DNA of 64,000 bases, taken from positions 2,720,001 through 2,784,000 of the forward strand of contig OZ252100.1 in the NCBI GenBank assembly GCA_965248435.1, read 5' to 3'. The translations under genes were made by a program, and so were the position numbers. The stretch comes from Candidatus Latescibacterota bacterium (GTDB taxonomy: Bacteria > Latescibacterota > UBA2968 > GCA-2709665). Shown here in pieces: positions 1 through 64,000 of this stretch (the stretch's first letter is position 1; each line of letters begins with the position of its first letter). The notes beneath the pieces were generated by a model. It did no database searches, was not told the origin of the DNA, and saw only the letters and a program-made list of their open reading frames with translations.

Positions 1-294
1 GCGGGCGGCAGGCGGGGGCGAGAGGAGACTCGCCAGAAGCGGCTGGAGCAGTTAAGAGGCATCCAAACAGAAATCCGGGTTGATTGGGGCCTGGGTGAAG
101 CTTCGCCGAAAGAAGTGGCCGACCTCCGTGTCGGAGACACGATCGTTCTGGATACCAGAACCGATGACCCCGGCGTCGTATATGTAGGGGGCCAGCCGAT
201 CTTCCTTGCCCGTCCGGGCCTCAGCGCCCGGAACCATTACGCGGTTGAATTGCTCCGTTCGCTGAGTCAAGAGGAGGTAAGAGATCATGTCTGA
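1..294 (+). CDS. fliM: FliM C-terminal (SpoA) domain, 5'-truncated by window edge
   Basis: Not in the ORF track. Frame +1 is open from base 1 and reads ...LRGIQTEIRVDWGLGEASPKEVADLRVGDTIVLDTRTDDPGVVYVGGQPIFLARPGLSARNHYAVELL...HV, stop TGA 292-294. LRVGDTIVL and V.GQPIFLARPG fit the FliM C-terminus. Overlaps the fliN start. Confidence 0.75.
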   Translation, partial: AGGRRGREETRQKRLEQLRGIQTEIRVDWGLGEASPKEVADLRVGDTIVLDTRTDDPGVVYVGGQPIFLARPGLSARNHYAVELLRSLSQEEVRDHV

Positions 295-595
295 GGAAAA
301 GGACAGAGTCAAGACTCGTGAGGTCGATCCGAGCTGGCCCAGGGATCTGGATGCCCGTCTTCAGCGGCTTGGAAAGGCGGGCTTGGAAGTGTCTGTCGTC
401 CTGGGTAGTACGAAGCTGCCCATCGAAGAGATCGTAAACGCAGAGCAGGGCACGCTCTTCGAACTGGACCGGATGAGCGGGCAGCCGATGGACATCCTGG
501 TCAACGGAACGCCGTTCGCGAAGGGAGAAATCGTCATCGTTGGGGACCATTTAGCGGTCCGCATCAATGAGCTTCTCGCGCCCGAAGAGATGTAA
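287..595 (+). CDS. fliN: FliN/FliM-family flagellar motor switch protein (SpoA domain)
   Basis: LEVSVVLGSTKLPIEEIV...GTLFELDRMSGQPMDILVNGTPFAKGEIVIVGDHLAVRINELL is a FliN signature; GAGGAGG RBS upstream. Confidence 0.88.
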   Translation: MSEEKDRVKTREVDPSWPRDLDARLQRLGKAGLEVSVVLGSTKLPIEEIVNAEQGTLFELDRMSGQPMDILVNGTPFAKGEIVIVGDHLAVRINELLAPEEM

Positions 596-606
596 GGAGA
601 ACACCG

Positions 607-1611
607 ATGACCAAAGGAACCGAGACATCTGCCTCAGGTCGAATGCTACAATCAAGCCAGGTTGCAGACATCCCCAAGGGCGCAAAGCCAGCACCCTGGA
701 AGCCCGCTGTCTTGACAGGCCAGCGGACCTACCCACCCCTCGAGATGCAGCTCGCGCAGCACAAAGAGGCTGCTGAGAAAGCGAGGGAGCCTAAACCTGC
801 CCGCGAGCGACAGACGGCGCCTCCTGAGCCTCAGGACGGGGGGCCGATTGCTCCGGATGAGTCGATGGAACAGATCGCCGCGCGCAGGCCAATAGACGTA
901 GCAAGGGCAGTAAGTACGCTGCTGATGCAGGCGGATGGCGAAAGCGCCGGCCTTCCAGCGGACCTGAAAGTTGCGATCCTGATCGTGGGCCTCGGCTCCG
1001 ATCTTTCAGCCGGTGTAATCAAATACCTGGCCGAACCGAAGATATCTCAGATCGCCCGTGCCGTCGCGGAGCTCGAAAGCGTCACCACCCGGCAGAGAGA
1101 CGACGTCTTCGACGAAGTCAAGCATCTGATATCTGGGAATCACCTTCTCCAGGGGGGAACTGCCTTCGCTCGGAACCTACTCGAGAAGGCGCTCGGTGAA
1201 CGGAAGGGACGGGCGATGATGTGGCGGGTGAGCGGAACGACCGAAAGAAAATTCGATTTGTTCCGAAACATCGATCCTGAACAAATCGTGTCCTTCATCG
1301 CGAGGGAACATCCGCAGACGATCGCCCTCATCCTGTCGCAGTTGGATGCGAAACAGGCAGCAGGGGTGCTCAACGGTCTCTCAGAGGAACTTCAGGATGA
1401 CGTGATCCTCCGCATCACCCAGATGGAGACCATTTCTCCCGAGGCGCTCAGTAGACTCGAACAGGGCCTGGCGGAGGACATCCACGCGATTCTGGCGGGT
1501 CAAGTCGAGGTAGGTGGGCAGAAAGCTGCAGCCGAGATTGTAAAGCAGGCGGAAGTCCTGCGCCAAAAAAGAGAGGAATCTCAAAATGCCCACGAAAAGG
1601 AAGGCACCTGA
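607..1611 (+). CDS. fliG: Atypical FliG-like protein: Pro-rich N-terminus, FliF-C-like helix, FliG N and M domains, no FliG C-terminal torque domain
   Basis: KVAILIVGLG...GGTAFARNLLEKALG (FliG-N), FDLFRNIDPEQIVSFIAREHPQTIALILSQL (FliG-M with EHPQ), GGQKAAAEIV, then stop about 20 aa later. AAGGAG RBS upstream. Confidence 0.85.
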   Translation: MTKGTETSASGRMLQSSQVADIPKGAKPAPWKPAVLTGQRTYPPLEMQLAQHKEAAEKAREPKPARERQTAPPEPQDGGPIAPDESMEQIAARRPIDVARAVSTLLMQADGESAGLPADLKVAILIVGLGSDLSAGVIKYLAEPKISQIARAVAELESVTTRQRDDVFDEVKHLISGNHLLQGGTAFARNLLEKALGERKGRAMMWRVSGTTERKFDLFRNIDPEQIVSFIAREHPQTIALILSQLDAKQAAGVLNGLSEELQDDVILRITQMETISPEALSRLEQGLAEDIHAILAGQVEVGGQKAAAEIVKQAEVLRQKREESQNAHEKEGT

Positions 1612-1864
1612 GCCCAGGGCAACGGCGCCCAATCGGGCCGCAGAAGTAGAAATGGACGTGAGCGTGGAACTCGGTCGCGTTCGCGTTCCCCTGGAGCGAC
1701 TCCTGACCTGGAGAGAAGGATCTACACTGGAGCTTTCCAAGGTATCAGGCGATCCAGCCGACGTGCTGGTCAACGGCGAACCGTTTGCCTGGGGCGAAGT
1801 CGTGACCGTTGGTGAAAGTTTTGGCGTTCGGTTAACGAAGATCCTGAACCGGGATGCTGTTTAG
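1586..1864 (+). CDS. fliN: Second FliN-family switch protein
   Basis: VEMDVSVELGRVRVPLERLL...GSTLELSKVSGDPADVLVNGEPFAWGEVVTVGESFGVRLTKIL; own GAGAGGA RBS inside the end of fliG. Confidence 0.88.
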   Translation: MPTKRKAPEPRATAPNRAAEVEMDVSVELGRVRVPLERLLTWREGSTLELSKVSGDPADVLVNGEPFAWGEVVTVGESFGVRLTKILNRDAV

Positions 1865-2218
1865 GTGCTCCAACATCGACAGCATCTCCTCGGCTTCCTG
1901 CCTGTGACCAGCGGCCTCCTGATCGGCGCCTGTCTCGTCTACTGCGCCGTCTGGTGGATCCCCCACCCCATGACGATTGCCGATCCTGACTGCAGCATCA
2001 CCTGCTGGGCCTACTGCGCCACGCAGAGCCCTTTCTGGGGCACCCTGACCGCGGTCCTTGCAGCCGGTCTCTGTTTTGGCGGCATCCTGATCCTCCTACG
2101 CAAAGAATACGGTATTGAGACCAGTCTTGTCCTCGGTATCCTCACCCTGCCCACAGGGCTCCTCGCGGTCGTCCCCTTCGCCTTCAACCGCTGGTCGCTC
2201 AGTCACCGAGAGGCCTGA
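1865..2218 (+). CDS. Small hypothetical membrane protein (about 3 TM segments, Cys-rich loop)
   Basis: GTG start directly after the fliN stop; three hydrophobic stretches; DCSITCWAYC in the loop between the first two. Confidence 0.55.
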   Translation: MLQHRQHLLGFLPVTSGLLIGACLVYCAVWWIPHPMTIADPDCSITCWAYCATQSPFWGTLTAVLAAGLCFGGILILLRKEYGIETSLVLGILTLPTGLLAVVPFAFNRWSLSHREA

Positions 2219-2269
2219 GAGAACCCCGCGTCCGCTCAAGCAAGAATCCCAAAAAGTGATGATGTAATG

Positions 2270-3529
2270 CTATCGGTAGGGTAGCGGCTCTGGGTCCAGC
2301 CATCGACACGCTCTGTCTTTGATCGCCCAGGTCGTGAAGAAGTTTCCCGCTGGAGTGTGGTGTTGATGGCCGATATAGTAACGATCCAGGTAGGTGTCGA
2401 TGTCTGTGTTGAACTGGCTGTACTCTCTAACAAACGCCTCCCGCATATCGATGACTGGAAAATCCCGGTTCTCGAGCCATTCCCGAAAGGACCGGTCGAA
2501 CCTCGGCTTTCCAGCCAGTTCGGCCGCCACATTCCCGCGGCAAAACGAAAGCATGAGCAGAAGCTTCTTGCCGGTTTCCTGAGTCAAGGCTTCGACTCGC
2601 TCCACAACATACCGGGTTGCAAAAAGAGCGGCCTCGGTATGGAGATCAACGATCTGGGCATACAGGTCGCCGTCGGAGCCCTGATCAAGGGACATCCCGA
2701 GGCCAGCGGCTGCAGCTGTGGCCACCTCGTGGAAGGACTTCTGATCTGCTTTTGTGGAGGATTCGGAGGCCTGCATCCTCCGACGCAGGTTTGGAACAGG
2801 TCCGGGGAAGGTGTCAAGATCGACCTCCTCTTCACCCGGCCTGCCCTCCCCCGGCCTGAGGGCTTCGACCTGGGCAACGACCAGCTTCAGCACCGGGTCA
2901 TCCTGGTATGCCTCCCATACAAACTCTGAGTCACAGAGGTCATAAACCGCTTCGGGCGTGCCGCTCGGGTTCTCGACCTCCTCACAGGTGCCCTTGCCGA
3001 GGTCGACCTTCAAGTGCGGGAGCGTAAACCTGGGCACGATGTCCATTCGGATCGATTGCCAGGCGTCCAGGTTGCGGAAATGGTCGTCGTCGAAAATATT
3101 GAGAATGATGTACTCCGCACCTGAATCCATCTCTACCCTGCACATGCGACGATAGGCCTGGTAGACGCTGCACCCCCCAACGCCGTAATTTCGGATGGGC
3201 TCCTGGATGTGTGCAGCGAGGTATTCCTGCCAGGTTTCACCGTCACTGACCTGGTGGCCGTGGGTAAAGCTGTCACCGTAACTGTGGATGCGACACGGTC
3301 GATCCGAAAAATTGACCACGCGCCGTGCTCCGTCCGATTCGTAATTGTAAAACCCTTTCGAACCCTCGATGCTGTTTTCACGCACGCCCGAGGTGTGTAC
3401 CCACCCAAGGTCCGCGTCAAACGCCCTGAAGTCTGACTCTGCCGCTGATCCATTGACGGCAGGCCGCACGAATCGGTCTATCATCTCCCGGCTGGGAACC
3501 AGGGAATCCAAATACGCCTTCCGGTCCAA
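2270..3529 (-). CDS. SGNH/GDSL hydrolase-like protein
   Basis: YGDSFTHG (block I), NYGVGG (block II) and C-terminal HHTPAGN; AAGGAG RBS upstream. Confidence 0.7.
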   Translation of the reverse strand: MDRKAYLDSLVPSREMIDRFVRPAVNGSAAESDFRAFDADLGWVHTSGVRENSIEGSKGFYNYESDGARRVVNFSDRPCRIHSYGDSFTHGHQVSDGETWQEYLAAHIQEPIRNYGVGGCSVYQAYRRMCRVEMDSGAEYIILNIFDDDHFRNLDAWQSIRMDIVPRFTLPHLKVDLGKGTCEEVENPSGTPEAVYDLCDSEFVWEAYQDDPVLKLVVAQVEALRPGEGRPGEEEVDLDTFPGPVPNLRRRMQASESSTKADQKSFHEVATAAAAGLGMSLDQGSDGDLYAQIVDLHTEAALFATRYVVERVEALTQETGKKLLLMLSFCRGNVAAELAGKPRFDRSFREWLENRDFPVIDMREAFVREYSQFNTDIDTYLDRYYIGHQHHTPAGNFFTTWAIKDRACRWLDPEPLPYR

Positions 3530-3643
3530 GCGATCTCCTTAAGATTCAGTATCTCGTATCTCGCCAAATGTATGCCCCGATTGACCTTTCTGTACCCAGT
3601 ACCCGTGTTTTGATTTCCCGGTACCCGGTCTTTCAATCCGAAA

Positions 3644-4768
3644 TCAGATCAGTCTGCCCAGTACCTCGAGAAGTCGTTCCACATCCGCGCTTCCGTTGAA
3701 CGCGTGTGTCGCGATCCGCATCCGTCCGCCATATCCATCACAAAGGACGCGCTGCTCCACCAACCTGTCTTTGAGAGACTCAGCTTCTTCGTAAATGCAA
3801 CATGTATTGCCCGAACGCGCTTCCCGCTTTTGCGGGCTGATCATGGTCAGGCCGAGTCCCTCCAGACCCGCATAGACCTGCTCTGAGAGATCCCTGGCAT
3901 GGCATTCGATCCGTTCCATGCCAATCCCCAGCAGCACCTCGAGGGACTGATCAAGGTACATCACCACCAGCTTGGCCACATTCCCCGGCTCGAGTCGCTC
4001 CGGCATCGGCTTTTCCCCGACCTCGGCCGGGCGCTCCGGCGACTGGAGCGGCCATATGTCCACATTGTGCCAGCCGAAACAGGTCGCGGCTGTCCTGGCT
4101 TCCGCCCGTTCGCTCAGGTAACAGGGGGCGACTCCGTGCGTCGCGAGCATCCACTTATAACTGCTGCTCACGGTCAAGTCGGTCACATCCGCCGGGACGG
4201 TCAACACACCTGAGGCGTGTGTGGCATCCACGGCCAGAAGCACATCGTTCAGGCCTTCCGAAAGCCGCCGCAGGTTCAGGCACTGCCCCGTGTAGAAGCT
4301 GACCTGGCTGACAGCCATCACGCGTGTTCGATGGTCCACAGCCGCGAGAAGGTCCTCTTCGTGAACGATCAGATCCTTGTGCGGCACCATTCTGACCTGC
4401 ACGCCTCGATCCTTCAGCTGTTTCCAGGCATAAACCACGGAGGGAAATTCGAGGTTGGACGTCACGACATTGTCGCCGTCCCGCCAATCCAACCCCCTTG
4501 CCAGCCAGTTCATACCTTCGGCCGCCGAGGGCATGAAGGCGACCCTCTCTGCCGGAACACCCCACAGCTCGCCCATTCGCTGCCGACATCGTGCCACACG
4601 CGCGATAAGCTTATCCCGCCCCTCCCACGAGGCACTCTTCCACTCCTTGAACGACCGATAAACCTCGTCGTGTGCCTTCAACCAGGGCCCCTCGCCGCCG
4701 GAGCCGAGATGCGTCACGCCCTCCAGTCCAACGAATTCGTCGGGTGAAATCAGGGGTTCTATGGTCAC
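3644..4768 (-). CDS. Aminotransferase class V / cysteine desulfurase-like PLP enzyme
   Basis: GDNVVTSNLEFPS, VDATHASG and SSYKWMLA (PLP lysine); C-terminal MRIATHAFN; GAGGA RBS. Confidence 0.88.
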   Translation of the reverse strand: MTIEPLISPDEFVGLEGVTHLGSGGEGPWLKAHDEVYRSFKEWKSASWEGRDKLIARVARCRQRMGELWGVPAERVAFMPSAAEGMNWLARGLDWRDGDNVVTSNLEFPSVVYAWKQLKDRGVQVRMVPHKDLIVHEEDLLAAVDHRTRVMAVSQVSFYTGQCLNLRRLSEGLNDVLLAVDATHASGVLTVPADVTDLTVSSSYKWMLATHGVAPCYLSERAEARTAATCFGWHNVDIWPLQSPERPAEVGEKPMPERLEPGNVAKLVVMYLDQSLEVLLGIGMERIECHARDLSEQVYAGLEGLGLTMISPQKREARSGNTCCIYEEAESLKDRLVEQRVLCDGYGGRMRIATHAFNGSADVERLLEVLGRLI

Positions 4769-4822
4769 GTTAGCAGCTTCCTCTCCTCATTGCTATCTGT
4801 CACGCTACCAGCTTCAAGATTC

Positions 4823-4930
4823 TGGAGTATTGCAGTACTGGAGTGTTGGAGTAATGCAAAACCTTGTCTCTCCAATACTCCATTACTCCATTACTCCATT
4901 GCTCCATTGCTCCATTGCTCCAACACTAGC
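4823..4930. repeat. Intergenic 8-bp tandem repeat in two opposed blocks
   Basis: Four TGGAGTNN-type units at 4823-4854 face six NTRCTCCA units at 4875-4922. Confidence 0.85.
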
Positions 4931-4994
4931 ACTTCGCTGCTCAATCCCTTCGATATTCGACATCCTCTGTTTTGATGAGATACATCGTGTTATT

Positions 4995-6049
4995 TCATCT
5001 ATGAAAAACGTAAAGATCCCTGTTATCCAGAGGCAGTTCCACCCACGCGCCGCCCTGTCTGTGGCTCTCAGCCACCATCAGACACGCCTCGGTGATGTGA
5101 TGTGTCGTTTCCACATCCCCCAAGGTGGGATTTCCTGACTCGTGGGCATTCAGAAGATCCTCCAGGCAGATCACCACGGTACTCTTCGCCTCCGCCGCGG
5201 GCACGTCGGCATCCACCCAGATCGCCCGTTTACCCCCCTGGTTCTCGGCCCTTCGAAGTTGCGTGTTGAACCCATTGTTCATCGACCGGACCGCCCCTTC
5301 CTCTCCGATGACTTCGAACTCCCAGGGCCCCTCCGGAACACTCCACGCCTCAACACCGTTCTCGAAAACGATATCGAAGATCGCATCCGGGTCCGCATCC
5401 AGGCGATTGTTTCTGATCGTTGGAGGTTCAGACTTGTCCCGGGAACGAAGCTCTCCCCGGACAGACACGATCTTCGGATCGTCCAGCAGGTAGGAAATCG
5501 TGTCGATCGAATGGATATGTCCGTGCAGGAGATTCGTTCGGCCGTAATGAACGGCCACCCTTGGCTTGCCGATCTTGCCCGATTCGATAACTTCCCTGAC
5601 GGCCCAGTAGCGCGGGTCGAAACGGCGCAGGACACCGGTGTTGAACAGCGTGCCGTGTTTAATACATTCGTCGCGAACGAAATCGGCCTCTATCTGGAAC
5701 AGGCCATAGCCTTTTCCAGATAGAGCATCGGGACGCCAGCACGAGCCACAGCCACGCCCATCTCCGCGTGGAGGTGTCCCCTTGTACAGACGGCCACCAT
5801 ATCAGGCTTCTCCCTCTCCATCATTTCGACATAATCTTCATAGAGTGCGCTGCTGCCCCACCTTTCACCGAAAACATCTCGTTTTTCCGAATCCGTATCC
5901 GCCCCGGCGATCAACTCAAGCCGATCGCTGAATTTACAGCATGCCGCAATGGAATAGGGTAAGGTGTTTGAAGGGGACCCCTTCAACTCGTCATCGATCG
6001 TGCTCCCCATGCGCCCAAGACCGACGATCGCGACTCGATAGCTCTTCAT
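4995..6049 (-). CDS. Gfo/Idh/MocA family oxidoreductase, frameshifted near 5692 (probable sequence error or recent pseudogene)
   Basis: 5690-6049 has the Rossmann motif VAIVGLGRMG and LEKAMACS. The adjacent frame continues IEADFVRDECIKHGTLFNTGVLRRFD into ORF 4995-5558. Inserting one T (TCC AG ATA to TCC ATG ATA) restores CSMIEAD. Confidence 0.8.
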
Positions 6050-6357
6050 AATTTCTCCCTCCTGAGAATCTCACCCTTGTTCGGAGCGAGCGAAAGCCCT
6101 CGTTTCTCCCCAGGCCCAGAGGCTGAGGGCCTGGCCTCATGCATCATAACTTATTGTATTATCGTAGATTAAATGTATCATCCGCTTCTCGGACCCGGTT
6201 GAACAACCAGCAGATAGCAACCTAACATCTGTCACGAATACAGTCAAGTCGAGGATCATCGGCTCGCGTCGTGTTGGCTTCGCGACACCAGACGCCGGGT
6301 TCCCCGTGGAAATCAATATCGTAATATAGTGGGCTCTGTTGTATCTTTAGGAGGAAC

Positions 6358-7583
6358 TTGAAAACCCACATCGCTGCAACATCGACTCAAAAAGGATGCC
6401 TTTTGGAATCTGAACCTCTGAAACAGTTCATGGAAGAAGGTTTCGTGATGGTCCCTCAGGTCATCCCGCCGGATCGGTTGGAGGATCTGCGAACACAGTA
6501 TGAAATCCTCGTCGATCGCCAGAAGGCCGTCTGGGCAAAAAATCGAAAGCCGGACGATCCCCCCGGCGGCGTGTGGGAATCCAGCAGTCTGCCCCGACTC
6601 AACATAGACAGCGTGGTCGAGCCCGACACTGCAGACACCCTGGAGTTCCTCCTTCACGAAACATCAAGAAGATGAATCGGGCACTGATGGGAACTCCGGA
6701 CATCGTCCCGCAGAGAATGTTCCTCATGTGCAACCCGGTCCAGGACCACGGTCCCAGTACTTGGCACTTCGACATCAACACGGAAGAACAACCTCCGCTC
6801 GGCAGCCTTCACAAAAACCTTGTAGCCAACGGCCCGACCACTGTCCAGTGGAACATCGCCCTTTACGACGACAGTGTCTTCTGGGTGGTCCCCGGAAGCC
6901 ACCGCAGGCCGACGACAGAAGAGGAGAACCGTTGCCTCCTGGAAAGCCTGCGGAAACCTCTACCTACGGGCAAACCGATGGAACTGAAGGCAGGAGACGG
7001 CCTCGTGTATACGAATGCCCTCAATCACTGGGGAAGCAACTACAGCTCGAAGCTCAGGCGGACCCTGCTCGTGGGGTATCGGAGTTTTGGCGGATCTTCC
7101 CTTCCGTTCAATCCCCATTACCGGTGGTGGGATCTTGATTTCACCACCCACCTGTCGCCTCGGGCTCGGAATGCGTTCAAACGGGCCCGCAAGCTCCTTG
7201 AAGACGAGGTCGATCAGATTGCCTCTGTTTACAGGGCGGTCATCGCAAAGGACGAACCTGCCTTCCGAGAGGGTCTGAACGCCCTCCACCCGGCGGAGGA
7301 CGAACAGATCGTCTCCCTGGCCCTCCTGGAAAGACTGGCGAAGAAGGTCCGATTCGATCCAACGGGGACCCGCCAGATCTGGCAGCACGAGAGGATCACC
7401 GAACGACTCACCCCTTCGGAAATCGAGACGCTTTGGCCGCGGTTCGAGGTCTTTGACGAAAAACTCCAATCCGGTAGAGTAGAGTACGCGACCGGCTTCC
7501 ACGGCGAACCTGGAGGGCTCTACCCCTATGACGTGCCTCCCGGTTATCACGTAGAGGACTTCGTCGCGGGTTGGAAGAACTGA
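6358..7583 (+). CDS. Phytanoyl-CoA dioxygenase (PhyH) family Fe/2OG enzyme, frameshifted near 6660
   Basis: QFMEEGFVMVPQVI at the N-terminus; WHFD, WNIALYDDSVFWVVPGSH and LKAGDGLVY...HWG in the second ORF. One extra A in CACGAAACATC gives LLHENIKKMNR and fuses the two ORFs. Start codon uncertain. Confidence 0.8.
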
Positions 7584-7661
7584 ACGGAGAGGCGACGATC
7601 CGTAGAGATCGTGACATCTAGACGTAAATTGCAATGATCAGACATGGTTATATACATAATT

Positions 7662-7687
7662 GGCTCCCGGATTTGGGAGCCTCTTTT
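7662..7687 (+). terminator. Probable intrinsic terminator
   Basis: GGCTCCC-ggattt-GGGAGCC followed by TCTTTT. Confidence 0.55.
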
Positions 7688-7689
7688 GC

Positions 7690-7718
7690 TTGACAACCGG
7701 AACTCGACGCACCATCAT
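7690..7718 (+). promoter_or_regulatory. Putative sigma70 promoter for the kinase/regulator operon
   Basis: TTGACA-N17-CATCAT, about 50 bp upstream of the kinase ATG. Confidence 0.45.
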
Positions 7719-7768
7719 TTCCGTATCGACCGATATCTCCGCACGACTCTTTGAAGGCAGAATTCCAC

Positions 7769-9040
7769 ATGGATGATCTCGAAAACCAGAAAAATCAGCT
7801 CTTCTCGGAGCTGGCTGACTTGCGTAGGCAACTGACCGATCTGAGGGCCGCCGTATCGGATCAGGGAACGATCGAGGAGTCGCTCAGACAGAGCGAGGAT
7901 CGCTACCGGGCAGTTACCGAAAACGCCTTCGCCGGCATCACTATCACCGATCCGGATGAAAATATCACATTCGCCAATCCGGCCGCGGTGAGGATGCTGG
8001 GCTACACAAAAGACGAACTCCTGGGTGTCAACCTCTCGAAGTTGACTGATCCGAATGAATTCTCGAGGTACCGGGAATTTACGAAACAGCGGAAAAGAGG
8101 CGTGGAGAACCAGTATGAAACGCATCTCTACAGGAAGGACGGCGAGCGGATCAGTGTCCTCGTTTCCGTCTCCCCACTCTTGGATCTCCAGGAACGTCTG
8201 GAGGGCATTCTTGCCGTGGCCGTGGACATTACGGACCACAGACGTGCCGAAGAGGAACTTCGGAAGGCGAAAGAGGCTTACACTGAAAGACTCGAAGAAA
8301 TGGTCAGGGAACGAACGCGTGAACTCGAAGAGGCCCAGACGCAGCTGATTCACTCCGAAAAGCTCGCCGCGATGGGTAAGCTGGCAGCCGGTGTGGCTCA
8401 CGAGATTAACAATCCTGCAGGAGTGCTTTTGATGAAGCTGAAGTTCCTGCTATCAACTGCGGAGGAGGCGGGAGTCCCTCAACGAGCGGTTTCGAGCCTG
8501 CAGGTCTCAGTGGATCAGGTCGAGCGCATCCAAAAGATTGTCGAAAGCCTGCTCACGTTCTCGAGACAGCCCGAAGGAATCCCGGTTCCCACGTCCATCA
8601 ACCACGCAGTCGCGACGGCACTGCGGTTGACGGAGCATACCCTGTCCTCCCGCCGCATCGAACCGGAGCTCGACCTGGACCAGAGCCTGCCCGAGGTCTG
8701 TGCGGATCCGGCCGCGCTCGAGCAGGTCGTGATCAACCTGCTCAACAATGCCTCGGATGCCATGCCTGAAGGCGGTCGTCTGAAGGTGAGGACGTGGAAC
8801 GCATCGAAAGATGGGTGGGTTTACCTGTCTGTGGAGGACGATGGCGTGGGCATCCCGTCGGACTACCTGAGCAAGGTATTCGATCCTTTCTTTACGACCA
8901 AGCAGGTGGGAGAGGGAACCGGACTGGGTCTCTCGATAAGCTATGGAATCATAGAGAAGCTCGGAGGTCGGATCGAGGTTCAGAGTACCCCGGAAGAGGG
9001 CTCAACATTTACTGTCAAGCTTCCTGTCAAGAGGGGATAG
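7769..9040 (+). CDS. PAS-domain cytoplasmic sensor histidine kinase (NtrB/AtoS-like)
   Basis: PAS domain (FANPAAVRMLGYTKDELLG...RKDGERISV), H-box LAAGVAHEINNP, N-box NLLNNASDA, DDGVGI, FDPFFTTK and GTGLGL. No TM segment. ATG 7769 preferred over TTG 7751. Confidence 0.93.
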   Translation: MDDLENQKNQLFSELADLRRQLTDLRAAVSDQGTIEESLRQSEDRYRAVTENAFAGITITDPDENITFANPAAVRMLGYTKDELLGVNLSKLTDPNEFSRYREFTKQRKRGVENQYETHLYRKDGERISVLVSVSPLLDLQERLEGILAVAVDITDHRRAEEELRKAKEAYTERLEEMVRERTRELEEAQTQLIHSEKLAAMGKLAAGVAHEINNPAGVLLMKLKFLLSTAEEAGVPQRAVSSLQVSVDQVERIQKIVESLLTFSRQPEGIPVPTSINHAVATALRLTEHTLSSRRIEPELDLDQSLPEVCADPAALEQVVINLLNNASDAMPEGGRLKVRTWNASKDGWVYLSVEDDGVGIPSDYLSKVFDPFFTTKQVGEGTGLGLSISYGIIEKLGGRIEVQSTPEEGSTFTVKLPVKRG

Positions 9041-9043
9041 ATC

Positions 9044-10426
9044 GTGGGGAAGGGACGAATTCTGGTGATCGACGACGAACCGACCATGCTCGAGGCCTGT
9101 GATGAAACCCTTTCCTACCATGGCTATGACGTCCGACTGCAGGACGTCGGCAGTGATGCAATCGAATTGGTTCGACAGGAAACCTTCGACCTTGTGCTGA
9201 TCGATCTCAAGATGCCGAACGTAGACGGGATCCAGATCCTCAAACAAATAAAGACCATCGACAAGAATGTGATGGCCGTCATGATCACCGGTTTTCCAAC
9301 GATAGCCACTGCGGTCGAGGCGGTCAGGCAGGGAGCCTACGACTACCTTCCAAAACCGTTTGCGCCCGATCAGCTCCTCATCCTCGTTGATCGCGCCCTC
9401 TCTCGCAAAAGACTGACCGAAGAGAACCTGCTGCTGCGGAAGTCTCTCGGGCACGGACCCGATTTCGAAGGAATCATCTACAAGAGTCGCGCGATGGAAC
9501 GGGTCCTGGATTTGATCGGAAAGGTGGCCGACAGCGACAGCAGTGTCATCATCCAGGGGGAAACCGGTACAGGGAAGGAGCTCGCAGCCAGGAGTCTCCA
9601 CAGGAATAGTCCACGAAAAGACCACCTATTCCTGCCCATCAACTGCGGCGCCCTGCCGGAGCATCTTCTGGAAAGTGAACTGTTCGGCCACGAACGTGGG
9701 GCATTCACCGGAGCCTACACGAGGAAGTCCGGATTGCTGGAAACCGTTCAGGGCGGGACCGTTTTTCTGGATGAAATTTCAACGCTCAGTTTGAGCCTGC
9801 AGGTGAAACTTCTGCGGGTACTCCAGGAGCGGCAGATCCGCCGCGTAGGCGGGAAGGAGGACATCGACATCGATATCCGCGTCATTTCCTCCACGAATGA
9901 AGACCTCGAAGATGCCGTCGCCCGGGAGGCCTTTAGAAAGGACCTCTACTATCGGCTCAACGTCATTACGATTACTTTGCCCCCCCTGCGTGAGCGCGTT
10001 GAAGACATCTCTCTCATCGCAGAGCACTTCCTGGATGGGCTCAACACGGTGCACAGGAAGGTCGTTGAAGGCATATCCAGGGAGGCCCTGGAGATCCTTC
10101 AGTCGTACCGCTGGCCGGGCAACGTCAGGGAACTTGAGAACATACTGGAGAGGGCGTTTCTCCTCACAGATTCAAGTGTGATCCAGGCGGCTGATCTACC
10201 GGCAACCCTGAAGCACACCGATTCCACGATCAGCGTCGACACGCGCCTTCCTTTTTCGACCGCGAAAAAGGTCTACACTGAGCCCTTCGAGCACGAGTAT
10301 CTGACCAGGCTCCTCGAGGAATCGAACGGAAACGTCACCTTAGCTGCGCGGAGAGCGGAGATGCATCGATCCTCCTTTCAACGCCTGCTCAAGAAGCACG
10401 ATATCCGATCCAGGGAATTCCGGTAA
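9044..10426 (+). CDS. Sigma54-dependent NtrC-family response regulator (REC-AAA+-HTH)
   Basis: REC domain (ILVIDDE, LIDLKMP, KPF), Walker A GETGTGKE, ESELFGHERGAFTGA, LDEI, WPGNVRELEN and Fis-type HTH. Confidence 0.95.
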   Translation: MGKGRILVIDDEPTMLEACDETLSYHGYDVRLQDVGSDAIELVRQETFDLVLIDLKMPNVDGIQILKQIKTIDKNVMAVMITGFPTIATAVEAVRQGAYDYLPKPFAPDQLLILVDRALSRKRLTEENLLLRKSLGHGPDFEGIIYKSRAMERVLDLIGKVADSDSSVIIQGETGTGKELAARSLHRNSPRKDHLFLPINCGALPEHLLESELFGHERGAFTGAYTRKSGLLETVQGGTVFLDEISTLSLSLQVKLLRVLQERQIRRVGGKEDIDIDIRVISSTNEDLEDAVAREAFRKDLYYRLNVITITLPPLRERVEDISLIAEHFLDGLNTVHRKVVEGISREALEILQSYRWPGNVRELENILERAFLLTDSSVIQAADLPATLKHTDSTISVDTRLPFSTAKKVYTEPFEHEYLTRLLEESNGNVTLAARRAEMHRSSFQRLLKKHDIRSREFR

Positions 10427-10634
10427 GTCTGAAGCATGAATGCGGCAGTGCAGCGTTTACTGAGACACCGAGATCAGCGGGCCGGAATGGAATCAACTAT
10501 TTGTAAAACAAGGATATATAGTCTTCAATCTCAAATCCTTCGATGGAGTGTCGAAAAACCGCCGCAACTTTGGAGCGATTTCCATTATTCTCTCCCACCA
10601 CGCTTTTCTGAAGAACTTCATATATATTAAATAA

Positions 10635-10689
10635 AAACAAGATGTTAAGATCTCTTGTGTGCATCTCGCATCCTGGCACAAGGCTTGCG
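10635..10689 (+). promoter_or_regulatory. Sigma54 (-24/-12) promoter with IHF-like site
   Basis: TGGCAC-AAGGC-TTGC at 10674-10688; AT-rich tract with AAACAAGATGTTA (IHF-like WATCAAN4TTR) at about 10635-10647; lies directly downstream of an NtrC-family gene. Confidence 0.8.
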
Positions 10690-10699
10690 ATTGCGTAGG

Positions 10700-10832
10700 G
10701 CCGATCAACCGTTTCGAGTGTCATAGGTCACTCGGTCAGTACCCGGCTCTGCCCAGGTGATCGAAGACTGAATTCGGTTGTCGAGTAAACAAAGGGAGAG
10801 CAGTCAGTTGTTTCGGCTGCTCTCCCTTTTTT
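10700..10832 (+). ncRNA. Candidate sigma54-dependent structured small RNA (unknown family)
   Basis: Runs from the predicted TSS (~10700) to an intrinsic terminator; no ORF; pairs by eye into a three-way junction. Confidence 0.55.
10791..10832 (+). terminator. Intrinsic terminator, probably bidirectional
   Basis: AAAGGGAGAGCAGTC-loop-GGCTGCTCTCCCTTT plus T-run; AAACAAA on the other flank could serve the convergent lipoprotein gene. Confidence 0.85.
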
Positions 10833-10889
10833 CCTGAACGCCTCGAAGGAGGCGATCAGCAAGCGGTGTCATTCGTGCACGCTACGGCC

Positions 10890-11339
10890 TCAAGGGCTGC
10901 TCCCAGCGATCTCTGTAAATCGAATGTTCAGCCCGGAAATCAATCTTTCTCCTCTGAATTCCTTGAAGACTACCTTCACCTGCACGTTCTCCTCTTTTTC
11001 GAAATCGGCGCTGTAAAAAACAACCTCATACGAACCCTCGCGAGTGATCAGCGCAAGCGCCCTCGATTGGTAAAGACCCATTTTCGACACGAGTGTGTCC
11101 CTCATGTCCAGAAAAACAGACTTGCGGATTTGGCTCTTCATATTCTCATCAAAATATCTCGAAAATTCCTCATACTCCGCTTCGTTGAATGCCTGAAGCA
11201 GGTTATCTACGACCGGATCGGCGTAGTTCAGGATCCTCTGCCCCTCCTCTCCCATCGGCTCCACCACCACTGCCCCCTCTTCCACACAGGCCGTCAGGAA
11301 ACAGCACACCCAGAGTGCTCCTCTCAAACCTCTATTCAC
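10890..11339 (-). CDS. Putative lipoprotein, DUF3887-like
   Basis: GTG 11339 with GGAGAG RBS; lipobox FLTAC; ADPVVDNLLQAFNEAEYEEFSRYFDENMKSQI...ADFEKE...ISGL resembles DUF3887 proteins. Confidence 0.65.
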   Translation of the reverse strand: MNRGLRGALWVCCFLTACVEEGAVVVEPMGEEGQRILNYADPVVDNLLQAFNEAEYEEFSRYFDENMKSQIRKSVFLDMRDTLVSKMGLYQSRALALITREGSYEVVFYSADFEKEENVQVKVVFKEFRGERLISGLNIRFTEIAGSSP

Positions 11340-11489
11340 AGGTCTCTCCGGAAGCGGTCCACATCGCCGAGGGCCCCTGCTTCTTTTGCTCTTCGAACTG
11401 AATCTGTTTGGAAATCGACGAAGTCGGACGTAATATGGGGCAAGCCACATTCAAATACGTCCATAATATAGAAAAAAAGGAGATTCTCC

Positions 11490-12341
11490 GTGATCAATTT
11501 CCCCTGCTCGTCATTCACCTGGAAGTCGCGTCCGCATACCCCTGACCCCTACTTTAAATATTCGGGCGGATTTGTGGGAGATCCTGGCCAGGCCTACCAG
11601 GTGAGATTCAACCTCGAAGCCGCGTGCGAAATTCGAGACGAAGCCACTGACCACGTCGCTGAGCTGTTCGTGGGCGCCCCCTGCCGAACGGAATATACGA
11701 TCGGCAAACGGAACCTGTTTCAGATCCCCAGTTCCGAATTCCGGTTCGCCTTCAGCCGCGAACGCAGACTCAGCATCGCCAGGCGCCCCAGCAATGAGCA
11801 GGAAGACGTATCCGTCAAAACACACGACACCTTTCTGGATCACGAAATCGATATTCGCACCTTTCCAGAGTCGGACGAGCTGTCTGACGTAAACGGCATC
11901 GTCCGGGCCACCCTCGGTAAGGACCTGATGAATGCGCGGTCCACCTACCGGGATTCCGATCGCGGGCTCACGATTTCGGTGGAATATCCGGTCAACCTGA
12001 TCAACACGAACGAGGCGGACGGCGAATTTCAGATCTGCACCGGCCCTGTCATCGTGCCCGATCTGAACACCTGGGACGGCCGCGACGTCACCCGCGTCTT
12101 CTTGGCGCACGTAGCCATCACCGCTTTCGACTGGGTCGAGTTCATCCTGCGCCGCGAAGTAGAAACTTCCGAATCAGAAAAGGAATGGTTGGACAAGCCT
12201 CGGGGCCGGGACCGCCAGGAACTCCTGGATCCCAACAATAAGCCCCCTGGTTACCCGTCCAGGAGGCCATGGCCAACTGTCTATAACGAGATCTTGGAGT
12301 TCGAGGCCACAAACGTCATTCTGCGAACGGATAATCCATAG
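11490..12341 (+). CDS. Hypothetical protein
   Basis: 283-aa ORF with AAGGAG RBS and downstream terminator; no motif recognised. Confidence 0.75.
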   Translation: MINFPCSSFTWKSRPHTPDPYFKYSGGFVGDPGQAYQVRFNLEAACEIRDEATDHVAELFVGAPCRTEYTIGKRNLFQIPSSEFRFAFSRERRLSIARRPSNEQEDVSVKTHDTFLDHEIDIRTFPESDELSDVNGIVRATLGKDLMNARSTYRDSDRGLTISVEYPVNLINTNEADGEFQICTGPVIVPDLNTWDGRDVTRVFLAHVAITAFDWVEFILRREVETSESEKEWLDKPRGRDRQELLDPNNKPPGYPSRRPWPTVYNEILEFEATNVILRTDNP

Positions 12342-12362
12342 CCCCGTTCATTCCCCAACAAG

Positions 12363-12397
12363 AAAGCCCCTGCATCCCGCAGGGGCTTTTCTTTTTT
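12363..12397. terminator. Bidirectional intrinsic terminator
   Basis: AAAGCCCCTGC-atccc-GCAGGGGCTTT followed by T-runs, between convergent genes. Confidence 0.85.
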
Positions 12398-12430
12398 GTC
12401 CAAATGGATTCCACTGAGCTTCTGCTCGGG

Positions 12431-12982
12431 TTATCGTATCTTTTTCCAGGTATCCTTGAAAACGTTGGGAATCGAAACGACCATGGCGTCACCCTCAAAT
12501 GTCTGGATCTGCCACTCCTCGAGGGAAGCCCTGGCCGACGCGTCATCCTTTGTGTGAGAAATCTTCACGGATCCATTCTCTACTGAAAGCTTGCCTTTCG
12601 CGGTTTTTCCCTTGTGGTAAACGTTCATGGGGATCTCAGATGAGAGCCTGTAGCCCTGACGGAGCAGCAACCGACGCTTGCGAGTGATCGCTGAGGTCGA
12701 AATCTCGAAGATGCTGGCGGCATAATCTACCCGACGCGGTGATCCAGCTTGCCCTTCAACAACCAGATTCTGCGTCACGTGCGCCTTTCGAGGATCCAGT
12801 GTGAGCCAGGTGAACACGCCCTCGATCGTCGGGGGCGCCAGCAAGGTCCCGTCGGGCAGCTCCCGGGACTGAAGGACCCAGGTCCCCTCACACTTCGCCT
12901 GGATGTCCGACAGAGGATCGCTGCATCCCAAGGCGAGACAAACAGTTAAGGATGCAATGCACAAATGCAGGCCAGGTCTCAT
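12431..12982 (-). CDS. Putative lipoprotein (lipocalin-like GTW motif)
   Basis: ATG 12982 gives MRPGLHLCIASLTVCLALGC (lipobox); EGTWVLQS near the N-terminus and TWKKIR at the C-terminus. Confidence 0.65.
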   Translation of the reverse strand: MRPGLHLCIASLTVCLALGCSDPLSDIQAKCEGTWVLQSRELPDGTLLAPPTIEGVFTWLTLDPRKAHVTQNLVVEGQAGSPRRVDYAASIFEISTSAITRKRRLLLRQGYRLSSEIPMNVYHKGKTAKGKLSVENGSVKISHTKDDASARASLEEWQIQTFEGDAMVVSIPNVFKDTWKKIR

Positions 12983-13260
12983 ATATCGCCCCTTCCTCAG
13001 AAAGTCAGATCGTAAAACGATGGTATCGAATTGAGGGTGAAAGTCAAGCAAAAAGTATGACACGATTCATCGACAGGCGGAGCCAATCCTTACACGACCG
13101 TGATATTCCACGGAAGTCCCATCACCGGTTGCCAAGGCTTGCCCTTACGATCCTCCATGGAGTATATTCTCCGACGAGGGCCATTATTACGGCTCTGTAA
13201 AACGTATCATTGAGGGCTGGCCTCAAGAGGATGAAGCTGTCTGAGAGTAGAGGGACGAAC

Positions 13261-14076
13261 GTGGAGGAAAAATCCAATAGACGCAGTGAAACGGCCGGCG
13301 CTGAGGGCCCTCGCCGAACTCAGGATCGGAGGCAGTCCGATCAGTCCACTTCCCCCGACAGGAGAACGGCCGATCGACGCCAGCAAACCAATCGACGCAG
13401 AAAGGAAAGGGAGGTAGAGGTCTTTCAATGGGAATCCGAACCGAAGCCTCCCAGGCTGGACGCAGCGAAAGTCAAGCGTGCGCTCATCGTCGGAACCCTG
13501 GCGGCGCTCATCCCATTGTCGATCGCCTTCATCTATTTTCAGGAGTCCAAGCCGACCCCAACGCAACAGCGCAAGAAGGCTGACCCTTTTCAGGAAATGG
13601 CCAAAAGGAAACGGAAAACCAAAAAAGCCTCTCCGTCGAAGCAGCACCAGGTCGACCCTTCCACAACGCTCACTGCCCTGAGCGAAGATGTCCTGAACAT
13701 CGCACCTCATATCTATTATTCAGTGAGGCTCGAACTGGTTGAAGGAGGTCACGCGGATGTGACGGCCGACGCAAACCTGGATCTGAAATCGGTCTTTGTC
13801 CGACTGATCGAGATCCTAACGCGGTCTGAGGCCTGGGACATGCTTCAAAGCTCGGAGAAGATCGAACTCCTGCACGGGACGTTCGACCTGTTGCAGAAGC
13901 GGTATCCCTACATTACGCGGTTCATCAGGTTGATTTTCGATGACGGCAGAAAGAATCTGGATCTGAAATTCGACGACATCATGCGCGAATCCGACCTGGG
14001 ATTCGATAATTCCAGCCCCCAGTTCCCTCCAAAAGCTGTCGCCGCTGTAAAGTCTATCCCCCAGAATACCGATTAG
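13261..14076 (+). CDS. Single-pass membrane protein, paralog A, with Arg-rich DRR-repeat N-terminus
   Basis: GTG 13261 with AGAGGGA RBS (start uncertain); TM ALIVGTLAALIPLSIAFIYF; C-terminal domain shared with 14153-14728. Confidence 0.75.
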   Translation: MEEKSNRRSETAGAEGPRRTQDRRQSDQSTSPDRRTADRRQQTNRRRKEREVEVFQWESEPKPPRLDAAKVKRALIVGTLAALIPLSIAFIYFQESKPTPTQQRKKADPFQEMAKRKRKTKKASPSKQHQVDPSTTLTALSEDVLNIAPHIYYSVRLELVEGGHADVTADANLDLKSVFVRLIEILTRSEAWDMLQSSEKIELLHGTFDLLQKRYPYITRFIRLIFDDGRKNLDLKFDDIMRESDLGFDNSSPQFPPKAVAAVKSIPQNTD

Positions 14077-14152
14077 TAATAAGTGGTTCACAATCACCGA
14101 TCTGACCAGTTTTCCGCAAACGAATGTAAAACTTTCATGCTATCTTAAAGCC

Positions 14153-14728
14153 ATGCCCAAGCCGGCGAAAGTCAAACAGATTCTCTCGATCGGTCTTCCC
14201 ACGGCGCTGATCCTTGGATTCATGATTGCACTCTACGTTCGCGACGCCAAGCCTCCACCACGACGCAAACAGGAGAAGAAGCAGGATGTGTTCCAGGAAA
14301 TGGCCAAATCCAGGAAGAGAGTAGAGAAAGAATCAAGTCCTGAAAAACAGGATGATGATAAACCTAAGTCGACCATCATGAATCTGAGTGAAGACGTATT
14401 GAAGATCGCCCCGCACATCTACTACTCAGTCAGGCTCGAACTTGTCGAAGGTGGCCACCTTGACCAGGAGGCTGAGGCAAAGCGGGATTTGAAATCTGTT
14501 TTTGTCCGCCTCATTGAGATCTTCGTCCGAGCCCCGGCCTGGAACCGACTCCGAAGTACCGAAAAAATAGACCTGCTATACAGCACCTTTGAGATGTTAC
14601 ACGGTCGCTATCCCGACCTCACCGAATTCATCAGATTGATCTTCGACGACGGCAGGAAGAATCTGGATCTGAAATTCGACGACATCAAGGCCGCCTCCAG
14701 TTCTGCACGCCGTGGCAGAAAGCCTTGA
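14153..14728 (+). CDS. Single-pass membrane protein, paralog B
   Basis: TM ILSIGLPTALILGFMIALYV; shares LSEDVL.IAPHIYYSVRLELVEGGH...DLKSVFVRLIEI...FIRLIFDDGRKNLDLKFDDI with the upstream gene. Confidence 0.8.
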   Translation: MPKPAKVKQILSIGLPTALILGFMIALYVRDAKPPPRRKQEKKQDVFQEMAKSRKRVEKESSPEKQDDDKPKSTIMNLSEDVLKIAPHIYYSVRLELVEGGHLDQEAEAKRDLKSVFVRLIEIFVRAPAWNRLRSTEKIDLLYSTFEMLHGRYPDLTEFIRLIFDDGRKNLDLKFDDIKAASSSARRGRKP

Positions 14729-14759
14729 ACCAGGATGCATCTCACTAGGCCCTGAACTC

Positions 14760-16345
14760 CTACCTCTCGACCGCGCCTCCGCCCCTTCCCGTAACCGAAA
14801 CAATATCGACCAGATCGCTTCCGCCAGGAGAGGAAATCGTGCGGATTGGCTCCCATCGATAACCCTTTTCTGCAACGCGTAGTACGTCCCCCGGCAGGGT
14901 TACATAGAGGCACTCCCCCCGTCTGAGATCAACTTCGTGTAGATTGAAGTTATAGAACTTCCCCACCGGCTCTTTAGTGTACCTCCACAGGTCCATCCGG
15001 GATTGCATATGCAACTTCTGATAGGCTTTCGGAGAATGATGAGTGAAGAACAGAACGAAGATATATGACGGATAGAAATAGGGGTCTGCGCTGATGATCG
15101 CGCACTCTGATGAACTCTGTTCGGCGAAGGTGATCGCTTCTTTCATTCCGTACTGCCAGGACGGCGCGCTATACCCTGGGTATTTGAGAAAGTAGTGCTG
15201 GGCGTAGACGCCAAGGTTGCCAGCGGCAATCAGACCCGAGCAAATAATGAAGACCCTTCTTTGTCCGACGCCCCTCCATAATTCAATCGCTCTCGTCACG
15301 CCAAGACTGGACAGTACGGCAAACAGGGGACAGCCCACGATAGAGCGCAAAGCGTGTTCTGGTGCCGTGAACGCTGCCGGAATCGGATACAGAAAGAGCC
15401 AGAGCCACCAGAGCGAATCCTTCCTCCGCCTTCGCTTAAGCAAAACCCAGATCCCAAGGCTACCGTTATCAATTCGAAATAGTGAAGCTGGCCTACACCT
15501 CTGGGACTGTGCCGCAGGTTCGGGTCTCCGGTTAGGAACAGAAACCCCGGGCTGAAATACGACAGGCTGTTCAGCGCGATCTTTCCCGGGTCCGAAATCA
15601 GCGTCAGCCTTGCCCGCGCCATCCCTTCAGGCGTAATCCAAGAAGTGAATAGGAACACGAAGGCAGCAAGAAAAAGCAGTCCAGACATCAAGGCCGCCTT
15701 TCTGATCTTCCACAGATCTGTCCGAAAAATCAAACACAGACCCAATAGAAACAGGGGGAGGAAGACCCTGGCCGAGCTGTAGGTATAGAGGCATATGGAA
15801 AAGGTTGCTGCGCTGAGGTAGATAAACTTCGACCTTCTCAGGCCCTTGACGAAGAGAGCAAGACCGAGACAGAAGAGGAGAGGAAGGAGAATCGCCCTCA
15901 CCGCGCACCGACTGAACTGGATGTGCCACGGACTGATGGCAAGGAGGAGGGAGGCAATGAGGGCCGTCTGCGTATTGAAGCAGATCCTGACGAGCCAATA
16001 GAGCGCTCCAATCGTAAGAATCCCTGCAACCGCTGAGGGCAGCCGCGTAGAAAACTCGTTCAAGCCGAACACTGCGATGAACGGGATGGCGACATACCGA
16101 TACGAGGCCTCTACATAATCCCCAAAGGATCTCGTAAGTAGAGGAAGAAACTCCCCGTATTGATCCCTGCCTGTCTGCAGAATCGAATAGGCGTCATACC
16201 CGGTCGAGGCCTCGTCCGAATAGAATCCGTTCGGAATCGATGACAGGAATGGGACTCTAAGCAGGGCAGCCAGAAGAAGGATTGCAGCGAGCCCCAATCG
16301 CTGGAGATTTCTGCCCGGCTCTTCTGGTTGGCTATTAACGGCCAT
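14760..16345 (-). CDS. Glycosyltransferase family 39 (ArnT/PMT-like) polytopic membrane protein, frameshifted near 15455
   Basis: PNGFYSDEASTGYDAYSILQTGRDQYG, FSTRLPSA and AISPWHIQFSR in the first ORF; HALRSI and WQYGMKEAI in the second. One extra G in TTGGGATC gives LGIWVLLKRRRR and fuses them. Confidence 0.8.
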
Positions 16346-16390
16346 CGCTTCCTCGACGAGGCACCGATCCGAACTTTTTACGGTCCTGTC

Positions 16391-17383
16391 TCAGGTCCGT
16401 CCTCCCTTATTCTTCGAGTAGTAGGCGCTCAAACAAGCGTCCATCACCCGGGCCGTTCTCGCGCCACTCGCCCCCGTAGATTCGCAGGTTCCTTCACCAA
16501 GAAGGTCATCCACGACGGTCTGAATCAGCGGAAGATGCACGTGTTCTGGATTTCGAAACTCCAGGACTTCATCGGCGTCCGACCGTCTCACGGTGACTGC
16601 CGTGTCCGAAAACACCGGACAGCGCAATTCCCCCTCCGATCCAGTGAACGTGATTCGATCTTCGGAGTGATCGGCATTAAAATTCCAGATACCGGTCCCG
16701 ACAAGCCCCGATTCGAATTGGAGTGCGGCAGCCGTGACATCTTCCGCCGCGTAGGCCCCACCCGTGTTCAGGGAGAAACCCCCAACCGCTTCGATCGGGC
16801 CCACCAGAAAATCGAGCAGATCCAGGCCGTGCGAGCCCAGGTCCACGAAGAGGCCCCCGCCGGAAATGGAAGGGTCAAAGTGCCAGCTTCCGGCCGCGCT
16901 TCCGGAGGCCAACTGATCATACTGGACGATATCTACAGAACTCAGCGTCCCCAGAACGCCTGCACGCAAAAGCTCTCTCACACGCAGAAAGCGGGGCAGC
17001 GCTCGCCGATAATAGGACACGAACAGCGGCACGCCCTCTTCCTCAAAGACCTCGACCATCCGGAGACACTCCGCGTGGTTCATTCCCATCGGCTTTTCGA
17101 CCAAACACGGTTTCCCCTCAGCCGCTACGGCCAGGGCCAGTTCGCAGTGGGAGGACGGGGGTGTGGCAACGTAGACCGCGTCAACTTCCTGATCGGAAAT
17201 CAGGTCCTCAGCGCGGCTGTAGCACCGAGCTACGCCGTGTCGCCGCGCATAGTCCGCCGCCTTATCGGCATCCCGGCGCATCACTGCAAGGAGAGAAGAA
17301 CGTTTCGCCTTCTGAAAACCCGGGCCGCTCTTCACCTCCGTTACATTCCCGCACCCCAACATGCCCCACTTGATCGATTCCAT
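16391..17383 (-). CDS. Gfo/Idh/MocA family oxidoreductase
   Basis: IKWGMLGCGNVTEVKSGP, VDAVYVATPP, VEKPM and GGGLFVDLGSHGLD; GGAGG RBS before ATG 17383. Confidence 0.9.
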   Translation of the reverse strand: MESIKWGMLGCGNVTEVKSGPGFQKAKRSSLLAVMRRDADKAADYARRHGVARCYSRAEDLISDQEVDAVYVATPPSSHCELALAVAAEGKPCLVEKPMGMNHAECLRMVEVFEEEGVPLFVSYYRRALPRFLRVRELLRAGVLGTLSSVDIVQYDQLASGSAAGSWHFDPSISGGGLFVDLGSHGLDLLDFLVGPIEAVGGFSLNTGGAYAAEDVTAAALQFESGLVGTGIWNFNADHSEDRITFTGSEGELRCPVFSDTAVTVRRSDADEVLEFRNPEHVHLPLIQTVVDDLLGEGTCESTGASGARTARVMDACLSAYYSKNKGGRT

Positions 17384-17588
17384 CGGTCCAGACCTCCGAT
17401 TACCGGACGACTCAGGCAACCATTCCCGGCCAAGATAAGGGCTCCGAGGAAGATGGACAATCCTGATCTGAAAAGCGGCTGCTTACTCGAGGATGTGACA
17501 AAAAGGGTCTGGACTTGGACCCAAAGAACAGTATCTTTACTGCCTTCACAGCCCTTCGACCAACACCCCCAATCGACAGGAACCACAA

Positions 17589-18764
17589 ATGGCGACAGTC
17601 GTCCGTATGCCCAAGCTCAGCTACCAAATGGACCAGGGTACGATCGTCCGCTGGCACAAGGAGGAGGGTGATACCGTCAAGAAGGGAGAAATCCTCCTTG
17701 AACTGGAAACGGACAAAGCCGTCTTCGAGTTCGAGAGCCCGGAGGCTGGAGTTCTTCGGAAAGTTCTGGGTGAGCCAAATACCCAGATCCCCGTCCAGCA
17801 GGCCATCGCCGTCCTCACGGAAACAGCGGACGAAGCCCTTGACCTGGAGTCTCTTGACCTCAAGGCGCCTGTGTTGGGGCCCGCTCCCAGCCCCTCGACA
17901 CAGGCCCCAGTCACCGCCGCGGCACCGGCCCCGGGCCCGAAAGGCAGGAAGGGGGCCCCCCGAAGTTCCCCTGCGAGCAGGCGTCTGGCCCGTGAACTCG
18001 GTCTCGACCTGAGTCAAGTCACGGGAACCGGCCCTGGCGGAAGGATTGTTGAGGCGGACGTCAGAGCTGCGGCCGAAGGAAAAACGGGCGCATCCTCGGC
18101 AGGTGAACCGCTGAGCAGCAGAAACCTGGCCATCGCGCGGCGTATGGTAGAGAGCAAGACTACAATCCCGCACTTCTACGTCTCGGTCGATCTCGACCTC
18201 ACCGATACAGTGGGCTGGCGTGCCGACCTGCCACAAGATCAGCGACCGACCCTGAGCGACATCCTGCTCAAGGGCCTTGCTCTCTCTCTCAGCGATTTCC
18301 CGGACCTGAACAGCACATTTGAAGGCGACGGTATCATCCGCCATAGCCAGATCAACCTGGGTTTGGCGGTCGGACTGGATGAAGGATTGCTGGTCCCGGT
18401 ATTCAGTCAGGTAGATCAGATGAGCCTCAAGCAAATCGCCCAGGAGCGGTCCTCCTCCATCGAAGCTGCCCGGCAAGGGAAGATGCGTTCCTCCAGCCCA
18501 GCCACCTTCACTCTTTCCAATCTGGGAATGTTTGGCGTCCGGGCATTCTCCGCCATTATCACCCCGCCCGAGGCTGCTGCCCTTGCCGTAGGCGCGCTCG
18601 TGGACGAGCCGAGGGTCATCGACGGCGAAATCCAGATCCGAAAAATCCTTACTGCCACCCTTTCCGCCGATCATCGATTGGTCGACGGTCTTTACGCCGC
18701 ACGCTTTCTCTCCGATCTTAGATCCCGAGTGGAAGACGTAGAAACCGTGAAGGCGTGGCTCTAA
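17589..18764 (+). CDS. 2-oxoacid dehydrogenase E2 component (dihydrolipoamide acyltransferase)
   Basis: Lipoyl domain ELETDKA, E3-binding domain SPASRRLARELGLDLSQVTGTGPGGRI, catalytic TFTLSNLG and DHRLVDG. Confidence 0.93.
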   Translation: MATVVRMPKLSYQMDQGTIVRWHKEEGDTVKKGEILLELETDKAVFEFESPEAGVLRKVLGEPNTQIPVQQAIAVLTETADEALDLESLDLKAPVLGPAPSPSTQAPVTAAAPAPGPKGRKGAPRSSPASRRLARELGLDLSQVTGTGPGGRIVEADVRAAAEGKTGASSAGEPLSSRNLAIARRMVESKTTIPHFYVSVDLDLTDTVGWRADLPQDQRPTLSDILLKGLALSLSDFPDLNSTFEGDGIIRHSQINLGLAVGLDEGLLVPVFSQVDQMSLKQIAQERSSSIEAARQGKMRSSSPATFTLSNLGMFGVRAFSAIITPPEAAALAVGALVDEPRVIDGEIQIRKILTATLSADHRLVDGLYAARFLSDLRSRVEDVETVKAWL

Positions 18765-18847
18765 AGTTCCGTCCTCGATCACTCACTCCAGACAACCTGG
18801 GAACCTTGACTGATCCAGGTGAGAACATCAACGAAGAACGAAAGACG

Positions 18848-19837
18848 ATGCACAGAGTCTTGATCGTGGGCGTCGGTTCATCTGGCGAGCGGCACCTGCG
18901 CACCTTTCGTGGAACCGGCCGTACAGAAGTCGCCTTTTGCGAGCTCAACGATGCCCTGCGTCAGACAATCGCCGATCGCTACGGGTTGCGAAAGACTTAC
19001 GCCCATCTCGACGAGGCAGCCTCAGACAGCTTCGACGCGGCGGTCGTTGCCGCCCCGGCTCACCTCCACGTCGAGCTGGCCACCCGCCTTGTGGAGTCGG
19101 GGCACCATCTGCTGATAGAAAAGCCTCTGAGCACGCGTCTGGAAGGCGTGGATCGATTAAGCGAACTTGCCGGTCAGAAGAACCTCGTGGTTGCCGTGGG
19201 CTATTCCTACAGGGCCCGTTCAGCAGCTGCCGCTACGAAACGGGCCCTCGATTCGGGTCGTTTCGGCAGACCGGTACAGATCGTCTGCATTGCGGGCCAG
19301 CATTTTCCAACATACCGCCCTGCATACAGGGAAATCTACTACAGAGATCGTGCCACCGGGGGGGGTGCGATTCAGGATGGACTGACCCATTGTGTGAACC
19401 TGGGAGAGTGGTTTGTGGGCCCAGTCGATCGCGTAGTAGCAGACGCGGCACATCAGGTGCTTGAAGGTGTAGAGGTGGAAGACACCGTTCACGTGCTTAC
19501 GCGACACGGAGATGTTTTGGGCAGCTACAGCCTCAATCAGCATCAGGCACCCAACGAGATAACCTTTACCGTGGTCTGTGAAAACGGAACCATCCGGTAT
19601 CATTCCCATCTTGACAGCTGGGAGTGGAAGATGCGTCCCGAAGATCCCTGGGAAACAGAAACCTATGGTCCCTTCGACGCCGACGTGTTCTTTACTTCTC
19701 AGGCAAACGCATTTCTGGATGCGATCGAACAGGAAGGGAGCCCCTTGTGCACTCTGGAGGAGGGCATCCAGACCCTGCGAGTGAATCTGGCCATTCTGGA
19801 GTCGGTTGACTCGGGGAATGGTCTTTTGAAAATCTGA
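18848..19837 (+). CDS. Gfo/Idh/MocA family oxidoreductase
   Basis: RVLIVGVGSSGERH, LIEKPLS, GGGAIQDGLTH and VEDTV; ATG 18848. Confidence 0.9.
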   Translation: MHRVLIVGVGSSGERHLRTFRGTGRTEVAFCELNDALRQTIADRYGLRKTYAHLDEAASDSFDAAVVAAPAHLHVELATRLVESGHHLLIEKPLSTRLEGVDRLSELAGQKNLVVAVGYSYRARSAAAATKRALDSGRFGRPVQIVCIAGQHFPTYRPAYREIYYRDRATGGGAIQDGLTHCVNLGEWFVGPVDRVVADAAHQVLEGVEVEDTVHVLTRHGDVLGSYSLNQHQAPNEITFTVVCENGTIRYHSHLDSWEWKMRPEDPWETETYGPFDADVFFTSQANAFLDAIEQEGSPLCTLEEGIQTLRVNLAILESVDSGNGLLKI

Positions 19838-19918
19838 TGCACGGGGCGATGCACCCAACTGCAGAGACACCAACGGTGGGCGTCTCTGCGGCGTACGGTT
19901 AGAATCGTTCAAATCGAC

Positions 19919-19956
19919 AAAAAAAGGGGCGAGTTCAACTCGCCCCTTAGCTTTTT
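19919..19956. terminator. Bidirectional intrinsic terminator at the end of the dcw operon
   Basis: AAGGGGCGAGTT-c-AACTCGCCCCTT with an A7 run (U7 on the ftsZ strand) and a T-run on the other side. Confidence 0.85.
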
Positions 19957-19985
19957 CAGATGTGGATCGTCGCCGACACGTGCGA

Positions 19986-21140
19986 TTATGTCTTCTGCAT
20001 CCTTCTCCGAAGAAATGTCGGATACTCCAGCTCATCGAGCGGGACATCCACAATGTTTTCCTCTATCTTTGGCTCCCGCTCTTCCTGATCCCCGCCTCGC
20101 CGCATGAACGCCGGAATGTCTCTGCCAAGCCTCGAATTAACCTCCTTCGTGGCCGCAGCGGCAGATCCCCGTCGCCCATTCACCATAGAAAATCCAGTTG
20201 CGATCACGGTAACGCGGAGCTCGTCTCCCAGCCCGTCGTTCAGCACCGTTCCCCAGATGATGTTGGCGTCGCTGCCGGCCGCCTCTGAGATCACGGAGAC
20301 TGCTTCGTTGACCTCAAACAGCTTGAGATCGCTCCCGGCCGATATGTTGACCAGAACGCCCCGCGCCCCCTCAATCGACACCTCTTCCAGTAGAGGGCTC
20401 CGAATCGCCTTTCCGGCCGCATCCACCGCTCGGCTTTCGCCTACCGCTGAACCCGTGCCCATCAGGGCGTCGCCCCCCTCCAGCATCACCGTCCTCACAT
20501 CGTTGAAGTCCAAATTTATTTCCCCGGGCACAGTGATCAGGTCAGAAATGCCGCGTGTCGCCTGAAGCAGAACGTCGTCGGCCATCCGAAAGGCTTCCCT
20601 CAGGGTGGTCTCTTTGGAGCTTACGGCCAACAGGCGCTGGTTCGGAATGATGATCAGAGTATCCACCATCTCTTTTAGTTCCTCGATCCCGGATTCCGCA
20701 TTTCGCGTCCTTGGGATGCCCTCCATGGCGAACGGTTTCGTAACGATGCCCACGGTCAATGCCCCTGCATCCCGCGCGATACTCGCGATGATGGGCGCTG
20801 CTCCAGTTCCTGTACCCCCGCCCATCCCCGCCGTCACAAACACCATATCGGATCCCGAGATGATCTCCGTGACCTTGTCTCGATCCTCTTCAATAGCCCG
20901 TGCGCCCACATCGGGATTCGCTCCGGCTCCGAGTCCCTTGGTCACGTTCTGCCCGATCTGAAGTCGCCGGGGCGCCTTCGACAGCTCCAGGTCCTGTACG
21001 TCTGTGTTGATGGCGATAAATTCCACACCCTGAAGATCTGCCTCGATCATGCGGTTGACCGCGTTTCCGCCCGCGCCACCCACACCGATCACGCGCATCC
21101 TGGCTTGGTTCTCAGTATCCACAATCGAAAAAGTAACCAC
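19986..21140 (-). CDS. ftsZ: Cell division GTPase FtsZ
   Basis: VIGVGGAGGNAVNRM, GMGGGTGTG tubulin motif, INLDFNDV and C-terminal LEYPTFLRR. Confidence 0.98.
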   Translation of the reverse strand: MVTFSIVDTENQARMRVIGVGGAGGNAVNRMIEADLQGVEFIAINTDVQDLELSKAPRRLQIGQNVTKGLGAGANPDVGARAIEEDRDKVTEIISGSDMVFVTAGMGGGTGTGAAPIIASIARDAGALTVGIVTKPFAMEGIPRTRNAESGIEELKEMVDTLIIIPNQRLLAVSSKETTLREAFRMADDVLLQATRGISDLITVPGEINLDFNDVRTVMLEGGDALMGTGSAVGESRAVDAAGKAIRSPLLEEVSIEGARGVLVNISAGSDLKLFEVNEAVSVISEAAGSDANIIWGTVLNDGLGDELRVTVIATGFSMVNGRRGSAAAATKEVNSRLGRDIPAFMRRGGDQEEREPKIEENIVDVPLDELEYPTFLRRRMQKT

Positions 21141-21162
21141 GGGGGACCTCCCTGGTGCTGGT

Positions 21163-22404
21163 TTAGAAGAAATCCTTGGCCCAGCCCTTCATTCGACCAA
21201 AGATCGAGTCAAAAAGGTCGTCACTCCCTACACGCATAAGCTCCTTTCGATTTCGGTTTTGCATTCCGAACAGGACCAGCCCGACGCCCGTCGCATAGAT
21301 CGGCTGCGTTACGGCATCCACGAGTCCGCTCACCCCTCGAGGGGTGCCTAAGCTTACGGGCATCCCGAAAACCTCTTCCGCCAGCTCTACACACCCCTCG
21401 AGCATGGCACCACCACCGGTAATAACGATCCCAGCTGCCAGCAGGTCGGAATAATCCGTCCTCCGGATCTCGCGGTGGACAAGCGTTAATATTTCCTCCA
21501 TCCTGGCTTCAATAATGGCCGCCAGCTCTGCCCTGGGCACCTGGTAGGACGGGCGTCCAGCGAGGCCCGGGATTTCGACCACCTCTCCCTTGGGCACCAG
21601 GGAACCTAGCGCGCAACCATGAATTCGCTTGATCTCCTCGGCCTGTTTCCAGGGGGTGCGAAGCCCGATCGATACATCGTGGGTCACGTTCTCCCCTCCG
21701 AGGCCGATCACTGCAGTATGCCGGACGCTGCCATCGTAAAAGACGGCCAGATCTGTCGTGCCCCCTCCCACGTCGACCAGGGCTACGCCCATCTCTTCCT
21801 CTTCAGGACTCAGTACAGCATTGGCCGCCGCGATGGGTTCCAGTACAAGATCCAGGACCTCGACTCCGGCTCTTCGAATGCTCTTGCAGATGTTCTGGGC
21901 CGATGTAACCGCCCCCGTGACCATGTGTACGTCCGCTTCCAGACGCACGCCCGACATCCCGATCGGGTCTCTGATTCCGGGTTGGTCGTCCACGACAAAG
22001 GACTGCGGCAGAACATGGATGATTTCCCGGTCCATCGGGATGGATATCGCCTTTGCCGCCTCGATCACTCGCGATTCATCGTGCCGATTGATCTCACTTT
22101 CGGGACCAGATACGGCGATCACGCCGCGGCTGTTGAAACTGCGAATATGATCACCCGCGATCCCGGCATACACGGAGGCCACCTTGGTATCCGACATCTT
22201 TTCAGCCTCCTCGATCGCCTGCTGAATCGACCCCACAGTTTTTTCCACATTGACGACGACGCCTCGCTTGAGTCCATCTGAGGGACTGGTCCCAACACCT
22301 GTGATCTTCACGTGTCCGTTGTCGCCGTGATCCGCCACAATGGCACGAATCTGCGTCGTTCCGATATCGAGTCCAACCGTCCGATCGCCTCTGACCATCG
22401 TCAT
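21163..22404 (-). CDS. ftsA: Cell division protein FtsA
   Basis: GLDIGTT, GIAGDHIRS, DVGGGTTD, VITGGGAML and C-terminal amphipathic GRMKGWAKDFF. Confidence 0.97.
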   Translation of the reverse strand: MTMVRGDRTVGLDIGTTQIRAIVADHGDNGHVKITGVGTSPSDGLKRGVVVNVEKTVGSIQQAIEEAEKMSDTKVASVYAGIAGDHIRSFNSRGVIAVSGPESEINRHDESRVIEAAKAISIPMDREIIHVLPQSFVVDDQPGIRDPIGMSGVRLEADVHMVTGAVTSAQNICKSIRRAGVEVLDLVLEPIAAANAVLSPEEEEMGVALVDVGGGTTDLAVFYDGSVRHTAVIGLGGENVTHDVSIGLRTPWKQAEEIKRIHGCALGSLVPKGEVVEIPGLAGRPSYQVPRAELAAIIEARMEEILTLVHREIRRTDYSDLLAAGIVITGGGAMLEGCVELAEEVFGMPVSLGTPRGVSGLVDAVTQPIYATGVGLVLFGMQNRNRKELMRVGSDDLFDSIFGRMKGWAKDFF

Positions 22405-22425
22405 TTCCTTTCCTTCGGTGGCCTT

Positions 22426-23226
22426 CTATCGCTTCCGTACGATTACTTGGTCTCGGAATCGAAGGTCGACGAAAGCCGGGTGCTCGTCCATGAGACGTTC
22501 TGCACTCACGTAGGCTGTAAAACTCTGGACCTGAGCGCCGGCATCCTCGAATCGCATCCTCAACTCTAAGCCGTCTCCTACGGTAAACACACGTGCCTCC
22601 GAAGAAGATACCACGTGGATCTCCGAGACTTCATTAAGAAAATCAGGTGTGGCGGCTTCAAGTTCATTCAAGAACACTGTCAGGTTATTTAGAACTTCAA
22701 TCTGCTCTGCTTCTTCTCTTTCAGCGATTCCGGTTACGGTCGGCAGATCCAGCGGAACCTGAGGCAAGGGAAAGGTTGTGGCCCCCTCGTCGATTCCCAA
22801 CAACCCGCCGGGCGTCGAAATCAGTGCGAGCGGCCTCCGCTCTTCGATCCAAATTTCCAGGCCCACTGGCGGCCGCCTCATCAGCAGTGCGTTTCGAATC
22901 ATGGGATGAGACGTGAGCCCTTCTGTGGCGGTGGAGAGATCTGCCTCGAACAGGTTTCCTCCTGTCTCCAATCCGGACTGTTTCACAACTTCCTTCCGCG
23001 TGAGCAGCCAGTTTCCCTCAACGGAGATTCGTTCAAGGCTGAACAGATCAGACTGAGTCAGAGCCGGATACGCATTCTGGATGCCAACCACAAACAGCCC
23101 CATTAACGCGAATAGAATCATCCATCGCAGGATCAGGACGGACTTTTGATCCGCTTTCTGGCCCGCAGTCTCCGATGGAAGCTTCCTCTTTTCATAATAG
23201 GACACAATTGGGACACGCCTCGACAT
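22426..23226 (-). CDS. ftsQ: Cell division protein FtsQ/DivIB
   Basis: Single TM, POTRA-like ISVEGNWLL...IEERRPLA, C-terminal VDLRFRDQVIVR; dcw position. Confidence 0.9.
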   Translation of the reverse strand: MSRRVPIVSYYEKRKLPSETAGQKADQKSVLILRWMILFALMGLFVVGIQNAYPALTQSDLFSLERISVEGNWLLTRKEVVKQSGLETGGNLFEADLSTATEGLTSHPMIRNALLMRRPPVGLEIWIEERRPLALISTPGGLLGIDEGATTFPLPQVPLDLPTVTGIAEREEAEQIEVLNNLTVFLNELEAATPDFLNEVSEIHVVSSSEARVFTVGDGLELRMRFEDAGAQVQSFTAYVSAERLMDEHPAFVDLRFRDQVIVRKR

Positions 23227-23249
23227 GTGCTCTCCTTCACGACGAACAA

Positions 23250-24233
23250 TCAGCGGTTCTCAATCCCCGTCTCACCCACAACACGTATCTCCAGTTCCAG
23301 TTCAGCACCCGATTCCTCACGGACGCGTGCCCTCACCCGATCGACCAAACTCAATACGTCTTCCGCCAATCCTCCTCCCAGATTCACGACAAAATTGGCA
23401 TGAAGCTCAGACACCTGAGCGGCCCCAACAGAAAGTCCTTTGCATCCAGCCTGATCAATCAGGAGCCCGGCGGAGGTACCCGTCGGATTCTTGAACAGAC
23501 ACCCCGCGTTCCGCTGCCATAGCGGTTGGGTTGCTTTTCTCTGGCTCAGCATCTCGTCCATTCTTCCCTGAATAACCCCCGGATCCTCTTCTTCCAGATC
23601 AAAGTCAACTTCGGTGATCAGCAGGTCCGGGGACAAATCAGTATGTCGGTAGGCGAACGGGACATCGTCCTTTTGGAGGGTAACGACATCGCCTGAGCTC
23701 AGGTCGATCCCGCTCAATTGCGAAAGCTTGTCCAACGTTTCTCCTCCCCAAGCACCTGCGTTGCCTCTCACCGCGCCTCCTACCGTTCCAGGAATACCGC
23801 ACCCAAACTCCATCCCCGTCCTGCCGGCCCGCTGACACCGCCGGGAAAAGACCTGAAGGCTTGCCCCCGCCTGGGCGAACCCGCGATCTCCGATGATCTC
23901 GATCCGGGTCGCCCCTTCCGTCAAGCAGATCACCAATCCCCTGAACCCGGCCTCCCGGACGAGCGTGTTGGTTCCCCCTCCCAGCGGGAGAACCGGCAGC
24001 CCCGAATCGCGGATGTAAGGAAGGGCCTTGGAAATGTCTTCTAAACTCTCAGGGGCGAAGAAGAGGTCAGCGGGCCCACCCGTTCCGAACGTCGTGTGTG
24101 GGCCCATAGGCTCATCCAGGCGCAGGTCGCCGCGACTTGCATTCTGGATCTCTTGGGCAAGCAGATCTCTTTTGGAAGGGTCTCGCTTCAGGGCCGCTAT
24201 ACCCCGTGTGTTTATGGATTCAAGTGTTCGCAC
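23250..24233 (-). CDS. murB: UDP-N-acetylmuramate dehydrogenase
   Basis: HTTFGTGGPAD, GGGTNTLV, GIPGTVGGAVRGNAGA, GCLFKNP, HANFVVN and LELEIR. Confidence 0.95.
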   Translation of the reverse strand: MRTLESINTRGIAALKRDPSKRDLLAQEIQNASRGDLRLDEPMGPHTTFGTGGPADLFFAPESLEDISKALPYIRDSGLPVLPLGGGTNTLVREAGFRGLVICLTEGATRIEIIGDRGFAQAGASLQVFSRRCQRAGRTGMEFGCGIPGTVGGAVRGNAGAWGGETLDKLSQLSGIDLSSGDVVTLQKDDVPFAYRHTDLSPDLLITEVDFDLEEEDPGVIQGRMDEMLSQRKATQPLWQRNAGCLFKNPTGTSAGLLIDQAGCKGLSVGAAQVSELHANFVVNLGGGLAEDVLSLVDRVRARVREESGAELELEIRVVGETGIENR

Positions 24234-25608
24234 GTTCTCGCAGCCGTCTGTAGAGGCAGTGCGCAGTCTTCTCGATATCCCCTGCCCCCATCACAAGTAC
24301 AAGATCTCCAGAGGCGATCTCATTGAACAAAGCGGCGTCCAGGTCAGCCAAATGTGGAATGTATCTCGGTTCGGGGCCCCCGGCCTTGCGGAGCGAGGAA
24401 ACAATCATGCTGCCGCTTACCCCGGCGATCGGATCTTCCCTCGCCGGAAATATTTCCGTCAGCCAGACCGCGTCCGCAGTGCTCAAAGCCTTACCGAACT
24501 CAGAGGCGAGGTCCCGGGTCCGGGTGTAAAGATGGGGCTGAAAGACGGCCACGATGCGTCCTTCCCAACCCTCACGTGCCGCCACCAGCGAAGCCCGAAT
24601 CTCGGTAGGATGGTGTGCATAGTCGCTCACAACCAGAACGCCCTCTACCTCACCGAGCATTTCAAAGCGCCGTTGGACTCCCGAAAAGCCTTCGAGCCCC
24701 GCCTGGATTGCATCCCAGGAAATCCCCAGTGCCAGCCCTGCGCCTGCCGCACCCAGCGCGTTGGAAACGTTGTGGTGTCCTGGGACCTGCATCCTCAAAT
24801 TCCCGACAAGTGTCTGCTCGCAATACAGACTAAACTGGCTGCCGAATCCTTCAAGAACCACATCATCGGCCCGAACATCCGCATCTTTTCCCAAACCGTA
24901 GGTGAACGTGTTAACGCCGCTACTCGGTGAGAGCTTCCGAACGAGGGGATCATCCCCGCAGAGGACCGCGTGGCCGCCTTTTTCTACAGACCCCACAAAC
25001 TGTTGGAAGGTCGATTCAATGTCACCCAGGTCCGCATAGGAATCCAAATGATCCTCTTCAAGGGAAGTCACGAGCGCCAGGAACGGGCTGAGTTCCAGAA
25101 AGGCTCGGTCGAACTCGTCGGCCTCCACAACCCACATCTCCCCCTCACCCGGTCTCAGGTTGCCTTCCTCCCCTTGCAAGGTCCCGCCGACGAGAACGGT
25201 CGGATCCAGACCCGCTGACAACAGGACGGCGCCCACCATGGCCGTCGTGGTCGTCTTCCCGTGCGTACCTGTCACACCAATCACCTTCTGCTCCTGGGCG
25301 AGCGCCCCCAGGAACTCAGCGCGCTTAAGTATCGGGATTTCTCGCTCACGAGCCGTTTTAAGCTCCGGCGCATCCCAGGGAACTGCAGGCGTGTAGACCA
25401 CTGCGTCGGCATCTGCCAGGGCCTCGGGTGAATGACCGATCTGTATCTTCAGACCCAGGCCCATTAGATGTTCCGTCAACGCCGATGCGTCTCGGTCGGA
25501 CCCAGATACGCGACACCCCTTCAGGTGGGCAAACTCTGCCAGGGCGCTCATACTAACACCGCCGACGCCGACGAAGTGGATCCGGAGGCCCGGTTTCAAT
25601 TCTAGCAT
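24220..25608 (-). CDS. murC: UDP-N-acetylmuramate--L-alanine ligase
   Basis: IHFVGVGGVSMSALA, GTHGKTTTT, EADEFD, DYAHHPTE, FQPHLYTRT and MGAGDI. Confidence 0.96.
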   Translation of the reverse strand: MLELKPGLRIHFVGVGGVSMSALAEFAHLKGCRVSGSDRDASALTEHLMGLGLKIQIGHSPEALADADAVVYTPAVPWDAPELKTAREREIPILKRAEFLGALAQEQKVIGVTGTHGKTTTTAMVGAVLLSAGLDPTVLVGGTLQGEEGNLRPGEGEMWVVEADEFDRAFLELSPFLALVTSLEEDHLDSYADLGDIESTFQQFVGSVEKGGHAVLCGDDPLVRKLSPSSGVNTFTYGLGKDADVRADDVVLEGFGSQFSLYCEQTLVGNLRMQVPGHHNVSNALGAAGAGLALGISWDAIQAGLEGFSGVQRRFEMLGEVEGVLVVSDYAHHPTEIRASLVAAREGWEGRIVAVFQPHLYTRTRDLASEFGKALSTADAVWLTEIFPAREDPIAGVSGSMIVSSLRKAGGPEPRYIPHLADLDAALFNEIASGDLVLVMGAGDIEKTAHCLYRRLRERANT

Positions 25609-25641
25609 TCAACATATCGTAGGCGAGAATGGGTTTCAGAC

Positions 25642-26745
25642 TCATCCCTGAAGCAACCCTGCGCCTTCCATCGCAGCCCGGATTCGGCCGGCAGCGTCAG
25701 GTTTGGCCAGAGACAGGGAGTTGGCCGCCATCGCCTTCAACCGCTCCCGGTCATCGATCAGGTCAAAAACCTCGTTCGCTAGACGTTCCCCGCTGAGTCT
25801 CGACTCGGGGATCATCGCAGCTGCGCCCGAGTCCACCTGGACTCGAGCGTTGAATGCCTGGTGGTTCTCTGCTGAGGTCGGAAGTGGAACGAGAATGGAA
25901 GGAACCCCCAACAGGTTCAATTCAGATATGCTGCTCGCCCCGGATCGGGCGATGACCAGATCAGCTGCACTATACGCATCGGAGATGTTCTGGATGAAAG
26001 GCTCCACACGCACCCGACTTTGCCACGCGGCGGCGGCGGAAATCGCTTGCTCATAATGCAGGGACCCGGATTGCCAGAGCACCTGGAGGTCCTTTGCCAC
26101 GAGCTGCTCCAGGGCATCCCCTACCGCAAGATTGATCCCGGCCGCGCCCTGGCTCCCACCCATCACGAAGAGGGTCGGCCGTTCTGGATCAAGACCAAAT
26201 CGACTCCGGGCCTCTGCTCGACCGATTCGATCTAACCCGGGACGGGTTGGATTCCCGACGATCAGCCGCTCTCGTCCTCCTACACGGGGAACGGCTTCTT
26301 CATAGGCCAGAAAGATCTGACGAGACACCCTGGAAAGAACTCGGGTTGTTATCCCGGGAAGGCTGTTCTGTTCTTGCAAAACCAGGGGACAACCCCAAAT
26401 CCACGCCGAGATGCCGACAGGGCCGCTAACGTAGCCGCCGGTGCAGATCACGACGTGGGGACGAAATCTGATGACAAGGATAAGGGAGGAAAGAATCCCT
26501 CTGAGGAGCATCAAGGGGAATTTGAAAAGGTCTGGGTGCAACCCCCGTTTCAGACCTGTCACCTCGATAAATTCCAACAGATAGCCTGCCTGGGGAACAG
26601 CTCGGGCCTCCAGACCCCCCGCCGTTCCCGAAAACCGGATCTCAACACCGGAATCGTGCCGGCGGATGGCCTCGGCGATGGCCAATGCTGGAAAAACGTG
26701 ACCGCCGGTGCCTCCTCCGGCGACAAGCACGCGCGTCGGCATCAA
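25642..26745 (-). CDS. murG: Lipid I N-acetylglucosaminyltransferase MurG
   Basis: AGGGTGGHVFPA, GGYVS, EQN, GGSQGA, RSGASS and HQAFNA. Confidence 0.96.
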   Translation of the reverse strand: MMPTRVLVAGGGTGGHVFPALAIAEAIRRHDSGVEIRFSGTAGGLEARAVPQAGYLLEFIEVTGLKRGLHPDLFKFPLMLLRGILSSLILVIRFRPHVVICTGGYVSGPVGISAWIWGCPLVLQEQNSLPGITTRVLSRVSRQIFLAYEEAVPRVGGRERLIVGNPTRPGLDRIGRAEARSRFGLDPERPTLFVMGGSQGAAGINLAVGDALEQLVAKDLQVLWQSGSLHYEQAISAAAAWQSRVRVEPFIQNISDAYSAADLVIARSGASSISELNLLGVPSILVPLPTSAENHQAFNARVQVDSGAAAMIPESRLSGERLANEVFDLIDDRERLKAMAANSLSLAKPDAAGRIRAAMEGAGLLQG

Positions 26746-27941
26746 AGCCGGTTGCTCACCAATCGCGCTTGGCCCGAGTAAGGGGCGAATTTTACCCTGG
26801 GCAATTCACCGGAGTTTTCCTTGCTGCTTTTCCCGATGTTGATCAGGGTTCCGGTGGCGATCATCGTCAACAAAAGTGAGGATCCGCCGTAGCTGATAAA
26901 GGGCAGGGGAAGCCCAGTGGTGGGCAGAAGACCGATACAGACACCTACATTCACAAACGCATAGACGAGGACCATGAACGTAATCCCGGATGCCAACAAG
27001 AACCCGAATCCATCCGTTGCATTGCGAGCAATCTGGAGACCGATTCGTCCAAACATCATAAAGAGCAGGACAAGCCCGCCGGCGCCAACCAATCCCAGTT
27101 CCTCGCCCACGATACTGAACACGAAATCGGTGTGGGGTTCTGGCAGGAAAAGGTACTTCTGCAGACTCTGTCCCAACCCCAGTCCTGTCAGGCCTCCACT
27201 TCCGAGGGCGAGAAGCGACTGAGCGACTTGGTAGCCGGTTCCGTGAAGGTCCTGTTCGGGATTCAAGAACGAGAGAATACGTTCTTTTCTGTAACCCAGG
27301 GTGAAAATTGTGAGATACAGGAAGGGCAACAAGGCCAGCAGGGTCGCTATAAGATGCCAGAGTCTGGCCCCCCCAAGATAGAGCATCAGGGCGCACGTCA
27401 GGCCTACAGCCATGGCCGTTCCGAGATCGGGCTGCAAGATAATCAAGAACGTAGCGGCACCCACGACCGCCAGATGAGGCAGGTATCCTCGCCTGAAATT
27501 GCGGATAAGAGCGTGGTGCCGGCTGAGCGAATGAGCTAGATAAACCACAAGGGCCAGCCTCATTAGATCCGAGGGTTGAAAGCTGCCACCGGGAATCGGA
27601 ATCCAGCGGTAAGCGCCACGTACTTTTCCAATACCCAGGACCTTGAACGCGATGACCACGAGCAAGCCCAGAAAGCCAAGCATGAGAACGTAGCTGGACA
27701 GCTTTGCCCAGCGTCGGTAGTTCACGCGCATCATCACATACATCGCAATCAGACTGACGACCGTTCGGAGCACCCATCGTTTCAGGAAGAAGGAGTCGCT
27801 CTCGAATCTAACGTGAGCCAGTACGGAGCTTGCACTGTAGACCATCACCGTCCCGAACCCGACCAGCACAACGGCCAGAAGCATCAAGAGCTGAGCCTGC
27901 CGGTCACCCGCTCCGATGGAATTTGTCATGGAAAGTGTCAA
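26742..27941 (-). CDS. ftsW: SEDS family peptidoglycan polymerase FtsW
   Basis: MVYSAS, GAYRW, FQPSDL, LQPDLGT, FLPEPHTDF and LPFISYGGS; start may be ATG 27929. Confidence 0.95.
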   Translation of the reverse strand: MTLSMTNSIGAGDRQAQLLMLLAVVLVGFGTVMVYSASSVLAHVRFESDSFFLKRWVLRTVVSLIAMYVMMRVNYRRWAKLSSYVLMLGFLGLLVVIAFKVLGIGKVRGAYRWIPIPGGSFQPSDLMRLALVVYLAHSLSRHHALIRNFRRGYLPHLAVVGAATFLIILQPDLGTAMAVGLTCALMLYLGGARLWHLIATLLALLPFLYLTIFTLGYRKERILSFLNPEQDLHGTGYQVAQSLLALGSGGLTGLGLGQSLQKYLFLPEPHTDFVFSIVGEELGLVGAGGLVLLFMMFGRIGLQIARNATDGFGFLLASGITFMVLVYAFVNVGVCIGLLPTTGLPLPFISYGGSSLLLTMIATGTLINIGKSSKENSGELPRVKFAPYSGQARLVSNRL

Positions 27942-27986
27942 ACTGGGGTGGGAAACGAAACTGAGAAGAGGGAAATGCTCGATTGG

Positions 27987-29411
27987 TTACCGAGCGTCTT
28001 CTTCGGGTGACGGCTGGGGGTGGGATCCGAGCGCTTCTCCTACCTCTTCCATAGCCAGTCCCCTTGAACCCTTCAGCAACACGAGATCGCCCGATTCAAG
28101 AAAGTTTCTTAAACCGGCGACGAGGTCTGTTTTAGAAGCAAACGCTCTGGACCGGTCCTTAGGGAGTCCACCTGAAAGGCCGCCCATAGCAACTTCGGAA
28201 GCCTGGTCTCCCAGGGCAAACAGCGCGTCCACGCCCAGGCCTGCTGCCGCTTGACCGATTTCTCGATGGGCTTCGGGAGCTCTCGGACCCAGTTCAAGCA
28301 TATCCCCAAGCACCGCCACGCGCCGACCCCCTTCCTTGACCGACATCCGGAGAAGCATCTCAAGAGCCGCACGCATAGAATCCGGATTCGCATTGTAGGA
28401 ATCATCCAAAAAGCGAATCCCCCCGGACTCCAAGACCTGGCTTCTGAGTTCATAAGGGCGAAAGGTGCCCAGCGCCGATGAGGAATCGGCGATGGGCACA
28501 TCGAGCGCCGCGCCCACGGCTGTAGCCGCCAGGGCATTGTAGACATTGTGCCGCCCCGGCACGGCCAGATGAAATGAATGGCCCTGTAGAGAGTAATGAC
28601 CGCAGCCCTCCTGATCCAAGATGAGTCCCTCCCCACGAAACTGACATATCTTTTCGATGCCAAAGCCAAGGAGTCTCCCCTTGATTGTTGCTCTCTCCCT
28701 GGACATTAACAGGTCATCGATATTTAAGATAGCCATCGAAGACTCATCTAGATACTCCAGGAGTTCCCCTTTGGCCTTAGCCACCCCCTCTACAGAGCCA
28801 AAGAACTCCAAATGCGCTGGTCCAATATTTGTGATGACACCGATCGTCGGATCCGCAATTTCGCACAGGTAAGTCAACTCGCCAAACTTGCTGATACCCA
28901 TCTCGATAACGGCGACTTCGTGTTCGCTTGAAAGCCTGAAGAGCGTTAGTGGAACACCGAGTGGGTTGTTCAGGTTTCCTTCGGTGCTGAGCACGCGATA
29001 TCGCGTTTTCAGCACCGCTGCCGTCATCTCCTTCGTCGTCGTCTTTCCGTTGCTTCCGGTAACCGCCACGACCGGCAGGTCAAATCTGCTTCGGTACGCT
29101 CGGGCCAGATGTCCCATTGCCAGGTCGGGAGCGTCCGTGATAACCAAAGTTCCATGCCGACCCGCCCCTGGCCCCTGCGATCGATACCACGCTCGAGAGA
29201 CAACTGCCGCGACCGCCCCCCGTCCAAATGCCTTTTCCACGAATTCGTGGCCGTCCGCGCGACTGCCTCCGAGGGCGAAGAAAATCTCCCCGGCGTTCAA
29301 GGTTCGTGTATCGATCGATCCACCGGTCGGATAGAGGCCAGATGGATCCAGATCTGTTTTGAGATCTCCCCCTACAGCCTCCACGACATCTACAAGCGTG
29401 AATCCTTCCAT
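27987..29411 (-). CDS. murF: UDP-MurNAc-tripeptide--D-Ala-D-Ala ligase
   Basis: IDTRT, VTGSNGKTTTKEM, GNLNN, DDSYNANPDS, LGDMLELG and KGSRG. Confidence 0.96.
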   Translation of the reverse strand: MEGFTLVDVVEAVGGDLKTDLDPSGLYPTGGSIDTRTLNAGEIFFALGGSRADGHEFVEKAFGRGAVAAVVSRAWYRSQGPGAGRHGTLVITDAPDLAMGHLARAYRSRFDLPVVAVTGSNGKTTTKEMTAAVLKTRYRVLSTEGNLNNPLGVPLTLFRLSSEHEVAVIEMGISKFGELTYLCEIADPTIGVITNIGPAHLEFFGSVEGVAKAKGELLEYLDESSMAILNIDDLLMSRERATIKGRLLGFGIEKICQFRGEGLILDQEGCGHYSLQGHSFHLAVPGRHNVYNALAATAVGAALDVPIADSSSALGTFRPYELRSQVLESGGIRFLDDSYNANPDSMRAALEMLLRMSVKEGGRRVAVLGDMLELGPRAPEAHREIGQAAAGLGVDALFALGDQASEVAMGGLSGGLPKDRSRAFASKTDLVAGLRNFLESGDLVLLKGSRGLAMEEVGEALGSHPQPSPEEDAR

Positions 29412-29468
29412 ATCTTGCTGCCGTTGTGGCCTCAGATGATCCCGGTCTTCGCCACGGCGCGCTCCAGT

Positions 29469-30926
29469 TTATGACAAATCATCCAGCACTTCCCTGGCGA
29501 TCTCACGGTCATCGAAATGAATTCGTTCCCGCCCTACCTCTTGATAGTCCTCGTGTCCCTTCCCGGCAATCAACACGACATCCCCTTCCTTCGCCTTTCT
29601 GATCGCGGCCTCGATCGCCAAACGTCGGTCCGGTTCGACCTCGTAGCGCGCCGACCCCAACCCGGGCAGGATGTTTTGGATGATTGCATCCGGATCCTCG
29701 GTCCTGGGGTTGTCTGAAGTCACGACCGTAAGATCGGCCAGTCTGCTCGAGACCTCGCCCATCTCCGAACGTTTACCCGGGTCCCGATCTCCGCCACAGC
29801 CAAAACACACAATCACTTTCGCACTTGTCAGCGACCGAGCTGCCTTGAGCGCGTGATTCAATGCTGCAGGAGTATGAGCGTAATCCACGATTACCCCGAA
29901 GGGATGGTCTCCTTCGATCGCTTCGAACCGGCCCGGTACTTGAACACGCCTGAGCGACTCTGTGATCAGATCGGAGGCGACTCCCGAAACGAACCCGGCG
30001 GCAACGGCCGCTGCCGCGTTCCAGAAGTTGAAGCGGCCCCGAAGGGAAAGGTCCAGATCAAGCACCCCGTCGGGTGTCTGAACGCTCAGCTTCACGCCTT
30101 TCCAATCGGCCCGTCCCTCAAGGATGCGTACTGCAGCACCTTCGGCCCGACCATACCCCACGACCTCTCCCGAACATCTGGCGAGAAGCGCGTGAGTTAC
30201 AGGATCGTCTAAGTTGACAATTGCGTTGGCTTGTGAATCCAGGTTTTCAAAGAGCAGGGCCTTCGCGGCCAGGTACGCTTCAGATGATTCGTGAAAATCG
30301 AGATGATCTCGACTGAAGTTTGTAAAAACAGCTGTTTCGAATCGGATGCCGGCGACGCGATCCAGCGCCAATCCGTGTGAGGTGACCTCCATCACAACAG
30401 ATTTGCATCCGGAACCTCTCATCTCAAGGAGCAGGCTGTGGAGCTCGTTCGCCTCGGGTGTCGAGTTCGTCGACCTCTCGCTACGGTTTCCGAGCTTGTA
30501 CTCAATCGTACCGATCAAACCGGGGAGCAAACCGGCCGACTCAAAGATTGCGTGAATCAGGGCGGCGGTTGTGGTCTTACCGTTTGTGCCGGTAACGCCC
30601 ACGACCCGAAGCGTCTTCCAGGGTTCCCCTGTAAAGCGTCCCGAAATCTCAGGAAGTGCGCGGCGCGCTGACTCGACCTGCACGACCGCCGCCGAACCCG
30701 CAGGAACATCCTCCTCTACCGCAACGGCCACTGCCCCAGCTGCGACTGCCTGAGATGCGAACGCGTGCCGGTCGACTTCTTGACCCCCTCGGATCGCAAC
30801 AAACAGATCGCCAGGCCGAACCTTCCTGGAGTCGGTAGCAAGGCCGGTGACTTCAGGGTTGCCGCCCCTGATCTTTCTGGCCCCCGGGAGCCCAACGATC
30901 AGATCTTCCAGCCGCATAGTCCCCAT
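29469..30926 (-). CDS. murE: UDP-MurNAc-dipeptide--meso-DAP ligase
   Basis: GVTGTNGKTT, MEVTSH, DHLDFH, VDYAHTP, CGGDRD, DNPR (meso-DAP specificity motif) and AGKGHE. Confidence 0.96.
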   Translation of the reverse strand: MGTMRLEDLIVGLPGARKIRGGNPEVTGLATDSRKVRPGDLFVAIRGGQEVDRHAFASQAVAAGAVAVAVEEDVPAGSAAVVQVESARRALPEISGRFTGEPWKTLRVVGVTGTNGKTTTAALIHAIFESAGLLPGLIGTIEYKLGNRSERSTNSTPEANELHSLLLEMRGSGCKSVVMEVTSHGLALDRVAGIRFETAVFTNFSRDHLDFHESSEAYLAAKALLFENLDSQANAIVNLDDPVTHALLARCSGEVVGYGRAEGAAVRILEGRADWKGVKLSVQTPDGVLDLDLSLRGRFNFWNAAAAVAAGFVSGVASDLITESLRRVQVPGRFEAIEGDHPFGVIVDYAHTPAALNHALKAARSLTSAKVIVCFGCGGDRDPGKRSEMGEVSSRLADLTVVTSDNPRTEDPDAIIQNILPGLGSARYEVEPDRRLAIEAAIRKAKEGDVVLIAGKGHEDYQEVGRERIHFDDREIAREVLDDLS

Positions 30927-30973
30927 CCTCTTCCCATTCCCATCCGCCGTTCAAGGTCCAAAGCATCTGCAGC

Positions 30974-33061
30974 CTACCCCTCTCTCCTTCCACAGGTCAC
31001 CTCGCAGAAGCTCCCTGGAGACACACTCGTACCTGCACGAGGGGCCTGTTGCACCACCCAACCGCTGCCTGAGGCCTTGACGCGGAGACCGGCAGACGTT
31101 AGCTGATAGATCGCCTGCCTCAGCGGAATGCCGGTGACATCTGGCGTACGCACCGCTCGGCCTGACTGAAAGGGTCCTGGCGAGTCAAGGTAGACAAGGG
31201 CTTCCTGAGAATCGAGGCCGTGTCCAACCCTCTGTGCGACAACCCGGTTTCCTCTACCCAGCGCCCGGGATTCGATTCCATATCGGGCCAGAACGCGTGA
31301 CGCCGTCTTTCGAGTGAGTCCGGCAACCTCCGGACGCGGCCGCTTCACTCCAGGGTCGGGAGACAGGCTCAGGGAGGCCGCTCGGTGGCGCAATCCCGTA
31401 TTTCGAAGACCCAGTATGCGCCGCATGATGCGACTGAAGACCGGGGCGGCTACCTGACTGCCCCAGTGGATTTCCTTTGGACTGTCCACGATCACCACGC
31501 AGAGGAGCTCCGGCCGATCGGCAGGCATGAATCCGATAAATGATGAGACGAACTGGTCTGGATCGTAGCCGGCTTCATTCTCGAGTGCGCGTTGCGCTGT
31601 GCCGGTCTTGCCGGCAACCCGATAACCCGGAACCTGTGCCTGGGAACCCGTCCCGCGTAGAACGGTCCCCTCCAGGAAGGTGGTGATGAGACGAGCCGCC
31701 CGGGTCGAAATGACCTGCCTGACAACCTCGGGCGCTCCTGAAAGCAGAGTAGAGCCGCTCGCTTGTGCCCTCAGCATGATTCTGGGAGCCATCAACCTCC
31801 CCTCGTTGGCAATCGCGCCGTATGCCGCAGCCATCTGAAGCGCGGTTACCCCGATCTCCTGCCCTATCGAAATCGTTTCGAGTGATCGCTTGGACCACAA
31901 GGACGGGTGCTTCGCCTCCCCCGCCACCTCACCCACCAGGTCAGACCCGGTTCTCGTCCCGTAGCCGAACAGCCTCACATATCGGTTCAGACCGGCGGGC
32001 CCCAATCTTCTGGCCACCTTGGCCGTGCCGATATTGCTTGAAACTTCAAGAATCTCAGCCACGCTCAGCCATCCGTGTGGCCGGTGGTCTCGAATCTTTC
32101 CTCCGTGGACATCCAGCACACCATCCTCGCAGAAGATCTTTTCCTCAGGTCCAATTTTGCCCTCATTCAGGGCCCCGGCAATCGCAACGATTTTGAACGT
32201 CGAGCCGGGCTCGTAAATATCTGTAACCGCGCGATTCCGTCGCAGGGCAGGATCGTAACGGCTGAAGTGGTTCGGGTCATAAAGAGGAACGTTGGCCAGG
32301 GCCAGAATTTCACCCGTGAGTGGATTTGTGACTATTGCGATACCGCTGCGGGCGCGAAACCGACTGACGGCCGATTTCAGTTCCTCCTCGACGATACACT
32401 GAAAATCTAGATCGATCGTCAGAACCAGATCACCACCGTCTTCGGCTGTCCGGCGTACAGCGCCCAGAGCACTCAGGTTCTTTCCGCGAGCGTCCACGCG
32501 AAGAACGGTTTCTCCGGGCTTTCCCCTGAGCAAAGGATCAAAAGCAAGTTCGAGCCCTTCGAGGCCTGCGTTGTCTACACTCGTATGGCCGAGCAACTGC
32601 CCGGCAACCTTGCCCATCGGGTACTTTCGTCGCATCTCGATCACGCGGCCGACACCCTCTGGAAGCTGATCGATGGCGGGACCATCCACCACCTTTCGGG
32701 CCAGCCAGACGAAGGACCGTTTTGAATTAAGACGTTCAAAGGTCGCTGGGCCGCTTTTCCCGGAATCCCGAACAAAGCTCCTGGCGATATCTCGAAGGTG
32801 TTTAGAGTCCGATACATTGTTCGCAAAGAACGATTGAGACTCCACGTTCGTAGAAAGAATCTTGCCGTTTCGATCCAGAATGTGTCCTCGGTTTGCGTGA
32901 ATCAACGTCCGTTCTTCCTGTTGATTACGCGCGAGCACGGCATACTCATCGGCCGCCATCACCTGCAGCGATACCAGCCTGTAAATGAGAACCAGAGTCA
33001 GCCCCAATCCGATGACCGAGATCGCGTTCAGCCGTCGGATATTCCTGGCCTCAATCCGCAT
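30974..33061 (-). CDS. ftsI: Class B penicillin-binding protein FtsI with PASTA domains
   Basis: RGHILDRNG, YEPGSTFK (SxxK), SSN (SxN), GKTGT and C-terminal PASTA-like PDVTGIPL; ATG 33061 overlaps the ftsL end. Confidence 0.95.
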   Translation of the reverse strand: MRIEARNIRRLNAISVIGLGLTLVLIYRLVSLQVMAADEYAVLARNQQEERTLIHANRGHILDRNGKILSTNVESQSFFANNVSDSKHLRDIARSFVRDSGKSGPATFERLNSKRSFVWLARKVVDGPAIDQLPEGVGRVIEMRRKYPMGKVAGQLLGHTSVDNAGLEGLELAFDPLLRGKPGETVLRVDARGKNLSALGAVRRTAEDGGDLVLTIDLDFQCIVEEELKSAVSRFRARSGIAIVTNPLTGEILALANVPLYDPNHFSRYDPALRRNRAVTDIYEPGSTFKIVAIAGALNEGKIGPEEKIFCEDGVLDVHGGKIRDHRPHGWLSVAEILEVSSNIGTAKVARRLGPAGLNRYVRLFGYGTRTGSDLVGEVAGEAKHPSLWSKRSLETISIGQEIGVTALQMAAAYGAIANEGRLMAPRIMLRAQASGSTLLSGAPEVVRQVISTRAARLITTFLEGTVLRGTGSQAQVPGYRVAGKTGTAQRALENEAGYDPDQFVSSFIGFMPADRPELLCVVIVDSPKEIHWGSQVAAPVFSRIMRRILGLRNTGLRHRAASLSLSPDPGVKRPRPEVAGLTRKTASRVLARYGIESRALGRGNRVVAQRVGHGLDSQEALVYLDSPGPFQSGRAVRTPDVTGIPLRQAIYQLTSAGLRVKASGSGWVVQQAPRAGTSVSPGSFCEVTCGRREG

Positions 33062-33386
33062 GTTCGCCCTCGACCTTGGAAACGACCGCCTCCGACCGCC
33101 CCAGATAGAGATTTCGCGGCGCCCCTGACGGATAAACCATCCCGAGTTCCCTGGACGCAATGCTGCGAATCCGGGGACTTAACGTCAGACTCGCGATTTC
33201 TGCCTTCAAGTGTTCTTGCTGTTCCATCAGTGCCTCACGTTCCGCGTTGAGCCTTGCCAAATCCTCCTTCTGGCGTAAGGTTTCAACGTGGCCCCAAAGG
33301 TAAACCAGCGACCCCAGGACGCTGACAACGACCAGAAATAAGTGAGACGTGTACGCCTTGGCAGCAGGTTCAGTTTTTCGACGCAT
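33051..33386 (-). CDS. ftsL: Cell division protein FtsL-like
   Basis: Short N-tail, one TM, coiled coil and RIRSIASRELGM; lies between rsmH and ftsI. Confidence 0.85.
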   Translation of the reverse strand: MRRKTEPAAKAYTSHLFLVVVSVLGSLVYLWGHVETLRQKEDLARLNAEREALMEQQEHLKAEIASLTLSPRIRSIASRELGMVYPSGAPRNLYLGRSEAVVSKVEGEHAD

Positions 33387-33405
33387 TTTTGATCCGATGA
33401 CAGGT

Positions 33406-34353
33406 CTATGAATCCGCGAGCCGTTCTCCGACTCTGAGCGTCGCGCTCCTGGATCGGGGATTCTCGGCCCTTTCGTCGGCGCCGGCTCGAATTCCTCTGG
33501 CGGTCAAAATCTTGAGTTTCTTCTTGTGGCCACAGGCACAGATAGGCAGGTCCGGGGGGCAGACACAGCCGCGGACCGCCTTGCGAAACGAGGCCTTGAC
33601 GATCCGGTCCTCCACCGAGTGATACGAAAGAACGCCGATACGACCCTCCGGCTCTAGCAGGGCGATGGCATCGGTGAGAGACGCGTCGAGGCGATCCACC
33701 TCCTGATTCACCTCGATCCTCACGGCCTGAAACACTCTGGCAAGGCTCTTTTGCACACGCCGTCCACGCGTTTGCTCTGCGACCAGTTCAGCCAACTCGG
33801 ACGTTCGCTCGAGGGCGCTCTGCTGCCTGTGACGGCAGATCGACCGTGCAATTCGGGCTGCGGCCCGTTCTTCCCCGAAAGTTTTGAAAATTTGGGTCAA
33901 GGCCGCCTGCGAGTACGAATTGACAACTTCGGCAGCCGAGCGCTGTGCATCGGGACCCATTCTCATGTCCAGAGGTCCGTCCTTTTGATAGCTGAACCCC
34001 CGCTCTGAAACATCAATCTGATGCGAGGAAGGTCCAAGATCGAAAACAATTCCGGCCATTCGGTCGACGCCCGCTCTAGTAATAATGTCTCTCAGGTCCC
34101 AGAAGACGCCCTGTACACATTCTACTCGAGTCTCGAAGGGACTGAGGCGATCCGATGCCGCACGAATCGCCTGCGGATCCCGGTCGACACCGATGAGTCT
34201 GCCTTCGACATTCATTCGGTCCAATAGCAACTCGGCGTGGCCGCCACCCCCGACGGTTGCATCGACGTAAGTACCCCGGGGACGGGTGACGACCCAGTCC
34301 GCCGTCTCGGGTCCGAGGACCGGGGTGTGATACGCCCGAGGCTCTTGAGCCAT
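33406..34353 (-). CDS. rsmH: 16S rRNA m4C1402 methyltransferase RsmH (MraW)
   Basis: HTPVL, YVDATVGGGGHA, LDMRM, FQAVRIEVN, SYHSVEDRIVK and NPRSRSATLR. Confidence 0.97.
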   Translation of the reverse strand: MAQEPRAYHTPVLGPETADWVVTRPRGTYVDATVGGGGHAELLLDRMNVEGRLIGVDRDPQAIRAASDRLSPFETRVECVQGVFWDLRDIITRAGVDRMAGIVFDLGPSSHQIDVSERGFSYQKDGPLDMRMGPDAQRSAAEVVNSYSQAALTQIFKTFGEERAAARIARSICRHRQQSALERTSELAELVAEQTRGRRVQKSLARVFQAVRIEVNQEVDRLDASLTDAIALLEPEGRIGVLSYHSVEDRIVKASFRKAVRGCVCPPDLPICACGHKKKLKILTARGIRAGADERAENPRSRSATLRVGERLADS

Positions 34354-34368
34354 ATTGTTCGTTCTGAA

Positions 34369-34824
34369 TTAGAGCAGATCGATCTCTTCCGCAATCTCTT
34401 CGAGCTTCTGATCGGCCTCGTCCATGTAACCGGCGTAGCGCTTCGAGTTCCACACTTCGAATCTATCCAGGGCCCCGATGATGGTAGCCCGGTCGGTGAT
34501 CTCAACCATGTCGAGATACTTTCTGGGGATGAGGATTCTTCCTTGCCGGTCTACTCTGACATCTGTCGCGCGGCCTGCGAGAGCTCGGATGAGCTGCCGG
34601 CTCTGGCGCTGACCACCGTCCAGGCTCTGGAGCCGCCGCATCACGCGCTTCCAACCGTCAGGATCGTAGACGGCGAGACACCCATCAAACCAGCGGGCGA
34701 CCACGAAGGTGGATACGCCCATCGGAAGAGACCTTCGGAAGGCAGATGGGACGATCAAGCGCCCCTTAGGGTCCACTGGAACGTCCTCGTACTCGCCTAT
34801 GAACTGGGGAAATTCTTCGGCCAT
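34369..34824 (-). CDS. mraZ: Transcriptional regulator MraZ
   Basis: Duplicated DPKGRL / DRQGRI AbrB-like motifs and DRFEVW; first gene of the dcw cluster. Confidence 0.96.
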   Translation of the reverse strand: MAEEFPQFIGEYEDVPVDPKGRLIVPSAFRRSLPMGVSTFVVARWFDGCLAVYDPDGWKRVMRRLQSLDGGQRQSRQLIRALAGRATDVRVDRQGRILIPRKYLDMVEITDRATIIGALDRFEVWNSKRYAGYMDEADQKLEEIAEEIDLL

Positions 34825-34873
34825 CTGGACGCCTGAAGGGGTTTAAACCGCGTTCTACTAAAATGGGCACATG

Positions 34874-34940
34874 CTCCACTGTCCACCACTTTCCACCGCT
34901 TTGCACCACCAAACTTAATATGATGAAAATCAAAAGTCAA
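34874..34940 (-). promoter_or_regulatory. dcw promoter with four MraZ-type binding repeats
   Basis: Minus strand: TTGACT(34940-34935)-N17-TAAGTT(34917-34912), then GTGGTG, GCGGTG, GTGGTG and GTGGAG at 10-bp period (34910-34874), like known MraZ boxes. Confidence 0.8.
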
Positions 34941-35207
34941 GCATTTTCTACGTCCGATTTTTTCCTTATCTCTAACAAAAACAATATGGTGCACAAAAGG
35001 GCACCACCGGTTTCAGGCCTCGAAATGGGAAGTTCGAAATGGATCTGAAATCGTCCTCGACCGCCACTCCGACCCACTTTCCGCCGCACAGGGGCAGATC
35101 CTCCTGGAAGTTTCAAGGGCTTTAATCCCGGCAGAAAAACGAGTATTTTCTTCTTTATTGTGAGCCAGGTCACAGAACTGTTAGGCGAAACGAAACATTC
35201 TATTCGG

Positions 35208-35341
35208 TGTAACGTAATTTTACAGATCGCGCCGGTGCCTTGGCCCTGTATCGCCGGACTGTTGTGAGCGTTAGGGCCATAAATTTCAATAAGTTATCCG
35301 TATAAATCCGAGACGCTTCTCTATCTGGCGCCCTATTTGCT
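35208..35341 (+). promoter_or_regulatory. Sigma54 promoter with upstream palindrome and IHF-like site
   Basis: TGGCGC-CCTAT-TTGCT at 35326-35341; TTTCAATAAGTTA at about 35284-35296; TGTAA-N7-TTACA at 35208-35224. Confidence 0.65.
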
Positions 35342-35441
35342 TCTCTTCCATCGGGTGTCCCCTCGGAGAACCCCATCTTCTCCCCCGCTCGACTTTCATC
35401 GCGTCGGACCCCGGCACCACGCGTCTGAGGTCCATATTGCC

Positions 35442-36773
35442 ATGAATCCATCCATAGATCGACTGAGCCCGGCAGGCCTTTCCGTTACTGAGAAGTCTGA
35501 AGCGGCATCACTCAGCCGGATCCTCGTCGTCGACAAACCCAGGTTTGCGCAGCTTATCCAACGGATGTTGGCTGGGCAATTCGAAGTTGTGAGTGCCGAA
35601 GACCCACTGAAATCTCTCAAGGCCATCCAAGCGCACGAGCCGGATGTCATCGTCGCGGACCTCCAATCCGGAAACGGACTGACGCTGGCCGAACTCTTGG
35701 ACATGAATGTGGCGGTTCCGCACACGCCCTTCATCCTGATGTGCATCCAGCCTCAGGCAGACTTGGTTGATCGGGCGAGAAAAGTAGGTGTGGATGCCCT
35801 GGTCGTTAAACCTTTTCCCCCGAGTTCGCTCATCGAACGAATCGGGGCTGTCATGAAGGCTCGCCCCAGGTCTGCCCATGTCAGAGACGAACACGACAAG
35901 CGCGGAGTCGCGGACCTCATAAAAGCACATCCCAGAACGTTCGAAGGTCTTGGGCCTTTGCCGGACACGCACGTCAAGATCATGCGACTGGAAAAATCTG
36001 AAGGGTCCAAAAGGGATGACATCGCAGAACAGATCGAGATGGATCCCGACTTCGCCAATACCCTCCTCCAACTCGCCAACGCCTTCACCGATCTCTTTCC
36101 ACGAAAAGTTGAATCTCTGAGGCAGGCCGTCTCATTTGGCGGATTCCAGACGATTGCCAATCAAGCCATGGCGCTCCACATCTTCAGACTGCTCGGAGAA
36201 TACAAATCAACCTCGAAGCTCGATCTGGAGGCCTTCTGGAAACATTCAGTCGGAACGGGGTTCATAGCCAGATCGATCGGACAAAGGTTGAAGCTCGATA
36301 TAGAGCTCTGTTTTATGGCTGGCTTGCTTCACGATGCCGGAAAATTGATCCTGGACCGATTCTTTTCCGATTTTTTCAGCCACACCCTTGATTTGGTTCA
36401 TCAGAAGTCTCTCCCTTCCATTCGGGTTGAGGACGAGGTTCTGGGCGTCAATCACGCCCACGTCGGCGGATATCTTGCTGTGAGCTGGAACCTCCCGGAC
36501 GCGGTCACGGAAGCAATCGTATGTCATCACGACCCTTCGTCGGCCAGGACCTTTCCGAAAATCGCGAGCGTAATGCACATAGCCAATTCGATCTGCAGGG
36601 CTCTCGCGCACGGAAATTCTGGTGAGGTCCGCCACCGGAGCCCGGACGACCCCGCGCTTAATCGATCGCTACTGAAGCTCGGCGTCGGTCCGAACGTGCT
36701 CGAAAAGTTCACTTCAATGGCAGAAGAACAGCTGGAAAGGGCGGACCTCTACGAGGTGGCGCTTTACTGCTGA
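35442..36773 (+). CDS. Response regulator receiver + HDOD domain protein
   Basis: REC domain (ILVVD, PDVIVADL, VKPF); HDOD domain (DPDFANTLLQLAN, FWKHS, AGLLHDAGKL, HAHVGGYLAVSWNLP, HHDP); ATG 35442 with GAGG RBS. Confidence 0.9.
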   Translation: MNPSIDRLSPAGLSVTEKSEAASLSRILVVDKPRFAQLIQRMLAGQFEVVSAEDPLKSLKAIQAHEPDVIVADLQSGNGLTLAELLDMNVAVPHTPFILMCIQPQADLVDRARKVGVDALVVKPFPPSSLIERIGAVMKARPRSAHVRDEHDKRGVADLIKAHPRTFEGLGPLPDTHVKIMRLEKSEGSKRDDIAEQIEMDPDFANTLLQLANAFTDLFPRKVESLRQAVSFGGFQTIANQAMALHIFRLLGEYKSTSKLDLEAFWKHSVGTGFIARSIGQRLKLDIELCFMAGLLHDAGKLILDRFFSDFFSHTLDLVHQKSLPSIRVEDEVLGVNHAHVGGYLAVSWNLPDAVTEAIVCHHDPSSARTFPKIASVMHIANSICRALAHGNSGEVRHRSPDDPALNRSLLKLGVGPNVLEKFTSMAEEQLERADLYEVALYC

Positions 36774-36796
36774 ACCTTTCCAACATTCTTTGCACG

Positions 36797-36841
36797 AAAA
36801 AAGGGGACACGACATTCGTGTCCCCTTTCTCTTTGTTTTTT
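36797..36841. terminator. Bidirectional intrinsic terminator
   Basis: A6-GGGGACACGA-cat-TCGTGTCCCC followed by T-rich tail, between convergent genes. Confidence 0.85.
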
Positions 36842-36924
36842 GCCGACTGTTAGAGTGAATCGATCCTTCAGGTCCAGCTCATGTTTCACATTAATCTCTT
36901 CAGCGCCCTCTGCGGTGATGCTTT

Positions 36925-36940
36925 CAATCCGCAATCCGCA
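36925..36940. repeat. 7-bp CAATCCG tandem repeat
   Basis: CAATCCGCAATCCGCA just past the parC stop; same unit at 48056-48088. Confidence 0.55.
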
Positions 36941-36949
36941 GTTACCTGG

Positions 36950-38839
36950 CTATGCAAAGCTGCCTGTCTTCACCTCCCTTACCGCCAGCCGGAACCCCTT
37001 CGCTTTGGTCCCCCTCACCGGAAAGTCCCCAACCTCGAACTCCTCTTGAAGGATCCTGATTCTCGGCTTGGGTTTGTAGTCGACGGTCACCGACACAACA
37101 GGGTCTGTCGTCAATTTCAGCACGCTGCATCCCTCCGGGATCAAAACGTATCCCCGGTTCAGGATGTATTTGTCGATCCTGCACCGCTTGAGGTAGGGGT
37201 GGCCGGACTTTGCATCTTTGTAGATGATATTATAGGTCCTTTCCGGATCTACAAATCCGCAAAAGAGCATCCCCTTGTCCACGAACATCCTTCCAGGAAC
37301 GTCGTGGACGGAATAGGCCCCGGTCTTCCGAATCACCAGAACACGATCGTAGATCGAGGCATCCAGGATGACGTTCCCATTCACCTCGTGACCCAGGTAG
37401 CCGGATGCTTTGTCATACCGCAGCTTGAGATTTCTTTGGGCGACTTCCCTCGCATCGACCTTGTCGAAAGCCACGATCTCGGTCATCCGGGGGTAATCTG
37501 ATCCATATTTTTCGATGAGCCGTTTCAGGAATGAAATTGCGAACGTCCGCAGGTTGTTCAGGTTGGCCTTGATCTTCCGCAGCAGTTTGCGGATCTCCTC
37601 CATCTCCTTTTTTGCTCTATTGATGTCATACACGGAAATTCTGCGAATGGGGATCTTGAGCAAGGCGTCGACATCGTCCCTGGTAATCTTCCTCTTGATT
37701 TTAGACTCGAAGGGCACCAGCCCGTCCAGGACGGCCTGCGTGACCTTTGCCGATGTAGTCATCTTCTCGATATGTTTGTAAATCCGGTTCTCGATGAAGA
37801 TCTGCTCGAGCGTCTTGGCGTGCAGCCTGTCCCGCAACTTGCCCTCTTCGATCTTCAACTCCGCCTTGAGGACCTCCGTGAGATGTTTGGTGTTCGTCTT
37901 GATGGCATCTGTGACGGAGGTAATGTGGGGCCGGCTGTCCTTGATCACCATCATACTGATGGGAATGGAAGCCTCGCAGTCCGTAAATGCGTAGAGGGCA
38001 TCCACCGTGTCCTGCGCCTGTACTCCTCTCGCCAGACGAATTTCAATCTCCACTTTGTCGGCGGTGTAATCACTCACACCCGCGATCTTGATTTTGTTCT
38101 TTCTGGCCGCATCTTCTACCGAGGCAATCAGGCTTGATGTCGTAGACCCAAAGGGAAGCTCGCGGACAAAAATACGCTTCGCGTCACGCGTATCGAGCTT
38201 CGCGCGAACGAGCACCTTACCGTTCCCGTCGGCGTACTCGGACACATCCACCTGTCCGCCCGTGAGAAAGTCTGGAAACAGCTGAAATTTCTTACGCTGA
38301 AGAACGGCGATTTGGGCCTCCAACAGCTCGACTAGATTGTGCGGAAGCACGCGCGTCGACATCCCCACCGCGATTCCTTCGGAGCCGTGGGCGAGCAGCA
38401 CGGGGATCTTGGCAGGAAACGTGACAGGTTCCTTGCTGCGCCCATCATAGGAATCTTCATAATTCGTAATCTCTGGGTTGAAGAGCGTCTCCCGGGCCAG
38501 GGATGTCAGACGACATTCGATGTAGCGCGCTGCGGAAGCCTCGTCGCCCGTGAAGGTGTTTCCAAAATTGCCCTGCTTATCGATGAACAGGTCTTTGTTG
38601 CCCAAAGCCACAAGCGCAGAGTAGATCGACATATCTCCGTGTGGGTGAAATTTCATCGTCTGTCCCACAACGTTCGCCACTTTGTGAAACTTACCATCGT
38701 CCATCTCATAAAGGGCGTGAAGAATACGGCGCTGTACGGGCTTCAGCCCGTCTTCCAGATTCGGAATCGCCCTGTCTTTAATCACATACGAGGCGTATTC
38801 CAGAAAATTCTTCTCGTATAAAGCGTCTATGTAAGCCAT
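36950..38839 (-). CDS. parC: DNA topoisomerase IV subunit A (short form)
   Basis: YASYVIKDRAIP, DGLKPVQRRIL, HPHGD, catalytic AARYIE and GIAVGMST; no GyrA-box seen; 629 aa. Confidence 0.9.
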   Translation of the reverse strand: MAYIDALYEKNFLEYASYVIKDRAIPNLEDGLKPVQRRILHALYEMDDGKFHKVANVVGQTMKFHPHGDMSIYSALVALGNKDLFIDKQGNFGNTFTGDEASAARYIECRLTSLARETLFNPEITNYEDSYDGRSKEPVTFPAKIPVLLAHGSEGIAVGMSTRVLPHNLVELLEAQIAVLQRKKFQLFPDFLTGGQVDVSEYADGNGKVLVRAKLDTRDAKRIFVRELPFGSTTSSLIASVEDAARKNKIKIAGVSDYTADKVEIEIRLARGVQAQDTVDALYAFTDCEASIPISMMVIKDSRPHITSVTDAIKTNTKHLTEVLKAELKIEEGKLRDRLHAKTLEQIFIENRIYKHIEKMTTSAKVTQAVLDGLVPFESKIKRKITRDDVDALLKIPIRRISVYDINRAKKEMEEIRKLLRKIKANLNNLRTFAISFLKRLIEKYGSDYPRMTEIVAFDKVDAREVAQRNLKLRYDKASGYLGHEVNGNVILDASIYDRVLVIRKTGAYSVHDVPGRMFVDKGMLFCGFVDPERTYNIIYKDAKSGHPYLKRCRIDKYILNRGYVLIPEGCSVLKLTTDPVVSVTVDYKPKPRIRILQEEFEVGDFPVRGTKAKGFRLAVREVKTGSFA

Positions 38840-40737
38840 TAGATCAGATTCTCTATGATGTATTCGCGTCGTTCGGGCGTATTTTTACCCATGTAGAAAT
38901 TAAGGGTCTCGGGGACCTTCGAGATCGACTTCAGGTTGACCTTGACGAGCCGCATGTCCTCCCCGATGAACTGTCCGAATTCATTCGGAGAAATCTCTCC
39001 TAATCCTTTGAATCGCGTCACCTCCGGACTCGAGATCTCGTTCAAGGCGAGGTTCCGCTGTCGTTCGTTGTAACAGTACCGGGTCTCCTTCCCATTGCGC
39101 ACCCGGAACAACGGCGTCTCCAGCAGGTAGATGTGCCCGGAGACAACCAGCTCTTCGAAATAGTTCAGGAAGAAGGTCAAAAGAAGATTGCGAATGTGAA
39201 ACCCGTCCACGTCCGCATCTGTAGCGATGACGACCCGGTTGAATCTCAGGTTTTCGATCCCATCTTCGATTCTCAGGACCATCATCAAGTTGTAAAGTTC
39301 CTCATTCTTGTAGACGGCAGCCTTGCTCCTGCCGAATACGTTCTGCGGTTTTCCTTTTAGCCCGAAGATCGCCTGGGTCTTCACGTCACGAGCGGCAACA
39401 AGCGAACCGGCTGCGGAGGGACCTTCGGTGATGAACACCGTGGAATCATTACCAAACTTCTTATCTCCAAAATGGTATTTGCAGTCCTTGAAGTGAGGGA
39501 TGATGATCGCGATCTTCCGGGCGGCCTCCTTGGCCTCCTTCTTCACGGCATTCAGTTCCTTGCGAAGTTTTTCATTCTGAGCGATCTTAGATTCGATCAG
39601 TTTCGCAGGGCCAGAGTTCTTGTGAAGGTAGTCTACGACGCCAGACTTGCACTCTGCAACGATCCAGCCTCGGACGTCTGTATTCCCAAGCTTGTTCTTG
39701 GTTTGCGATTCGAATACGGGTGATTTCAGTTTCACCGAAACCGCGCCGGATATCCCTTCACGCACGTCCACACCATTGTAGCTCTTTTTGAAGTATTCAT
39801 TGATTCCTTTCAGAATGCCCTCTCTGAAGGCGCTCTGGTGCGTACCCCCATCCGTCGTATGCTGCCCGTTGACGAAAGAGAAGAAGGACTCTCCATAGTT
39901 GCTCGTATGCGTGAATGAGAACTCCAAGTGTTTCGCACGGTAATACACCGGTTCGTACATGGCCCCGTCACCGATCTCGCTCTTCAGAAAGTCCAGCAGA
40001 CCGTTTCGGGAAACGAATTTCTTTCGATTGAACGAAAGGTGGAGTCCGCTGTTCAGGCAGGCATAATTCCAGACACGCTTCTCGACATACTCGTGATTGA
40101 ATTCATAGTCTGAGAAGATTTCCAAATCCGGGAAAAACTCCACGTATGTCCCGTCGCGCTCGCCGGAAACCTTTCCCTTCTTCTGGCGTTTCAGCTTTCC
40201 CCGCTCAAAGATTGCCTCCGCATACTTTCCATCGCGATAGGCCACGACCTTGAAGTGCGAAGAAAGCGCATTGACTGCCTTGGTGCCAACGCCGTTGAGA
40301 CCCACGCTGAACTGGAACACATCGTCATTGTATTTCGCGCCCGTGTTGATCACGGAAACACATTCAATCACCTTCCCAAGGGGGATACCCCGCCCGTAGT
40401 CTCTAACGGAGACTTGATCCTTCTTGATTCTGATATCGATCTTTTTTCCCTCACCCATGATGAATTCATCTACGGCGTTGTCAATAATCTCCTTCAGCAT
40501 CACGTAAATGCCGTCGTCTGGATCATCGCCCGTTCCAAGGCGGCCGATGTACATCCCGGTCCTCAGCCGGATGTGCTCCAGGGAACTGAGCGTCTTCACC
40601 TTGCTTTCGTCGTAATCAGACTTCTTCGTCCGCGGTTTTGCTCCGTTGGCCTTCGCCTTGGCTTTTCCCTTGTCCTTCGTCGGTCTGGATTTCATCGGGA
40701 TATTCAGCTGGCTGGACGATCTTGATTTCGTGGCCAT
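38839..40737 (-). CDS. parE: DNA topoisomerase IV subunit B
   Basis: EHIRLRTGMYIG, EIIDNAVDE, DYGRGIP, GLNGVG, TOPRIM ITEG.SA / LKGK / TDADVDG and RFKGLGEI. Confidence 0.9.
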   Translation of the reverse strand: MATKSRSSSQLNIPMKSRPTKDKGKAKAKANGAKPRTKKSDYDESKVKTLSSLEHIRLRTGMYIGRLGTGDDPDDGIYVMLKEIIDNAVDEFIMGEGKKIDIRIKKDQVSVRDYGRGIPLGKVIECVSVINTGAKYNDDVFQFSVGLNGVGTKAVNALSSHFKVVAYRDGKYAEAIFERGKLKRQKKGKVSGERDGTYVEFFPDLEIFSDYEFNHEYVEKRVWNYACLNSGLHLSFNRKKFVSRNGLLDFLKSEIGDGAMYEPVYYRAKHLEFSFTHTSNYGESFFSFVNGQHTTDGGTHQSAFREGILKGINEYFKKSYNGVDVREGISGAVSVKLKSPVFESQTKNKLGNTDVRGWIVAECKSGVVDYLHKNSGPAKLIESKIAQNEKLRKELNAVKKEAKEAARKIAIIIPHFKDCKYHFGDKKFGNDSTVFITEGPSAAGSLVAARDVKTQAIFGLKGKPQNVFGRSKAAVYKNEELYNLMMVLRIEDGIENLRFNRVVIATDADVDGFHIRNLLLTFFLNYFEELVVSGHIYLLETPLFRVRNGKETRYCYNERQRNLALNEISSPEVTRFKGLGEISPNEFGQFIGEDMRLVKVNLKSISKVPETLNFYMGKNTPERREYIIENLI

Positions 40738-40903
40738 AGCTATGTCCTGTTGCCTGGTGAGCAGACAGACCTAAAGAGTCTCCCAAAGGAGATCTTTGAT
40801 GTCACTTCTGGGAGTCGGGAATAAACCGTGAGGAGATCTCTCGGACGAGATCGATTTTCTCAAGGGAAGGGGAGGAGGGTATGAGTGATTCTAACTATAC
40901 AAT

Positions 40904-40932
40904 AATATAGAACACGACCACTACGCTTTCAA
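40904..40932 (-). promoter_or_regulatory. Putative sigma70 promoter for parE-parC
   Basis: Minus strand TTGAAA-N17-TATATT, about 160 bp upstream of the parE start. Confidence 0.55.
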
Positions 40933-41059
40933 TACTTTTCTTGCGAAGATTTCGGCATCCCCTAAGTATCACAACCCCAATCGTTGCCCAGGCAAACCCC
41001 AAAGACCATCTCGCTGATTCTACAAAGCGGTCAGCCGTCGTCTGCGGTCTGTCTGCGGC

Positions 41060-42904
41060 CTAGCGGAAGTCGCGAATAAACCTGGCCGCGTAGGACCGGA
41101 CCAGCCTCCCATTGAGCACGTGGAAGTGCCGAAGACGGTCCAGCGTCTGCAGGGAGAAGCGCCGGAGCGGAATCGTGACGAGTTGCTTCTTGTATCGGCG
41201 GGCGATCCGGCGCCAGGTCGCCGTGGGGGGATGAGGAGATACAAGGACGACGCGCTTGTCTCGGGAATGGCATAGCGCGCCTGAGAGGAGGCGTTCTTCC
41301 GGAGTCCGCGCGTGATCGAACCGGGGATCGCGCCAGACGTCCATAATAGGCCGCGGCGGATAGAGGAGGAAGCACCCCCCGTAGATCGCTTCCCCAATCC
41401 CGGGCCCCACGATGTTCTCGGCGAAATTCGTGGCAAAAAAACAGAGCGTGGACTCTGCATTGTGTTCGGCATACCACGTCGTCCGCCAGGGAAACTTCCC
41501 CGGATCCGCCGGACTTTCGAACAGGAAGACGACGACCTCTACGTTTCCGCGAGCCGGCGGCATTTCCTTGACGTAAATATCACCCGTATGCCAGTTCCGC
41601 AGCGTTTCTCGGATGTCCAGCCCATCCTTGAGCGATGTCGTAAACTTCTCGCTCCGTGCCAGGTCCTGGCCAATGATCTGGCGAGCCTGTTCCCTCACGT
41701 GCGCATTGAAGCTCTCGATTTTTTCGTCCTCAGGAGGATAAGAACATTGCTGATTGGGGTCCCACTGCATCCGCCATTGCGTCTTCTTCTCTGGAGGCGG
41801 CGTCGGTCTCAAAGGAAGCGTCCGCCAATCCGTGGCGACGCCCTTCAGCCGGTCCTTGACCACGGCCTCACCTGAAGGAAAGGCAGCAGTCCCGATTCCC
41901 AGATGTACCTCAGGGTAGATGGTGGGCACGCGCTGGGGAGGGTAGTCCCTGGCCGTCTCGATAACCGTCACGGCGAAGTCATCCCCGGCCACCTGCTTTG
42001 CCGCCAGAGCGAGTGTATAGAGGTCGGGCGTCAGCCTCCGATCCAGCAGGGTAAGATTCCGGATATACTGAAGCATGAGCGACAGCGCCTGAGGCGTCAG
42101 CCAATGCGTCTTGAGATCGTGCTTTATCAGCCACGCACTTCGGGCCTCCAGAAGCAGGGCCTTTACCCCATCCACGGCCAGCGTCCGCGCCGGCAACATC
42201 TCAGCGCGCCGATGTTCATACAGAGAGGTGATAAAAGGAAGCTCCCCGAGTACGAAGTAGAGATTTTCAGGAGTGGCGCGGTAGATCTCAGGAGGTAAAG
42301 GGGGAGGTGAAGGGTCAGGGAATTGAAGTCTCCTTCGGTACGCGTCCCGAATCCACGGCCAGTCCGCGATGTCGCACAGAAAGAGGATGCGGTCAAAATC
42401 CAATTCCAGCCGATGGAGCTGAAACGCCATCCAGCGAATACGCTCCATCTGCTGAGACCCATCTTCGGGCCTGGGCAGGCCAGTCAGCACGGCGGCCGCG
42501 AATTTCTCGAGCGGAACCTCCTTAATCGCATAGGGATCAGGATGAACCATGGCCTGTTCAACGAAGCACCCCACCTCCAGGTCGATATAGGATCGTGCGA
42601 TGCCCCTCTCGAGAGCACAACGGATGCCCGCGATAACCGGCTGACAGGGGTCGATGGGCACGCTCGTGTAAGACGTCGGATCGGACGTCATCCCACCCTC
42701 AGGCTGGGCAACGATGTGGACGCCGGGGAGCCGCCCGACGGCCTCATCCACACCCTCCTCGAACGCCGGCGGCAGCGGAACGGCAAGGCAGTCGTATGGA
42801 CCTGCTCGAACGCGTTCCTGAACCTCGAGCGCGAAATCACCGCTGCCGTGAAGCACGGGGAGCACGGCAATCGAACCGCTGAGATCGAAGACGGGGGACG
42901 CCAT
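41060..42904 (-). CDS. Uncharacterised 614-aa protein, partner of the MoxR-like ATPase
   Basis: Long ORF starting 4 bp after the AAA+ stop; N-terminus LPVLHGS...YDCLAVPLP recalls DUF5682/TraB-like N-termini (weak). Confidence 0.8.
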   Translation of the reverse strand: MASPVFDLSGSIAVLPVLHGSGDFALEVQERVRAGPYDCLAVPLPPAFEEGVDEAVGRLPGVHIVAQPEGGMTSDPTSYTSVPIDPCQPVIAGIRCALERGIARSYIDLEVGCFVEQAMVHPDPYAIKEVPLEKFAAAVLTGLPRPEDGSQQMERIRWMAFQLHRLELDFDRILFLCDIADWPWIRDAYRRRLQFPDPSPPPLPPEIYRATPENLYFVLGELPFITSLYEHRRAEMLPARTLAVDGVKALLLEARSAWLIKHDLKTHWLTPQALSLMLQYIRNLTLLDRRLTPDLYTLALAAKQVAGDDFAVTVIETARDYPPQRVPTIYPEVHLGIGTAAFPSGEAVVKDRLKGVATDWRTLPLRPTPPPEKKTQWRMQWDPNQQCSYPPEDEKIESFNAHVREQARQIIGQDLARSEKFTTSLKDGLDIRETLRNWHTGDIYVKEMPPARGNVEVVVFLFESPADPGKFPWRTTWYAEHNAESTLCFFATNFAENIVGPGIGEAIYGGCFLLYPPRPIMDVWRDPRFDHARTPEERLLSGALCHSRDKRVVLVSPHPPTATWRRIARRYKKQLVTIPLRRFSLQTLDRLRHFHVLNGRLVRSYAARFIRDFR

Positions 42905-42908
42905 TCAG

Positions 42909-43868
42909 TTAGTTCCCCTCATCTGTGTCAGGATTGAGTGGATCATCCGTATCGAAGAAGAAGTCCCCAAGGCTGAGCCCGGGAAGGTCCTCACCGAGTG
43001 CCCTCTGGCGCGTTTCGGCCAGACGGTCCAGGTCCTGCGCATCCTCCCCGAGTACCTTCTCCAGTGCCTCTTTCCAGGCCACATCTCGACTGAGTGGATG
43101 ATCCGGGTCCTGGGACATCCGCTTCAGGGCGAACTGGAGGATGTGCATGCCATCCCGTGGAGAGAACTCGAGGTTGAGATCGTGCGCGCGCTGAAGGAAT
43201 TCTACCGTGAGATTCAGCATCTCTTCTTCGGCAAAGGGCAGATGGTATCGAAGAATGGCCATCTCGTCCTGCCGGCTCGGAAAACCGATCGGCAGCGTCG
43301 GCTGTAGACGGGAAAGAATGTAATCAGGAACTTCGTACGTCGATTCGTCGTCGTTCATCGTCACACAACATCTGAAATCAGGGTCTGCAGGAATCATAAT
43401 GCCGGCCACGATCGACTCGACGAATCGCCGCTGATCGAGCAGCGGAGCAAGCGACGCCCAGCTCTTCTCGTTCATCCGGTTCCCTTCATCCAGGAGACAG
43501 ACGCCGCCGGTGATCATAGCGGTCACCAGAGGTGAGGCGTGATACGCGATCTTTCCGGACTCAGCGAGCACAGGTGTGATCAGAAGATCCTCCGGCCTCG
43601 TGTCACTCGTGCACTGATAGATATGCAGCGGCTGTTTCCTTACCTTCGCCGCGGCAACGGCGAGCGTAGTCTTTCCGATGCCCGGAGGGCCGACCAGCCG
43701 AGGTGAGAGCGGGAGATCGGTCTCGTGGACCGAGAGCCAGCACGCCAGCAGCTGTGTAAGGACGTCAGTCTGTCCGATCCACTCCTGATCGACTTCGACG
43801 GAATGGCTGAGGTGAAGGGCCACATTATCGATCAGAACGGTCTTCGACTGTGCCGATGTCTTAGCCAT
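42909..43868 (-). CDS. MoxR-like AAA+ ATPase
   Basis: Walker [19 protein letters not shown], Walker [21 protein letters not shown] and FSPRD. Confidence 0.9.
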
Positions 43869-43919
43869 GGATACCGATTCCCTTTGTTGAACTGCCTAAT
43901 GGTTCCAGCCGGAGCGAAA

Positions 43920-43948
43920 AATATAACACCTCTCAAGTGGCGTGTCCA
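43920..43948 (-). promoter_or_regulatory. Putative sigma70 promoter for the AAA+ operon
   Basis: Minus strand TGGACA-N17-TATATT. Confidence 0.5.
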
Positions 43949-44173
43949 GACACCGTTGGGTGAGAATGCGCTCAGGCGATCCCCCGGGGCAAATGTCGGG
44001 GCGCATCCTGGTTTCTTTCAGCCAGGACATTGGACGTTTTCCCGCAGGCTTAACGTTTCATCTTAGATCCGGCTTCTCCACGGAGGCATGGGATCGTCAT
44101 TTCTCCAATTTAATCCCTGTAGCTCCAAGTACTTACACGGAAATACGAGTCGCACCTGCCCAACCTGAAATCA

Positions 44174-44189
44174 TGGCATACAACGTGCA
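44174..44189 (+). promoter_or_regulatory. Putative sigma54 promoter
   Basis: TGGCAT-ACAAC-GTGCA with GG-N10-GC spacing, about 70 bp before a small ORF. Confidence 0.5.
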
Positions 44190-44259
44190 TGGGTTAGACG
44201 TCAGGCGCCAAGAGCGTCAGTCGAAGCAGGACTTTGTAAGCCGGTTGGAGGTGATGCCT

Positions 44260-44448
44260 ATGTCTGAGTTCGATTTTGAGCCGGGAGACTGCGTGATCTA
44301 CAGGGACCAGGATCAGATCGAGTGGGGACCCTGGGTGGTCATTGAGGCGAATGGTGATTCGGTTACGCTGGACGTGGAAAAGGCTTTTCGCTACTCTGTG
44401 AAGGCCAGCATTCTCCATAAACTGGCTGAGGTCACCTGCGAAAACTAG
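44260..44448 (+). CDS. Small (62 aa) SH3/KOW-like beta-barrel protein
   Basis: GGAGGT RBS 7 nt before ATG 44260; FEPGDCVIYRD...GPWVVIEANGDSVTLD; own terminator. Confidence 0.65.
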   Translation: MSEFDFEPGDCVIYRDQDQIEWGPWVVIEANGDSVTLDVEKAFRYSVKASILHKLAEVTCEN

Positions 44449-44472
44449 CGGTCTGAGGCTCCGAAGACTCGC

Positions 44473-44507
44473 CGCCCGTGTCAAAAATGACACGGGCGAT
44501 TTTTTTT
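44473..44507 (+). terminator. Intrinsic terminator
   Basis: CGCCCGTGTCA-aaaa-TGACACGGGCG-A-T8. Confidence 0.88.
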
Positions 44508-44618
44508 GTTTTTGTTATCCTCTCGCGATCCCGCATATTCACGCGCTCTCGCACCTTGCCCCCCACTTTCGTCTTCTCTGGATGCCTCTTCGTGTAATTA
44601 TCTGTTCCTGCGAGATAC

Positions 44619-45788
44619 GTGATGCGAGATTCGAGACTGTCTGAAGGACCGAACCGCGCAGTCATCCTGGTCGCCATAGCGACAGCCTTCTCTCTGTTGG
44701 GTGATCAGACGCTCTACGCGGTTTTGCCCACCTACTTCACGCAGCTCGGTCTGGTTCCCTACCAGGTCGGACTGATCCTTTCCCTGAATCGCTGGATTCG
44801 GCTTCTGACAAATCAACTGGCCGAGCGGCTGTGTCGTGTCTACAACCCCGCGAGTTTGCTTGGCGCAGCGCTTGCCCTCGGTGCGGCCATCACGCTGCTC
44901 TATGGTCAGTTGATCACCTTTCCGGTATTGCTGTTCTGCAGGTTGTCGTGGGGGCTCTGCTGGTCTTTCATTCGACAGGTCGGCATTCTGACCGTGATAG
45001 ACACCACCCCGGATGCGAGGATGGGGCGAATGATGGGCTACTACAATGGAATATCAAGACTGGGATCGCTGGCTGGAAACTTTGTCGGCGCGCTGCTCCA
45101 CGACCTTGTCGGCTACAGCCGCACAATGACCCTCTTCGGAATCATCTCCCTGGCCGCCGCTCCCATCGGAGCGCTCTCCAGGTCGAAGCTCCCGCGCGGG
45201 GCCACGGCATATCCGGAACGTGATCTCAGCAGTCGACGAGATCCGACGCTCTGGCTGTTCGGTTTCGTAGTGGGCTGTGTAGGGAGCGGGCTCCTCACAT
45301 CCACGCTGGGTTGGGTGCTGAAGGAGAAAGTGGGCAGCGGCGTACTCATCGTCGGGGTCCTGGTCGGCGTGGCCACGCTTAATGGCGCCCTTCTTGCGTT
45401 CAGGTGGCTCGCGGACGGCCTGTCAGCACCCTTTCTAGGAGCCCTCAGCGATCGAATCGGTAGAAAAGTGGCAGCCGTGATCTTTTTCGGCGTGGGCGCC
45501 CTTGCACTTTCTCAGGCAGGGCTGCTCTCGGGGACGAGCATCCTGATTGTCTCGGTGTTGCTCTTCTTCGTCTGTGGGGTAGGGGCGACGGTCGTGATGT
45601 TCTCCGAAGCAGGAATGCGAGGTCCCAAGGCTGTAGCGGCGTTTGTCACCGCCTACGACCTCGGGGCTGCGGTGGGTCCCCCGATCGGGTGGATGACTCA
45701 GCAGATCTACCTCCCGACGGAAATCATCCTGTTGATTGGGGCGGCACTGTATGGGCTTGGGGCGCTCGTGGCGCTGCGCTTCCTGTAA
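44619..45788 (+). CDS. MFS transporter
   Basis: About 12 hydrophobic segments; SLLGDQTLYAVLP, LSLNRWIRL, GRMMGYY and GALSDRIGRK (MFS motif A). Confidence 0.9.
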   Translation: MMRDSRLSEGPNRAVILVAIATAFSLLGDQTLYAVLPTYFTQLGLVPYQVGLILSLNRWIRLLTNQLAERLCRVYNPASLLGAALALGAAITLLYGQLITFPVLLFCRLSWGLCWSFIRQVGILTVIDTTPDARMGRMMGYYNGISRLGSLAGNFVGALLHDLVGYSRTMTLFGIISLAAAPIGALSRSKLPRGATAYPERDLSSRRDPTLWLFGFVVGCVGSGLLTSTLGWVLKEKVGSGVLIVGVLVGVATLNGALLAFRWLADGLSAPFLGALSDRIGRKVAAVIFFGVGALALSQAGLLSGTSILIVSVLLFFVCGVGATVVMFSEAGMRGPKAVAAFVTAYDLGAAVGPPIGWMTQQIYLPTEIILLIGAALYGLGALVALRFL

Positions 45789-46064
45789 TCTGGACCTTTG
45801 AGCCGGCCATCACGGTAGGACCGGTCTCCAGACCGGGAACTGCCCTAACCTCCTGAATGAAGCAAGACCATAGAGCCGGTGATGTTGCTCAAGGGGGGTT
45901 TGAGCACCTTTAAGCAAGGGCTTTATTACCTTGCTAACAGCCCTTTCCCCGACTGGACGTGCCCCGGCGTGCCTCAAGCCGGGGTCCGGTCCTACCGCTT
46001 AGGGTGCCTAATTGCTTCGACCCTTCACTTGGCAAAGGGGGGTTAGAGGAGTTGGGTTCGAACA

Positions 46065-47027
46065 TCATGACGGAAGATACCGCTTCGGAATCTCCGCCCC
46101 GGCCGTGAACCCGAGATAGCCCAGCTTGACGCACTGGTAGACGTGGACTCGAAAATCGGGGTTCAGGGTCGTATGCAGATAGGCCTCTCGCGCGTCAACG
46201 CCCAGTTCGACCATCCAATCCATCAGCGATGTGACCGCGTTGATCACCGCGTCCTCCAGCGGCCGACACGAGTGCAGGGTGATCAGGCTCTCTTCCTTCT
46301 CCAGGCGGATCCACGGCACGCGCCTTCCCTTGATCACATCGCACGAGAACTGGACGGTCGCGCAGGACTCATCTGCCGTTCCGGTGAACTCGGTATCACC
46401 CTGTGACGCGTGAACGTCACCCGCCCAGAACAGTCCTCCCTCGTGAAACGCTGGAAGATGGACCTTCGTCCCCTCCTTCATGTCGCGCACGTCGAGGTTT
46501 CCCCCCCACCGACCCTGACCCATGCCGCTGCTGAACACCTCCCATTCCGGACACACCCCAATCGTACCGATAAACGGGGCCAGCTTCCACTGAACTCGCT
46601 CGTTAAGGACACCCGTCCCGTCACGCGTCGTGCCGCTCGGCCCCGGAAGATGCTTGATAATGTGTACGTATCCCGCGTCATTCACTGCGTGCCACTTCTT
46701 GGAGTCGCCCAGCGGACCACTGCCGGGTCGGAGCCAGGTCGCCCCCTGCTCCGCCACTTCCACCCGTTCGATCGTCACGACCAGCGTATCACCAGGCTCG
46801 ACGCCATCGATGTAAACAGGTCCACTGATCGGATTGGCTTTAGGTGGGTTGAACTTTCGAGTCGAGAAACCATCCAGCCTCTCCGCATCTGCCTCTGATT
46901 TCACCTTGCCTGAAGATGCATCCCACGTCTCCAGCGCGAACGACTCACCGAGGGCCACACGTAGTTTGGGCGACACCCGGTGGTCGAAAAGATATTCCAG
47001 CGACTGATCACGAGGAATGGTCTGCAT
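46065..47027 (-). CDS. Acetamidase/formamidase family protein
   Basis: NPISGPVYIDGVEPGDTL, PFIGTIGV, GGNLD and GDVHASQGDTE. Confidence 0.92.
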   Translation of the reverse strand: MQTIPRDQSLEYLFDHRVSPKLRVALGESFALETWDASSGKVKSEADAERLDGFSTRKFNPPKANPISGPVYIDGVEPGDTLVVTIERVEVAEQGATWLRPGSGPLGDSKKWHAVNDAGYVHIIKHLPGPSGTTRDGTGVLNERVQWKLAPFIGTIGVCPEWEVFSSGMGQGRWGGNLDVRDMKEGTKVHLPAFHEGGLFWAGDVHASQGDTEFTGTADESCATVQFSCDVIKGRRVPWIRLEKEESLITLHSCRPLEDAVINAVTSLMDWMVELGVDAREAYLHTTLNPDFRVHVYQCVKLGYLGFTAGAEIPKRYLPS

Positions 47028-47049
47028 TGTAATCTCCTCTCTCCGAGCC

Positions 47050-47472
47050 CTAGACCATCCACGGATCCAGAAGCGATACCCCGGTCGCCCGCATATGATC
47101 TGTATCTCGCGTGACCAGTGTCATGCCTTTGGTGTAGGCTGTGGCGGCAATGAGACCGTCCAGAACTGGAATGCGCGTTCCCTTCAGTTCGGCCTCGCCT
47201 GAGACGATTCCCCACCGAGCCGCGGTCTCGGTGTCGACCTCGAGCACTCGCCCAGCGAACCGCTCCGCAAGATCCTGCTCAAGCCAGGTCTGAAGGCGGC
47301 GCTTCTTCGGCCCTGCGTGGAGTCGTGCAATCCCCTTGAGGATTTCACCGATGGTAACAACGCTCAAGTAGAGTGCGGACTCGTCCTGTTCTTCGAGCCA
47401 GCCAACAACAACCTCGGCCGGTCTTCGCCGCGTCACCTCCGACAGCACGCAGATATCCAGCAGGTAGTTCAA
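47050..47472 (-). CDS. vapC: Type II toxin, VapC/PIN family
   Basis: YLLDICVLSE, SVVTIGEI, DGLIAATA and LVTRD; overlaps the antitoxin stop. Confidence 0.92.
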   Translation of the reverse strand: MNYLLDICVLSEVTRRRPAEVVVGWLEEQDESALYLSVVTIGEILKGIARLHAGPKKRRLQTWLEQDLAERFAGRVLEVDTETAARWGIVSGEAELKGTRIPVLDGLIAATAYTKGMTLVTRDTDHMRATGVSLLDPWMV

Positions 47473-47714
47473 AGTTCGATATCTCGACCCGTGTCGTCGT
47501 CCCTGTCGAGGTTGACTTCTGACAAAGGAGAATGCCTGAGAAAGGAAACAAGCGTGCCCTTCTTTCGGGTCAGCGACTTGAAGTCATCGATGGAGATCAG
47601 AACCGCTGTCTCCACCCCCCGCTTCGTGATGAGCTGCGGGCCATCATTCAGCGCACGCTGGATCACCTCGCTCAGTCTGTTCTTCGCATCCTGTAGCGGC
47701 CACTTAGCTTTCAC
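47469..47714 (-). CDS. Type II antitoxin, Phd/YefM family
   Basis: WPLQDAKNRLSEVIQRA..GPQLITKRG..AVLIS; AGAGGAG RBS. Confidence 0.92.
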   Translation of the reverse strand: MKAKWPLQDAKNRLSEVIQRALNDGPQLITKRGVETAVLISIDDFKSLTRKKGTLVSFLRHSPLSEVNLDRDDDTGRDIEL

Positions 47715-47730
47715 GGGATCTCCTCTTTTA

Positions 47731-47779
47731 AATCTAGACAGTCTAGATTAATTATATAGGGAAATCAATTACCCGTCAA
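47731..47779 (-). promoter_or_regulatory. TA operon promoter and palindromic operator
   Basis: TTGACG(47779-47774)-N17-TATAAT(47756-47751); perfect inverted repeat AATCTAGAC-A-GTCTAGATT at 47731-47749 over the predicted TSS. Confidence 0.85.
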
Positions 47780-47899
47780 GGATCAAAAACGTTTCCAGGA
47801 GATGTCTCTGCGGTGATCCTTTACAACTCATTGTGAATTATTGATGTTATATAATTATGAACGCCGTACCCTGGTACCGATTGCCCTTGAGAACCAATA

Positions 47900-48123
47900 T
47901 TCCACGCGCGTGGAAAATCTCCCCGAAGTAGCCTCCGGTGACGCCTATCTTTCCGCAATCCACAGTTTTTAAGGTACCCGGTTCCCGTGTTTTGGTGTCC
48001 CAGTACCCTGTTTTCCCTCTGCGACCTCTGCGCCTCCGCGGTTAGATTTGCCTTTCATTCCGCAATCCAAAATCCGCAATCCGCAATTCTTACGGTACCC
48101 AGTACCCGATCCCCGGTACCCGG
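47900..48123. repeat. Cluster of short intergenic repeats
   Basis: 16-bp palindrome TTCCACGCGCGTGGAA at 47900-47915; (G/A)GTACCC heptamers at ~47973-48008 and 48094-48123; CTCTGCG units at ~48017-48040; CAATCCG-type heptamers at 48056-48088. Confidence 0.7.
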
Positions 48124-51100
48124 GTTTCTGCAGCCCGCTTTGTCGAGGCGATGGGCTGCCCGTTCAGCGTCGTCGCCAACCGGTTGAAGGCCAGTGAAAA
48201 CGGGAGAAAGTCGAAGAATCCAACCGTTCCATCCCGGTCGATGTCGGCCAGTCCGTTATAGTTGGGATCTCCCAGGCTGGAGTCGAAGGCAAGGGCGAAG
48301 ATCACGAAGTCGTTGAAATCCTGCCTGAAATCTCCCAGCGCAAGGAGGTAGACCGGATCCCCGTTCGCGTCGGCATACTCTCGAATCAGCGGCGCAGCGG
48401 TGCCCTCGGTCACGTTGTCCAGATCGAACGCATCGATCCGGTAAAGAAACGGACCGGAGACCGTGTCTGTAAATGCACGTGATCCAGCCGGAAGGGTAGC
48501 GACCTTTTCAAGGCCGTTCGCATCCTCACCTCGCCAGATCTCATACCCTTCCACACCAGGGATCGGGAAGGCGAATCCCCGGTAGGGAACGAAGCCTACC
48601 ACCCGATCGTCTTCCGAAGGTGTCCAGTTCAGCGTGGTCCCGTCATTCGTGACTGTGCCGTTCATGGAAGCGACTGGAACCTGCGCGGGTGGCAGGTTGT
48701 CCACGGCCCGCGCCGGTTCAGAGATGGTTTGTTCGGTCGTCCGGATCCGGCCCGTCTGGGCTCGAATGAACCCGGGAAGGCGAACGGTTGCCCTGGGGCG
48801 ACTTAGATCGATGTCTAGCCGCGCGAAAAAGTGGTCTCGTCTCTCTCCCACGATCGACTGGACGTATTTCTCTGGTGGATCGACAAGTTTCCTCAGCTCG
48901 GCCTCCGATATCAGCCCGTTCGAATCAAGGCCTAGTGCTGCGGCCATCTGCCGGACGCTCTCCTTCGTGAATACGCGTTTAGCAAGTACGCGAGGTTCAG
49001 ACGACTTGCGCCCATATTCTCCCGTAATCGCCCAACGGCTCTCCTTGTTGTCCAGTGCCGGCACAACCGCATAGACCGGACCTTCCTCGCCATCCTTTTG
49101 AGGAACGGGGTCGATCACCGCCCAGGGCACAAAGCGCGTGACCGGCTCTTCAAGGGTGACCAGTTCGCCCGCATCGTCCAGGTCAGTCGTAACCTGGATC
49201 TCTCGGTAGACACGGTACTGCGAAAGCCTCGCGTGATCCTCAGATCTCGGGAAGACAAACAGCACGAGCCGGCCCTGGTCTCCCTCGCCCTTTGGTCCCA
49301 GGTAGTCCTGCACGATCAGCGTATCCAACCCAGCAAGGAGCTCCGGGCCGACCGGCGCTGTCCCGTGCGGCACGAACGTCAAAGAGGCCGTGCTTCCCAC
49401 CGCCTTCAACTGGCTCTTCGTGATCCCCGATGTGTCCGTCGGTGCGTTCACCGAACGAGCCGTGATGACAAGCCCTTCACCTTCCCTGTCTGGGGCAACG
49501 GCTGTGAACCGATTCTCGCCCGGCTTGATCTCCTGGGGGCCCGAAGGAATTTTCACATCGCCTATGTTCGCCGCGAACTCCGCCCAGATGCTCTCCATCA
49601 CGTTCCCGCCAGGAACCCGGCTCTCCAACAGATTCGTCGAAGCTGTCAATGAGTCTGACGAATGGAGATCCACCGCCCGATCGAACACCTTCGTGCTCGG
49701 GTTGCCATAGGCGTCCGAGGGTGTGAGATCGATCTCGAACACGCCCGACACCCCGGCGGTCTCTACACCGTCTTCGAACACCTTCAAGCTGTACGTCGTG
49801 AACTCCGCCGCATCCACAGTCAGCGACGAAAGACCACCGGTGATCTTCTCACCCCCGGACGAGTCCTCCACTTCCACGGCGAACTCGTCCAGCCGCTTCG
49901 CAGACCTAACACTCACCACCCGGCTCCCGATCGCCCAGCCTCCACCGTTCAGTGTGCCTGCTCCGTCCCCGTTATCCGTCACCCCACTCCCGCTGAAGCG
50001 AACACTTGAGGTATCCTGCTCGCCCGCATCGACTCGGAGAACCCCCCCTGATTCCTCGTAGGTCACGACCGTCAGCAGCTCACCCACGGTCTTCGTGTCC
50101 ACCGCCGTGATTTTCAGGGGCAATCCGACCCCGGCGATCACTGAATCCACGCCGATGCTGGCACTGTCCAGCGTCACCACGAACGCGTCAGCCGCCGGGT
50201 TCTCGAACGACCGGCTGAACGCGAGCGTGTCCTTCTCAGTGATGAAGATGTTCCCCGCGAGGTCCCTCAGGAAAACCTGAAAGACATACTCCTGCCCGTC
50301 CATCAGAGAATCACCCACGGTCACCTCGACGTCACCCTCTCCTGACGTCACGCCGGTCAGCGACTCCGTAATCACCTGCGGCGGCGAGGCATCCACCTGG
50401 ATGAACCGAACCGATAGTGAATCGACATCCTCTGTCAGCGCAAGTATCGGGTGGCGTGTCTCCTCGTTGATCGTCCGCTCGTCCCCACCGGGAAGCTCAC
50501 CCGACTTTGGGAAGAGCCGCTCCGGCTCAGGCTTCACTGCGTCCTGAATCACATTCTCCAGTGTGAGCGTCGTGCGATTCCCCACGCTGTCTTCTGCCAC
50601 GATCGTCACGTCCAGTGTCTTTCCGCCCTGCTCGGTATTCGCGCCCAGGCTGTCCGTCGCCGTCTTCGTTGCAAAGCTGAACGTCCCGCTCACCTGACCC
50701 CCGAAATCGACCGTGTCAGTCCCGCTCGTGGCGAACAGTGCGCTCGTCGCCTCATCCACCGCCAGCTTCAGAGGGTTCAGCGAGAAGGTCGTATCATCTC
50801 TGAAGACACCGTCGTCATTCACGATATCCAGCACTGCCGTATCCTGCCCGGTAAACCGCACCAACCCGCTGTCAGGGTTAGGATTTTCGGCTGTAATAAC
50901 AGGAAAAACGGCGTCGGCCGCGAAAACGACGTCACTGACGATACCTTCCGGGTTAGCGGAGCCGGCCAGACTCGCACCCAGGTTACCTACATCGTCGACG
51001 AGATAGGCCACCGCCCTGACACGCTGATTGTTCCTGAACTGACCTTCTGTGACCGTAAAGCTCTCACGGGGCTGTGCGTCGAAATCGAACAGGTCCGGGA

Positions 51101-54100
51101 TTGTGGACTTATGAATCGCACTGTCGAGTGCTGATGCGGTGTTCACATCCACGCTCGTGTCCAGGAGGACCACCACCGCCTGGCTCGCATTCGAAGGAAG
51201 GAGCTTTGTGTGATCAAGATCCAGGCCAAGCGTGACGACATCTCCGATCTTGATCGCACGCAGACCACCCACCGTCCCGAGTCCAGTCGTATCCAACACC
51301 ACGCTGTCCACGAGGCCTGTATTCACAGGACGCTGCCCGTCCACACCGACCCTCACGCCGTCTCCCACCAGGCCCAGCCTCGGGTCGATCTGCACCATCG
51401 GCGCATCCATCAGGTTGTGGAGCAGCTTGAGCGCGACCGCATCGCCATCTTCGCTCAGCTTCGCCTGCGCGATCACCCCCGAGTCCGTCGTCTCAGCGTC
51501 GCCAGGCGACACAGCGAACTTTACCGTGAACGTATCCACGGATGCACCGTCCCCCGTCGGCGATAGCAGGGTATCCACCAGTCCGATGTCGCCGAACGAG
51601 CCAAGTACCTCGTCACTGCTCAGCCCTACGATCAGGGTGTCCAGCTCGGGGATCGAAATGACGTCCACCTGAACGGTGTCTCCGATGATGGCAACCGTCC
51701 CGCTGTCTGAAGATGCCGCCAGAGCAATCTTGGCCAGGGACGGTTCTCCCTCCAGGAGTATCGACAGCCGGATGCGGACACCCTGAGGGTCCACCTGAAG
51801 CGTGTTGACCACAAAGTTGTCAGTGGTCGTGAACCTGTAAGTCGCTCCGCTGCTGATCGACTTCACGCGCCAGAAGAAGGTACCGTCACCCAGATCGGGT
51901 GTAAGCTGACTGGCGGTTATCCCGGTGACCGTGGTCGAACCACTGAATCCTGAATTGTCCGCATACTCCAGTGTATAGCTTGCCGTACCCGTGACATCTG
52001 CCCAGTCCAGGGTGGGCGACGCATCAAATATAGACGCCCCGTTGAATCGAGCCAGGGCGGCCGCGCTGGTCAGATTGTGAAGTACCGACACTGTGGTCGA
52101 AATGTTCGGAATCGTCAGATCGGGTATGCCATCCCCGTCCAGATCCGCGACCGCGACGTCACGTGCAGTCGCCGCGAGAGAGACATTGACTTCGCCGGCA
52201 AGGGAGATGGATCCGCTCGTACTCGTGTTCCGAAATATCGAAACCGAACCCCCATCGTTCGAAACCACGACGTCGGGCTTGCCGTCGCCATCTACATCGC
52301 CGATCGCTACACCGATCGGAGTGGTTCCGGTTGAGGAATCTATCTTTGCAGCCAGAGAGATCGAGCCGGAGACGCTCGTGTTTCGAAAGATGGACACTGT
52401 GTTGTCAGTCTGGTTGGTGATTGCAATGTCCAATTTGCCGTCGCCATCCAGATCCCCTACCGCCAGACCATTAGGATCCGCTCCAGTGACGAAGTCGACT
52501 GTGGCAGCGAAGGAGGAGGGCGCGTCGATGAGGCCCGGAGTGGCTGTATTTCGAAGTACGGATACCCGATCCAACGCTCCGGAATCCGAGACGATGAGGT
52601 CGGGTTTTCCATCCCCATCTATATCCCCGATGGCCAGTAGTTTTGGTGTCGTGCCAGTGCCGAAGTCTTCCTTTGGCGAAAACGAATCGCTGGTGATCGC
52701 CCCGGGAACAGCGGTGTTTCGAAATACTGATACCTTGTCAGTAGTGGAACTTGTGGCGGCCAAATCCAGTTTTCCATCCCCGTCCAAATCCCCTATCGCC
52801 ACATCTATCAGACTGCCAGCCCCCGTAAACGGCACCTCAGCGGCGAAGCTGATCGTGCCGGATGTGCTCGTGTTCCGAAACACGCCCACCGTGTTAGAAT
52901 TGTTTGCCGTGGCGATGTCCGGTTTACCGTCGCCGTCCAAATCCCCGATGGCCACACCGATGGGATCGGCTCCTGTGGTAAACGGGACTTGTGTCGCAAA
53001 GGATGAGCCTGTGATACTCCCCGGAGTACTGGTATTTCGAAATATGGACACCGAGTTTGTCGTATTATTCGTAACCGCCAGTTCTGGTTTGCCATCCCCA
53101 TCCAGGTCGCCTACTGCTACGTGGAAAGACGTGGTTTCTGTAGTAAAAGTCTCTTTTGGCGCCAGGCTTGAAGTGTCGAAAGTCGGAGAGTCGCCTGAGA
53201 AGGTCGGGATGAAAAACTGGGTCGAGATCGCTGTCCGGTTTCCCGCAGTCACGCTTATTGGACCGTATCCTGAGCCGGACGGCACGGTCACCGTCAGCGA
53301 AGTCGTGGATGCCGAGGTGACCGTCGCCTTGATCGGATCGAAGAAGACCGTGTTGTTCGCCGCGGTCGCGTCGAAACTCGTCCCCGTGATCGTCACAGCC
53401 GTTCCCACCTTGCCCGAGGTGGGCGTGATGGAGGTGATGGTGGGTGGGTCGGCGATGTTGTGGAGGATGGAAATTGAAGTGACTCCGCTATTCGCAGCGA
53501 CTATTTCCGGTTTCCCATCTCCAGTCAGGTCACCAACCGCCACGCCTACTGGGTTGCTAGCAACGGTAAAATCAACATTCGTGGCAAACGATATGGACCC
53601 TGATGAACCTGTGTTCCTCAGTACTGACACCGAAAGGCTGCTGTTGTTGGAGACAACCAGGTCCAGTTTGGCATCCCCATTAATGTCGCCGGCAGCGATT
53701 CGACTCGGTGAGGTGCCGGTGGAGAAAGTAAGATCGGATGCAAACGAGGATCCATTAATGGTTCCTGATACGGCAGTATTTCTGAGCACAGAGACATTAT
53801 TATCGGTTGCGTTGACTGTTGCGACATCGATCTTTCCGTCACCGTTGTAGTCCCCGAGTACGGGGCACGCTGGTCCTGCTCCGGTTGAAAACTCATCGTG
53901 GGTCTCGAACGATGAAGCGTCGATGACACCCGCCGAGGCCACGTTGCGAAGCACGGAGATCGTGTTTGAGCCCTGGTTTGCTACAACGATTTCGGGTTTT
54001 TTATCGCCATCGATGTCCGCAACAGCGACCCACCGGGGGTTTGTTCCGACGGTGAAATTGACCCCGCTCTCGAAGGAGTTCGAATCGATCTTGCCCTCAA

Positions 54101-56189
54101 TGGAGGTATTCCGGAATACCTGAACGGAGGTGTTGGAGTTATTTCCCAGGACTATATCGAGCCTCGCATCTCCGTCGAAGTCGGCTATCGCGATCCCACG
54201 TGGTTGTCCTGAAGCCGTGAAATCGACGCTCCCGGCCAGAGTCGATCCGTCGATTACGCCGCTCGTTGATGTATTATGCAACACTGAGAAATCCGTTGAA
54301 CCCTGATTCACAACGATAACTTCGCACTTCCCATCGCCATCCAGGTCGGCGATGGCCACCCCATACGGCGTGGTTCCTGTAGTGAAATCATCCTTGGCTT
54401 CAAAGGATGTAGCGTTTAGCCCCCCCGACAGCCCTGCGTTTCGGAAAAGGGACACTTTAACAGCGCCCTGGTCGGTCACCGCGAGATCAGGGAATCCATC
54501 CCCATCGATGTCTCCGATCGCGACCTGCAAGGGCGTTGTATTCGTGGTGAAATTGATTTTGTCGCCGAAGGTACCGGCTGTGATGGTCTGAGAAATGCCT
54601 GAGTATGTTGGCAGGAAGAACTCATCCGACTCCGCGATCCCCGCGTTGACCTTCACGGTAATGGGTCCAAACGTTGCGCCTGTGGGAACGGTCACCGTCA
54701 GCGAGGTCGTGGAAGCCGAGGTCACCGTCGCCTTCGTCGCGCCGAAGAACACGGTGTTGTCAGCCGTGTCAGCGTCGAACTCTTCGCCGGTGATCGTCAC
54801 CGACGTCCCCACATTGCCTGAGGTAGGACTGATAGAGGTGATCTTTGGTCGGAGGCGAAGAAACAGAACATAGGCAGCTCCGCGGCTGAAGCCGCCGGTG
54901 TCATCTCTGAACGCCCCCACGGCCAGATCTTCGACCCCGTCGTTGTCCAGATCCCCCACACCGGCTACAGAGATGCCGAATTGGTCACTATTCGTGAGGG
55001 TGACGTTGAAGCCGCCGGTGTTGTCGGCGATCTTCTGGTTACTTTTGACGGTGCCGTTGCTGTTCATAAACAGCACATACACAGCACCTCGATCCGTGCC
55101 GCCGGTGTCATCTGCGTACGTCCCCACGGCCAGGTCTTCGACCCCATCGCCGTCCAGATCCCCCACACCCGCTACCGATACGCCGAATTGGTCGGAATCT
55201 GTCAGCGTAACGCTGAAGCCGCCCGTGTTGTCGGCGATCTTCTGGCTGCTTTTGACCGTACCGTTGCTGTTCATAAACAATACATACACCGCACCTCGAG
55301 CCGGGCCGCCCGTGTCGTCTAAGAACGCCCCCACGGCCAGATCTTCGACTCCGTCGTTGTCCAGATCCCCCACACCCTTTACAGAGGTGCCGAATCGGTC
55401 ACTATTCGTGAGGGTGACGTTGAAGCCGCCAGTGTTGTCGGCGATTTTCTGGTTACTTTTGACGGTGCCGTTGCTGTTCATAAACAGCACATACACAGCA
55501 CCTCGATCCGTGCCGCCGGTGTCATCTCTGAACGCCCCCACGGCCAGATCTTCGACCCCGTCGCCGTCCAGATCCCCCACACCCGCTACCGATACGCCGA
55601 ATTGGTCGGAATCTGTCAGCGTAACGCTGAAGCCGCCCGTGTTGTCGGCGATCTTCTGGCTGCTTTTGACCGTACCGTTGCTGTTCATAAACAGCACATA
55701 CACAGCACCTCGATCCGTGCCGCCCGTGTCGTCTAAGAACGCCCCCACGGCCAGATCTTCGACCCCGTCGTTGTCCAGATCCCCCACACCGGCTACAGAG
55801 ATGCCGAATTGGTCACTATTCGTGAGGGTGACGTTGAAGCCGCCAGTGTTGTCGGCGATTTTCTGGTTACTTTTGACGGTGCCGTTGCTGTTCATAAACA
55901 GCACATACACAGCACCTCGATCCGTGCCGCCCGTGTCGTCTAAGAACGCCCCCACGGCCAGGTCTTCGACCCCGTCGCCGTCCAGATCCCCCACACTTGC
56001 TACTGATCTGGCGAATTGGTCACTATTCGTGAGGGAGACACTGAAGCCACCGGTGTTGTCGGCAATCTTCTGAGAGCTCTTCGCCGAGCCGGTCTGGGCG
56101 CGGGTAGAAAAAGCGCACAACAGAAGTAGGAATCCTCCGAGGAGGATTCCTGATCCCAGGTTACTGGCATATCGACCGAAGCACGTCAC
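48090..56189 (-). CDS. Giant secreted/surface protein: FG-GAP (integrin-alpha-like) propellers, IPT/TIG domains, Fn3-like domain, long uncharacterised region, dockerin-like EF-hand C-terminus
   Basis: Signal peptide ending STRA-Q; many GDLDGDG..DL motifs; two P.ITSI.PTSG.VGT.VTITG IPT starts; terminal DFNDFVIFA...ADIDRDGTVGFFDFLPFSLAF. Confidence 0.92.
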   Translation of the reverse strand: MTCFGRYASNLGSGILLGGFLLLLCAFSTRAQTGSAKSSQKIADNTGGFSVSLTNSDQFARSVASVGDLDGDGVEDLAVGAFLDDTGGTDRGAVYVLFMNSNGTVKSNQKIADNTGGFNVTLTNSDQFGISVAGVGDLDNDGVEDLAVGAFLDDTGGTDRGAVYVLFMNSNGTVKSSQKIADNTGGFSVTLTDSDQFGVSVAGVGDLDGDGVEDLAVGAFRDDTGGTDRGAVYVLFMNSNGTVKSNQKIADNTGGFNVTLTNSDRFGTSVKGVGDLDNDGVEDLAVGAFLDDTGGPARGAVYVLFMNSNGTVKSSQKIADNTGGFSVTLTDSDQFGVSVAGVGDLDGDGVEDLAVGTYADDTGGTDRGAVYVLFMNSNGTVKSNQKIADNTGGFNVTLTNSDQFGISVAGVGDLDNDGVEDLAVGAFRDDTGGFSRGAAYVLFLRLRPKITSISPTSGNVGTSVTITGEEFDADTADNTVFFGATKATVTSASTTSLTVTVPTGATFGPITVKVNAGIAESDEFFLPTYSGISQTITAGTFGDKINFTTNTTPLQVAIGDIDGDGFPDLAVTDQGAVKVSLFRNAGLSGGLNATSFEAKDDFTTGTTPYGVAIADLDGDGKCEVIVVNQGSTDFSVLHNTSTSGVIDGSTLAGSVDFTASGQPRGIAIADFDGDARLDIVLGNNSNTSVQVFRNTSIEGKIDSNSFESGVNFTVGTNPRWVAVADIDGDKKPEIVVANQGSNTISVLRNVASAGVIDASSFETHDEFSTGAGPACPVLGDYNGDGKIDVATVNATDNNVSVLRNTAVSGTINGSSFASDLTFSTGTSPSRIAAGDINGDAKLDLVVSNNSSLSVSVLRNTGSSGSISFATNVDFTVASNPVGVAVGDLTGDGKPEIVAANSGVTSISILHNIADPPTITSITPTSGKVGTAVTITGTSFDATAANNTVFFDPIKATVTSASTTSLTVTVPSGSGYGPISVTAGNRTAISTQFFIPTFSGDSPTFDTSSLAPKETFTTETTSFHVAVGDLDGDGKPELAVTNNTTNSVSIFRNTSTPGSITGSSFATQVPFTTGADPIGVAIGDLDGDGKPDIATANNSNTVGVFRNTSTSGTISFAAEVPFTGAGSLIDVAIGDLDGDGKLDLAATSSTTDKVSVFRNTAVPGAITSDSFSPKEDFGTGTTPKLLAIGDIDGDGKPDLIVSDSGALDRVSVLRNTATPGLIDAPSSFAATVDFVTGADPNGLAVGDLDGDGKLDIAITNQTDNTVSIFRNTSVSGSISLAAKIDSSTGTTPIGVAIGDVDGDGKPDVVVSNDGGSVSIFRNTSTSGSISLAGEVNVSLAATARDVAVADLDGDGIPDLTIPNISTTVSVLHNLTSAAALARFNGASIFDASPTLDWADVTGTASYTLEYADNSGFSGSTTVTGITASQLTPDLGDGTFFWRVKSISSGATYRFTTTDNFVVNTLQVDPQGVRIRLSILLEGEPSLAKIALAASSDSGTVAIIGDTVQVDVISIPELDTLIVGLSSDEVLGSFGDIGLVDTLLSPTGDGASVDTFTVKFAVSPGDAETTDSGVIAQAKLSEDGDAVALKLLHNLMDAPMVQIDPRLGLVGDGVRVGVDGQRPVNTGLVDSVVLDTTGLGTVGGLRAIKIGDVVTLGLDLDHTKLLPSNASQAVVVLLDTSVDVNTASALDSAIHKSTIPDLFDFDAQPRESFTVTEGQFRNNQRVRAVAYLVDDVGNLGASLAGSANPEGIVSDVVFAADAVFPVITAENPNPDSGLVRFTGQDTAVLDIVNDDGVFRDDTTFSLNPLKLAVDEATSALFATSGTDTVDFGGQVSGTFSFATKTATDSLGANTEQGGKTLDVTIVAEDSVGNRTTLTLENVIQDAVKPEPERLFPKSGELPGGDERTINEETRHPILALTEDVDSLSVRFIQVDASPPQVITESLTGVTSGEGDVEVTVGDSLMDGQEYVFQVFLRDLAGNIFITEKDTLAFSRSFENPAADAFVVTLDSASIGVDSVIAGVGLPLKITAVDTKTVGELLTVVTYEESGGVLRVDAGEQDTSSVRFSGSGVTDNGDGAGTLNGGGWAIGSRVVSVRSAKRLDEFAVEVEDSSGGEKITGGLSSLTVDAAEFTTYSLKVFEDGVETAGVSGVFEIDLTPSDAYGNPSTKVFDRAVDLHSSDSLTASTNLLESRVPGGNVMESIWAEFAANIGDVKIPSGPQEIKPGENRFTAVAPDREGEGLVITARSVNAPTDTSGITKSQLKAVGSTASLTFVPHGTAPVGPELLAGLDTLIVQDYLGPKGEGDQGRLVLFVFPRSEDHARLSQYRVYREIQVTTDLDDAGELVTLEEPVTRFVPWAVIDPVPQKDGEEGPVYAVVPALDNKESRWAITGEYGRKSSEPRVLAKRVFTKESVRQMAAALGLDSNGLISEAELRKLVDPPEKYVQSIVGERRDHFFARLDIDLSRPRATVRLPGFIRAQTGRIRTTEQTISEPARAVDNLPPAQVPVASMNGTVTNDGTTLNWTPSEDDRVVGFVPYRGFAFPIPGVEGYEIWRGEDANGLEKVATLPAGSRAFTDTVSGPFLYRIDAFDLDNVTEGTAAPLIREYADANGDPVYLLALGDFRQDFNDFVIFALAFDSSLGDPNYNGLADIDRDGTVGFFDFLPFSLAFNRLATTLNGQPIASTKRAAETRVPGIGYWVP
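54860..56085 (-). repeat. Six near-identical 207-bp (69-aa) coding tandem repeats with ABABAB pattern
   Basis: Anchor TTGTCGGCGAT recurs at 55021, 55228 and 55435 (207-bp spacing) and onward; units alternate SSQ/FSV/DGDG and SNQ/FNV/DNDG. Confidence 0.95.
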
Positions 56190-56207
56190 GATCTCGCTCT
56201 ACTCCAC

Positions 56208-56244
56208 AAAAAAGGGGCCTATTCCCTGAGAAGAGAAGAGGCCC
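56208..56244 (-). terminator. Terminator-like hairpin in the 5' leader of the giant protein gene
   Basis: Minus strand GGGCCT-N18-AGGCCC(C)-T6, ending about 19 nt before the GTG start; no same-strand gene upstream. Confidence 0.5.
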
Positions 56245-56423
56245 GACCTTCCTCTCCAAATAATCCAGGAAGCCAAGACCCGACGCCCTGACCTTCACGA
56301 TTTTCGGAAGGGTAATATAAGAGGGTCTACTTTTGGTCGCTAGTCAAATTATCGCCGTTGGCTGTACATTATTTAAACCGTGCCTCAGCAACTTTGTGAT
56401 ATTCGTCACAATTGGTGATTTAG

Positions 56424-56533
56424 ACCCCTCCCCCAGCCCCTCCCCTAAAGGAGAGGGGAGAGGGACGCCATTTTCAGAACCGAATTGAAGACTATGCCCC
56501 CTTCCCTTTGGGGAAGGGGGGATGGGGTTGGGT
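56424..56533. repeat. Inverted pair of C/G-rich REP-like hairpin elements
   Basis: ACCCCTCCCCCAGCCCCTCCCCTAAAGGAGAGGGGAG and, in opposite orientation, CCCCCTTCCCTTTGGGGAAGGGGGGATGGGGTTGGGT. Confidence 0.65.
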
Positions 56534-56613
56534 TGAGGTTGATTCCGGACGGTGGATCAGCTATGCTTCCTTCGCTAACCGTTTGGCGCAGTACTGGGTA
56601 GTGGTGATGGGAT

Positions 56614-56650
56614 TCGTGTCCTTTCGTGCTTCTTCGTGCCCTTTCGTGAT
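56614..56650. repeat. 10-bp-period TTCGTG repeat
   Basis: TTCGTGTCCT TTCGTGCTTC TTCGTGCCCT TTCGTG directly upstream of the ligase ATG. Confidence 0.7.
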
Positions 56651-56657
56651 CCTGCCT

Positions 56658-59210
56658 ATGCACACCCTCCTCGACCTCCTCTCCGAAGTTCGTGAGCTGG
56701 ACGCTCGCGAGGCCATTCGCTCCTTCGACGGCTATCGAACTCAGTCGCACTCCTACAGACAGCTCTATGGCCGCATCGGCGGATGTGTCCGTCTCCTGGA
56801 TGGAATGGGCTTTCAGAAGGGCGATCGTCTCGTGATCTGGGGCGAGAACCGGCCCGAGTGGGTGATCGCATTCTGGGCATGTCTTGCCCGCGGCGGCGTG
56901 GTCGTGCCGCTTGACTTCCACTCCTCACCTCAATTCGTCAATCGCGTCCAACAGGAGGTAAATGCCTCGCTCTTCGTCTGCGGTGACCAGACGGATCCCG
57001 CAGATCTAAACACGCCAAGCATCTCCATGAACGAGATCGCCTCCCTCGGAGAGCAGGACACCTTTGAGATTTGCAATGCAGGGCGGGACGACATCGTCGA
57101 AATCGTCTACACCTCCGGCACGACCGGAGACCCGAAGGGCGTCGTCCACCGTCATCGTCACATCTGCGCGAACCTCGCGGCTCTGGAGTCGGGCATAGAC
57201 CCTTATCGGAAGTTCCTGAATCGGGTTCAGCCATTCCGCATTCTGAATCTGCTCCCCCTGAGCCATATGTTCGGACAGTCGCTCGGAATCACGATTCCCA
57301 TCATGCTCGGAAGCTCCGCCGTCTTTATGCAAGACCTGCACCCTGACGCCATCGTCGAAACGACCCGCCGCGAACGCGTCTCCGTTCTGGTCCTCGTTCC
57401 GCGCGTGCTGCAGGCCCTACAGCGTCACGTGGGAGGCATATTCGATCTATCCAGCCTGGGGTCGACCGAAGGCTCCGGTCTGTTGAGACGCTGCTGGCGA
57501 TTCAGGCGTGTCCACTCCGTCTTCGGCTGGAAGTTCTGGTTCTTCGTCGTCGGCGGCGCTCGCGTCGACACCCGGATGGAGTCCTTCTGGTCCCGACTCG
57601 GCTTCGGTGTTGTCCAGGGCTACGGTCTCACAGAAGCCAGCCCGGTCGTCGCGCTCAATCACCCCTTCCATACGCGCCGAGGGTCCCTCGGAAAGGTCAT
57701 AAAGGGGCAGGAAGTGAAAATCGCCGCGGACGGAGAGATCCTCGTCCGCGGAGAGAGCATCGTATCAGAGCGAATGTCTGGATCAGGAATCGAGCAAACC
57801 GCAAGGGATGGATGGCTGCATACCGGCGACATCGGTGAGACAGACGCGGAAGGACGCCTCTATTACCGGGGACGAAAGAAGGAGATGATCGTCACTTCGG
57901 AAGGCCTGAACGTCTATCCTCAGGACGTAGAAGAGGCACTGGATCGACTCCCCGAGGTTCTGGAAAGCGCCGTCGTCGGGATCAATGACCACGTCCACGC
58001 AGCCCTCATTCTGTCAGACACGAACGCAGACCCTGAAGAACTGGTTCAGAAAGTGAACGCGGATCTGGAGTCCCACCAGCGCATCCGGAGCTGGTCCCTC
58101 TGGCCAGAAGAAAGGCTTCCTCGCACGCCATCCACCTTGAAGATCAGACACCACGAAGTGGCGCAGCGCGTCACAAAGACTGGCAGAGAACCGGATCTTC
58201 AGACACGGACCGATGCGCTGGAAGGCATTCTGATCAGGCTTACCGGGCGCACGGAGGTCCGTGATCAACAAAGACTCGTCGAAGAACTCGGACTCTCTTC
58301 CCTCGACCTGGTCGATCTTCTCTCCGGTCTCGAGGCGATCTACGGCGTGCATCTGGATGAAGAAGCCTTTACAGGTCTCTCCACGGTCGGGGAACTCAGG
58401 GAATGGCTACGAACGGTCGCCGCCAACGAAGTGACGGCTGCCGCGAAGAGGGAACGTCCGAACGAGACCGTGCGAGTCAGTCCACCCGGGGAGTCGGAAC
58501 CTGCTTTATCCTGGACGGCGCCGCGCTGGCCGCGATTCCCGCTGTTTCGATGGATCGGCATCGCAAAACTGGAGGGCCTCGTCTTCCCCTTCCTGAGGCT
58601 CCCTGTCAAACTTTCGGTTAGGGGCCTTCAGCACCTCCACTTCGTCAAGCCGCCCGTCCTCTTCGCGGCCAACCATACGAGCCACCTGGATACGCCCGTG
58701 TTCCTCTCGGCACTCCCCTCGGCCTGGCGAAGACGGATTGCGCCCGCGATGATGCAGGGCTACTTTAAAGCATATTTCCAGCGGACCCGCTTCTCTCTCT
58801 GGCAGCGAACGATCTCGGCAGTTCAGTACTGGGCGGCCTGCGGCCTGTTCAACGCCTTTGCGCTGCCGGCGGAGGCCGTCGGCGTGCGCCGCGTCCTCAA
58901 ATTCATGGGCAGCCTGATGGACCAGGGCTACTGCCCGCTCGTATTTCCAGAAGGCACTCGCGCCGCGGATGGACAGGTTCAGGCATTTCGTTCTGGGATC
59001 GGCCTGATGGCACTGCGACTGCGTGTACCCGTCGTCCCGATCTACATCGGAGGCCTGGACAGAATCCTCCCACCTGGCCACATCTGGCCAATATCGGGAA
59101 GGGCCTGCGTGAAGATTGGTCCGCCGCTGGACCTCTCGTTAGAAAGTGACTACACTTCTGCAGCCAGACGGGTCGAGGCCGCGGTCCGCTCGTTGGGTGA
59201 CGAATCCTGA
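56658..59210 (+). CDS. AMP-dependent acyl ligase + acyl carrier domain + PlsC-type acyltransferase fusion
   Basis: YTSGTTGDPKG, QGYGLTE, WLHTGD and GRKKEMI (ANL); LGLSSLDLVDL (ACP serine); ANHTSHLD and FPEGTR (acyltransferase). ATG 56658. Confidence 0.92.
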   Translation: MHTLLDLLSEVRELDAREAIRSFDGYRTQSHSYRQLYGRIGGCVRLLDGMGFQKGDRLVIWGENRPEWVIAFWACLARGGVVVPLDFHSSPQFVNRVQQEVNASLFVCGDQTDPADLNTPSISMNEIASLGEQDTFEICNAGRDDIVEIVYTSGTTGDPKGVVHRHRHICANLAALESGIDPYRKFLNRVQPFRILNLLPLSHMFGQSLGITIPIMLGSSAVFMQDLHPDAIVETTRRERVSVLVLVPRVLQALQRHVGGIFDLSSLGSTEGSGLLRRCWRFRRVHSVFGWKFWFFVVGGARVDTRMESFWSRLGFGVVQGYGLTEASPVVALNHPFHTRRGSLGKVIKGQEVKIAADGEILVRGESIVSERMSGSGIEQTARDGWLHTGDIGETDAEGRLYYRGRKKEMIVTSEGLNVYPQDVEEALDRLPEVLESAVVGINDHVHAALILSDTNADPEELVQKVNADLESHQRIRSWSLWPEERLPRTPSTLKIRHHEVAQRVTKTGREPDLQTRTDALEGILIRLTGRTEVRDQQRLVEELGLSSLDLVDLLSGLEAIYGVHLDEEAFTGLSTVGELREWLRTVAANEVTAAAKRERPNETVRVSPPGESEPALSWTAPRWPRFPLFRWIGIAKLEGLVFPFLRLPVKLSVRGLQHLHFVKPPVLFAANHTSHLDTPVFLSALPSAWRRRIAPAMMQGYFKAYFQRTRFSLWQRTISAVQYWAACGLFNAFALPAEAVGVRRVLKFMGSLMDQGYCPLVFPEGTRAADGQVQAFRSGIGLMALRLRVPVVPIYIGGLDRILPPGHIWPISGRACVKIGPPLDLSLESDYTSAARRVEAAVRSLGDES

Positions 59211-59237
59211 GTTGTGAATCGTCGCTGTTTTTGATCA

Positions 59238-59768
59238 AATCCCCCTTAATCCCCCTTTGTCAAAGGGGGAAGGTCACCTATTGGCATTAATTCATATCTA
59301 TCCGCATTTAGGATTCTACAAGTAGATAGTCCCCCCTTTGTAAAGGCTCTTCGCCGAATGTTGGGGTTAGGCCATCAAGCTCTATTTTGTAGAACTCGCT
59401 AGCTAGCCAGCGTCCCTGTAACTCAGGAGATGCATAGCTTAAAGCCATCAGGGCCGCGGTGTGCGACTTACCGTGCAACAAGGGGATTTCACCTCCCGGC
59501 GGGTTGGTTTTCAGTGATCGCGAGCGTGTGGTGAGGATGTGGCCCTCCTGCCATGATTGTTTTTTCCACTGAGGGTAAGGTGCCGCGGCCCGAGCCCCCC
59601 CGGCGTTTGAGGGGCGCCCTTCTTTTGTCCTCGGGCGCGGCACGCCGCGCCCCTACAGCGAAATCTTGGAGTGTAGGGGCACAGCCGCGCTGTGCCCCAG
59701 GGTGGCGGTTGCGGTAGGCCTTTTCTTGTGGCGTGACAAGAAAAGCATGCCCTGAGCCTGCCGAAGGG
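59238..59768. repeat. Cluster of REP-like hairpins, including an inverted GTAG-type pair
   Basis: ATCCCCCTTAATCCCCCTTTGTCAAAGGGGGA at ~59239; GGGCGCGGCACGCCGCGCCCCTAC at 59633-59656; GTAGGGGCACAGCCGCGCTGTGCCCC at 59673-59698; GCCCTGAGCCTGCCGAAGGG at 59749-59768. Confidence 0.65.
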
Positions 59769-59811
59769 TAGGCCGCCGGAGGCTAAAGGCAGTCGTTCGT
59801 GGATCGTTGTT

Positions 59812-60162
59812 GCCCTGGACGGAACAGCTCAGGGAATCGTCAGCAACGCTGACTCGGACCACCTTCAGGAAGCCATCCAGAGGAACGGACTCGAATTCCC
59901 CGTCGTGGTATCCTCAGAATCGGCCCGGAGCTACAAACCGAATCCTGAAATCTTCCTCGAGGCCCTCGCGCAGTTCGAGTGCGAACCGAGTGAGGCCATC
60001 TACGTCGGCGATTCCCAGGAAGACGACATCGTCGGAGCGAAGGGAGTGGGAATGCAGGTCGCCTGGCTGAACCGAACCGGCGAAACACTGAAGCCCGGAA
60101 TACCAAGGCCCGATTATGAAATCCACTCATTGAGCGATCTGCTCGATATTATTCACGAGTGA
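59812..60162 (+). pseudogene. HAD-family hydrolase 3' remnant
   Basis: Frame +1 encodes GIVSNAD (motif II), YKPNPEIF (motif III) and YVGDSQEDDIVGA (motif IV). No DxD motif I and no ATG back to the in-frame stop at 59734. Confidence 0.7.
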
Positions 60163-60374
60163 TTCAGGTAAGTTTTGTAGATAGGTTCCGTGGCCCTTCG
60201 CGCTCCTTACATTCCTTCTTGATCCGGCGCCAGTTCGGGTGTTTGGCGCCTCACTCGATTCTCTCCGTGTCTCTGCGTGTCTCCCCGCAACCTCCGTGAT
60301 CGATGCCAAAAAGGGCGCAGAAGTGCCTATATTGTAGGCGGCATTCTTAAAACCTGAAAGCTGGAAATCTAATG

Positions 60375-61429
60375 GCTGGATTCAATGACTAAGTGCAACA
60401 CTTGGACTTGAAGACTTCAGCTGGTGTTTTGAAGTTAAGACATTTTCTTGGTCGGTTGTTGATCCGGTTCTGAATTTTCTTTAACTCGTGTTTGCTGACC
60501 TTTGAGAAGTCTGTCTTCTTGGGGAGGTATCTGCGGACCAGACCGATAGCGTTTTCCACAGCGCCTCGCTCCCAGCTGTGGAACGGTTTGCAGAAATAGG
60601 ATTTGGTGCCAAGCACCTCGTTGACCCGTTGATGTTGGCCGTTTTCGGATCCGTTGTCATATGTGATGCTCTTCCTCATGTGGGGAGGATGTCGCCCAAG
60701 GCGTCGATTAATCGCTTCGGCGACCTCCGAGGGTCCGTTCTTTGCCAGCTTAGCCAGGTGTAGGTATCTCGACGATCGCTCAAGACAAGCGCCAACGGCC
60801 TGTTTGCTCTCACGAGAGATGATGGTGTCGGATTCCCAGTGGCCAGGTTGTTTCCGTTTTTCGATGTAACGGGGACGTCGATCGATCGAAATACGGCCTG
60901 GAATGTGGCTTTCCCGGTGTTTTCGGGTATGCCACCGCGGCTTTCGTTTTTTGTGAGCTCGGGATAAGCAAGCAACCAGATCCCGCTGCTTGTGCACCTT
61001 TGGATCGTAGATATACTGGTAGATGGCTTCGTGGCTGATACCCGCGCTCGGACGCTCCTCGGGAAGCCTCCCAGCGATCAACTCGGGAGACCATCCTTGC
61101 TTGAGTTTGGTCTCGACATATCGCCGGATAACCGGATTCTTCAGCCGTTTCCGCTTGCCGGCCTCCCGCTTACGTTTCTCAGCCCTTCTGTGAGCCTGGA
61201 GGCCCGAGTAACTCTCAGCTATCGGGGACGGATTACGTTTCAACTCTCTTGAAATCGTGCTGGCGCTCCGGTCAAGGGCCTTGGCAATATCTCTAAGGCT
61301 TGCACCAGTGGCTCGACAAAGCGCAATCTGCTCGCGTTCGTCTATCGTAAGATGCTTGTAATTGTTTCCCATACACTTAGGATAGGACAGTTGCTACCCT
61401 AAGTGTTGCACTTCCTTATTGAACTCGGG
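60375..61429 (-). mobile_element. IS30-family insertion sequence, 1055 bp, imperfect terminal IRs and 3-bp target duplication (ATG)
   Basis: Left end GCTGGATTCAATGACTAAGTGCAACACTT; right end, reverse-complemented, CCCGAGTTCAATAAGGAAGTGCAACACTT; ATG at 60372-60374 and 61430-61432. Confidence 0.9.
60389..61372 (-). CDS. IS30 family transposase
   Basis: YKHLTIDERE..., RSASTISRELKRN, WSPELIAGRL, SHEAIYQY, GHWESDT, TYDNGSE, WERGAVEN and NNRPRKCLNFKTP. Confidence 0.96.
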   Translation of the reverse strand: MGNNYKHLTIDEREQIALCRATGASLRDIAKALDRSASTISRELKRNPSPIAESYSGLQAHRRAEKRKREAGKRKRLKNPVIRRYVETKLKQGWSPELIAGRLPEERPSAGISHEAIYQYIYDPKVHKQRDLVACLSRAHKKRKPRWHTRKHRESHIPGRISIDRRPRYIEKRKQPGHWESDTIISRESKQAVGACLERSSRYLHLAKLAKNGPSEVAEAINRRLGRHPPHMRKSITYDNGSENGQHQRVNEVLGTKSYFCKPFHSWERGAVENAIGLVRRYLPKKTDFSKVSKHELKKIQNRINNRPRKCLNFKTPAEVFKSKCCT

Positions 61430-61452
61430 ATGTTGATTTCAGGAACGAACGA

Positions 61453-64000
61453 ATGAATCGGCAGAACCCGCTCGCACGCGCATTGAACGTCGAACCGGGA
61501 GAGGGCAGGCCCCTCACCCTTCTCATGATACACGCCTTCTTTGTAGGCGTTACGCAGGTCACCTTCTTCACAGCCAGCAACGCACTTTTCCTGGTCAAAT
61601 TCAGTGCAGAGTCCCTCCCGGTCGTCTACATGGTATCCGCTGTCGTCTCCACGATTACAGGGGGAATCTATGCCACCTTCGAGAGACGACTTTCAATCCA
61701 GAGCCTGCTGACGGGCACGCTCCTCTTTCTGCTCGTCTCCGTCTCTGCATTTCGTCTCGGCATCGAATTCACGGATTCCAAATGGCCGGCCTTCGGACTG
61801 ATGGTCTGGTTTGTCGTCCTGAGGGCGCTTCTGAACGTGGAACTTTGGGGACTGTCCGGACGGCTGTTCAACGTGCGCCAGGGCAAGCGCCTCTTCGGGC
61901 TCGTCGGATCCGGAGAACTGATCGCCAGCGTCATCGGAGGCTTCTCTACACCTCTGTTCGTGCGCCTCTTTGGAACACCGAACCTCCTTTGGGCCTGTGC
62001 AGCAGGCCTGGCGCTTTCCATCGCGACCCTGGTCCTCCTCGCTCGGAAGTTCGGAGCCCGGTTGGCCAACCAGGAGTCGGCTGAAGAAGATTCCCATTCT
62101 AGATCGAGTTTCGTCGATCTCTTCAGAAGCCGCTACATCTCTTTCATCTTCCTCCTCGCGTTTGTCCTCGTAACCGCGCAGTATTTCATCGACTACTCCT
62201 TCCTGGACCAGACCAACCTCCGCTACCAGGAGGAGGATGACTTAGCCCGGTTCTTCGGCCTGTTCTTCGGTGTGGTGGAGGGAATCACATTCATCTTCCT
62301 CACCTTTGTGACCGGCCGAATCATCGGGAGGTTCGGCATCCGCATCGGCATGCGCGTGCGCCCCGTCGTATTGTTCTTCTGCGCCGTGGGCATGCTCGTT
62401 ACGAGCGCCATTTTTGGCCCCCTTGCCTTCTTCTTCTGGATCGCCGTAGGTACCAAGATGCTTGATCAAGTCTTGACTCGCGCCTTGAGTGAACCGGCTT
62501 TTTTGGTCCTTTATCAACCGCTGAGACCAGAACGGAAGCTGGCCGTACAGGTCGCCGTGGAGAGTATGATATTCCCCATCGGCATCGGATTTGCCGGCGC
62601 CTTATTGTTTCTCATGCGATGGATCGACTACCTCCAGCCCATGACACTGGCCGTGTGCATCCTTTTGACGGTCGTGGCCTGGCTCTCCGTCGGCGCCCGA
62701 GTCAGTCGCGGGTACCGGGAGGCGCTCGCCAGGGCCCTGAATAGACGGATGCTCGAAGGCACTTCGTTATCTTTGGATGAAAGCACCATCCTCGACGTCC
62801 TGCAAGCAAGGTTGAAAAGTCCTCACGCTGGGGAGGTCATCTACGCCTTGGACCTGCTGGAAAAGCGGGATGTCGAGGAGATGCAGGCGGTGCTGATCGA
62901 TCTGCTCCAGCACCCCTCGCCTGAAGTACGGAAAGACGTGCTGGCCAGAATGCAGAGGGTCAATTTCGTCTCCGCGTTGCCGAGCGTAGAGGATCTGTTC
63001 GAACGGGAGGAAGTTTCGGACGTCAAATCTGCCGCACTGGGTGTAATCTGTGAATTCGGAGAGGCCCAGGCAGTGGATTACATCGCACCTTATCTGGAGC
63101 ACGAAGATCAGGAAGTGAGGTTGGGGGCGCTGGCAGGTCTGCTTCGAAGCGGGGGCATCGACGGTATCCTCCTGGCCGGAAACCACCTCAACTCCCTCGC
63201 GAATTCTTCTGATCCGGCCCAGCGAACCTTTGCAGCCCGCGTCCTCGGCGATGTTGGTATCAGGAATTTTTACCGCCCCCTGCTAAAGCTCCTCCAAGAC
63301 GATGACCCGAGCGTACGACGGTCCGCTTTGGCCGCGGCCGGCGCAATCAAGAACACTAGGCTGTGGCCCCTTGTCATTCCTAACCTCGCATCCATCACCT
63401 TCCATACCCAGGCCGCCCTTGCGCTTGCCGCCGCTGGAGACTCAGCATTGTCTGAGATGGAAGTCGCATTTGCAGAGCCTGACGCGACGAGGCAGTTGCG
63501 AATCCGGATCGCGGATGTGTGCGGCCGCATTAAAGGACGGCGCGCCACAACCATCCTCCAAAGGTGGCTTGACGAACCGGACAAAGGCATCCGATCCAAA
63601 GTGCTCTCCTCGCTTCATCAATGCGACTATCGCGCAGAGGAGGGGGAAGTCATCGATGTTCGGAGGTTGATCAGGGGAGAGGCGTCCGATGCAGCGTTGA
63701 TACTCGCCACGATGGTGGATCTTGGAGATGACTTGCAGGTGATCCAGAGAGCCTGTGAACACGGAATCGGGAGAATCCGCAAACGCATTTTTCTCTTCCT
63801 GTCCTTCATCTATGAGTCGCAGACCATCTTGCGGGCAGAGGAGAACCTTCTTCAGGATTCTGTGGATCAGAGGGCCTATGCGTTGGAGGTAATCGACACT
63901 ACCGTTTCCCAGGACCTGAAGAGCATCATCTTTCCGCTTTTGGAAGACTTGGGACCTGAGGAACGCTCGAGAAGACTAGAGATTCATTTTCCCCAGGAAC
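61453..64000 (+). CDS. NTT/TLC-like MFS transporter fused to HEAT repeats, 3'-truncated by window edge
   Basis: Not in the ORF track (no stop in window). ATG 61453 gives MNRQNPLARALNVEPGEGRPLTLL..., FWGLSGRLFNVRQGKRLFGLV, LYQPLRPE, GYREALARAL, then HEAT-like LLQHPSPEVRK and LLQDDDPSVRRSAL. Confidence 0.88.
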   Translation, partial: MNRQNPLARALNVEPGEGRPLTLLMIHAFFVGVTQVTFFTASNALFLVKFSAESLPVVYMVSAVVSTITGGIYATFERRLSIQSLLTGTLLFLLVSVSAFRLGIEFTDSKWPAFGLMVWFVVLRALLNVELWGLSGRLFNVRQGKRLFGLVGSGELIASVIGGFSTPLFVRLFGTPNLLWACAAGLALSIATLVLLARKFGARLANQESAEEDSHSRSSFVDLFRSRYISFIFLLAFVLVTAQYFIDYSFLDQTNLRYQEEDDLARFFGLFFGVVEGITFIFLTFVTGRIIGRFGIRIGMRVRPVVLFFCAVGMLVTSAIFGPLAFFFWIAVGTKMLDQVLTRALSEPAFLVLYQPLRPERKLAVQVAVESMIFPIGIGFAGALLFLMRWIDYLQPMTLAVCILLTVVAWLSVGARVSRGYREALARALNRRMLEGTSLSLDESTILDVLQARLKSPHAGEVIYALDLLEKRDVEEMQAVLIDLLQHPSPEVRKDVLARMQRVNFVSALPSVEDLFEREEVSDVKSAALGVICEFGEAQAVDYIAPYLEHEDQEVRLGALAGLLRSGGIDGILLAGNHLNSLANSSDPAQRTFAARVLGDVGIRNFYRPLLKLLQDDDPSVRRSALAAAGAIKNTRLWPLVIPNLASITFHTQAALALAAAGDSALSEMEVAFAEPDATRQLRIRIADVCGRIKGRRATTILQRWLDEPDKGIRSKVLSSLHQCDYRAEEGEVIDVRRLIRGEASDAALILATMVDLGDDLQVIQRACEHGIGRIRKRIFLFLSFIYESQTILRAEENLLQDSVDQRAYALEVIDTTVSQDLKSIIFPLLEDLGPEERSRRLEIHFPQE

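Follow-up and report, generated by a model that had tools for sequence, protein, structure and literature searches.

Does a FliG that stops short of the part that meets the stator still belong to a flagellar motor, and if it does not drive rotation, what might it do? A gene of this kind, here called fliG', lies among fliM- and fliN-like genes at the start of the window (the whole stretch of 64,000 nt of DNA from the genome of an uncultured Candidatus Latescibacterota bacterium analysed here). In canonical FliG, FliG_N binds the FliF C-terminus, an EHPQR-type motif of FliG_M binds FliM, and FliG_C consists of ARM_C, the MFXF hinge and a sub-domain of six helices, among them the charged torque helix. 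This genome is designated G000, related genomes are given G-numbers, and loci or contigs L-numbers.

Gene order and promoter

Open reading frames and Pfam scans gave the order ECF sigma, anti-sigma, FliM', FliN', FliG', FliN'', all on the + strand. The ECF sigma and anti-sigma genes lie left of the window, together with the 5' part of fliM', which starts 741 nt left of window base 1 (full gene G000:C1:2719260-2720294, 344 aa). The preliminary description had asked what precedes base 1; the sequence there was found to encode an ECF sigma/zf-HC2 anti-sigma pair directly upstream of fliM'. Within the window, the 3' part of fliM' (1..294, +) encodes the FliMN_C end of the FliM paralog and is followed by fliN' (287..595, +; 102 aa, FliMN_C/SpoA), whose start overlaps the fliM' stop and is preceded by GAGGAGG; by fliG' (607..1611, +; 334 aa, comprising an N-extension, FliG_N, FliG_M and a short tail without FliG_C); and by fliN'' (1586..1864, +; 92 aa, FliMN_C). 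fliN' and fliG' are each preceded by their own ribosome-binding site. fliN'' starts with an ATG in the fliG' tail after GAGAGGAA, in keeping with the earlier observation that this gene begins at once with its own ribosome-binding site. Because the frames overlap or abut, ribosome-binding sites are present and 57 nt separate the anti-sigma gene from fliM', the window start is likely the 3' part of one operon, ECF sigma-anti-sigma-FliM'-FliN'-FliG'-FliN''. A hydrophobic ORF of 117 aa follows (1865..2218, +); as it gave 0 Pfam matches and has no counterpart at any related locus mapped, it may not be a gene.

The ECF sigma matched PF04542 (region 2, E 2.7e-19) and PF08281 (region 4, E 4.6e-15). 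The adjacent anti-sigma matched zf-HC2 (PF13490, E 1.5e-10) and, showing no obvious membrane segment when read off the sequence, was called soluble. The motif TGTTACC-N17-TCTAAA precedes the ECF gene in 4/4 genomes first read (G000, G004, G038 and G043) and was not found upstream of the cassette on metagenome contig L055. With 1 mismatch allowed, just 2 sites were located across G000, the cassette's own and one within a glycosyltransferase gene, so a regulon is not definable from this promoter.

FliM' and the FliN-like proteins

FliM' matched the FliM middle domain (PF02154, E 3.3e-43) and FliMN_C (PF01052, E 1.4e-13), and scored 206.8 bits against TIGR01397 (cut-off 219.6), the match beginning at model position 20. 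An N-terminal LSQxEIDALL-type peptide of FliM binds CheY-P. This peptide (LSQDEIDALL-type) is absent from FliM' and is recognisable, in degenerate form in some cases, in the canonical FliM of G000 and in 9/9 FliM relatives compared. No receiver domain was found in the G000 FliM', which carries an odd, lineage-specific insertion of 26 aa. The resulting uncoupling from CheY is an addition to the preliminary description. FliN' and FliN'' each contain a single SpoA domain (PF01052, E 4.7e-21 and 8.2e-22, respectively) and missed the TIGR02480 equivalog cut-off of 84.05, with 73.9 and 71.9 bits.

Domains kept and lost in FliG'

FliG_N (PF14842, E 1.1e-25) spans residues 121-214 of FliG' (967..1248, +) and FliG_M (PF14841, E 8.7e-31) residues 224-296 (1276..1494, +), with EHPQ at residues 234-237 (nt 1306-1317); EHPQT at 234-238 is identical to that of canonical FliG in G000. 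After the GG hinge (nt 1513-1518) the frame runs on for 30 residues to a TGA stop (1513..1611, +), the end of this tail falling 22 residues past GGQKAAAEIV, and the gene is thus, as first described, one with FliG-N, FliG-M, an intact EHPQ and an early stop. The Pfam scan of the protein returned no match to PF01706 (FliG_C), and TIGR00207 was matched at 168.9 bits (cut-off 226.7), across just positions 10-212 of its 338. FliG' lacks the MFXF hinge, the six-helix torque sub-domain (FliG_CC) and most of ARM_C, and the uncoupling from the stator that had been proposed holds by domain content. The tail is a degenerate ARM_C remnant in which AF2 modelled one helix at low confidence (pLDDT 48-73); this degeneracy may impair ARM_M/ARM_C stacking of the ring type. 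The FliG' model matched FliG chains of C rings solved by cryo-EM (8umd, 9n49, 8wiw), with Foldseek E-values between 1.8e-07 and 1.3e-06.

Searching the entire genome in six frames for FliG_C gave 8 matches and 0 at this locus, so no hidden or frameshifted FliG_C is present there, as the preliminary description had held. An assembly artefact or a frameshift masking FliG_C was rejected on the same ground, that no frame at the locus gave a FliG_C signal; an artefact was rejected also by like truncations in independent assemblies (L055, P0124 and G044 L033). Decay is not apparent in the N and M domains: of 64 highly conserved alignment columns, FliG' deviates at 8, and the 15 other N-extended or FGE-fused paralogs aligned with it deviate at 1-24. 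Its tree branch measured 0.63-0.72, against 0.29-0.54 for full-length sisters.

The N-terminal extension of FliG'

FliG_N is preceded by an extension of 110 aa. Its N-terminal motif (634..771, +; residues ~10-55) is conserved and predicted to be unstructured, with W31, P33 and L36 invariant in a 7-row alignment (A2). Beside FliG_N lies a two-helix peptide of (R)PEDVA(K/R)xIRTxL type that resembles the FliF C-terminus (841..930, +; residues 79-108, PIAPDESMEQIAARRPIDVARAVSTLLMQ), modelled by AF2 as helices 87-93 and 95-108 with pLDDT 94-95. What stands ahead of the peptide varies among relatives, from the conserved N-motif to an FGE-sulfatase or a FliM middle domain. A homologous-protein search with the extension alone returned the query itself as sole match. 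With hhalign, the extension aligned to residues 478-500 of 510 of the G000 FliF (E 0.0023, at a probability of only 12%), and its sole PDB profile match was the FliF C-terminus, at a weak E of 0.35. Complex prediction for peptide 62-111 with FliG_N 112-216 gave a score of 0.48, against 0.00 for the best of 3 controls, with contact agreement of at least 77% and partner pLDDT of at least 56; the result rates as weak support. The mark for this score was reached by 58/80 solved complexes and 2/110 mismatched pairs, and passing scores of 0.60 or less came from only 7/80 solved complexes yet from both passing mismatches. The pass may also only reflect likeness to known structures, because FliF-FliG complexes have been solved (5tdy, T. 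maritima; 5wuj, H. pylori). In these, the FliF C-terminus sits on FliG_N; in FliG' the similar peptide is built into the FliG chain, without the remainder of FliF. FliF mimicry by the helix pair is thus suggested weakly at every step, though consistently. Of the FliF-C::FliG fusion named in the preliminary description, the helix pair is confidently modelled and matches the FliF C-terminus alone, while statistically the assignment to FliF is weak. Laboratory FliF-FliG fusion proteins of Salmonella exist.

Flagellar genes elsewhere in the genome

By gene content G000 is flagellated, with 1 FliF, 1 FlhA, 3 full FliG, 1 canonical FliM and 8 flagellin-like genes; a single MotA-type gene lies within a flagellar cluster, and flagellar genes are scattered throughout the genome. 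Over the other 62 kb of the window, profile searches returned no flagellar-family match, as had been noted before. In addition to its full copy, FlhA is represented by a fragment joined to a sigma factor, one of a set of sigma fusions in G000 (ECF::FliM-middle x2, ECF::FliG_CC x2, ECF::FlhA fragment x1). G000 was not found to encode a complete second flagellar system, which would have FliF, FlhA, stator, rod/hook and filament genes of its own. Secondary flagellar systems have a complete second gene set that includes FliF, stators and a FliG with its torque domain; G000 differs in having one FliF and one FlhA. FliM2 of Shewanella putrefaciens, which belongs to a secondary flagellar system, lacks the CheY-binding N-terminus and is, like FliM', a peptide-less paralog beside a canonical FliM that has the peptide.

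A switch complex without motor input or output

The cassette keeps the parts that hold a switch together (FliG_N, FliG_M with EHPQ, the FliM middle domain and three SpoA domains). By domain content, its proteins in G000 are without any known motor input or output, because there is no FliG_CC to meet MotA and neither a CheY-docking peptide nor a receiver domain. The cassette shares three families and folds with the canonical C ring of Salmonella (8umd, 9n49, 8wiw), including EHPQ, the GG hinge, the FliM middle domain and SpoA. It differs in lacking FliG_CC and the CheY-binding FliM peptide, in the 110-aa extension of FliG', in the order fliM-fliN-fliG-fliN behind an ECF sigma/anti-sigma pair, and in being extra beside canonical copies.

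We read the cassette as encoding a functional, flagellum-linked switch complex that is incapable of torque and controlled by an ECF sigma, and put the probability of this reading at roughly 45%; in G000 the cassette probably regulates or scaffolds and does not drive rotation. On release of the ECF sigma, the cell would make a rotor-type complex that gives no torque and no response to CheY. The FliF-like helix pair probably fills the FliF-binding groove of the same or a neighbouring FliG' molecule, and the switch complex could then form without FliF. Towards the flagellar system it would behave as a scaffold, either passive or inhibitory, and might compete for C-ring partners (FliM, FliN, FliH/FliI) or for FliG_N/FliF contacts; alternatively, it might report assembly state to the sigma/anti-sigma pair.

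Rotor proteins are known to signal to transcription in C. jejuni, where FliF and FliG activate FlgSR, and an engineered FliG without its C-terminal domain supported ~40% of wild-type FlgSR-dependent reporter expression (PMC3760246). That checkpoint works through a two-component system and sigma-54 and was probed with engineered truncations (PMC3760246); the cassette has a natural truncated paralog in a likely operon with an ECF sigma/anti-sigma pair. If functional, the cassette would be a natural experiment on the rotor, in which FliG has kept its assembly interfaces and a FliF-like peptide minus the torque sub-domain, and rotor-like complexes are made under ECF control for regulation instead of rotation, with a FliM deaf to CheY. 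It would offer a handle on which parts of FliG suffice for a complex or ring without the MS ring, and on how motor state is coupled to transcription.

Relatives and recurrent loss of the torque sub-domain

The N-extension family occurs in 8/53 genomes of the order and 9/168 of the phylum, and every genome of the order in which the cassette has so far been found also has canonical flagellar genes. It is an accessory switch cassette, paralogous to the normal flagellar genes that accompany it, in flagellated members of one Latescibacterota class. A single FliF was found in every genome checked. The preliminary description had asked whether the synteny recurs: beyond G000, the gene order ECF, anti-sigma, FliM', FliN, FliG', FliN is seen in G004, G038 and G043 and on the metagenome contigs L054 and L055. 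In relatives FliG' mostly retains FliG_C, sometimes with an FGE-sulfatase domain, and fusion of FliM' to a receiver domain is frequent. The G000 cassette derives by losses, since FliG' of its nearest cassette-bearing relatives (G004 and G005) has a full FliG_C and FliM' of G004 is fused to a receiver domain.

These relatives bear on the main rival to the functional reading, reductive decay, by which the cassette would be a functionless relic that has already lost receiver, CheY peptide, FGE and torque sub-domain; we regard this as unlikely but deserving of serious weight. Besides the domains retained in the closest relatives, it accommodates the unique FliM' insertion, the degenerate ARM_C tail and the frequency with which flagella are lost: 34/41 relatives gave no FliG-type match to the query and no N-extension match, same-genus G001 among them, and because most of the family lacks flagellar genes the lineage is, on these gene inventories, prone to flagellar loss. 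Other copies without FliG_CC lie on long branches (2.31 for L055, 2.98 for G038 L036), and relaxed constraint fits these two in view of their branches and of the split frames at the G038 L036 locus. Against decay in G000, none of the four switch frames is broken, and they are tightly coupled, each following a ribosome-binding site; the N and M domains deviate no more than in full-length paralogs; and sigma, anti-sigma and promoter are conserved. The losses are also clean at domain boundaries. FliG_CC is missing in 4/16 mapped family genes with a complete 3' end (G000, G044 L033, G038 L036:6869-7561 and L055), and in the representative P0124 a clean internal deletion joins ARM_C to the last C-terminal helix. 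The torque sub-domain thus appears to have been lost repeatedly, in at least 4 or 5 lineages, near the ARM_C/hinge boundary and with frames intact. Full-length FliG at the locus in relatives, which the preliminary description had associated with recent decay, does occur in G004 and G005, but with loss recurring and frames intact recent decay is not the simplest account.

Contig L055 carries the same reduced cassette as G000 and so reached the same end state. All five G000 cassette proteins are closest to G004 (61-73% identity, vs 40-61% to L055), and these pairwise identities favour independent truncations in G000 and L055; in the AU test a single origin was neither rejected nor shown (p 0.07). 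At 61-73% amino-acid identity, synonymous sites between G000 and G004 are saturated. A metagenome scan with a single protein as query gave 0 loci, and with alignment A2 gave 4.

Other roles for the cassette

Alternative rotor subunits could enter the real C ring, by exchange or in new motors, and paralyse or brake it. Such a clutch or brake, which we consider improbable, would use the retained FliG_N, FliG_M and FliM/FliN interfaces and the absence of the torque sub-domain, and the ECF control suggests the conditional expression that it calls for. Three points speak against it: FliF:FliG binding is 1:1, and one FliF per genome may leave no site open; a FliF-like helix pair docked in cis would keep FliG' off FliF; and ARM_C is degenerate. 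The motor clutches and brakes EpsE of B. subtilis and YcgR of E. coli are proteins unrelated to the rotor that bind FliG; conditional rotor-stator uncoupling would be the shared outcome, with a FliG/FliM/FliN set as the agent here. In favour of a brake, the engineered C. jejuni FliG that lacks the C-terminal domain is itself stable and also keeps FliF stable (PMC3760246).

A bolder form of the regulatory reading, slightly less probable still, is that the lineage has turned flagellar switch domains into a docking code for transcription control. The assembly state of a FliG'-FliM'-FliN' platform would capture or release its own soluble anti-sigma, and the platform could likewise capture those sigma factors that carry a fused switch or export-gate domain. 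ECF sigmas would then read the building, stalling and dismantling of rotors, as an FlgM-like checkpoint made from rotor parts.

A torque sub-domain supplied in trans by a stand-alone protein, so that the stator would still be met, is very unlikely. G000 does encode several FliG_CC-only proteins above the Pfam cut-off that start near the MFXF hinge (e.g., 103 aa, C1:2296320-2296631; 232 aa, C1:2513186-2513884), but none is encoded near the cassette, and FliG' is without the hinge and most of ARM_C, the usual tether of the sub-domain. These proteins are at most 47% identical to FliG_C of FliG' orthologs, about equal to their identity to canonical FliG; with none specifically related to the orthologs, a split gene was rejected.

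Least likely of all is the repurposing for a non-flagellar machine put forward in the preliminary description, a switch-like ring or sorting platform suggested by the lack of further flagellar genes within 62 kb, of stator or CheY coupling and perhaps of a need for FliF in assembly, since G000 has a full flagellar set elsewhere in which scattered genes are normal, the cassette was never found in the order's non-flagellated majority, and no secretion or other machine genes, injectisome neighbours included, adjoin the mapped loci (as queried with switch, sigma and FGE domains only). SpoA proteins are common to the cassette and the type III secretion sorting platform (SctQ/SctK/SctL), but the FliM and FliG domains of the cassette are flagellar-type, and the SctQ model TIGR02551 scored 53.8 and 58.5 bits, far under its cut-off of 100.8.

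Narrow literature text searches found no description of such cassettes or of the wider family. That family consists of FliF_C-like::FliG proteins, some preceded by an FGE-sulfatase or FliM middle domain, with REC::FliM partners.

Layout of the accessory switch cassette

All genomes compared were MAGs. The window occupies C1:2720001–2784000 of the source genome G000 (5.67 Mb, two contigs), and across its left edge lies a cassette encoding an ECF sigma factor, an anti-sigma factor, FliM', FliN', FliG' and FliN'', where primes mark accessory paralogs of the canonical switch proteins. The 3' part of fliM' (1–294, +; 5' end open in the window) matched FliMN_C in Pfam, and reading left of base 1 gave a full product of 344 aa (FliM domain, E 3.3e-43). 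It is followed by fliN' (287–595, +; 102 aa; FliMN_C), fliG' (607–1611, +; 334 aa; FliG_N and FliG_M), fliN'' (1586–1864, +; 92 aa; FliMN_C) and a 117-aa ORF with no Pfam match (1865–2218, +). The frames of fliN', fliG' and fliN'' overlap or nearly abut, and each is preceded by a purine-rich ribosome-binding site. A zf-HC2 anti-sigma gene (148 aa product; no obvious membrane segment) lies 57 nt before fliM' and is itself preceded by the ECF sigma gene (184 aa product). The first gene to the right of the cassette is on the opposite strand. To its right, two genes unrelated to the cassette, for a weak GDSL-lipase-like protein below cut-off (2270–3529, -) and a class-V aminotransferase (3644–4768, -; E 7.5e-27), were also read. 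Nine kb left of the window, with unrelated genes in between, a 149-aa MotA/TolQ/ExbB-family protein (PF01618, E 1e-06; G000:C1:2711011–2711460, -, in the source genome G000; L005:11011–11460 as a locus) seems to possess the membrane helices with hardly any cytoplasmic loop.

FliG' was assigned FliG_N at residues 121–214 (E 1.1e-25) and FliG_M at residues 224–296 (E 8.7e-31) and stops 30 residues past the GG hinge. No FliG_C was found at the cassette locus; a six-frame search of the genome gave 8 matches, all elsewhere. The preliminary description, which had read a FliG-like gene lacking FliG_C, with no room for a frameshifted one and with the next fliN starting at once behind its own ribosome-binding site, was borne out on these points. 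FliG' retains EHPQ and the GG hinge along with further invariant residues. In a 38-sequence alignment, FliG' deviated at 8 of the 64 N-M columns conserved at ≥85%, against 1–24 in 15 other N-extended or FGE-fused paralogs (FGE, FGE-sulfatase domain) and 0–3 in canonical FliG, and its branch length (0.63–0.72) was about twice that of the copy in related genome G004 and close to that in G005. On these conserved-column, branch-length and invariant-position data, the N and M domains appear to show no sign of free drift.

Comparison with relatives

Domains at related loci were mapped by phmmer using pieces of the source-genome proteins as queries, and key cases were confirmed by Pfam. The order ECF sigma, anti-sigma, FliM', FliN, FliG', FliN was found in the source genome, G004, G038 (locus L038), G043 and the metagenome contigs L054 and L055. 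In some relatives FliG' runs to 413–461 aa (N-extension plus full FliG); in others the extension also houses an inserted FGE-sulfatase domain (E about 1e-60), and the protein reaches 681–714 aa. In the ECF-led cassettes of G004 and G043, FliM' bears one or two fused receiver domains (E 4.9e-25 and E 2.3e-48, respectively); the receiver signal in G038 is weak (E 8.9e-4, under Pfam's cut-off). Since an LSQxEIDALL-type peptide comes after the receiver, these FliM' look like tethered CheY. Among 10 aligned FliM, only that of the source cassette lacks receiver and CheY peptide alike, and it has a private 26-aa insertion.

The nearest relative was G004 for the ECF sigma (73% identity), anti-sigma (63%), FliM' (61%), FliN' (62%) and FliN'' (61%), and FliG' grouped with the FGE::FliG clade of G004 and G005, support being 90/52 and so not strong. 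Given this placement, the source form is read from sequence as having arisen by domain loss. The preliminary description had named full-length FliG in relatives as an observation that would count against its account; it was found, and the reduced form is derived.

Several further arrangements were recorded. Natural fusions of FliM-middle, a FliF_C-like peptide and FliG (N, M and C; 575–660 aa) occur at L036:7909–9414 in G038, where FliG_C is divided between two frames, and in cluster representatives P0131, P0133 and P0137. Also in G038, a canonical-type FliG (L037:5926–6696 and 7788–8264) is broken in FliG_C just past the MFXF-type hinge motif, with the remaining FliG_C about 1.1 kb downstream, which may reflect an insertion or an assembly problem.

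Recurrent loss of the torque sub-domain

Sixteen locus-mapped family genes have a complete 3' end, the G042 L026 and L053 genes, cut by contig ends, being left out. FliG_C is present in 12 (split over two frames in one, G038 L036) and absent in four: the source genome, G044 L033 (FGE, N and M; 502 aa; fliM 16 nt downstream), G038 L036:6869–7561 (230 aa; overlapping fliN next) and L055. The G044 and G038 copies end directly past ARM_C, just before the MFXF hinge, and the L055 protein ends 21–22 residues past GG. An N-extension profile (A4), run against 1.84 billion cluster representatives, matched 19 proteins at E ≤ 0.001. Ten were scanned with Pfam: three had N and M without FliG_C (P0121, which is the L055 protein, P0124 and P0132), six had FliG_C (three of them FliM-middle::FliG fusions) and one more was a fragment. 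Seven of the 19 were judged by length alone: four look full-length, two fragmentary and one spurious. In P0124, ARM_C joins straight to ...VRQLEEQGQMTL, the last FliG_C helix, so that the torque sub-domain (FliG_CC) has been cleanly deleted from the interior of the protein; the tail of the source FliG' (AEVLRQKREESQ...) may be the remnant of such a deletion, and P0132 may be a frameshift product. Judged by these end points, loss of FliG_CC appears recurrent and domain-precise. Outside the N-extended family, P0073 (239 aa; from a 5.1-Mb genome also carrying full FliG P0094) has FliG N and M only and past GGPKA reads as a frameshifted canonical FliG, probably an error or pseudogene.

The L055 cassette is reduced like that of the source genome, with no receiver, FGE or CC and with similar gene sizes, at 37% identity for FliG' and 40–61% for the other cassette proteins. 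For a shared origin of the two truncations, the AU test returned p 0.07, which neither rejects nor establishes it; either an old CC-less lineage was kept through deep divergence or the end state was reached twice. Reductive decay of the source cassette is the strongest competing account, at roughly one chance in four: for two CC-less copies the branches are very long (2.31 and 2.98) and the G038 L036 locus has broken frames, as decay would have it, but random decay predicts neither persistence through deep divergence nor a repeated end state, and the N and M domains of FliG' do not look freely drifting.

A FliF-like peptide in the N-extension

The N-extension of FliG' has two conserved pieces. 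The first, an N-terminal motif that centres on an invariant Trp, …PW(S/K)PP.L…PL.M.L, is predicted to be disordered. The second, PISPDES.EQIAARRP.DVAR.I.TLL, lies immediately N-terminal to FliG_N and resembles the FliG-binding C-terminus of FliF. By hhalign, a 7-row alignment of the extension (A2) matched residues 478–500 of 510 in the genome's own FliF (RIAQLISERPEDAAKLIRTMLIE; E 0.0023, probability 12%), and the only match of the extension profile among PDB sequences was the C-terminal 21 residues of an M-ring protein of the flagellum (E 0.35). AlphaFold2, run on a 38-row alignment, placed helices at 87–93 and 95–108 (pLDDT 94–95) in a whole-protein model of mean pLDDT 76 and pTM 0.47. Complex prediction of peptide 62–111 against FliG_N 112–216 scored 0.48 (best of 3 controls 0.00; contacts agreeing ≥77% between runs; partner pLDDT ≥56) and was classed as weak support: this level is attained in 58 of 80 solved complexes and in 2 of 110 mismatched pairs, yet passes at ≤0.60 comprised just 7 of those 80 and both mismatches. 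Solved FliF_C/FliG_N complexes exist (5tdy, 5wuj), and the score therefore shows likeness, not binding. The peptide is likely, though unproven, to be a FliF-C mimic; the FliF-C::FliG fusion proposed from the window alone is, on this weak likeness, a putative one.

Regulation and distribution

TGTTACC-N17-TCTAAA, which is laid out like an ECF-type promoter, precedes the ECF gene by about 45–70 nt in the source genome, G004, G038 and G043. With one mismatch allowed, the source genome has 2 sites only, and the simplest reading is an autoregulated sigma/anti-sigma/cassette operon. The second site, an exact copy (G000:C1:5655180–5655208, -), lies near the end of contig 1 inside a glycosyltransferase gene of a sugar-transferase/methyltransferase cluster, with more glycosyltransferase and methyltransferase genes downstream; it could be coincidental or mark another target of this sigma factor.

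FliG-type matches to FliG' at E ≤ 1e-10 were found in 7 of 41 genomes (the source and 40 relatives), with none in same-genus G001. Across the order, 8 of 53 genomes had the N-extension family (A2 profile); across the phylum, with the best 12 candidates scored per genome, at least 9 of 168 did. Exactly one FliF was found in four of five N-extension-family genomes; none was seen in G041 (90% complete, 930 contigs). Inside the order, every genome in which the cassette turned up also gave flagellar-gene matches, and none belonged to the non-flagellated majority; the repurposing for a non-flagellar machine proposed in the preliminary description is accordingly the least probable account.

By gene content the source genome is otherwise flagellated. 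It has one FliF, one full FlhA, one canonical FliM (starting MPDILSQDEIDALL), three further FliN, eight flagellin-type and seven rod/hook-type matches, and a MotA_ExbB gene within a flagellar cluster at 3.50–3.55 Mb; the MotA_N model gave no match. Flagellar genes are dispersed across the whole genome, so their absence from the remaining 62 kb of the window, correctly noted beforehand, is not unusual here. The three full-length FliG lie away from the cassette. Two nearly identical canonical fliG stand in tandem (C1:2545898–2546914 and 2547389–2548405) and the third lies at C1:4870988–4872004, giving three fliG to a single fliF; G004 has 8 FliG-type matches.

Proposed function

FliG_N holds the FliF C-terminus and FliG_M (EHPQR) holds FliM; neighbouring FliG are linked by ARM_M/ARM_C stacking, and the charged helix that meets MotA sits in FliG_CC. 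CheY-P is bound by the FliM N-peptide, and the SpoA domains of FliM and FliN form the ring base and also dock FliH/FliI. By domain content the source cassette keeps FliG_N, FliG_M and the SpoA parts, and the stator and CheY contacts are absent. ARM_C is probably not intact, as the tail past GG was modelled as a single low-confidence helix (pLDDT 48–73). Given the parts kept and the contacts missing, we favour, at a probability of about 0.45–0.5, a functional rotor-type complex that would be made on ECF induction, could neither generate torque nor hear CheY, and would influence the flagellar system by serving as decoy, brake or assembly-state scaffold. A candidate mechanistic alternative is that the complex binds the anti-sigma factor or sigma fusions. 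Entry of the cassette subunits into real C rings is unlikely, and supply of the torque sub-domain by a separate protein, as a split FliG, is less likely still.

Dual-flagellar systems are known to have paralogs of FliG, FliM and FliN, and a FliM lacking the CheY peptide. A narrow text search, covering part of the flagellar literature, returned no description of an ECF-led switch cassette, of FliG with a built-in FliF-like peptide, of FGE::FliG, REC::FliM (REC, receiver domain) or FliM::FliG fusions, or of torque sub-domains lost repeatedly by natural deletion, all of which may be new.

Other switch-domain genes

Five genes in the source genome encode ECF sigma factors fused C-terminally to flagellar domains: one to a FHIPEP fragment (FlhA positions 322–408), two to FliM-middle and two to FliG_C. 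Four cluster within 17 kb (G000:C1:943471–960122; L047:1471–2376, 4970–6121, 14158–15315 and 17277–18122), above Pfam cut-offs by hmmscan; the fifth, an ECF::FliG_C (C1:5324598–5325200), was above the FliG_C cut-off in a six-frame search. Among 53 genomes of the order, a full-length ECF::FliM fusion was found in the source genome only. Stand-alone switch-domain genes lie at C1:2513186–2513884 (-), 2296320–2296631 (+), 31623–33338 (+), 2197579–2197947 (+) and 3186008–3186568 (-); they encode three FliG_CC-only proteins (232, 103 and 571 aa) whose starts are close to the MFXF hinge, one FliG_N-like protein of 122 aa and one of 186 aa with FliM-middle alone. In its C-terminal half the 232-aa product may resemble the MotA cytoplasmic loop; Pfam sees FliG_C alone. 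In L055, a FliM-middle-only gene comes directly after the cassette.

Follow-up and report, generated by a model that had tools for sequence, protein, structure and literature searches.

A paralogous FliG of Candidatus Latescibacterota with a predicted FliF tail-like helix-Pro-helix in the same chain as FliG_N

Through the joint between the FliF tail and FliG-N, the flagellar switch is held on the membrane ring and the stoichiometry of the two is set; so far, this joint has been known between two proteins or in laboratory fusions. According to excerpts of two studies, the ~46–47 C-terminal residues of FliF wrap around, or co-fold with, domain D1 of FliG (FliG_N) (PMC7355467, PMC11087270). In Salmonella, a full-frame FliF-FliG fusion is described in the excerpted text as motile, with a nine-residue flexible linker restoring the bias (PMC7355467), and, as far as the excerpts go, the fusion also forms C rings (PMC7355467; PMC10941966). 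FliG rings are built, in the part of the account considered here, by domain swaps between neighbours, in which the D2 hairpin of one subunit completes D1 of the next (PMC11087270).

Here we analysed a 64,000-nucleotide stretch (the window; G000:C1:2720001–2784000) from the genome of a Candidatus Latescibacterota bacterium, which contains a paralogous fliG with an N-terminal extension, hereafter referred to as long fliG. In solved FliF tail:FliG_N joints (5TDY, 5WUJ; Salmonella C ring, e.g. 8UMD), the helix-Pro-helix RPEDxAkxIRTxL of FliF lies by FliG_N, and the same pattern appears beside the same FliG_N in the long FliG. In contrast to these joints, which consist of two separate proteins and in which FliF forms a membrane ring, the long FliG is one chain; compared with FliF, its helix 1 is short, and it has neither transmembrane (TM) segments nor ring-building domains. 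It thereby resembles the laboratory FliF-FliG fusions of Salmonella and Vibrio, which also carry the FliF tail and FliG_N on one chain. However, the complete FliF ring is retained in these fusions, which sit in the membrane, whereas the long FliGs keep only the last ~25 FliF-like residues and are predicted to be soluble. Flagellated cells with several FliGs are also represented by spirochetes, whose FliG1/FliG2 paralog pairs include one specialised copy. While laboratory fusions are known, a natural FliG with its own FliF tail seems not to have been described: the literature searched, outside which most subscription papers lie, contained laboratory FliF-FliG fusions but no naturally occurring FliG that includes a FliF tail.

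Sequence of the long FliG and its FliF-like segment

Long fliG spans positions 607–1611 (+) of the window and encodes 334 amino acids, with its ATG located 8 nt downstream of a Shine-Dalgarno sequence (AAGGAG). According to the open reading frame and Pfam matches, the protein consists of an N-terminal extension, FliG_N, and FliG_M, and is without FliG_C. FliG_N (PF14842; 967–1248, +) covers aa 121–214 with an E-value of 1.1e-25 and 90.7 bits (cut-off 25), and FliG_M (PF14841; 1276–1494, +) covers aa 224–296 with an E-value of 8.7e-31. The latter includes the EHPQT motif, of which residues E234-H-P-Q-T238, comprising the FliM-binding EHPQ motif, are invariant in our alignment. The FliF ring-building domains YscJ_FliF (PF01514) and YscJ_FliF_C (PF08345) gave no Pfam match in the 334-aa protein at E ≤ 0.1.

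An earlier note on this DNA, made from the sequence alone, had placed the segment MEQIAARRPIDVARAVSTLLMQ at bases 865–930 (+), just before FliG-N. This placement is exact, as the segment corresponds to aa 87–108 and ends 13 residues ahead of the Pfam FliG_N domain. The two are joined by a short Gly/charged linker (931–966, +; aa 109–120), in which the pLDDT of the structure predictions described below falls to 62–77. On the other side, the segment is preceded by a Pro/charged linker (757–864, +; aa 51–86), the length of which varies across relatives in the alignments, and some relatives have an FGE-sulfatase domain at this position. The tail ahead of the segment had been taken for a low-complexity stretch without a TM segment. 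The latter part of this description stands, since sequence inspection revealed no hydrophobic stretch of TM length in aa 1–86, and no helix was predicted before aa 87; the former does not hold throughout, since aa 11–50 (637–756, +) form a conserved linear motif, predicted to be disordered, which is kept in 20 relatives. Their alignment gives the pattern GR..., D-I-P, W-x-P-x-x-L, P-L-x-M-x-L. A second copy of the motif was not detected in the genome, where the top non-self match reached 14.5 bits (E 0.11). The motif likely serves as an address for another partner, and might, as a mere guess, be a peptide that binds FliN/SpoA in the way of FliH/OrgB. A 590-aa protein without a FliG part (P0245) consists of eight tandem repeats of ~66 aa, each with a unit resembling the N-terminal motif (...AWSPAILP...).

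The resemblance of aa 87–108 to the FliF C-terminus, previously judged by eye, was borne out by profile comparisons. The genome encodes a single FliF, in a frame of 571 aa with both the YscJ_FliF and YscJ_FliF_C domains and ending in ...PHELLLGRIAQLISERPEDAAKLIRTMLIEDAAQTRSATA. A segment HMM built from 15 family members and spanning 35 columns, run with --max and all filters off against 80,757 six-frame ORFs of at least 40 aa from the genome, ranked the long FliG itself first (64 bits) and residues 545–564 of this FliF second (20.5 bits, E 0.0012), ~10 bits above the noise, as the third rank reached only 9.9 bits (E 2.5). In a profile-profile comparison with hhalign, columns 10–34 of A3, an 11-sequence profile of the segment, aligned with columns 476–500 of the 511 columns of a full-length FliF profile (A4, 39 sequences), i.e. 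with the last helix of FliF (Prob 93.8, E 1.8e-7, score 43.2). Control scores were far lower, both for 200 column shuffles (mean 11.9, sd 2.0, maximum 18.9) and for the reversed profile (17.7). When the segment profile was compared with 177,635 PDB sequences, a "Flagellar M-ring protein" (12dr_A) was retrieved in second place, with residues 551–568 of its 569 residues (REKPEDVAKLIRTWLLKN, E 0.035). The extreme C-terminus of FliF was thus the place of the match in three separate searches, by genome HMM, PDB profile, and hhalign. The Pfam YscJ_FliF_C match in the genome's FliF stops ~120 aa short of the C-terminus and is therefore no test of the FliF tail.

Not all searches recovered this relationship. 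Single-sequence phmmer with the 40-aa segment against the PDB gave 0 matches at E ≤ 10, and NCBIfam applied to 11 segments returned no FliF model, only two stray matches (BcsR and prismane_assoc) in one member each. In the reverse direction, an HMM built from the last 50 aa of 116 FliFs (FliF-C HMM) did not recover the window protein among the genome ORFs at E ≤ 100. Direct scoring with this HMM yielded 0.9 bits for the window copy and −2.1 to 11.4 bits for its orthologs, none significant alone, and aligned 11 of 11 long FliGs in one register (positions 25–46). The first rank of the PDB profile search was held by BPSL1147 (5a4n_A, E 0.013), a small protein unrelated to FliF. Its residues 57–75 of 75 (RPELLAQVIQGLLL), which scored slightly above FliF against the helix profile, are likewise C-terminal and may match either by chance or as a related docking helix. 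Blank or weak single-sequence searches and a non-FliF protein at the head of the PDB search are what one would expect if the segment were a generic amphipathic helix that extends FliG_N and resembles FliF by chance. We nevertheless regard such a coincidence as highly improbable, given a profile-profile score of 43.2 against a shuffle maximum of 18.9, the convergence of three independent searches on the extreme C-terminus of FliF, and the canonical FliGs, which begin after the segment. The FliF likeness is therefore visible at the profile level rather than from the window sequence alone, and these comparisons support the view that aa 87–108 resemble the C-tail of FliF and are joined to FliG_N within one chain.

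Predicted structure and family conservation

Two AlphaFold2 runs with different alignments, one of aa 76–334 and one of aa 1–334, both predicted an ordered segment, with helices at residues 87–93 and 95–108 and a pLDDT of 85–93 (about 90). FliG_N was modelled with a pLDDT of 88–96, whereas aa 1–86 were without secondary structure (pLDDT 42–62), residues 1–80 being disordered. As the pTM was 0.41–0.43, the arrangement of the domains in these models is not reliable. After re-alignment of Foldseek matches, the modelled FliG_N superimposed on the co-folded form in 5tdy_B (Z 9.2, rmsd 2.0 Å, 66 residues). Residues 9–106 of the model (aa 84–181) superimposed on the one-domain chain 1qc7_B over 85 of 89 residues (Z 9.8, rmsd 2.6 Å) and on 8ucs_H over 84 residues (Z 8.9, rmsd 2.9 Å). 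Because the two helices and FliG_N together overlay a single compact domain, the model must have the helices packed against FliG_N, and judging from the overlay on 1qc7_B the segment may adopt a FliF-like pose. Foldseek searches with the model recovered only FliG chains and thus gave no information on the helix. These predictions are in line with an ordered helix-Pro-helix that would pack in cis with FliG_N, as the earlier note had suggested.

When the segment peptide (aa 76–112) and FliG_N (aa 113–215) were submitted to complex prediction as separate chains together with three controls, the pair scored 0.58 in 3 of 3 runs compared to 0.02 for the best control, with a partner pLDDT of at least 68 and a contact agreement of at least 87%. 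This result was graded as weak support; scores of up to 0.60 are more often wrong than right unless the complex is likely beforehand, and likeness to solved FliF:FliG structures may drive the 0.58. The predicted binding of the isolated peptide to FliG_N as a separate chain could also be read in favour of docking in trans. The FliF-like helix would then engage FliG_N in an adjacent long FliG and chain the subunits, or dock on a canonical FliG, where it would compete with FliF and regulate rotor assembly. Precedent for such an exchange comes from FliG rings, which are built by domain swaps between neighbours according to the excerpts of PMC11087270, and the genome encodes three canonical FliGs with free FliF sites. 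However, the helix in every case immediately precedes the FliG_N of the same chain, at a linker length of only 10–23 aa, and AlphaFold2 places it in cis at high confidence, so that we consider docking in trans unlikely and packing in cis the preferred reading.

The segment is also conserved within the family. P95 and A99 are invariant in an alignment of 24 sequences, on par with EHPQT. In a pattern scan of 27 members, the distance from the end of the helix to the AILxxGLG start of FliG_N was 10–23 residues (median 16) in 25, and in the other two both the helix and the FliG_N start were present by eye. This fixed position next to FliG_N holds across four N-terminal architectures. Predicted disorder of the segment, a failure to pack on FliG_N in the model, or a lack of conservation, which would have counted against the earlier note, were thus not observed.

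The nearest homologs (P0002–P0006 and P0008; 389–461 aa) have the same extension plus FliG_C, and the closest FliF and FliG homologs carry the source names Latescibacteria or Latescibacterota. With the N-extension as query, 14 of 168 genomes of the phylum matched at E ≤ 0.01, and 9 of 168 were left after removal of spurious frames. The matches in G040, G096, G074, G080, and G141 were dropped as low-complexity or non-coding frames. From the loci of the nine genomes, 11 further long FliGs were read. A profile of the extension retrieved 17 clusters at E ≤ 0.001 from 1.84 billion representative proteins, and the long FliG family is thus rare.

Pfam annotation distinguished four builds among these proteins. 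The first consists of the motif, linker, helix, and FliG N/M/C, and the second is the same with an inserted FGE-sulfatase domain (e.g. L036, 2.9e-64). This SUMF1-like domain is complete, is flanked by the N-terminal motif on one side and the FliF-like helix on the other, and comes without a TM segment; it is found in the long FliGs at L036 9621–11687, L038 8069–10210, L041 3521–5602, L042 2591–4633, and L043 394–2460. The third build combines a FliM-middle domain with the helix and FliG N/M/C. Its two representatives, P0253 (660 aa) and P0255 (580 aa), thus bring together parts of three switch or ring proteins in a single polypeptide. The fourth build is without FliG_C and comprises the window protein, P0242, P0249, and P0254, the last three of which may be fragments at contig ends. 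In a quick unrooted tree, a single branch (SH-aLRT 85) separated 26 long FliGs from 26 canonical FliGs, and the long FliGs had much longer branches than the canonical ones, with a length of 0.98 for the window protein.

Operon and other switch genes in the genome

Long fliG lies in an operon with the order ECF sigma factor, zf-HC2-type anti-sigma factor (without a TM segment), FliM, FliN, long FliG, and FliN. The sigma and anti-sigma genes are located upstream of the window. The paralogous fliM enters the window with its 3' end (1–294, +; Pfam FliMN_C); the whole gene of 344 aa begins upstream and corresponds to the ORF at L005 14260–15294, with a PF02154 match of 140.3 bits at C1:2719326–2719835. 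This FliM has no REC domain and lacks an obvious N-terminal peptide for CheY binding. It is followed by a fliN paralog (287–595, +; 102 aa, Pfam FliMN_C 4.7e-21) and, downstream of long fliG, by a second one (1586–1864, +; 92 aa, Pfam FliMN_C 8.2e-22), the start of which matches the fliN located behind the long fliG of locus L036. Next to it lies a gene for a small hydrophobic protein (1865–2218, +; 117 aa) without a Pfam match, the operon membership of which is uncertain and for which no conservation was seen in the ortholog loci. A few genes further downstream, a class-V aminotransferase-like gene is found at 3644–4768 (−), and in a distant relative such a gene also lies a few genes behind the operon, at L037 7028–8344 (−); the assignment was checked with Pfam for the L037 gene only. 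Elsewhere in the window, an open frame as long as 2699 aa spans 48090–56189 (−).

Five of six annotated ortholog loci have the same operon, whole or in part, i.e. ECF sigma, zf-HC2 anti-sigma, (REC-)FliM, FliN, long FliG, and FliN. In these loci, FliM is often fused to REC (L036 6733–8223; L037 10704–12164; L042 7567–9615), in one case with two REC domains, and two complete sets sometimes occur in tandem.

Genome-wide matches comprised one FliF, five FliM-type, and seven FliN-type proteins. In addition, three canonical FliGs of 338 aa are encoded at C1:2545.9k, 2547.4k, and 4871k (L006 9899–10915 and 11390–12406; L007 9989–11005). Two of these canonical fliG genes are arranged in tandem, each canonical gene is preceded by a gene for a CheY-like receiver, and none adjoins fliF. 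They share 55–56% identity with the long FliG over FliG_N and FliG_M and have the same EHPQT motif. In contrast to the long FliG, they begin directly at FliG_N (after the segment), have FliG_C, and evolve slowly. Given the canonical FliGs and the further FliM and FliN copies in the genome, the operon represents an extra switch set and not the sole one.

Such an extra set could still act within the motor. The long FliG would then be a real part of the C ring under ECF sigma control, for instance at FliG positions without FliF, where it might remodel or brake the motor. The retention of FliG_C in most family members is compatible with this role, as is the presence of FliF and of FliM/FliN sets in the genome. 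However, long fliG is accompanied by FliM and FliN paralogs of its own and not by fliF, 4 of 17 representative clusters, including that of the window protein, are without FliG_C, and the long FliG branches are much longer than the canonical ones. Taken together, these observations make a position in the C ring improbable, and a FliG that has been released from the MS ring by its own FliF-like tail remains the preferred reading.

Further combinations of sigma factors and switch domains were observed in the same genome. Two genes encode ECF sigmas with a C-terminally fused FliM middle domain, and at least one encodes an ECF sigma fused to a FliG_C domain (L045, G000:C1:945000–962000, at 1971–3119, 11159–12313, and 14281–15123; also C1:5324598–5325197). 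A description of an ECF sigma fused to a switch domain was not found in the literature searched. At G000:C1:31623–33335 and C1:2513189–2513884, FliG_M/FliG_C or FliG_C alone is joined to other parts; the C-terminal region of the protein encoded at the former position is long, and this protein also contains a hydrophobic segment.

Loss of FliG_C and proposed role

FliG_C (PF01706) gave no Pfam match, neither in the 334-aa protein nor at the locus. When the last 150 aa of an ortholog were compared with the window by tblastn, only the first 23 aa aligned, at 1486–1551. Past 1551, the frame is no longer in register; it enters the first part of the adjoining fliN and then reaches a stop. Positions 1495–1611 (+) accordingly comprise a Gly-Gly linker, the first C-terminal helix, and a deletion scar, as delineated by tblastn and Pfam. 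The region 1486–1611 thus reflects a clean deletion of the whole FliG_C part, which is kept in all close orthologs. Logan contigs of runs X1 and X3, which stem from one sample that is probably the source of the genome, cover positions 1000–2300 with 0 differences. In the independent metagenome run X5, no contig bridges 1510–1747 at the deletion junction.

The clean deletion, after which the out-of-register frame terminates within the first part of the adjoining gene, could indicate that the window copy is a decaying remnant, in which loss of FliG_C inactivated the gene and the FliF-like helix is kept by descent only. The long branch of the window protein (0.98) agrees with decay, as does the lack of a true match to the N-extension query in G040, a genome of the same genus. 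On the other hand, the remaining 334 codons are open and preceded by a good ribosome-binding site, the invariant P95, A99, and EHPQT are retained, and three other representatives, possibly contig-end fragments, are also without FliG_C. Furthermore, decay would apply to the window copy only and not to the family. We therefore consider it quite unlikely.

The deletion does, however, bear on what the window copy can do. As far as the excerpts of PMC7355467 report, an ARM-C module chains FliG subunits, and this module lies within the deleted part. With ARM-C and the torque helix gone, neither ring chaining nor stator contact is expected for the window copy, and since the whole FliG_C part including ARM-C is deleted, its oligomerisation and ring formation are doubtful. 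This limits the earlier proposal that the protein supplies its own FliF-C mimic and could thus fold and oligomerise without a membrane MS ring: the mimic in cis is retained, but oligomerisation of this copy is questionable. Binding of FliM via FliG_M remains possible, and the window copy may thus be a FliM-binding scaffold at most.

We consider aa 87–108 best explained as a true counterpart of the FliG-binding helix-Pro-helix of FliF within a paralogous FliG chain. Because the natural linker of 10–23 residues is of the order of the nine-residue linker used in Salmonella, and in view of FliF/FliG co-folding and the motility of the fusion, we read the segment as a FliF tail supplied in cis. This tail probably completes FliG_N, occupies its FliF site, and frees the paralog from the MS ring, where independence of the MS ring and a role in a separate complex are what we infer from the combined evidence. 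In mechanistic terms, the segment would fold back via the 10–23-residue linker onto its own FliG_N and complete in cis the otherwise "split" FliF-C:FliG-N domain. FliG_N would thus already be folded and its FliF site filled, and the long FliG could assemble without the need for FliF and would probably be unable to use it. Together with the FliM and the two FliNs of its operon, the long FliG may then assemble into a switch-like complex at a distance from the MS ring. The N-terminal motif would serve as the address of this complex, which would be co-expressed with the upstream ECF sigma/anti-sigma pair or coupled to it.

A tentative extension, which we regard as somewhat speculative and rather doubtful, is that the long FliG and its FliM/FliN paralogs constitute a cytoplasmic, MS-ring-free switch-like complex that has been re-used as a scaffold for ECF sigma signalling. 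In such a scaffold, the sigma-FliM-middle and sigma-FliG_C fusions could dock on FliG_M via ordinary switch contacts, and the built-in FliF tail would be what released FliG from the flagellum. A bolder variant would see the long FliG family as an unsplit form of the FliF-C/FliG-N domain.

If true, the long FliGs would provide a natural, ready-made soluble version of the co-folded FliF-C:FliG-N domain and a test case for the assembly and signalling of switch proteins away from the flagellum. The ECF sigma/anti-sigma neighbours, together with the REC-FliM, sigma-FliM, and sigma-FliG_C fusions, suggest that components of the motor may have been re-used for the control of transcription.

Follow-up and report, generated by a model that had tools for sequence, protein, structure and literature searches.

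A predicted sigma-54-dependent non-coding RNA beside a kinase/NtrC pair in a Candidatus Latescibacterota genome, and its probable descent from the 3'UTR of a co-regulated gene

What does a sigma-54 promoter drive when no protein gene lies in front of it? This question is raised by a short intergenic stretch from a Candidatus Latescibacterota bacterium, contained in the 64-kb piece of DNA analysed here (the window), whose genome of origin (G000) is 5.67 Mb in size and 97.5% complete. Within the window, a gene for a PAS-domain histidine kinase (429 aa, the sensor; 7751-9040, plus strand; Pfam PAS_9, HisKA and HATPase_c) is followed on the same strand by a gene for an NtrC-type sigma-54 activator (9044-10426; Pfam REC, AAA+ Sigma54_activat and HTH_8), and a sigma-54 promoter core lies 248 nt beyond the stop codon of the latter. 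A preliminary description of the locus proposed that this promoter makes a small RNA, folded as a three-way junction and serving as the output of the two-component system, and advised a search behind orthologous regulators.

Sigma-54 promoters are characterised by GG at -24 and GC at -12, in the consensus TGGCAC-N5-TTGC. The core in the window, TGGCACAAGGCTTGC / TGGCACaaggcTTGC (TGGCAC-aaggc-TTGC; 10674-10688, plus strand), matches this consensus exactly, and with the GC at 10687-10688 taken as -13/-12 the usual spacing places the predicted start near 10700. The exact pattern is found once in the 64-kb window, against 0.11 expected, with at least one occurrence in 11 of 100 shuffles; in the whole genome there are 29 occurrences, against 12.9 expected from composition. 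The genome encodes rpoN (Sigma54_DBD match, 199.5 bits), and the NtrC-type protein encoded at 9044-10426 is the probable activator of the window promoter. Between the promoter and two candidate activator boxes lies an AT-rich tract (10600-10659; GC 0.20-0.23) that would be involved in DNA bending. The tract had been called IHF-like; its AT-richness is borne out, but the sole exact match to the IHF consensus is at 10491-10503, outside the tract, and one match against 0.84 expected is at chance level.

Downstream, the predicted transcript would end at an intrinsic terminator (10791-10832, plus strand), whose 15-bp stem (10791-10805/10815-10829) encloses a 9-nt loop (10806-10814) and is followed by a run of six U residues to 10832, in agreement with the strong terminator that had been placed there. 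A simple consensus terminator scan omitted it, the loop of 9 nt lying outside the 3-8 nt range of the scan. The next gene, as the preliminary description also noted, is convergent: a DUF3887 gene (10890-11450, minus strand; identified by ORF and Pfam), which lies outside the unit and bounds it. On the reverse strand, 10791-10832 reads as a stem followed by TTTGTTT, a T-rich tail, and the terminator possibly also ends the DUF3887 gene.

No plus-strand ORF of at least 40 aa exists within 10700-10832, and the frames inside the unit, as judged by eye, comprise 2-4 codons, apart from one 20-codon TTG frame that runs through the terminator. This last frame could be taken as a small protein gene hidden within the unit; besides the lack of any longer plus-strand ORF, no frame is common to the copies of the element described below, which differ by indels, and such a gene is barely conceivable. 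A 64-aa ATG ORF (10436-10630) with no Pfam match takes up most of the stretch from the NtrC gene to the promoter; it overlaps both candidate activator boxes and is probably not a gene. The claim that a promoter-to-terminator unit without an ORF stands beside its likely activator is therefore upheld by the exact core, the terminator and the lack of an ORF of at least 40 aa. The predicted non-coding unit is ~133 nt long (about 10700-10832), and its own promoter, its own terminator and its position beside an activator gene fit the layout of activator-adjacent sigma-54 small RNAs of the NrsZ, Pxr and CrcZ type.

How is the transcript folded? The minimum free energy (MFE) of a 136-nt window transcript is -57.6 kcal/mol (z -5.84; 0 of 200 shuffles as good), most of this stability being supplied by the terminator, as the hairpin alone gives a z of -1.81 (7 of 200 shuffles as good). 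The MFE structure is one long imperfect hairpin of ~87 nt (10700-10786, plus strand), supported by folds, homologues and the retention and compensation of its pairs, with an apical loop UACCCGGCU at 10740-10748 of which CCCGGCU forms 10742-10748. The three stems named in the preliminary description (P1, P2 and P3) do exist as complementary stretches and P1 is supported, but the three-way junction that they were thought to form is not the MFE structure. P2 (CGAGTG/CACTCG) is not conserved in the paralogue described below, where one of its six positions is paired, four are unpaired and one is gapped, and the junction was rejected.

The element belongs to no catalogued family among those searched. 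At the Rfam gathering threshold the window gave no match, as the check suggested in the preliminary description required for novelty, and below it the terminator drew matches from microRNA and frameshift-site models only, which scored 17-18 bits where the thresholds are 40-95; the three loci that carry other copies gave no Rfam match at E-values up to 0.5. A DNA search with a 201-nt region against 60 relatives returned only a paralogue in the same genome, all else being chance matches of 15-25 nt. This paralogue (copy B, the window RNA being copy A) is located 223 kb away, at G000:C1:2953787-2953941 (nhmmer E 3.2e-8; also found by BLAST and by the covariance model R1), and matches the whole window RNA including the terminator, with the promoter excluded. 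It begins just 3' of the stop codon of a gene whose 875-aa product combines four CHRD domains with a Por_Secre_tail domain for sorting by the type IX secretion system (T9SS); in locus L031 the stop is at 2975 and the element runs from about 2988. This CHRD gene is preceded by a perfect sigma-54 core of its own, TGGCACaaggtTTGC.

Model R1, built from the two copies in G000 and covering hairpin and terminator, was searched in 100 relatives and gave one full-length match, in G004, the remaining matches being terminator-only or short and partial. G004 and G005 represent sister genera of G000 within the same family. In G004, hairpin and terminator lie 3' of the orthologous CHRD protein gene, whose product is 60% identical to that of G000 (locus L067: gene end 10632, element 10658-10814), and the stem core GCAGUC...CGGCUGC of the terminator is common to the window, copy B and G004. 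When all 132 genomes of the class were searched with a hairpin-only model made from these three sequences, G005 was added. Here two tandem hairpins and a terminator stand behind the gene of a 360-aa T9SS-sorted protein, which has a sorting domain very similar to those of the CHRD proteins and an upstream sigma-54 core, TGGCACaaaccTTGC. In this locus (L102, minus strand) the gene ends at 393, the hairpins occupy 383-280 and 151-49, ~130 nt apart, and one terminator is shared by both; the outer stems of both hairpins are nearly identical to that of G004.

The family thus comprises five copies in 3 of the 132 class genomes. No others turned up among 151 sampled genomes of the phylum. Folded individually, each of the five forms one long hairpin that carries the conserved motif at its tip, where CCCGGCU is identical in 5 of 5 and closed by a CAG/CUG stem in 4 of 5. 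Taken alone, the hairpins of the G004 and G005 copies have z-scores of -6.4, -7.0 and -4.2, against -1.81 for copy A and -0.17 for copy B; by this folding measure the hairpin of copy A by itself is predicted to be marginally stabler than shuffles, and that of copy B is not. Judged from sequence, the RNA element appears real, uncatalogued and narrowly distributed.

Imperfect palindromes that sit after stop codons, are duplicated in one genome and occur in tandem in G005, and whose model also scores the reverse strand, if weakly, might suggest a mobile or repeated DNA element (a REP- or MITE-like palindrome, or a recombination site) and no feature at the RNA level. REP and MITE elements are defined by many dispersed copies, whereas there are two in the 5.67 Mb of G000, one in G004 and two adjacent ones in G005; moreover, the orientation is constant relative to gene and terminator, no transposase was seen nearby among the ORFs scanned, and a pattern scan of metagenome contigs gave chance matches only (14 loci, none matched by R1, and by eye high-GC sequences with no likeness to the hairpin). 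A repeat is accordingly very improbable.

Where the element lies in its other occurrences bears more directly on its role. The elements of copy B, G004 and G005 fit an RNA embedded in a 3'UTR, being placed just after a stop codon and sharing the terminator of the gene, and copy A differs from them in that it follows a promoter instead; this stand-alone form is present in G000 only, among the 132 class genomes and the phylum sample of 151. With four of the five copies at the 3' end of a protein gene, the hairpin and terminator could be a purely cis-acting module that does no more than end or stabilise transcripts, the promoter in the window being incidental. The window module would then stop read-through from the kinase/NtrC genes and from DUF3887, for which the T-rich tail on the reverse strand of the terminator (noted by eye) would be suited, and in G004 it would attenuate read-through into a same-strand gene that begins ~20 nt past the terminator. 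An 87-nt hairpin with an invariant loop would, however, be superfluous in a plain terminator, and the perfect sigma-54 promoter with its shared candidate boxes, 12 nt before the hairpin, would be left unexplained. Other CHRD orthologues also manage with a bare terminator alone: at the 3' ends of those in G005 (contig C66), G038, G054, G056, G058 and a Phaeodactylibacter MAG, only bare terminators or short, unrelated GC hairpins were found. On balance a purely cis-acting module is improbable. In the more distant family of G056 and G054 (L075, L080 and L079), one or two short GC-rich hairpins of the GGGGCGA...TCGCCCC type sit between the stop codon of the CHRD orthologue and the terminator, and are unrelated in sequence to the long hairpin.

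Is the window unit under the same control as the CHRD gene? The upstream regions of the two promoters share a 14-mer with one mismatch, an exact 12-mer (-117/-114), and the core with its spacer, the remainder having diverged. The 14-mer is the distal candidate for an activator box, TGAATGCGGCAGTG (10437-10450, plus strand), of which 13 of 14 bases match the block upstream of the CHRD promoter, and it contains the half-site TGCGGCAGT at 10441-10449, or -233 from the window promoter. The 12-mer is the proximal candidate, AACCGCCGCAAC (10557-10568, minus strand; at -113/-114 in the CHRD promoter region), whose reverse complement contains TGCGGCGGT, -116 from the window promoter. These two shared blocks are inverted copies of a half-site, TGCGSCRGT, and each promoter has one half-site per strand (-233/-116 in the window, -187/-113 for CHRD). 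Of 56 sigma-54-like sites in the genome, only the window and CHRD promoters have TGCGSCRGT within 320 nt upstream, where only its absence at the other 54 sites is a test, the motif having been derived from these two. Similarly, only these two among the 29 exact cores of the genome have an AAGGY spacer.

The comparison can be extended to the sister genera, as four related promoters from three genomes align, with a common block near -115 and a AAAAACAAG block near -42. The former is related to the proximal box and is also seen in the G004 and G005 promoters; the latter lies at 10633-10641 in the window (about -41), aligns with G004 and G005, and is degenerate in the CHRD promoter of G000. From these shared motifs we infer that one activator drives both the window unit and the CHRD gene. 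Because the syntenic kinase/NtrC pair of G004 directly precedes the CHRD operon, the adjacent NtrC is the obvious candidate, and the PAS-kinase/NtrC pair would activate the window promoter through the candidate TGCGSCRGT boxes at -233 and -116.

This synteny was detected by tblastx, by which locus L067 of G004 is the counterpart of the window, with the minus-strand flanking gene, the kinase (L067:4209-5558) and the NtrC gene in the same order and amino acid identities of 59-74% by piece (70-74% for NtrC). In G004 these are followed by a sigma-54-like core, TGGCATacgacTTGC, a single-domain response regulator, the CHRD gene, the hairpin and the terminator, whereas in the window the order is kinase, NtrC, promoter, hairpin and terminator, such that the window looks like the G004 operon minus its coding part. 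The small response regulator of G004 has no orthologue in G000, where the best match is 32%. Two further differences accompany the synteny. The G004 NtrC orthologue has a frame change in a C run (L067:6690-6720), with the C-terminal HTH part in another frame, so that either the assembly is at fault or the regulator is broken; and ~3 kb of the window between the flanking gene and the kinase (4762-7750), including a PhyH-like dioxygenase ORF at 6573-7583, is absent from G004, whose kinase comes immediately after the flanking gene.

The expectation of a conserved stand-alone RNA behind orthologous regulators is contradicted by this arrangement, as the syntenic pair of G004 precedes protein genes and the RNA is their 3'UTR. 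It follows that the window RNA is not the only output of the system. The proposal that a small RNA is the output of the two-component system survives in part: the shared activator-box motifs favour it, but not as the sole output, with the CHRD/T9SS gene as a further predicted target. More probably, the CHRD/T9SS gene is the primary output of the system, and the RNA derives from its 3' end. Two other NtrC relatives (71% identity in G006, and 68% for a second copy in G004) have no sigma-54 core or hairpin downstream. In G001, of the same genus as G000, neither the NtrC (E <= 1e-100) nor the CHRD gene nor the RNA found a match, from which the system is seen to be dispensable.

Paralogues of the NtrC with ~42% identity in the sister genus g3 (L047-L060) were also considered. 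Each has a same-strand sigma-54 core downstream (for example L051:3128-3142, ~235 nt past the stop), and in L051 TGCA-type dyads are found upstream of the core; these promoters are unrelated to that of the window, and in the example that was opened the promoter precedes an ordinary protein-coding frame.

When did the two copies in G000 separate? In a three-way alignment, A and B are 69% identical, and A and B are 48% and 56% identical to G004, respectively; as A and B are closer to one another than either is to G004, the duplication is placed in the G000 lineage. The history suggested by these comparisons begins with an ancestral layout like that of G004, of kinase, NtrC, sigma-54 promoter, (response regulator), CHRD gene, hairpin and terminator. 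The unit of promoter, gene and hairpin would then have been duplicated in the G000 lineage, after which the copy beside the regulators would have lost everything between the start region of the promoter and the hairpin. The CHRD copy in G000 carries a CCGAGC motif, noticed post hoc, in its leader and again in its 3'UTR (L031:162-167 and 2992-2997), and the coding-part deletion possibly ran between such direct repeats.

An origin by loss of the coding part, which is well supported, is equally what would be expected of an inert relic: the deletion scar of an old operon whose CHRD gene had been copied elsewhere, a scar that may still yield an inactive RNA whenever the regulator is switched on. 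The rate of change would agree with this, since, with G004 as outgroup, 20 changes fall on copy A and 10 on copy B (12 unresolved), meaning that copy A has changed about twice as much, and this could reflect relaxed constraint. The weakness of the copy A hairpin alone and the restriction of the stand-alone form to G000 in the genomes searched point in the same direction. So does natural variation in part. Three contigs of close relatives from marine samples retain the unit, the first having only 10699 G>A within 10660-10835 among the differences listed, and the second having none of its nine listed differences within 10743-10832; the listing covers all but 24 of the differences. In the third, TGGCAC has become TGGCAT, by which the consensus is still met, and an uncompensated break of a mid-stem pair weakens the hairpin from -31.3 to -24.0 kcal/mol.

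Against a relic stands the manner in which the hairpin has changed. Between the hairpins of A and B, 27 of the 88 aligned positions are different (identity over the RNA being 69-81% depending on alignment, while upstream regions retain motif islands only), yet A retains 23 of the 28 pairs found in the fold of B. On average 16.1 of these pairs survive in random mutants, of which 0.14% reach 23; in the reverse direction 24 of the 30 pairs in the fold of A are kept in B, which 0.33% of mutants reach. This pair-retention test was used in place of a neutral test on MFE only, a weak one in which 15% and 2.1% of the mutants were as stable. When the five copies were aligned under guidance of the model, 99 of the 120 cells were paired, and both sides had changed in 11 of the 24 pairs; these counts lean towards structure because three of the five rows trained the aligning model. 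A MAFFT alignment of the five hairpins had a misaligned middle, and the model-guided one was preferred. The promoter core, both candidate boxes and the loop motif of copy A are also intact, wild relatives retain the unit, and in the lineage of copy A two pairs of the terminator stem that are G-U in copy B and G004 have become G-C, the U-run being uninterrupted. An inert relic is the less likely reading, and the foremost rival of the one favoured here.

With the anatomy, homology, synteny and shared promoter motifs of the unit established, the explanation that we judge a little better than even is that the window encodes a stand-alone NtrC- and sigma-54-dependent RNA, derived from the 3'UTR of a target gene of the same regulon and made together with it, whose loop would regulate or compete. 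Under such a scheme the same kinase/NtrC signal would yield the free RNA along with the CHRD messenger, and the CCCGGCU loop would bind in trans the same partner, RNA or protein, as the hairpin at the 3' end of the CHRD messenger, so that the free RNA would act as a co-induced regulator or competitor. A more specific version can be proposed tentatively, and is rather less likely: that this is a small RNA gene soon after its birth, in which the coding deletion freed a 3'UTR hairpin that remains under the same activator and, through its loop, acts on or competes with the hairpin of the parent messenger.

If the partner were an RNA, how might it be recognised? Duplex prediction for each hairpin against the operon leaders gave z-scores of -1.65 to +1.32, with no signal. 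The loop complements GAGCCGG in the CHRD leader of G000 and GCCGGG in G004, a match seen post hoc that serves as a lead only. No match to the Pfam family of Hfq was found in G000 (97.5% complete), making the usual chaperone route unavailable, and a base-pairing RNA in this organism would work without Hfq.

The window copy is, in terms of its sequence, a credible NtrC- and sigma-54-dependent small RNA of a known kind, for which several systems offer precedents. The closest in layout is NrsZ of Pseudomonas aeruginosa, an RNA without an ORF whose sigma-54 promoter, activated by the adjacent NtrB/C pair, occupies the gap that separates ntrC from its tail-to-tail neighbour, and that acts through a conserved hairpin loop motif in duplicated stem-loop modules (PMC4253122). 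The promoter of TGGCAC-N5-TTGC type, the tail-to-tail spacer after ntrC, the lack of an ORF, the conserved loop motif and the duplicated modules all have parallels here, as far as the published description of NrsZ extends (PMC4253122). There is, however, no relation in sequence or Rfam family, and NrsZ is described as three short processed modules, in contrast to one hairpin of 87 nt. Nor is NrsZ presented in that description as derived from a messenger 3'UTR, and its expression has been shown (PMC4253122), whereas the window unit is a prediction from sequence.

In gene order, the locus resembles that of Pxr in Myxococcus xanthus, where a kinase and an NtrC-like regulator (PxrK/PxrR) are followed by a ~260-bp spacer with a predicted sigma-54 promoter and enhancer region, and then by the small RNA; Pxr itself, as described there, differs in having three stem-loops, another sequence and a host from another phylum (PMC5684412), and the window RNA has no Rfam match. 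The embedded copies find their counterpart in GlnZ, a small RNA derived from the 3'UTR of glnA, which is released by processing and requires Hfq (PMC9731577; bioRxiv 10.1101/2022.04.01.486790). Like GlnZ, the elements of copy B, G004 and G005 lie in the 3'UTR of a messenger, here predicted to be NtrC-controlled, and share its terminator; unlike that system, G000 has no Hfq that could be found, and the GlnZ abstracts name no stand-alone paralogue with its own sigma-54 promoter. In Desulfovibrio vulgaris, non-coding RNAs downstream of the sigma-54 response regulators DVU0653 and DVU0679 are listed as their regulon (PMC4641369). The likeness lies in a non-coding RNA beside a two-component sigma-54 activator, and while the non-coding RNA is the only listed target there (PMC4641369), here a protein gene would be a second.

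Small RNAs driven by sigma-54 beside two-component activators are therefore well known, through NrsZ, Pxr and others, and to these the unit adds one uncatalogued family: a conserved hairpin of ~87-100 nt with an invariant CCCGGCU loop that marks the 3' ends of genes for T9SS-sorted proteins. Less common is a descent that is legible: the parental element in a 3'UTR, an operon of the ancestral type in a sister genus and the unit without a gene that came from it can be set side by side, and their promoters still have candidate activator boxes in common. The added value of the window copy lies in this readable origin from the 3'UTR of a co-regulated gene. It has been proposed that new small RNAs can arise from 3'UTRs, and if the reading favoured here is true, the loss of a coding part that turned an operon into a small RNA gene would be a clean example of one born in this way. 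On the more specific and less likely version, the outcome would be a feed-forward or titration circuit that sets a small RNA against the 3'UTR from which it descends. With a single activator acting on two promoters, and the same hairpin borne by one messenger and one free RNA, the organism would also offer a simple experimental system.
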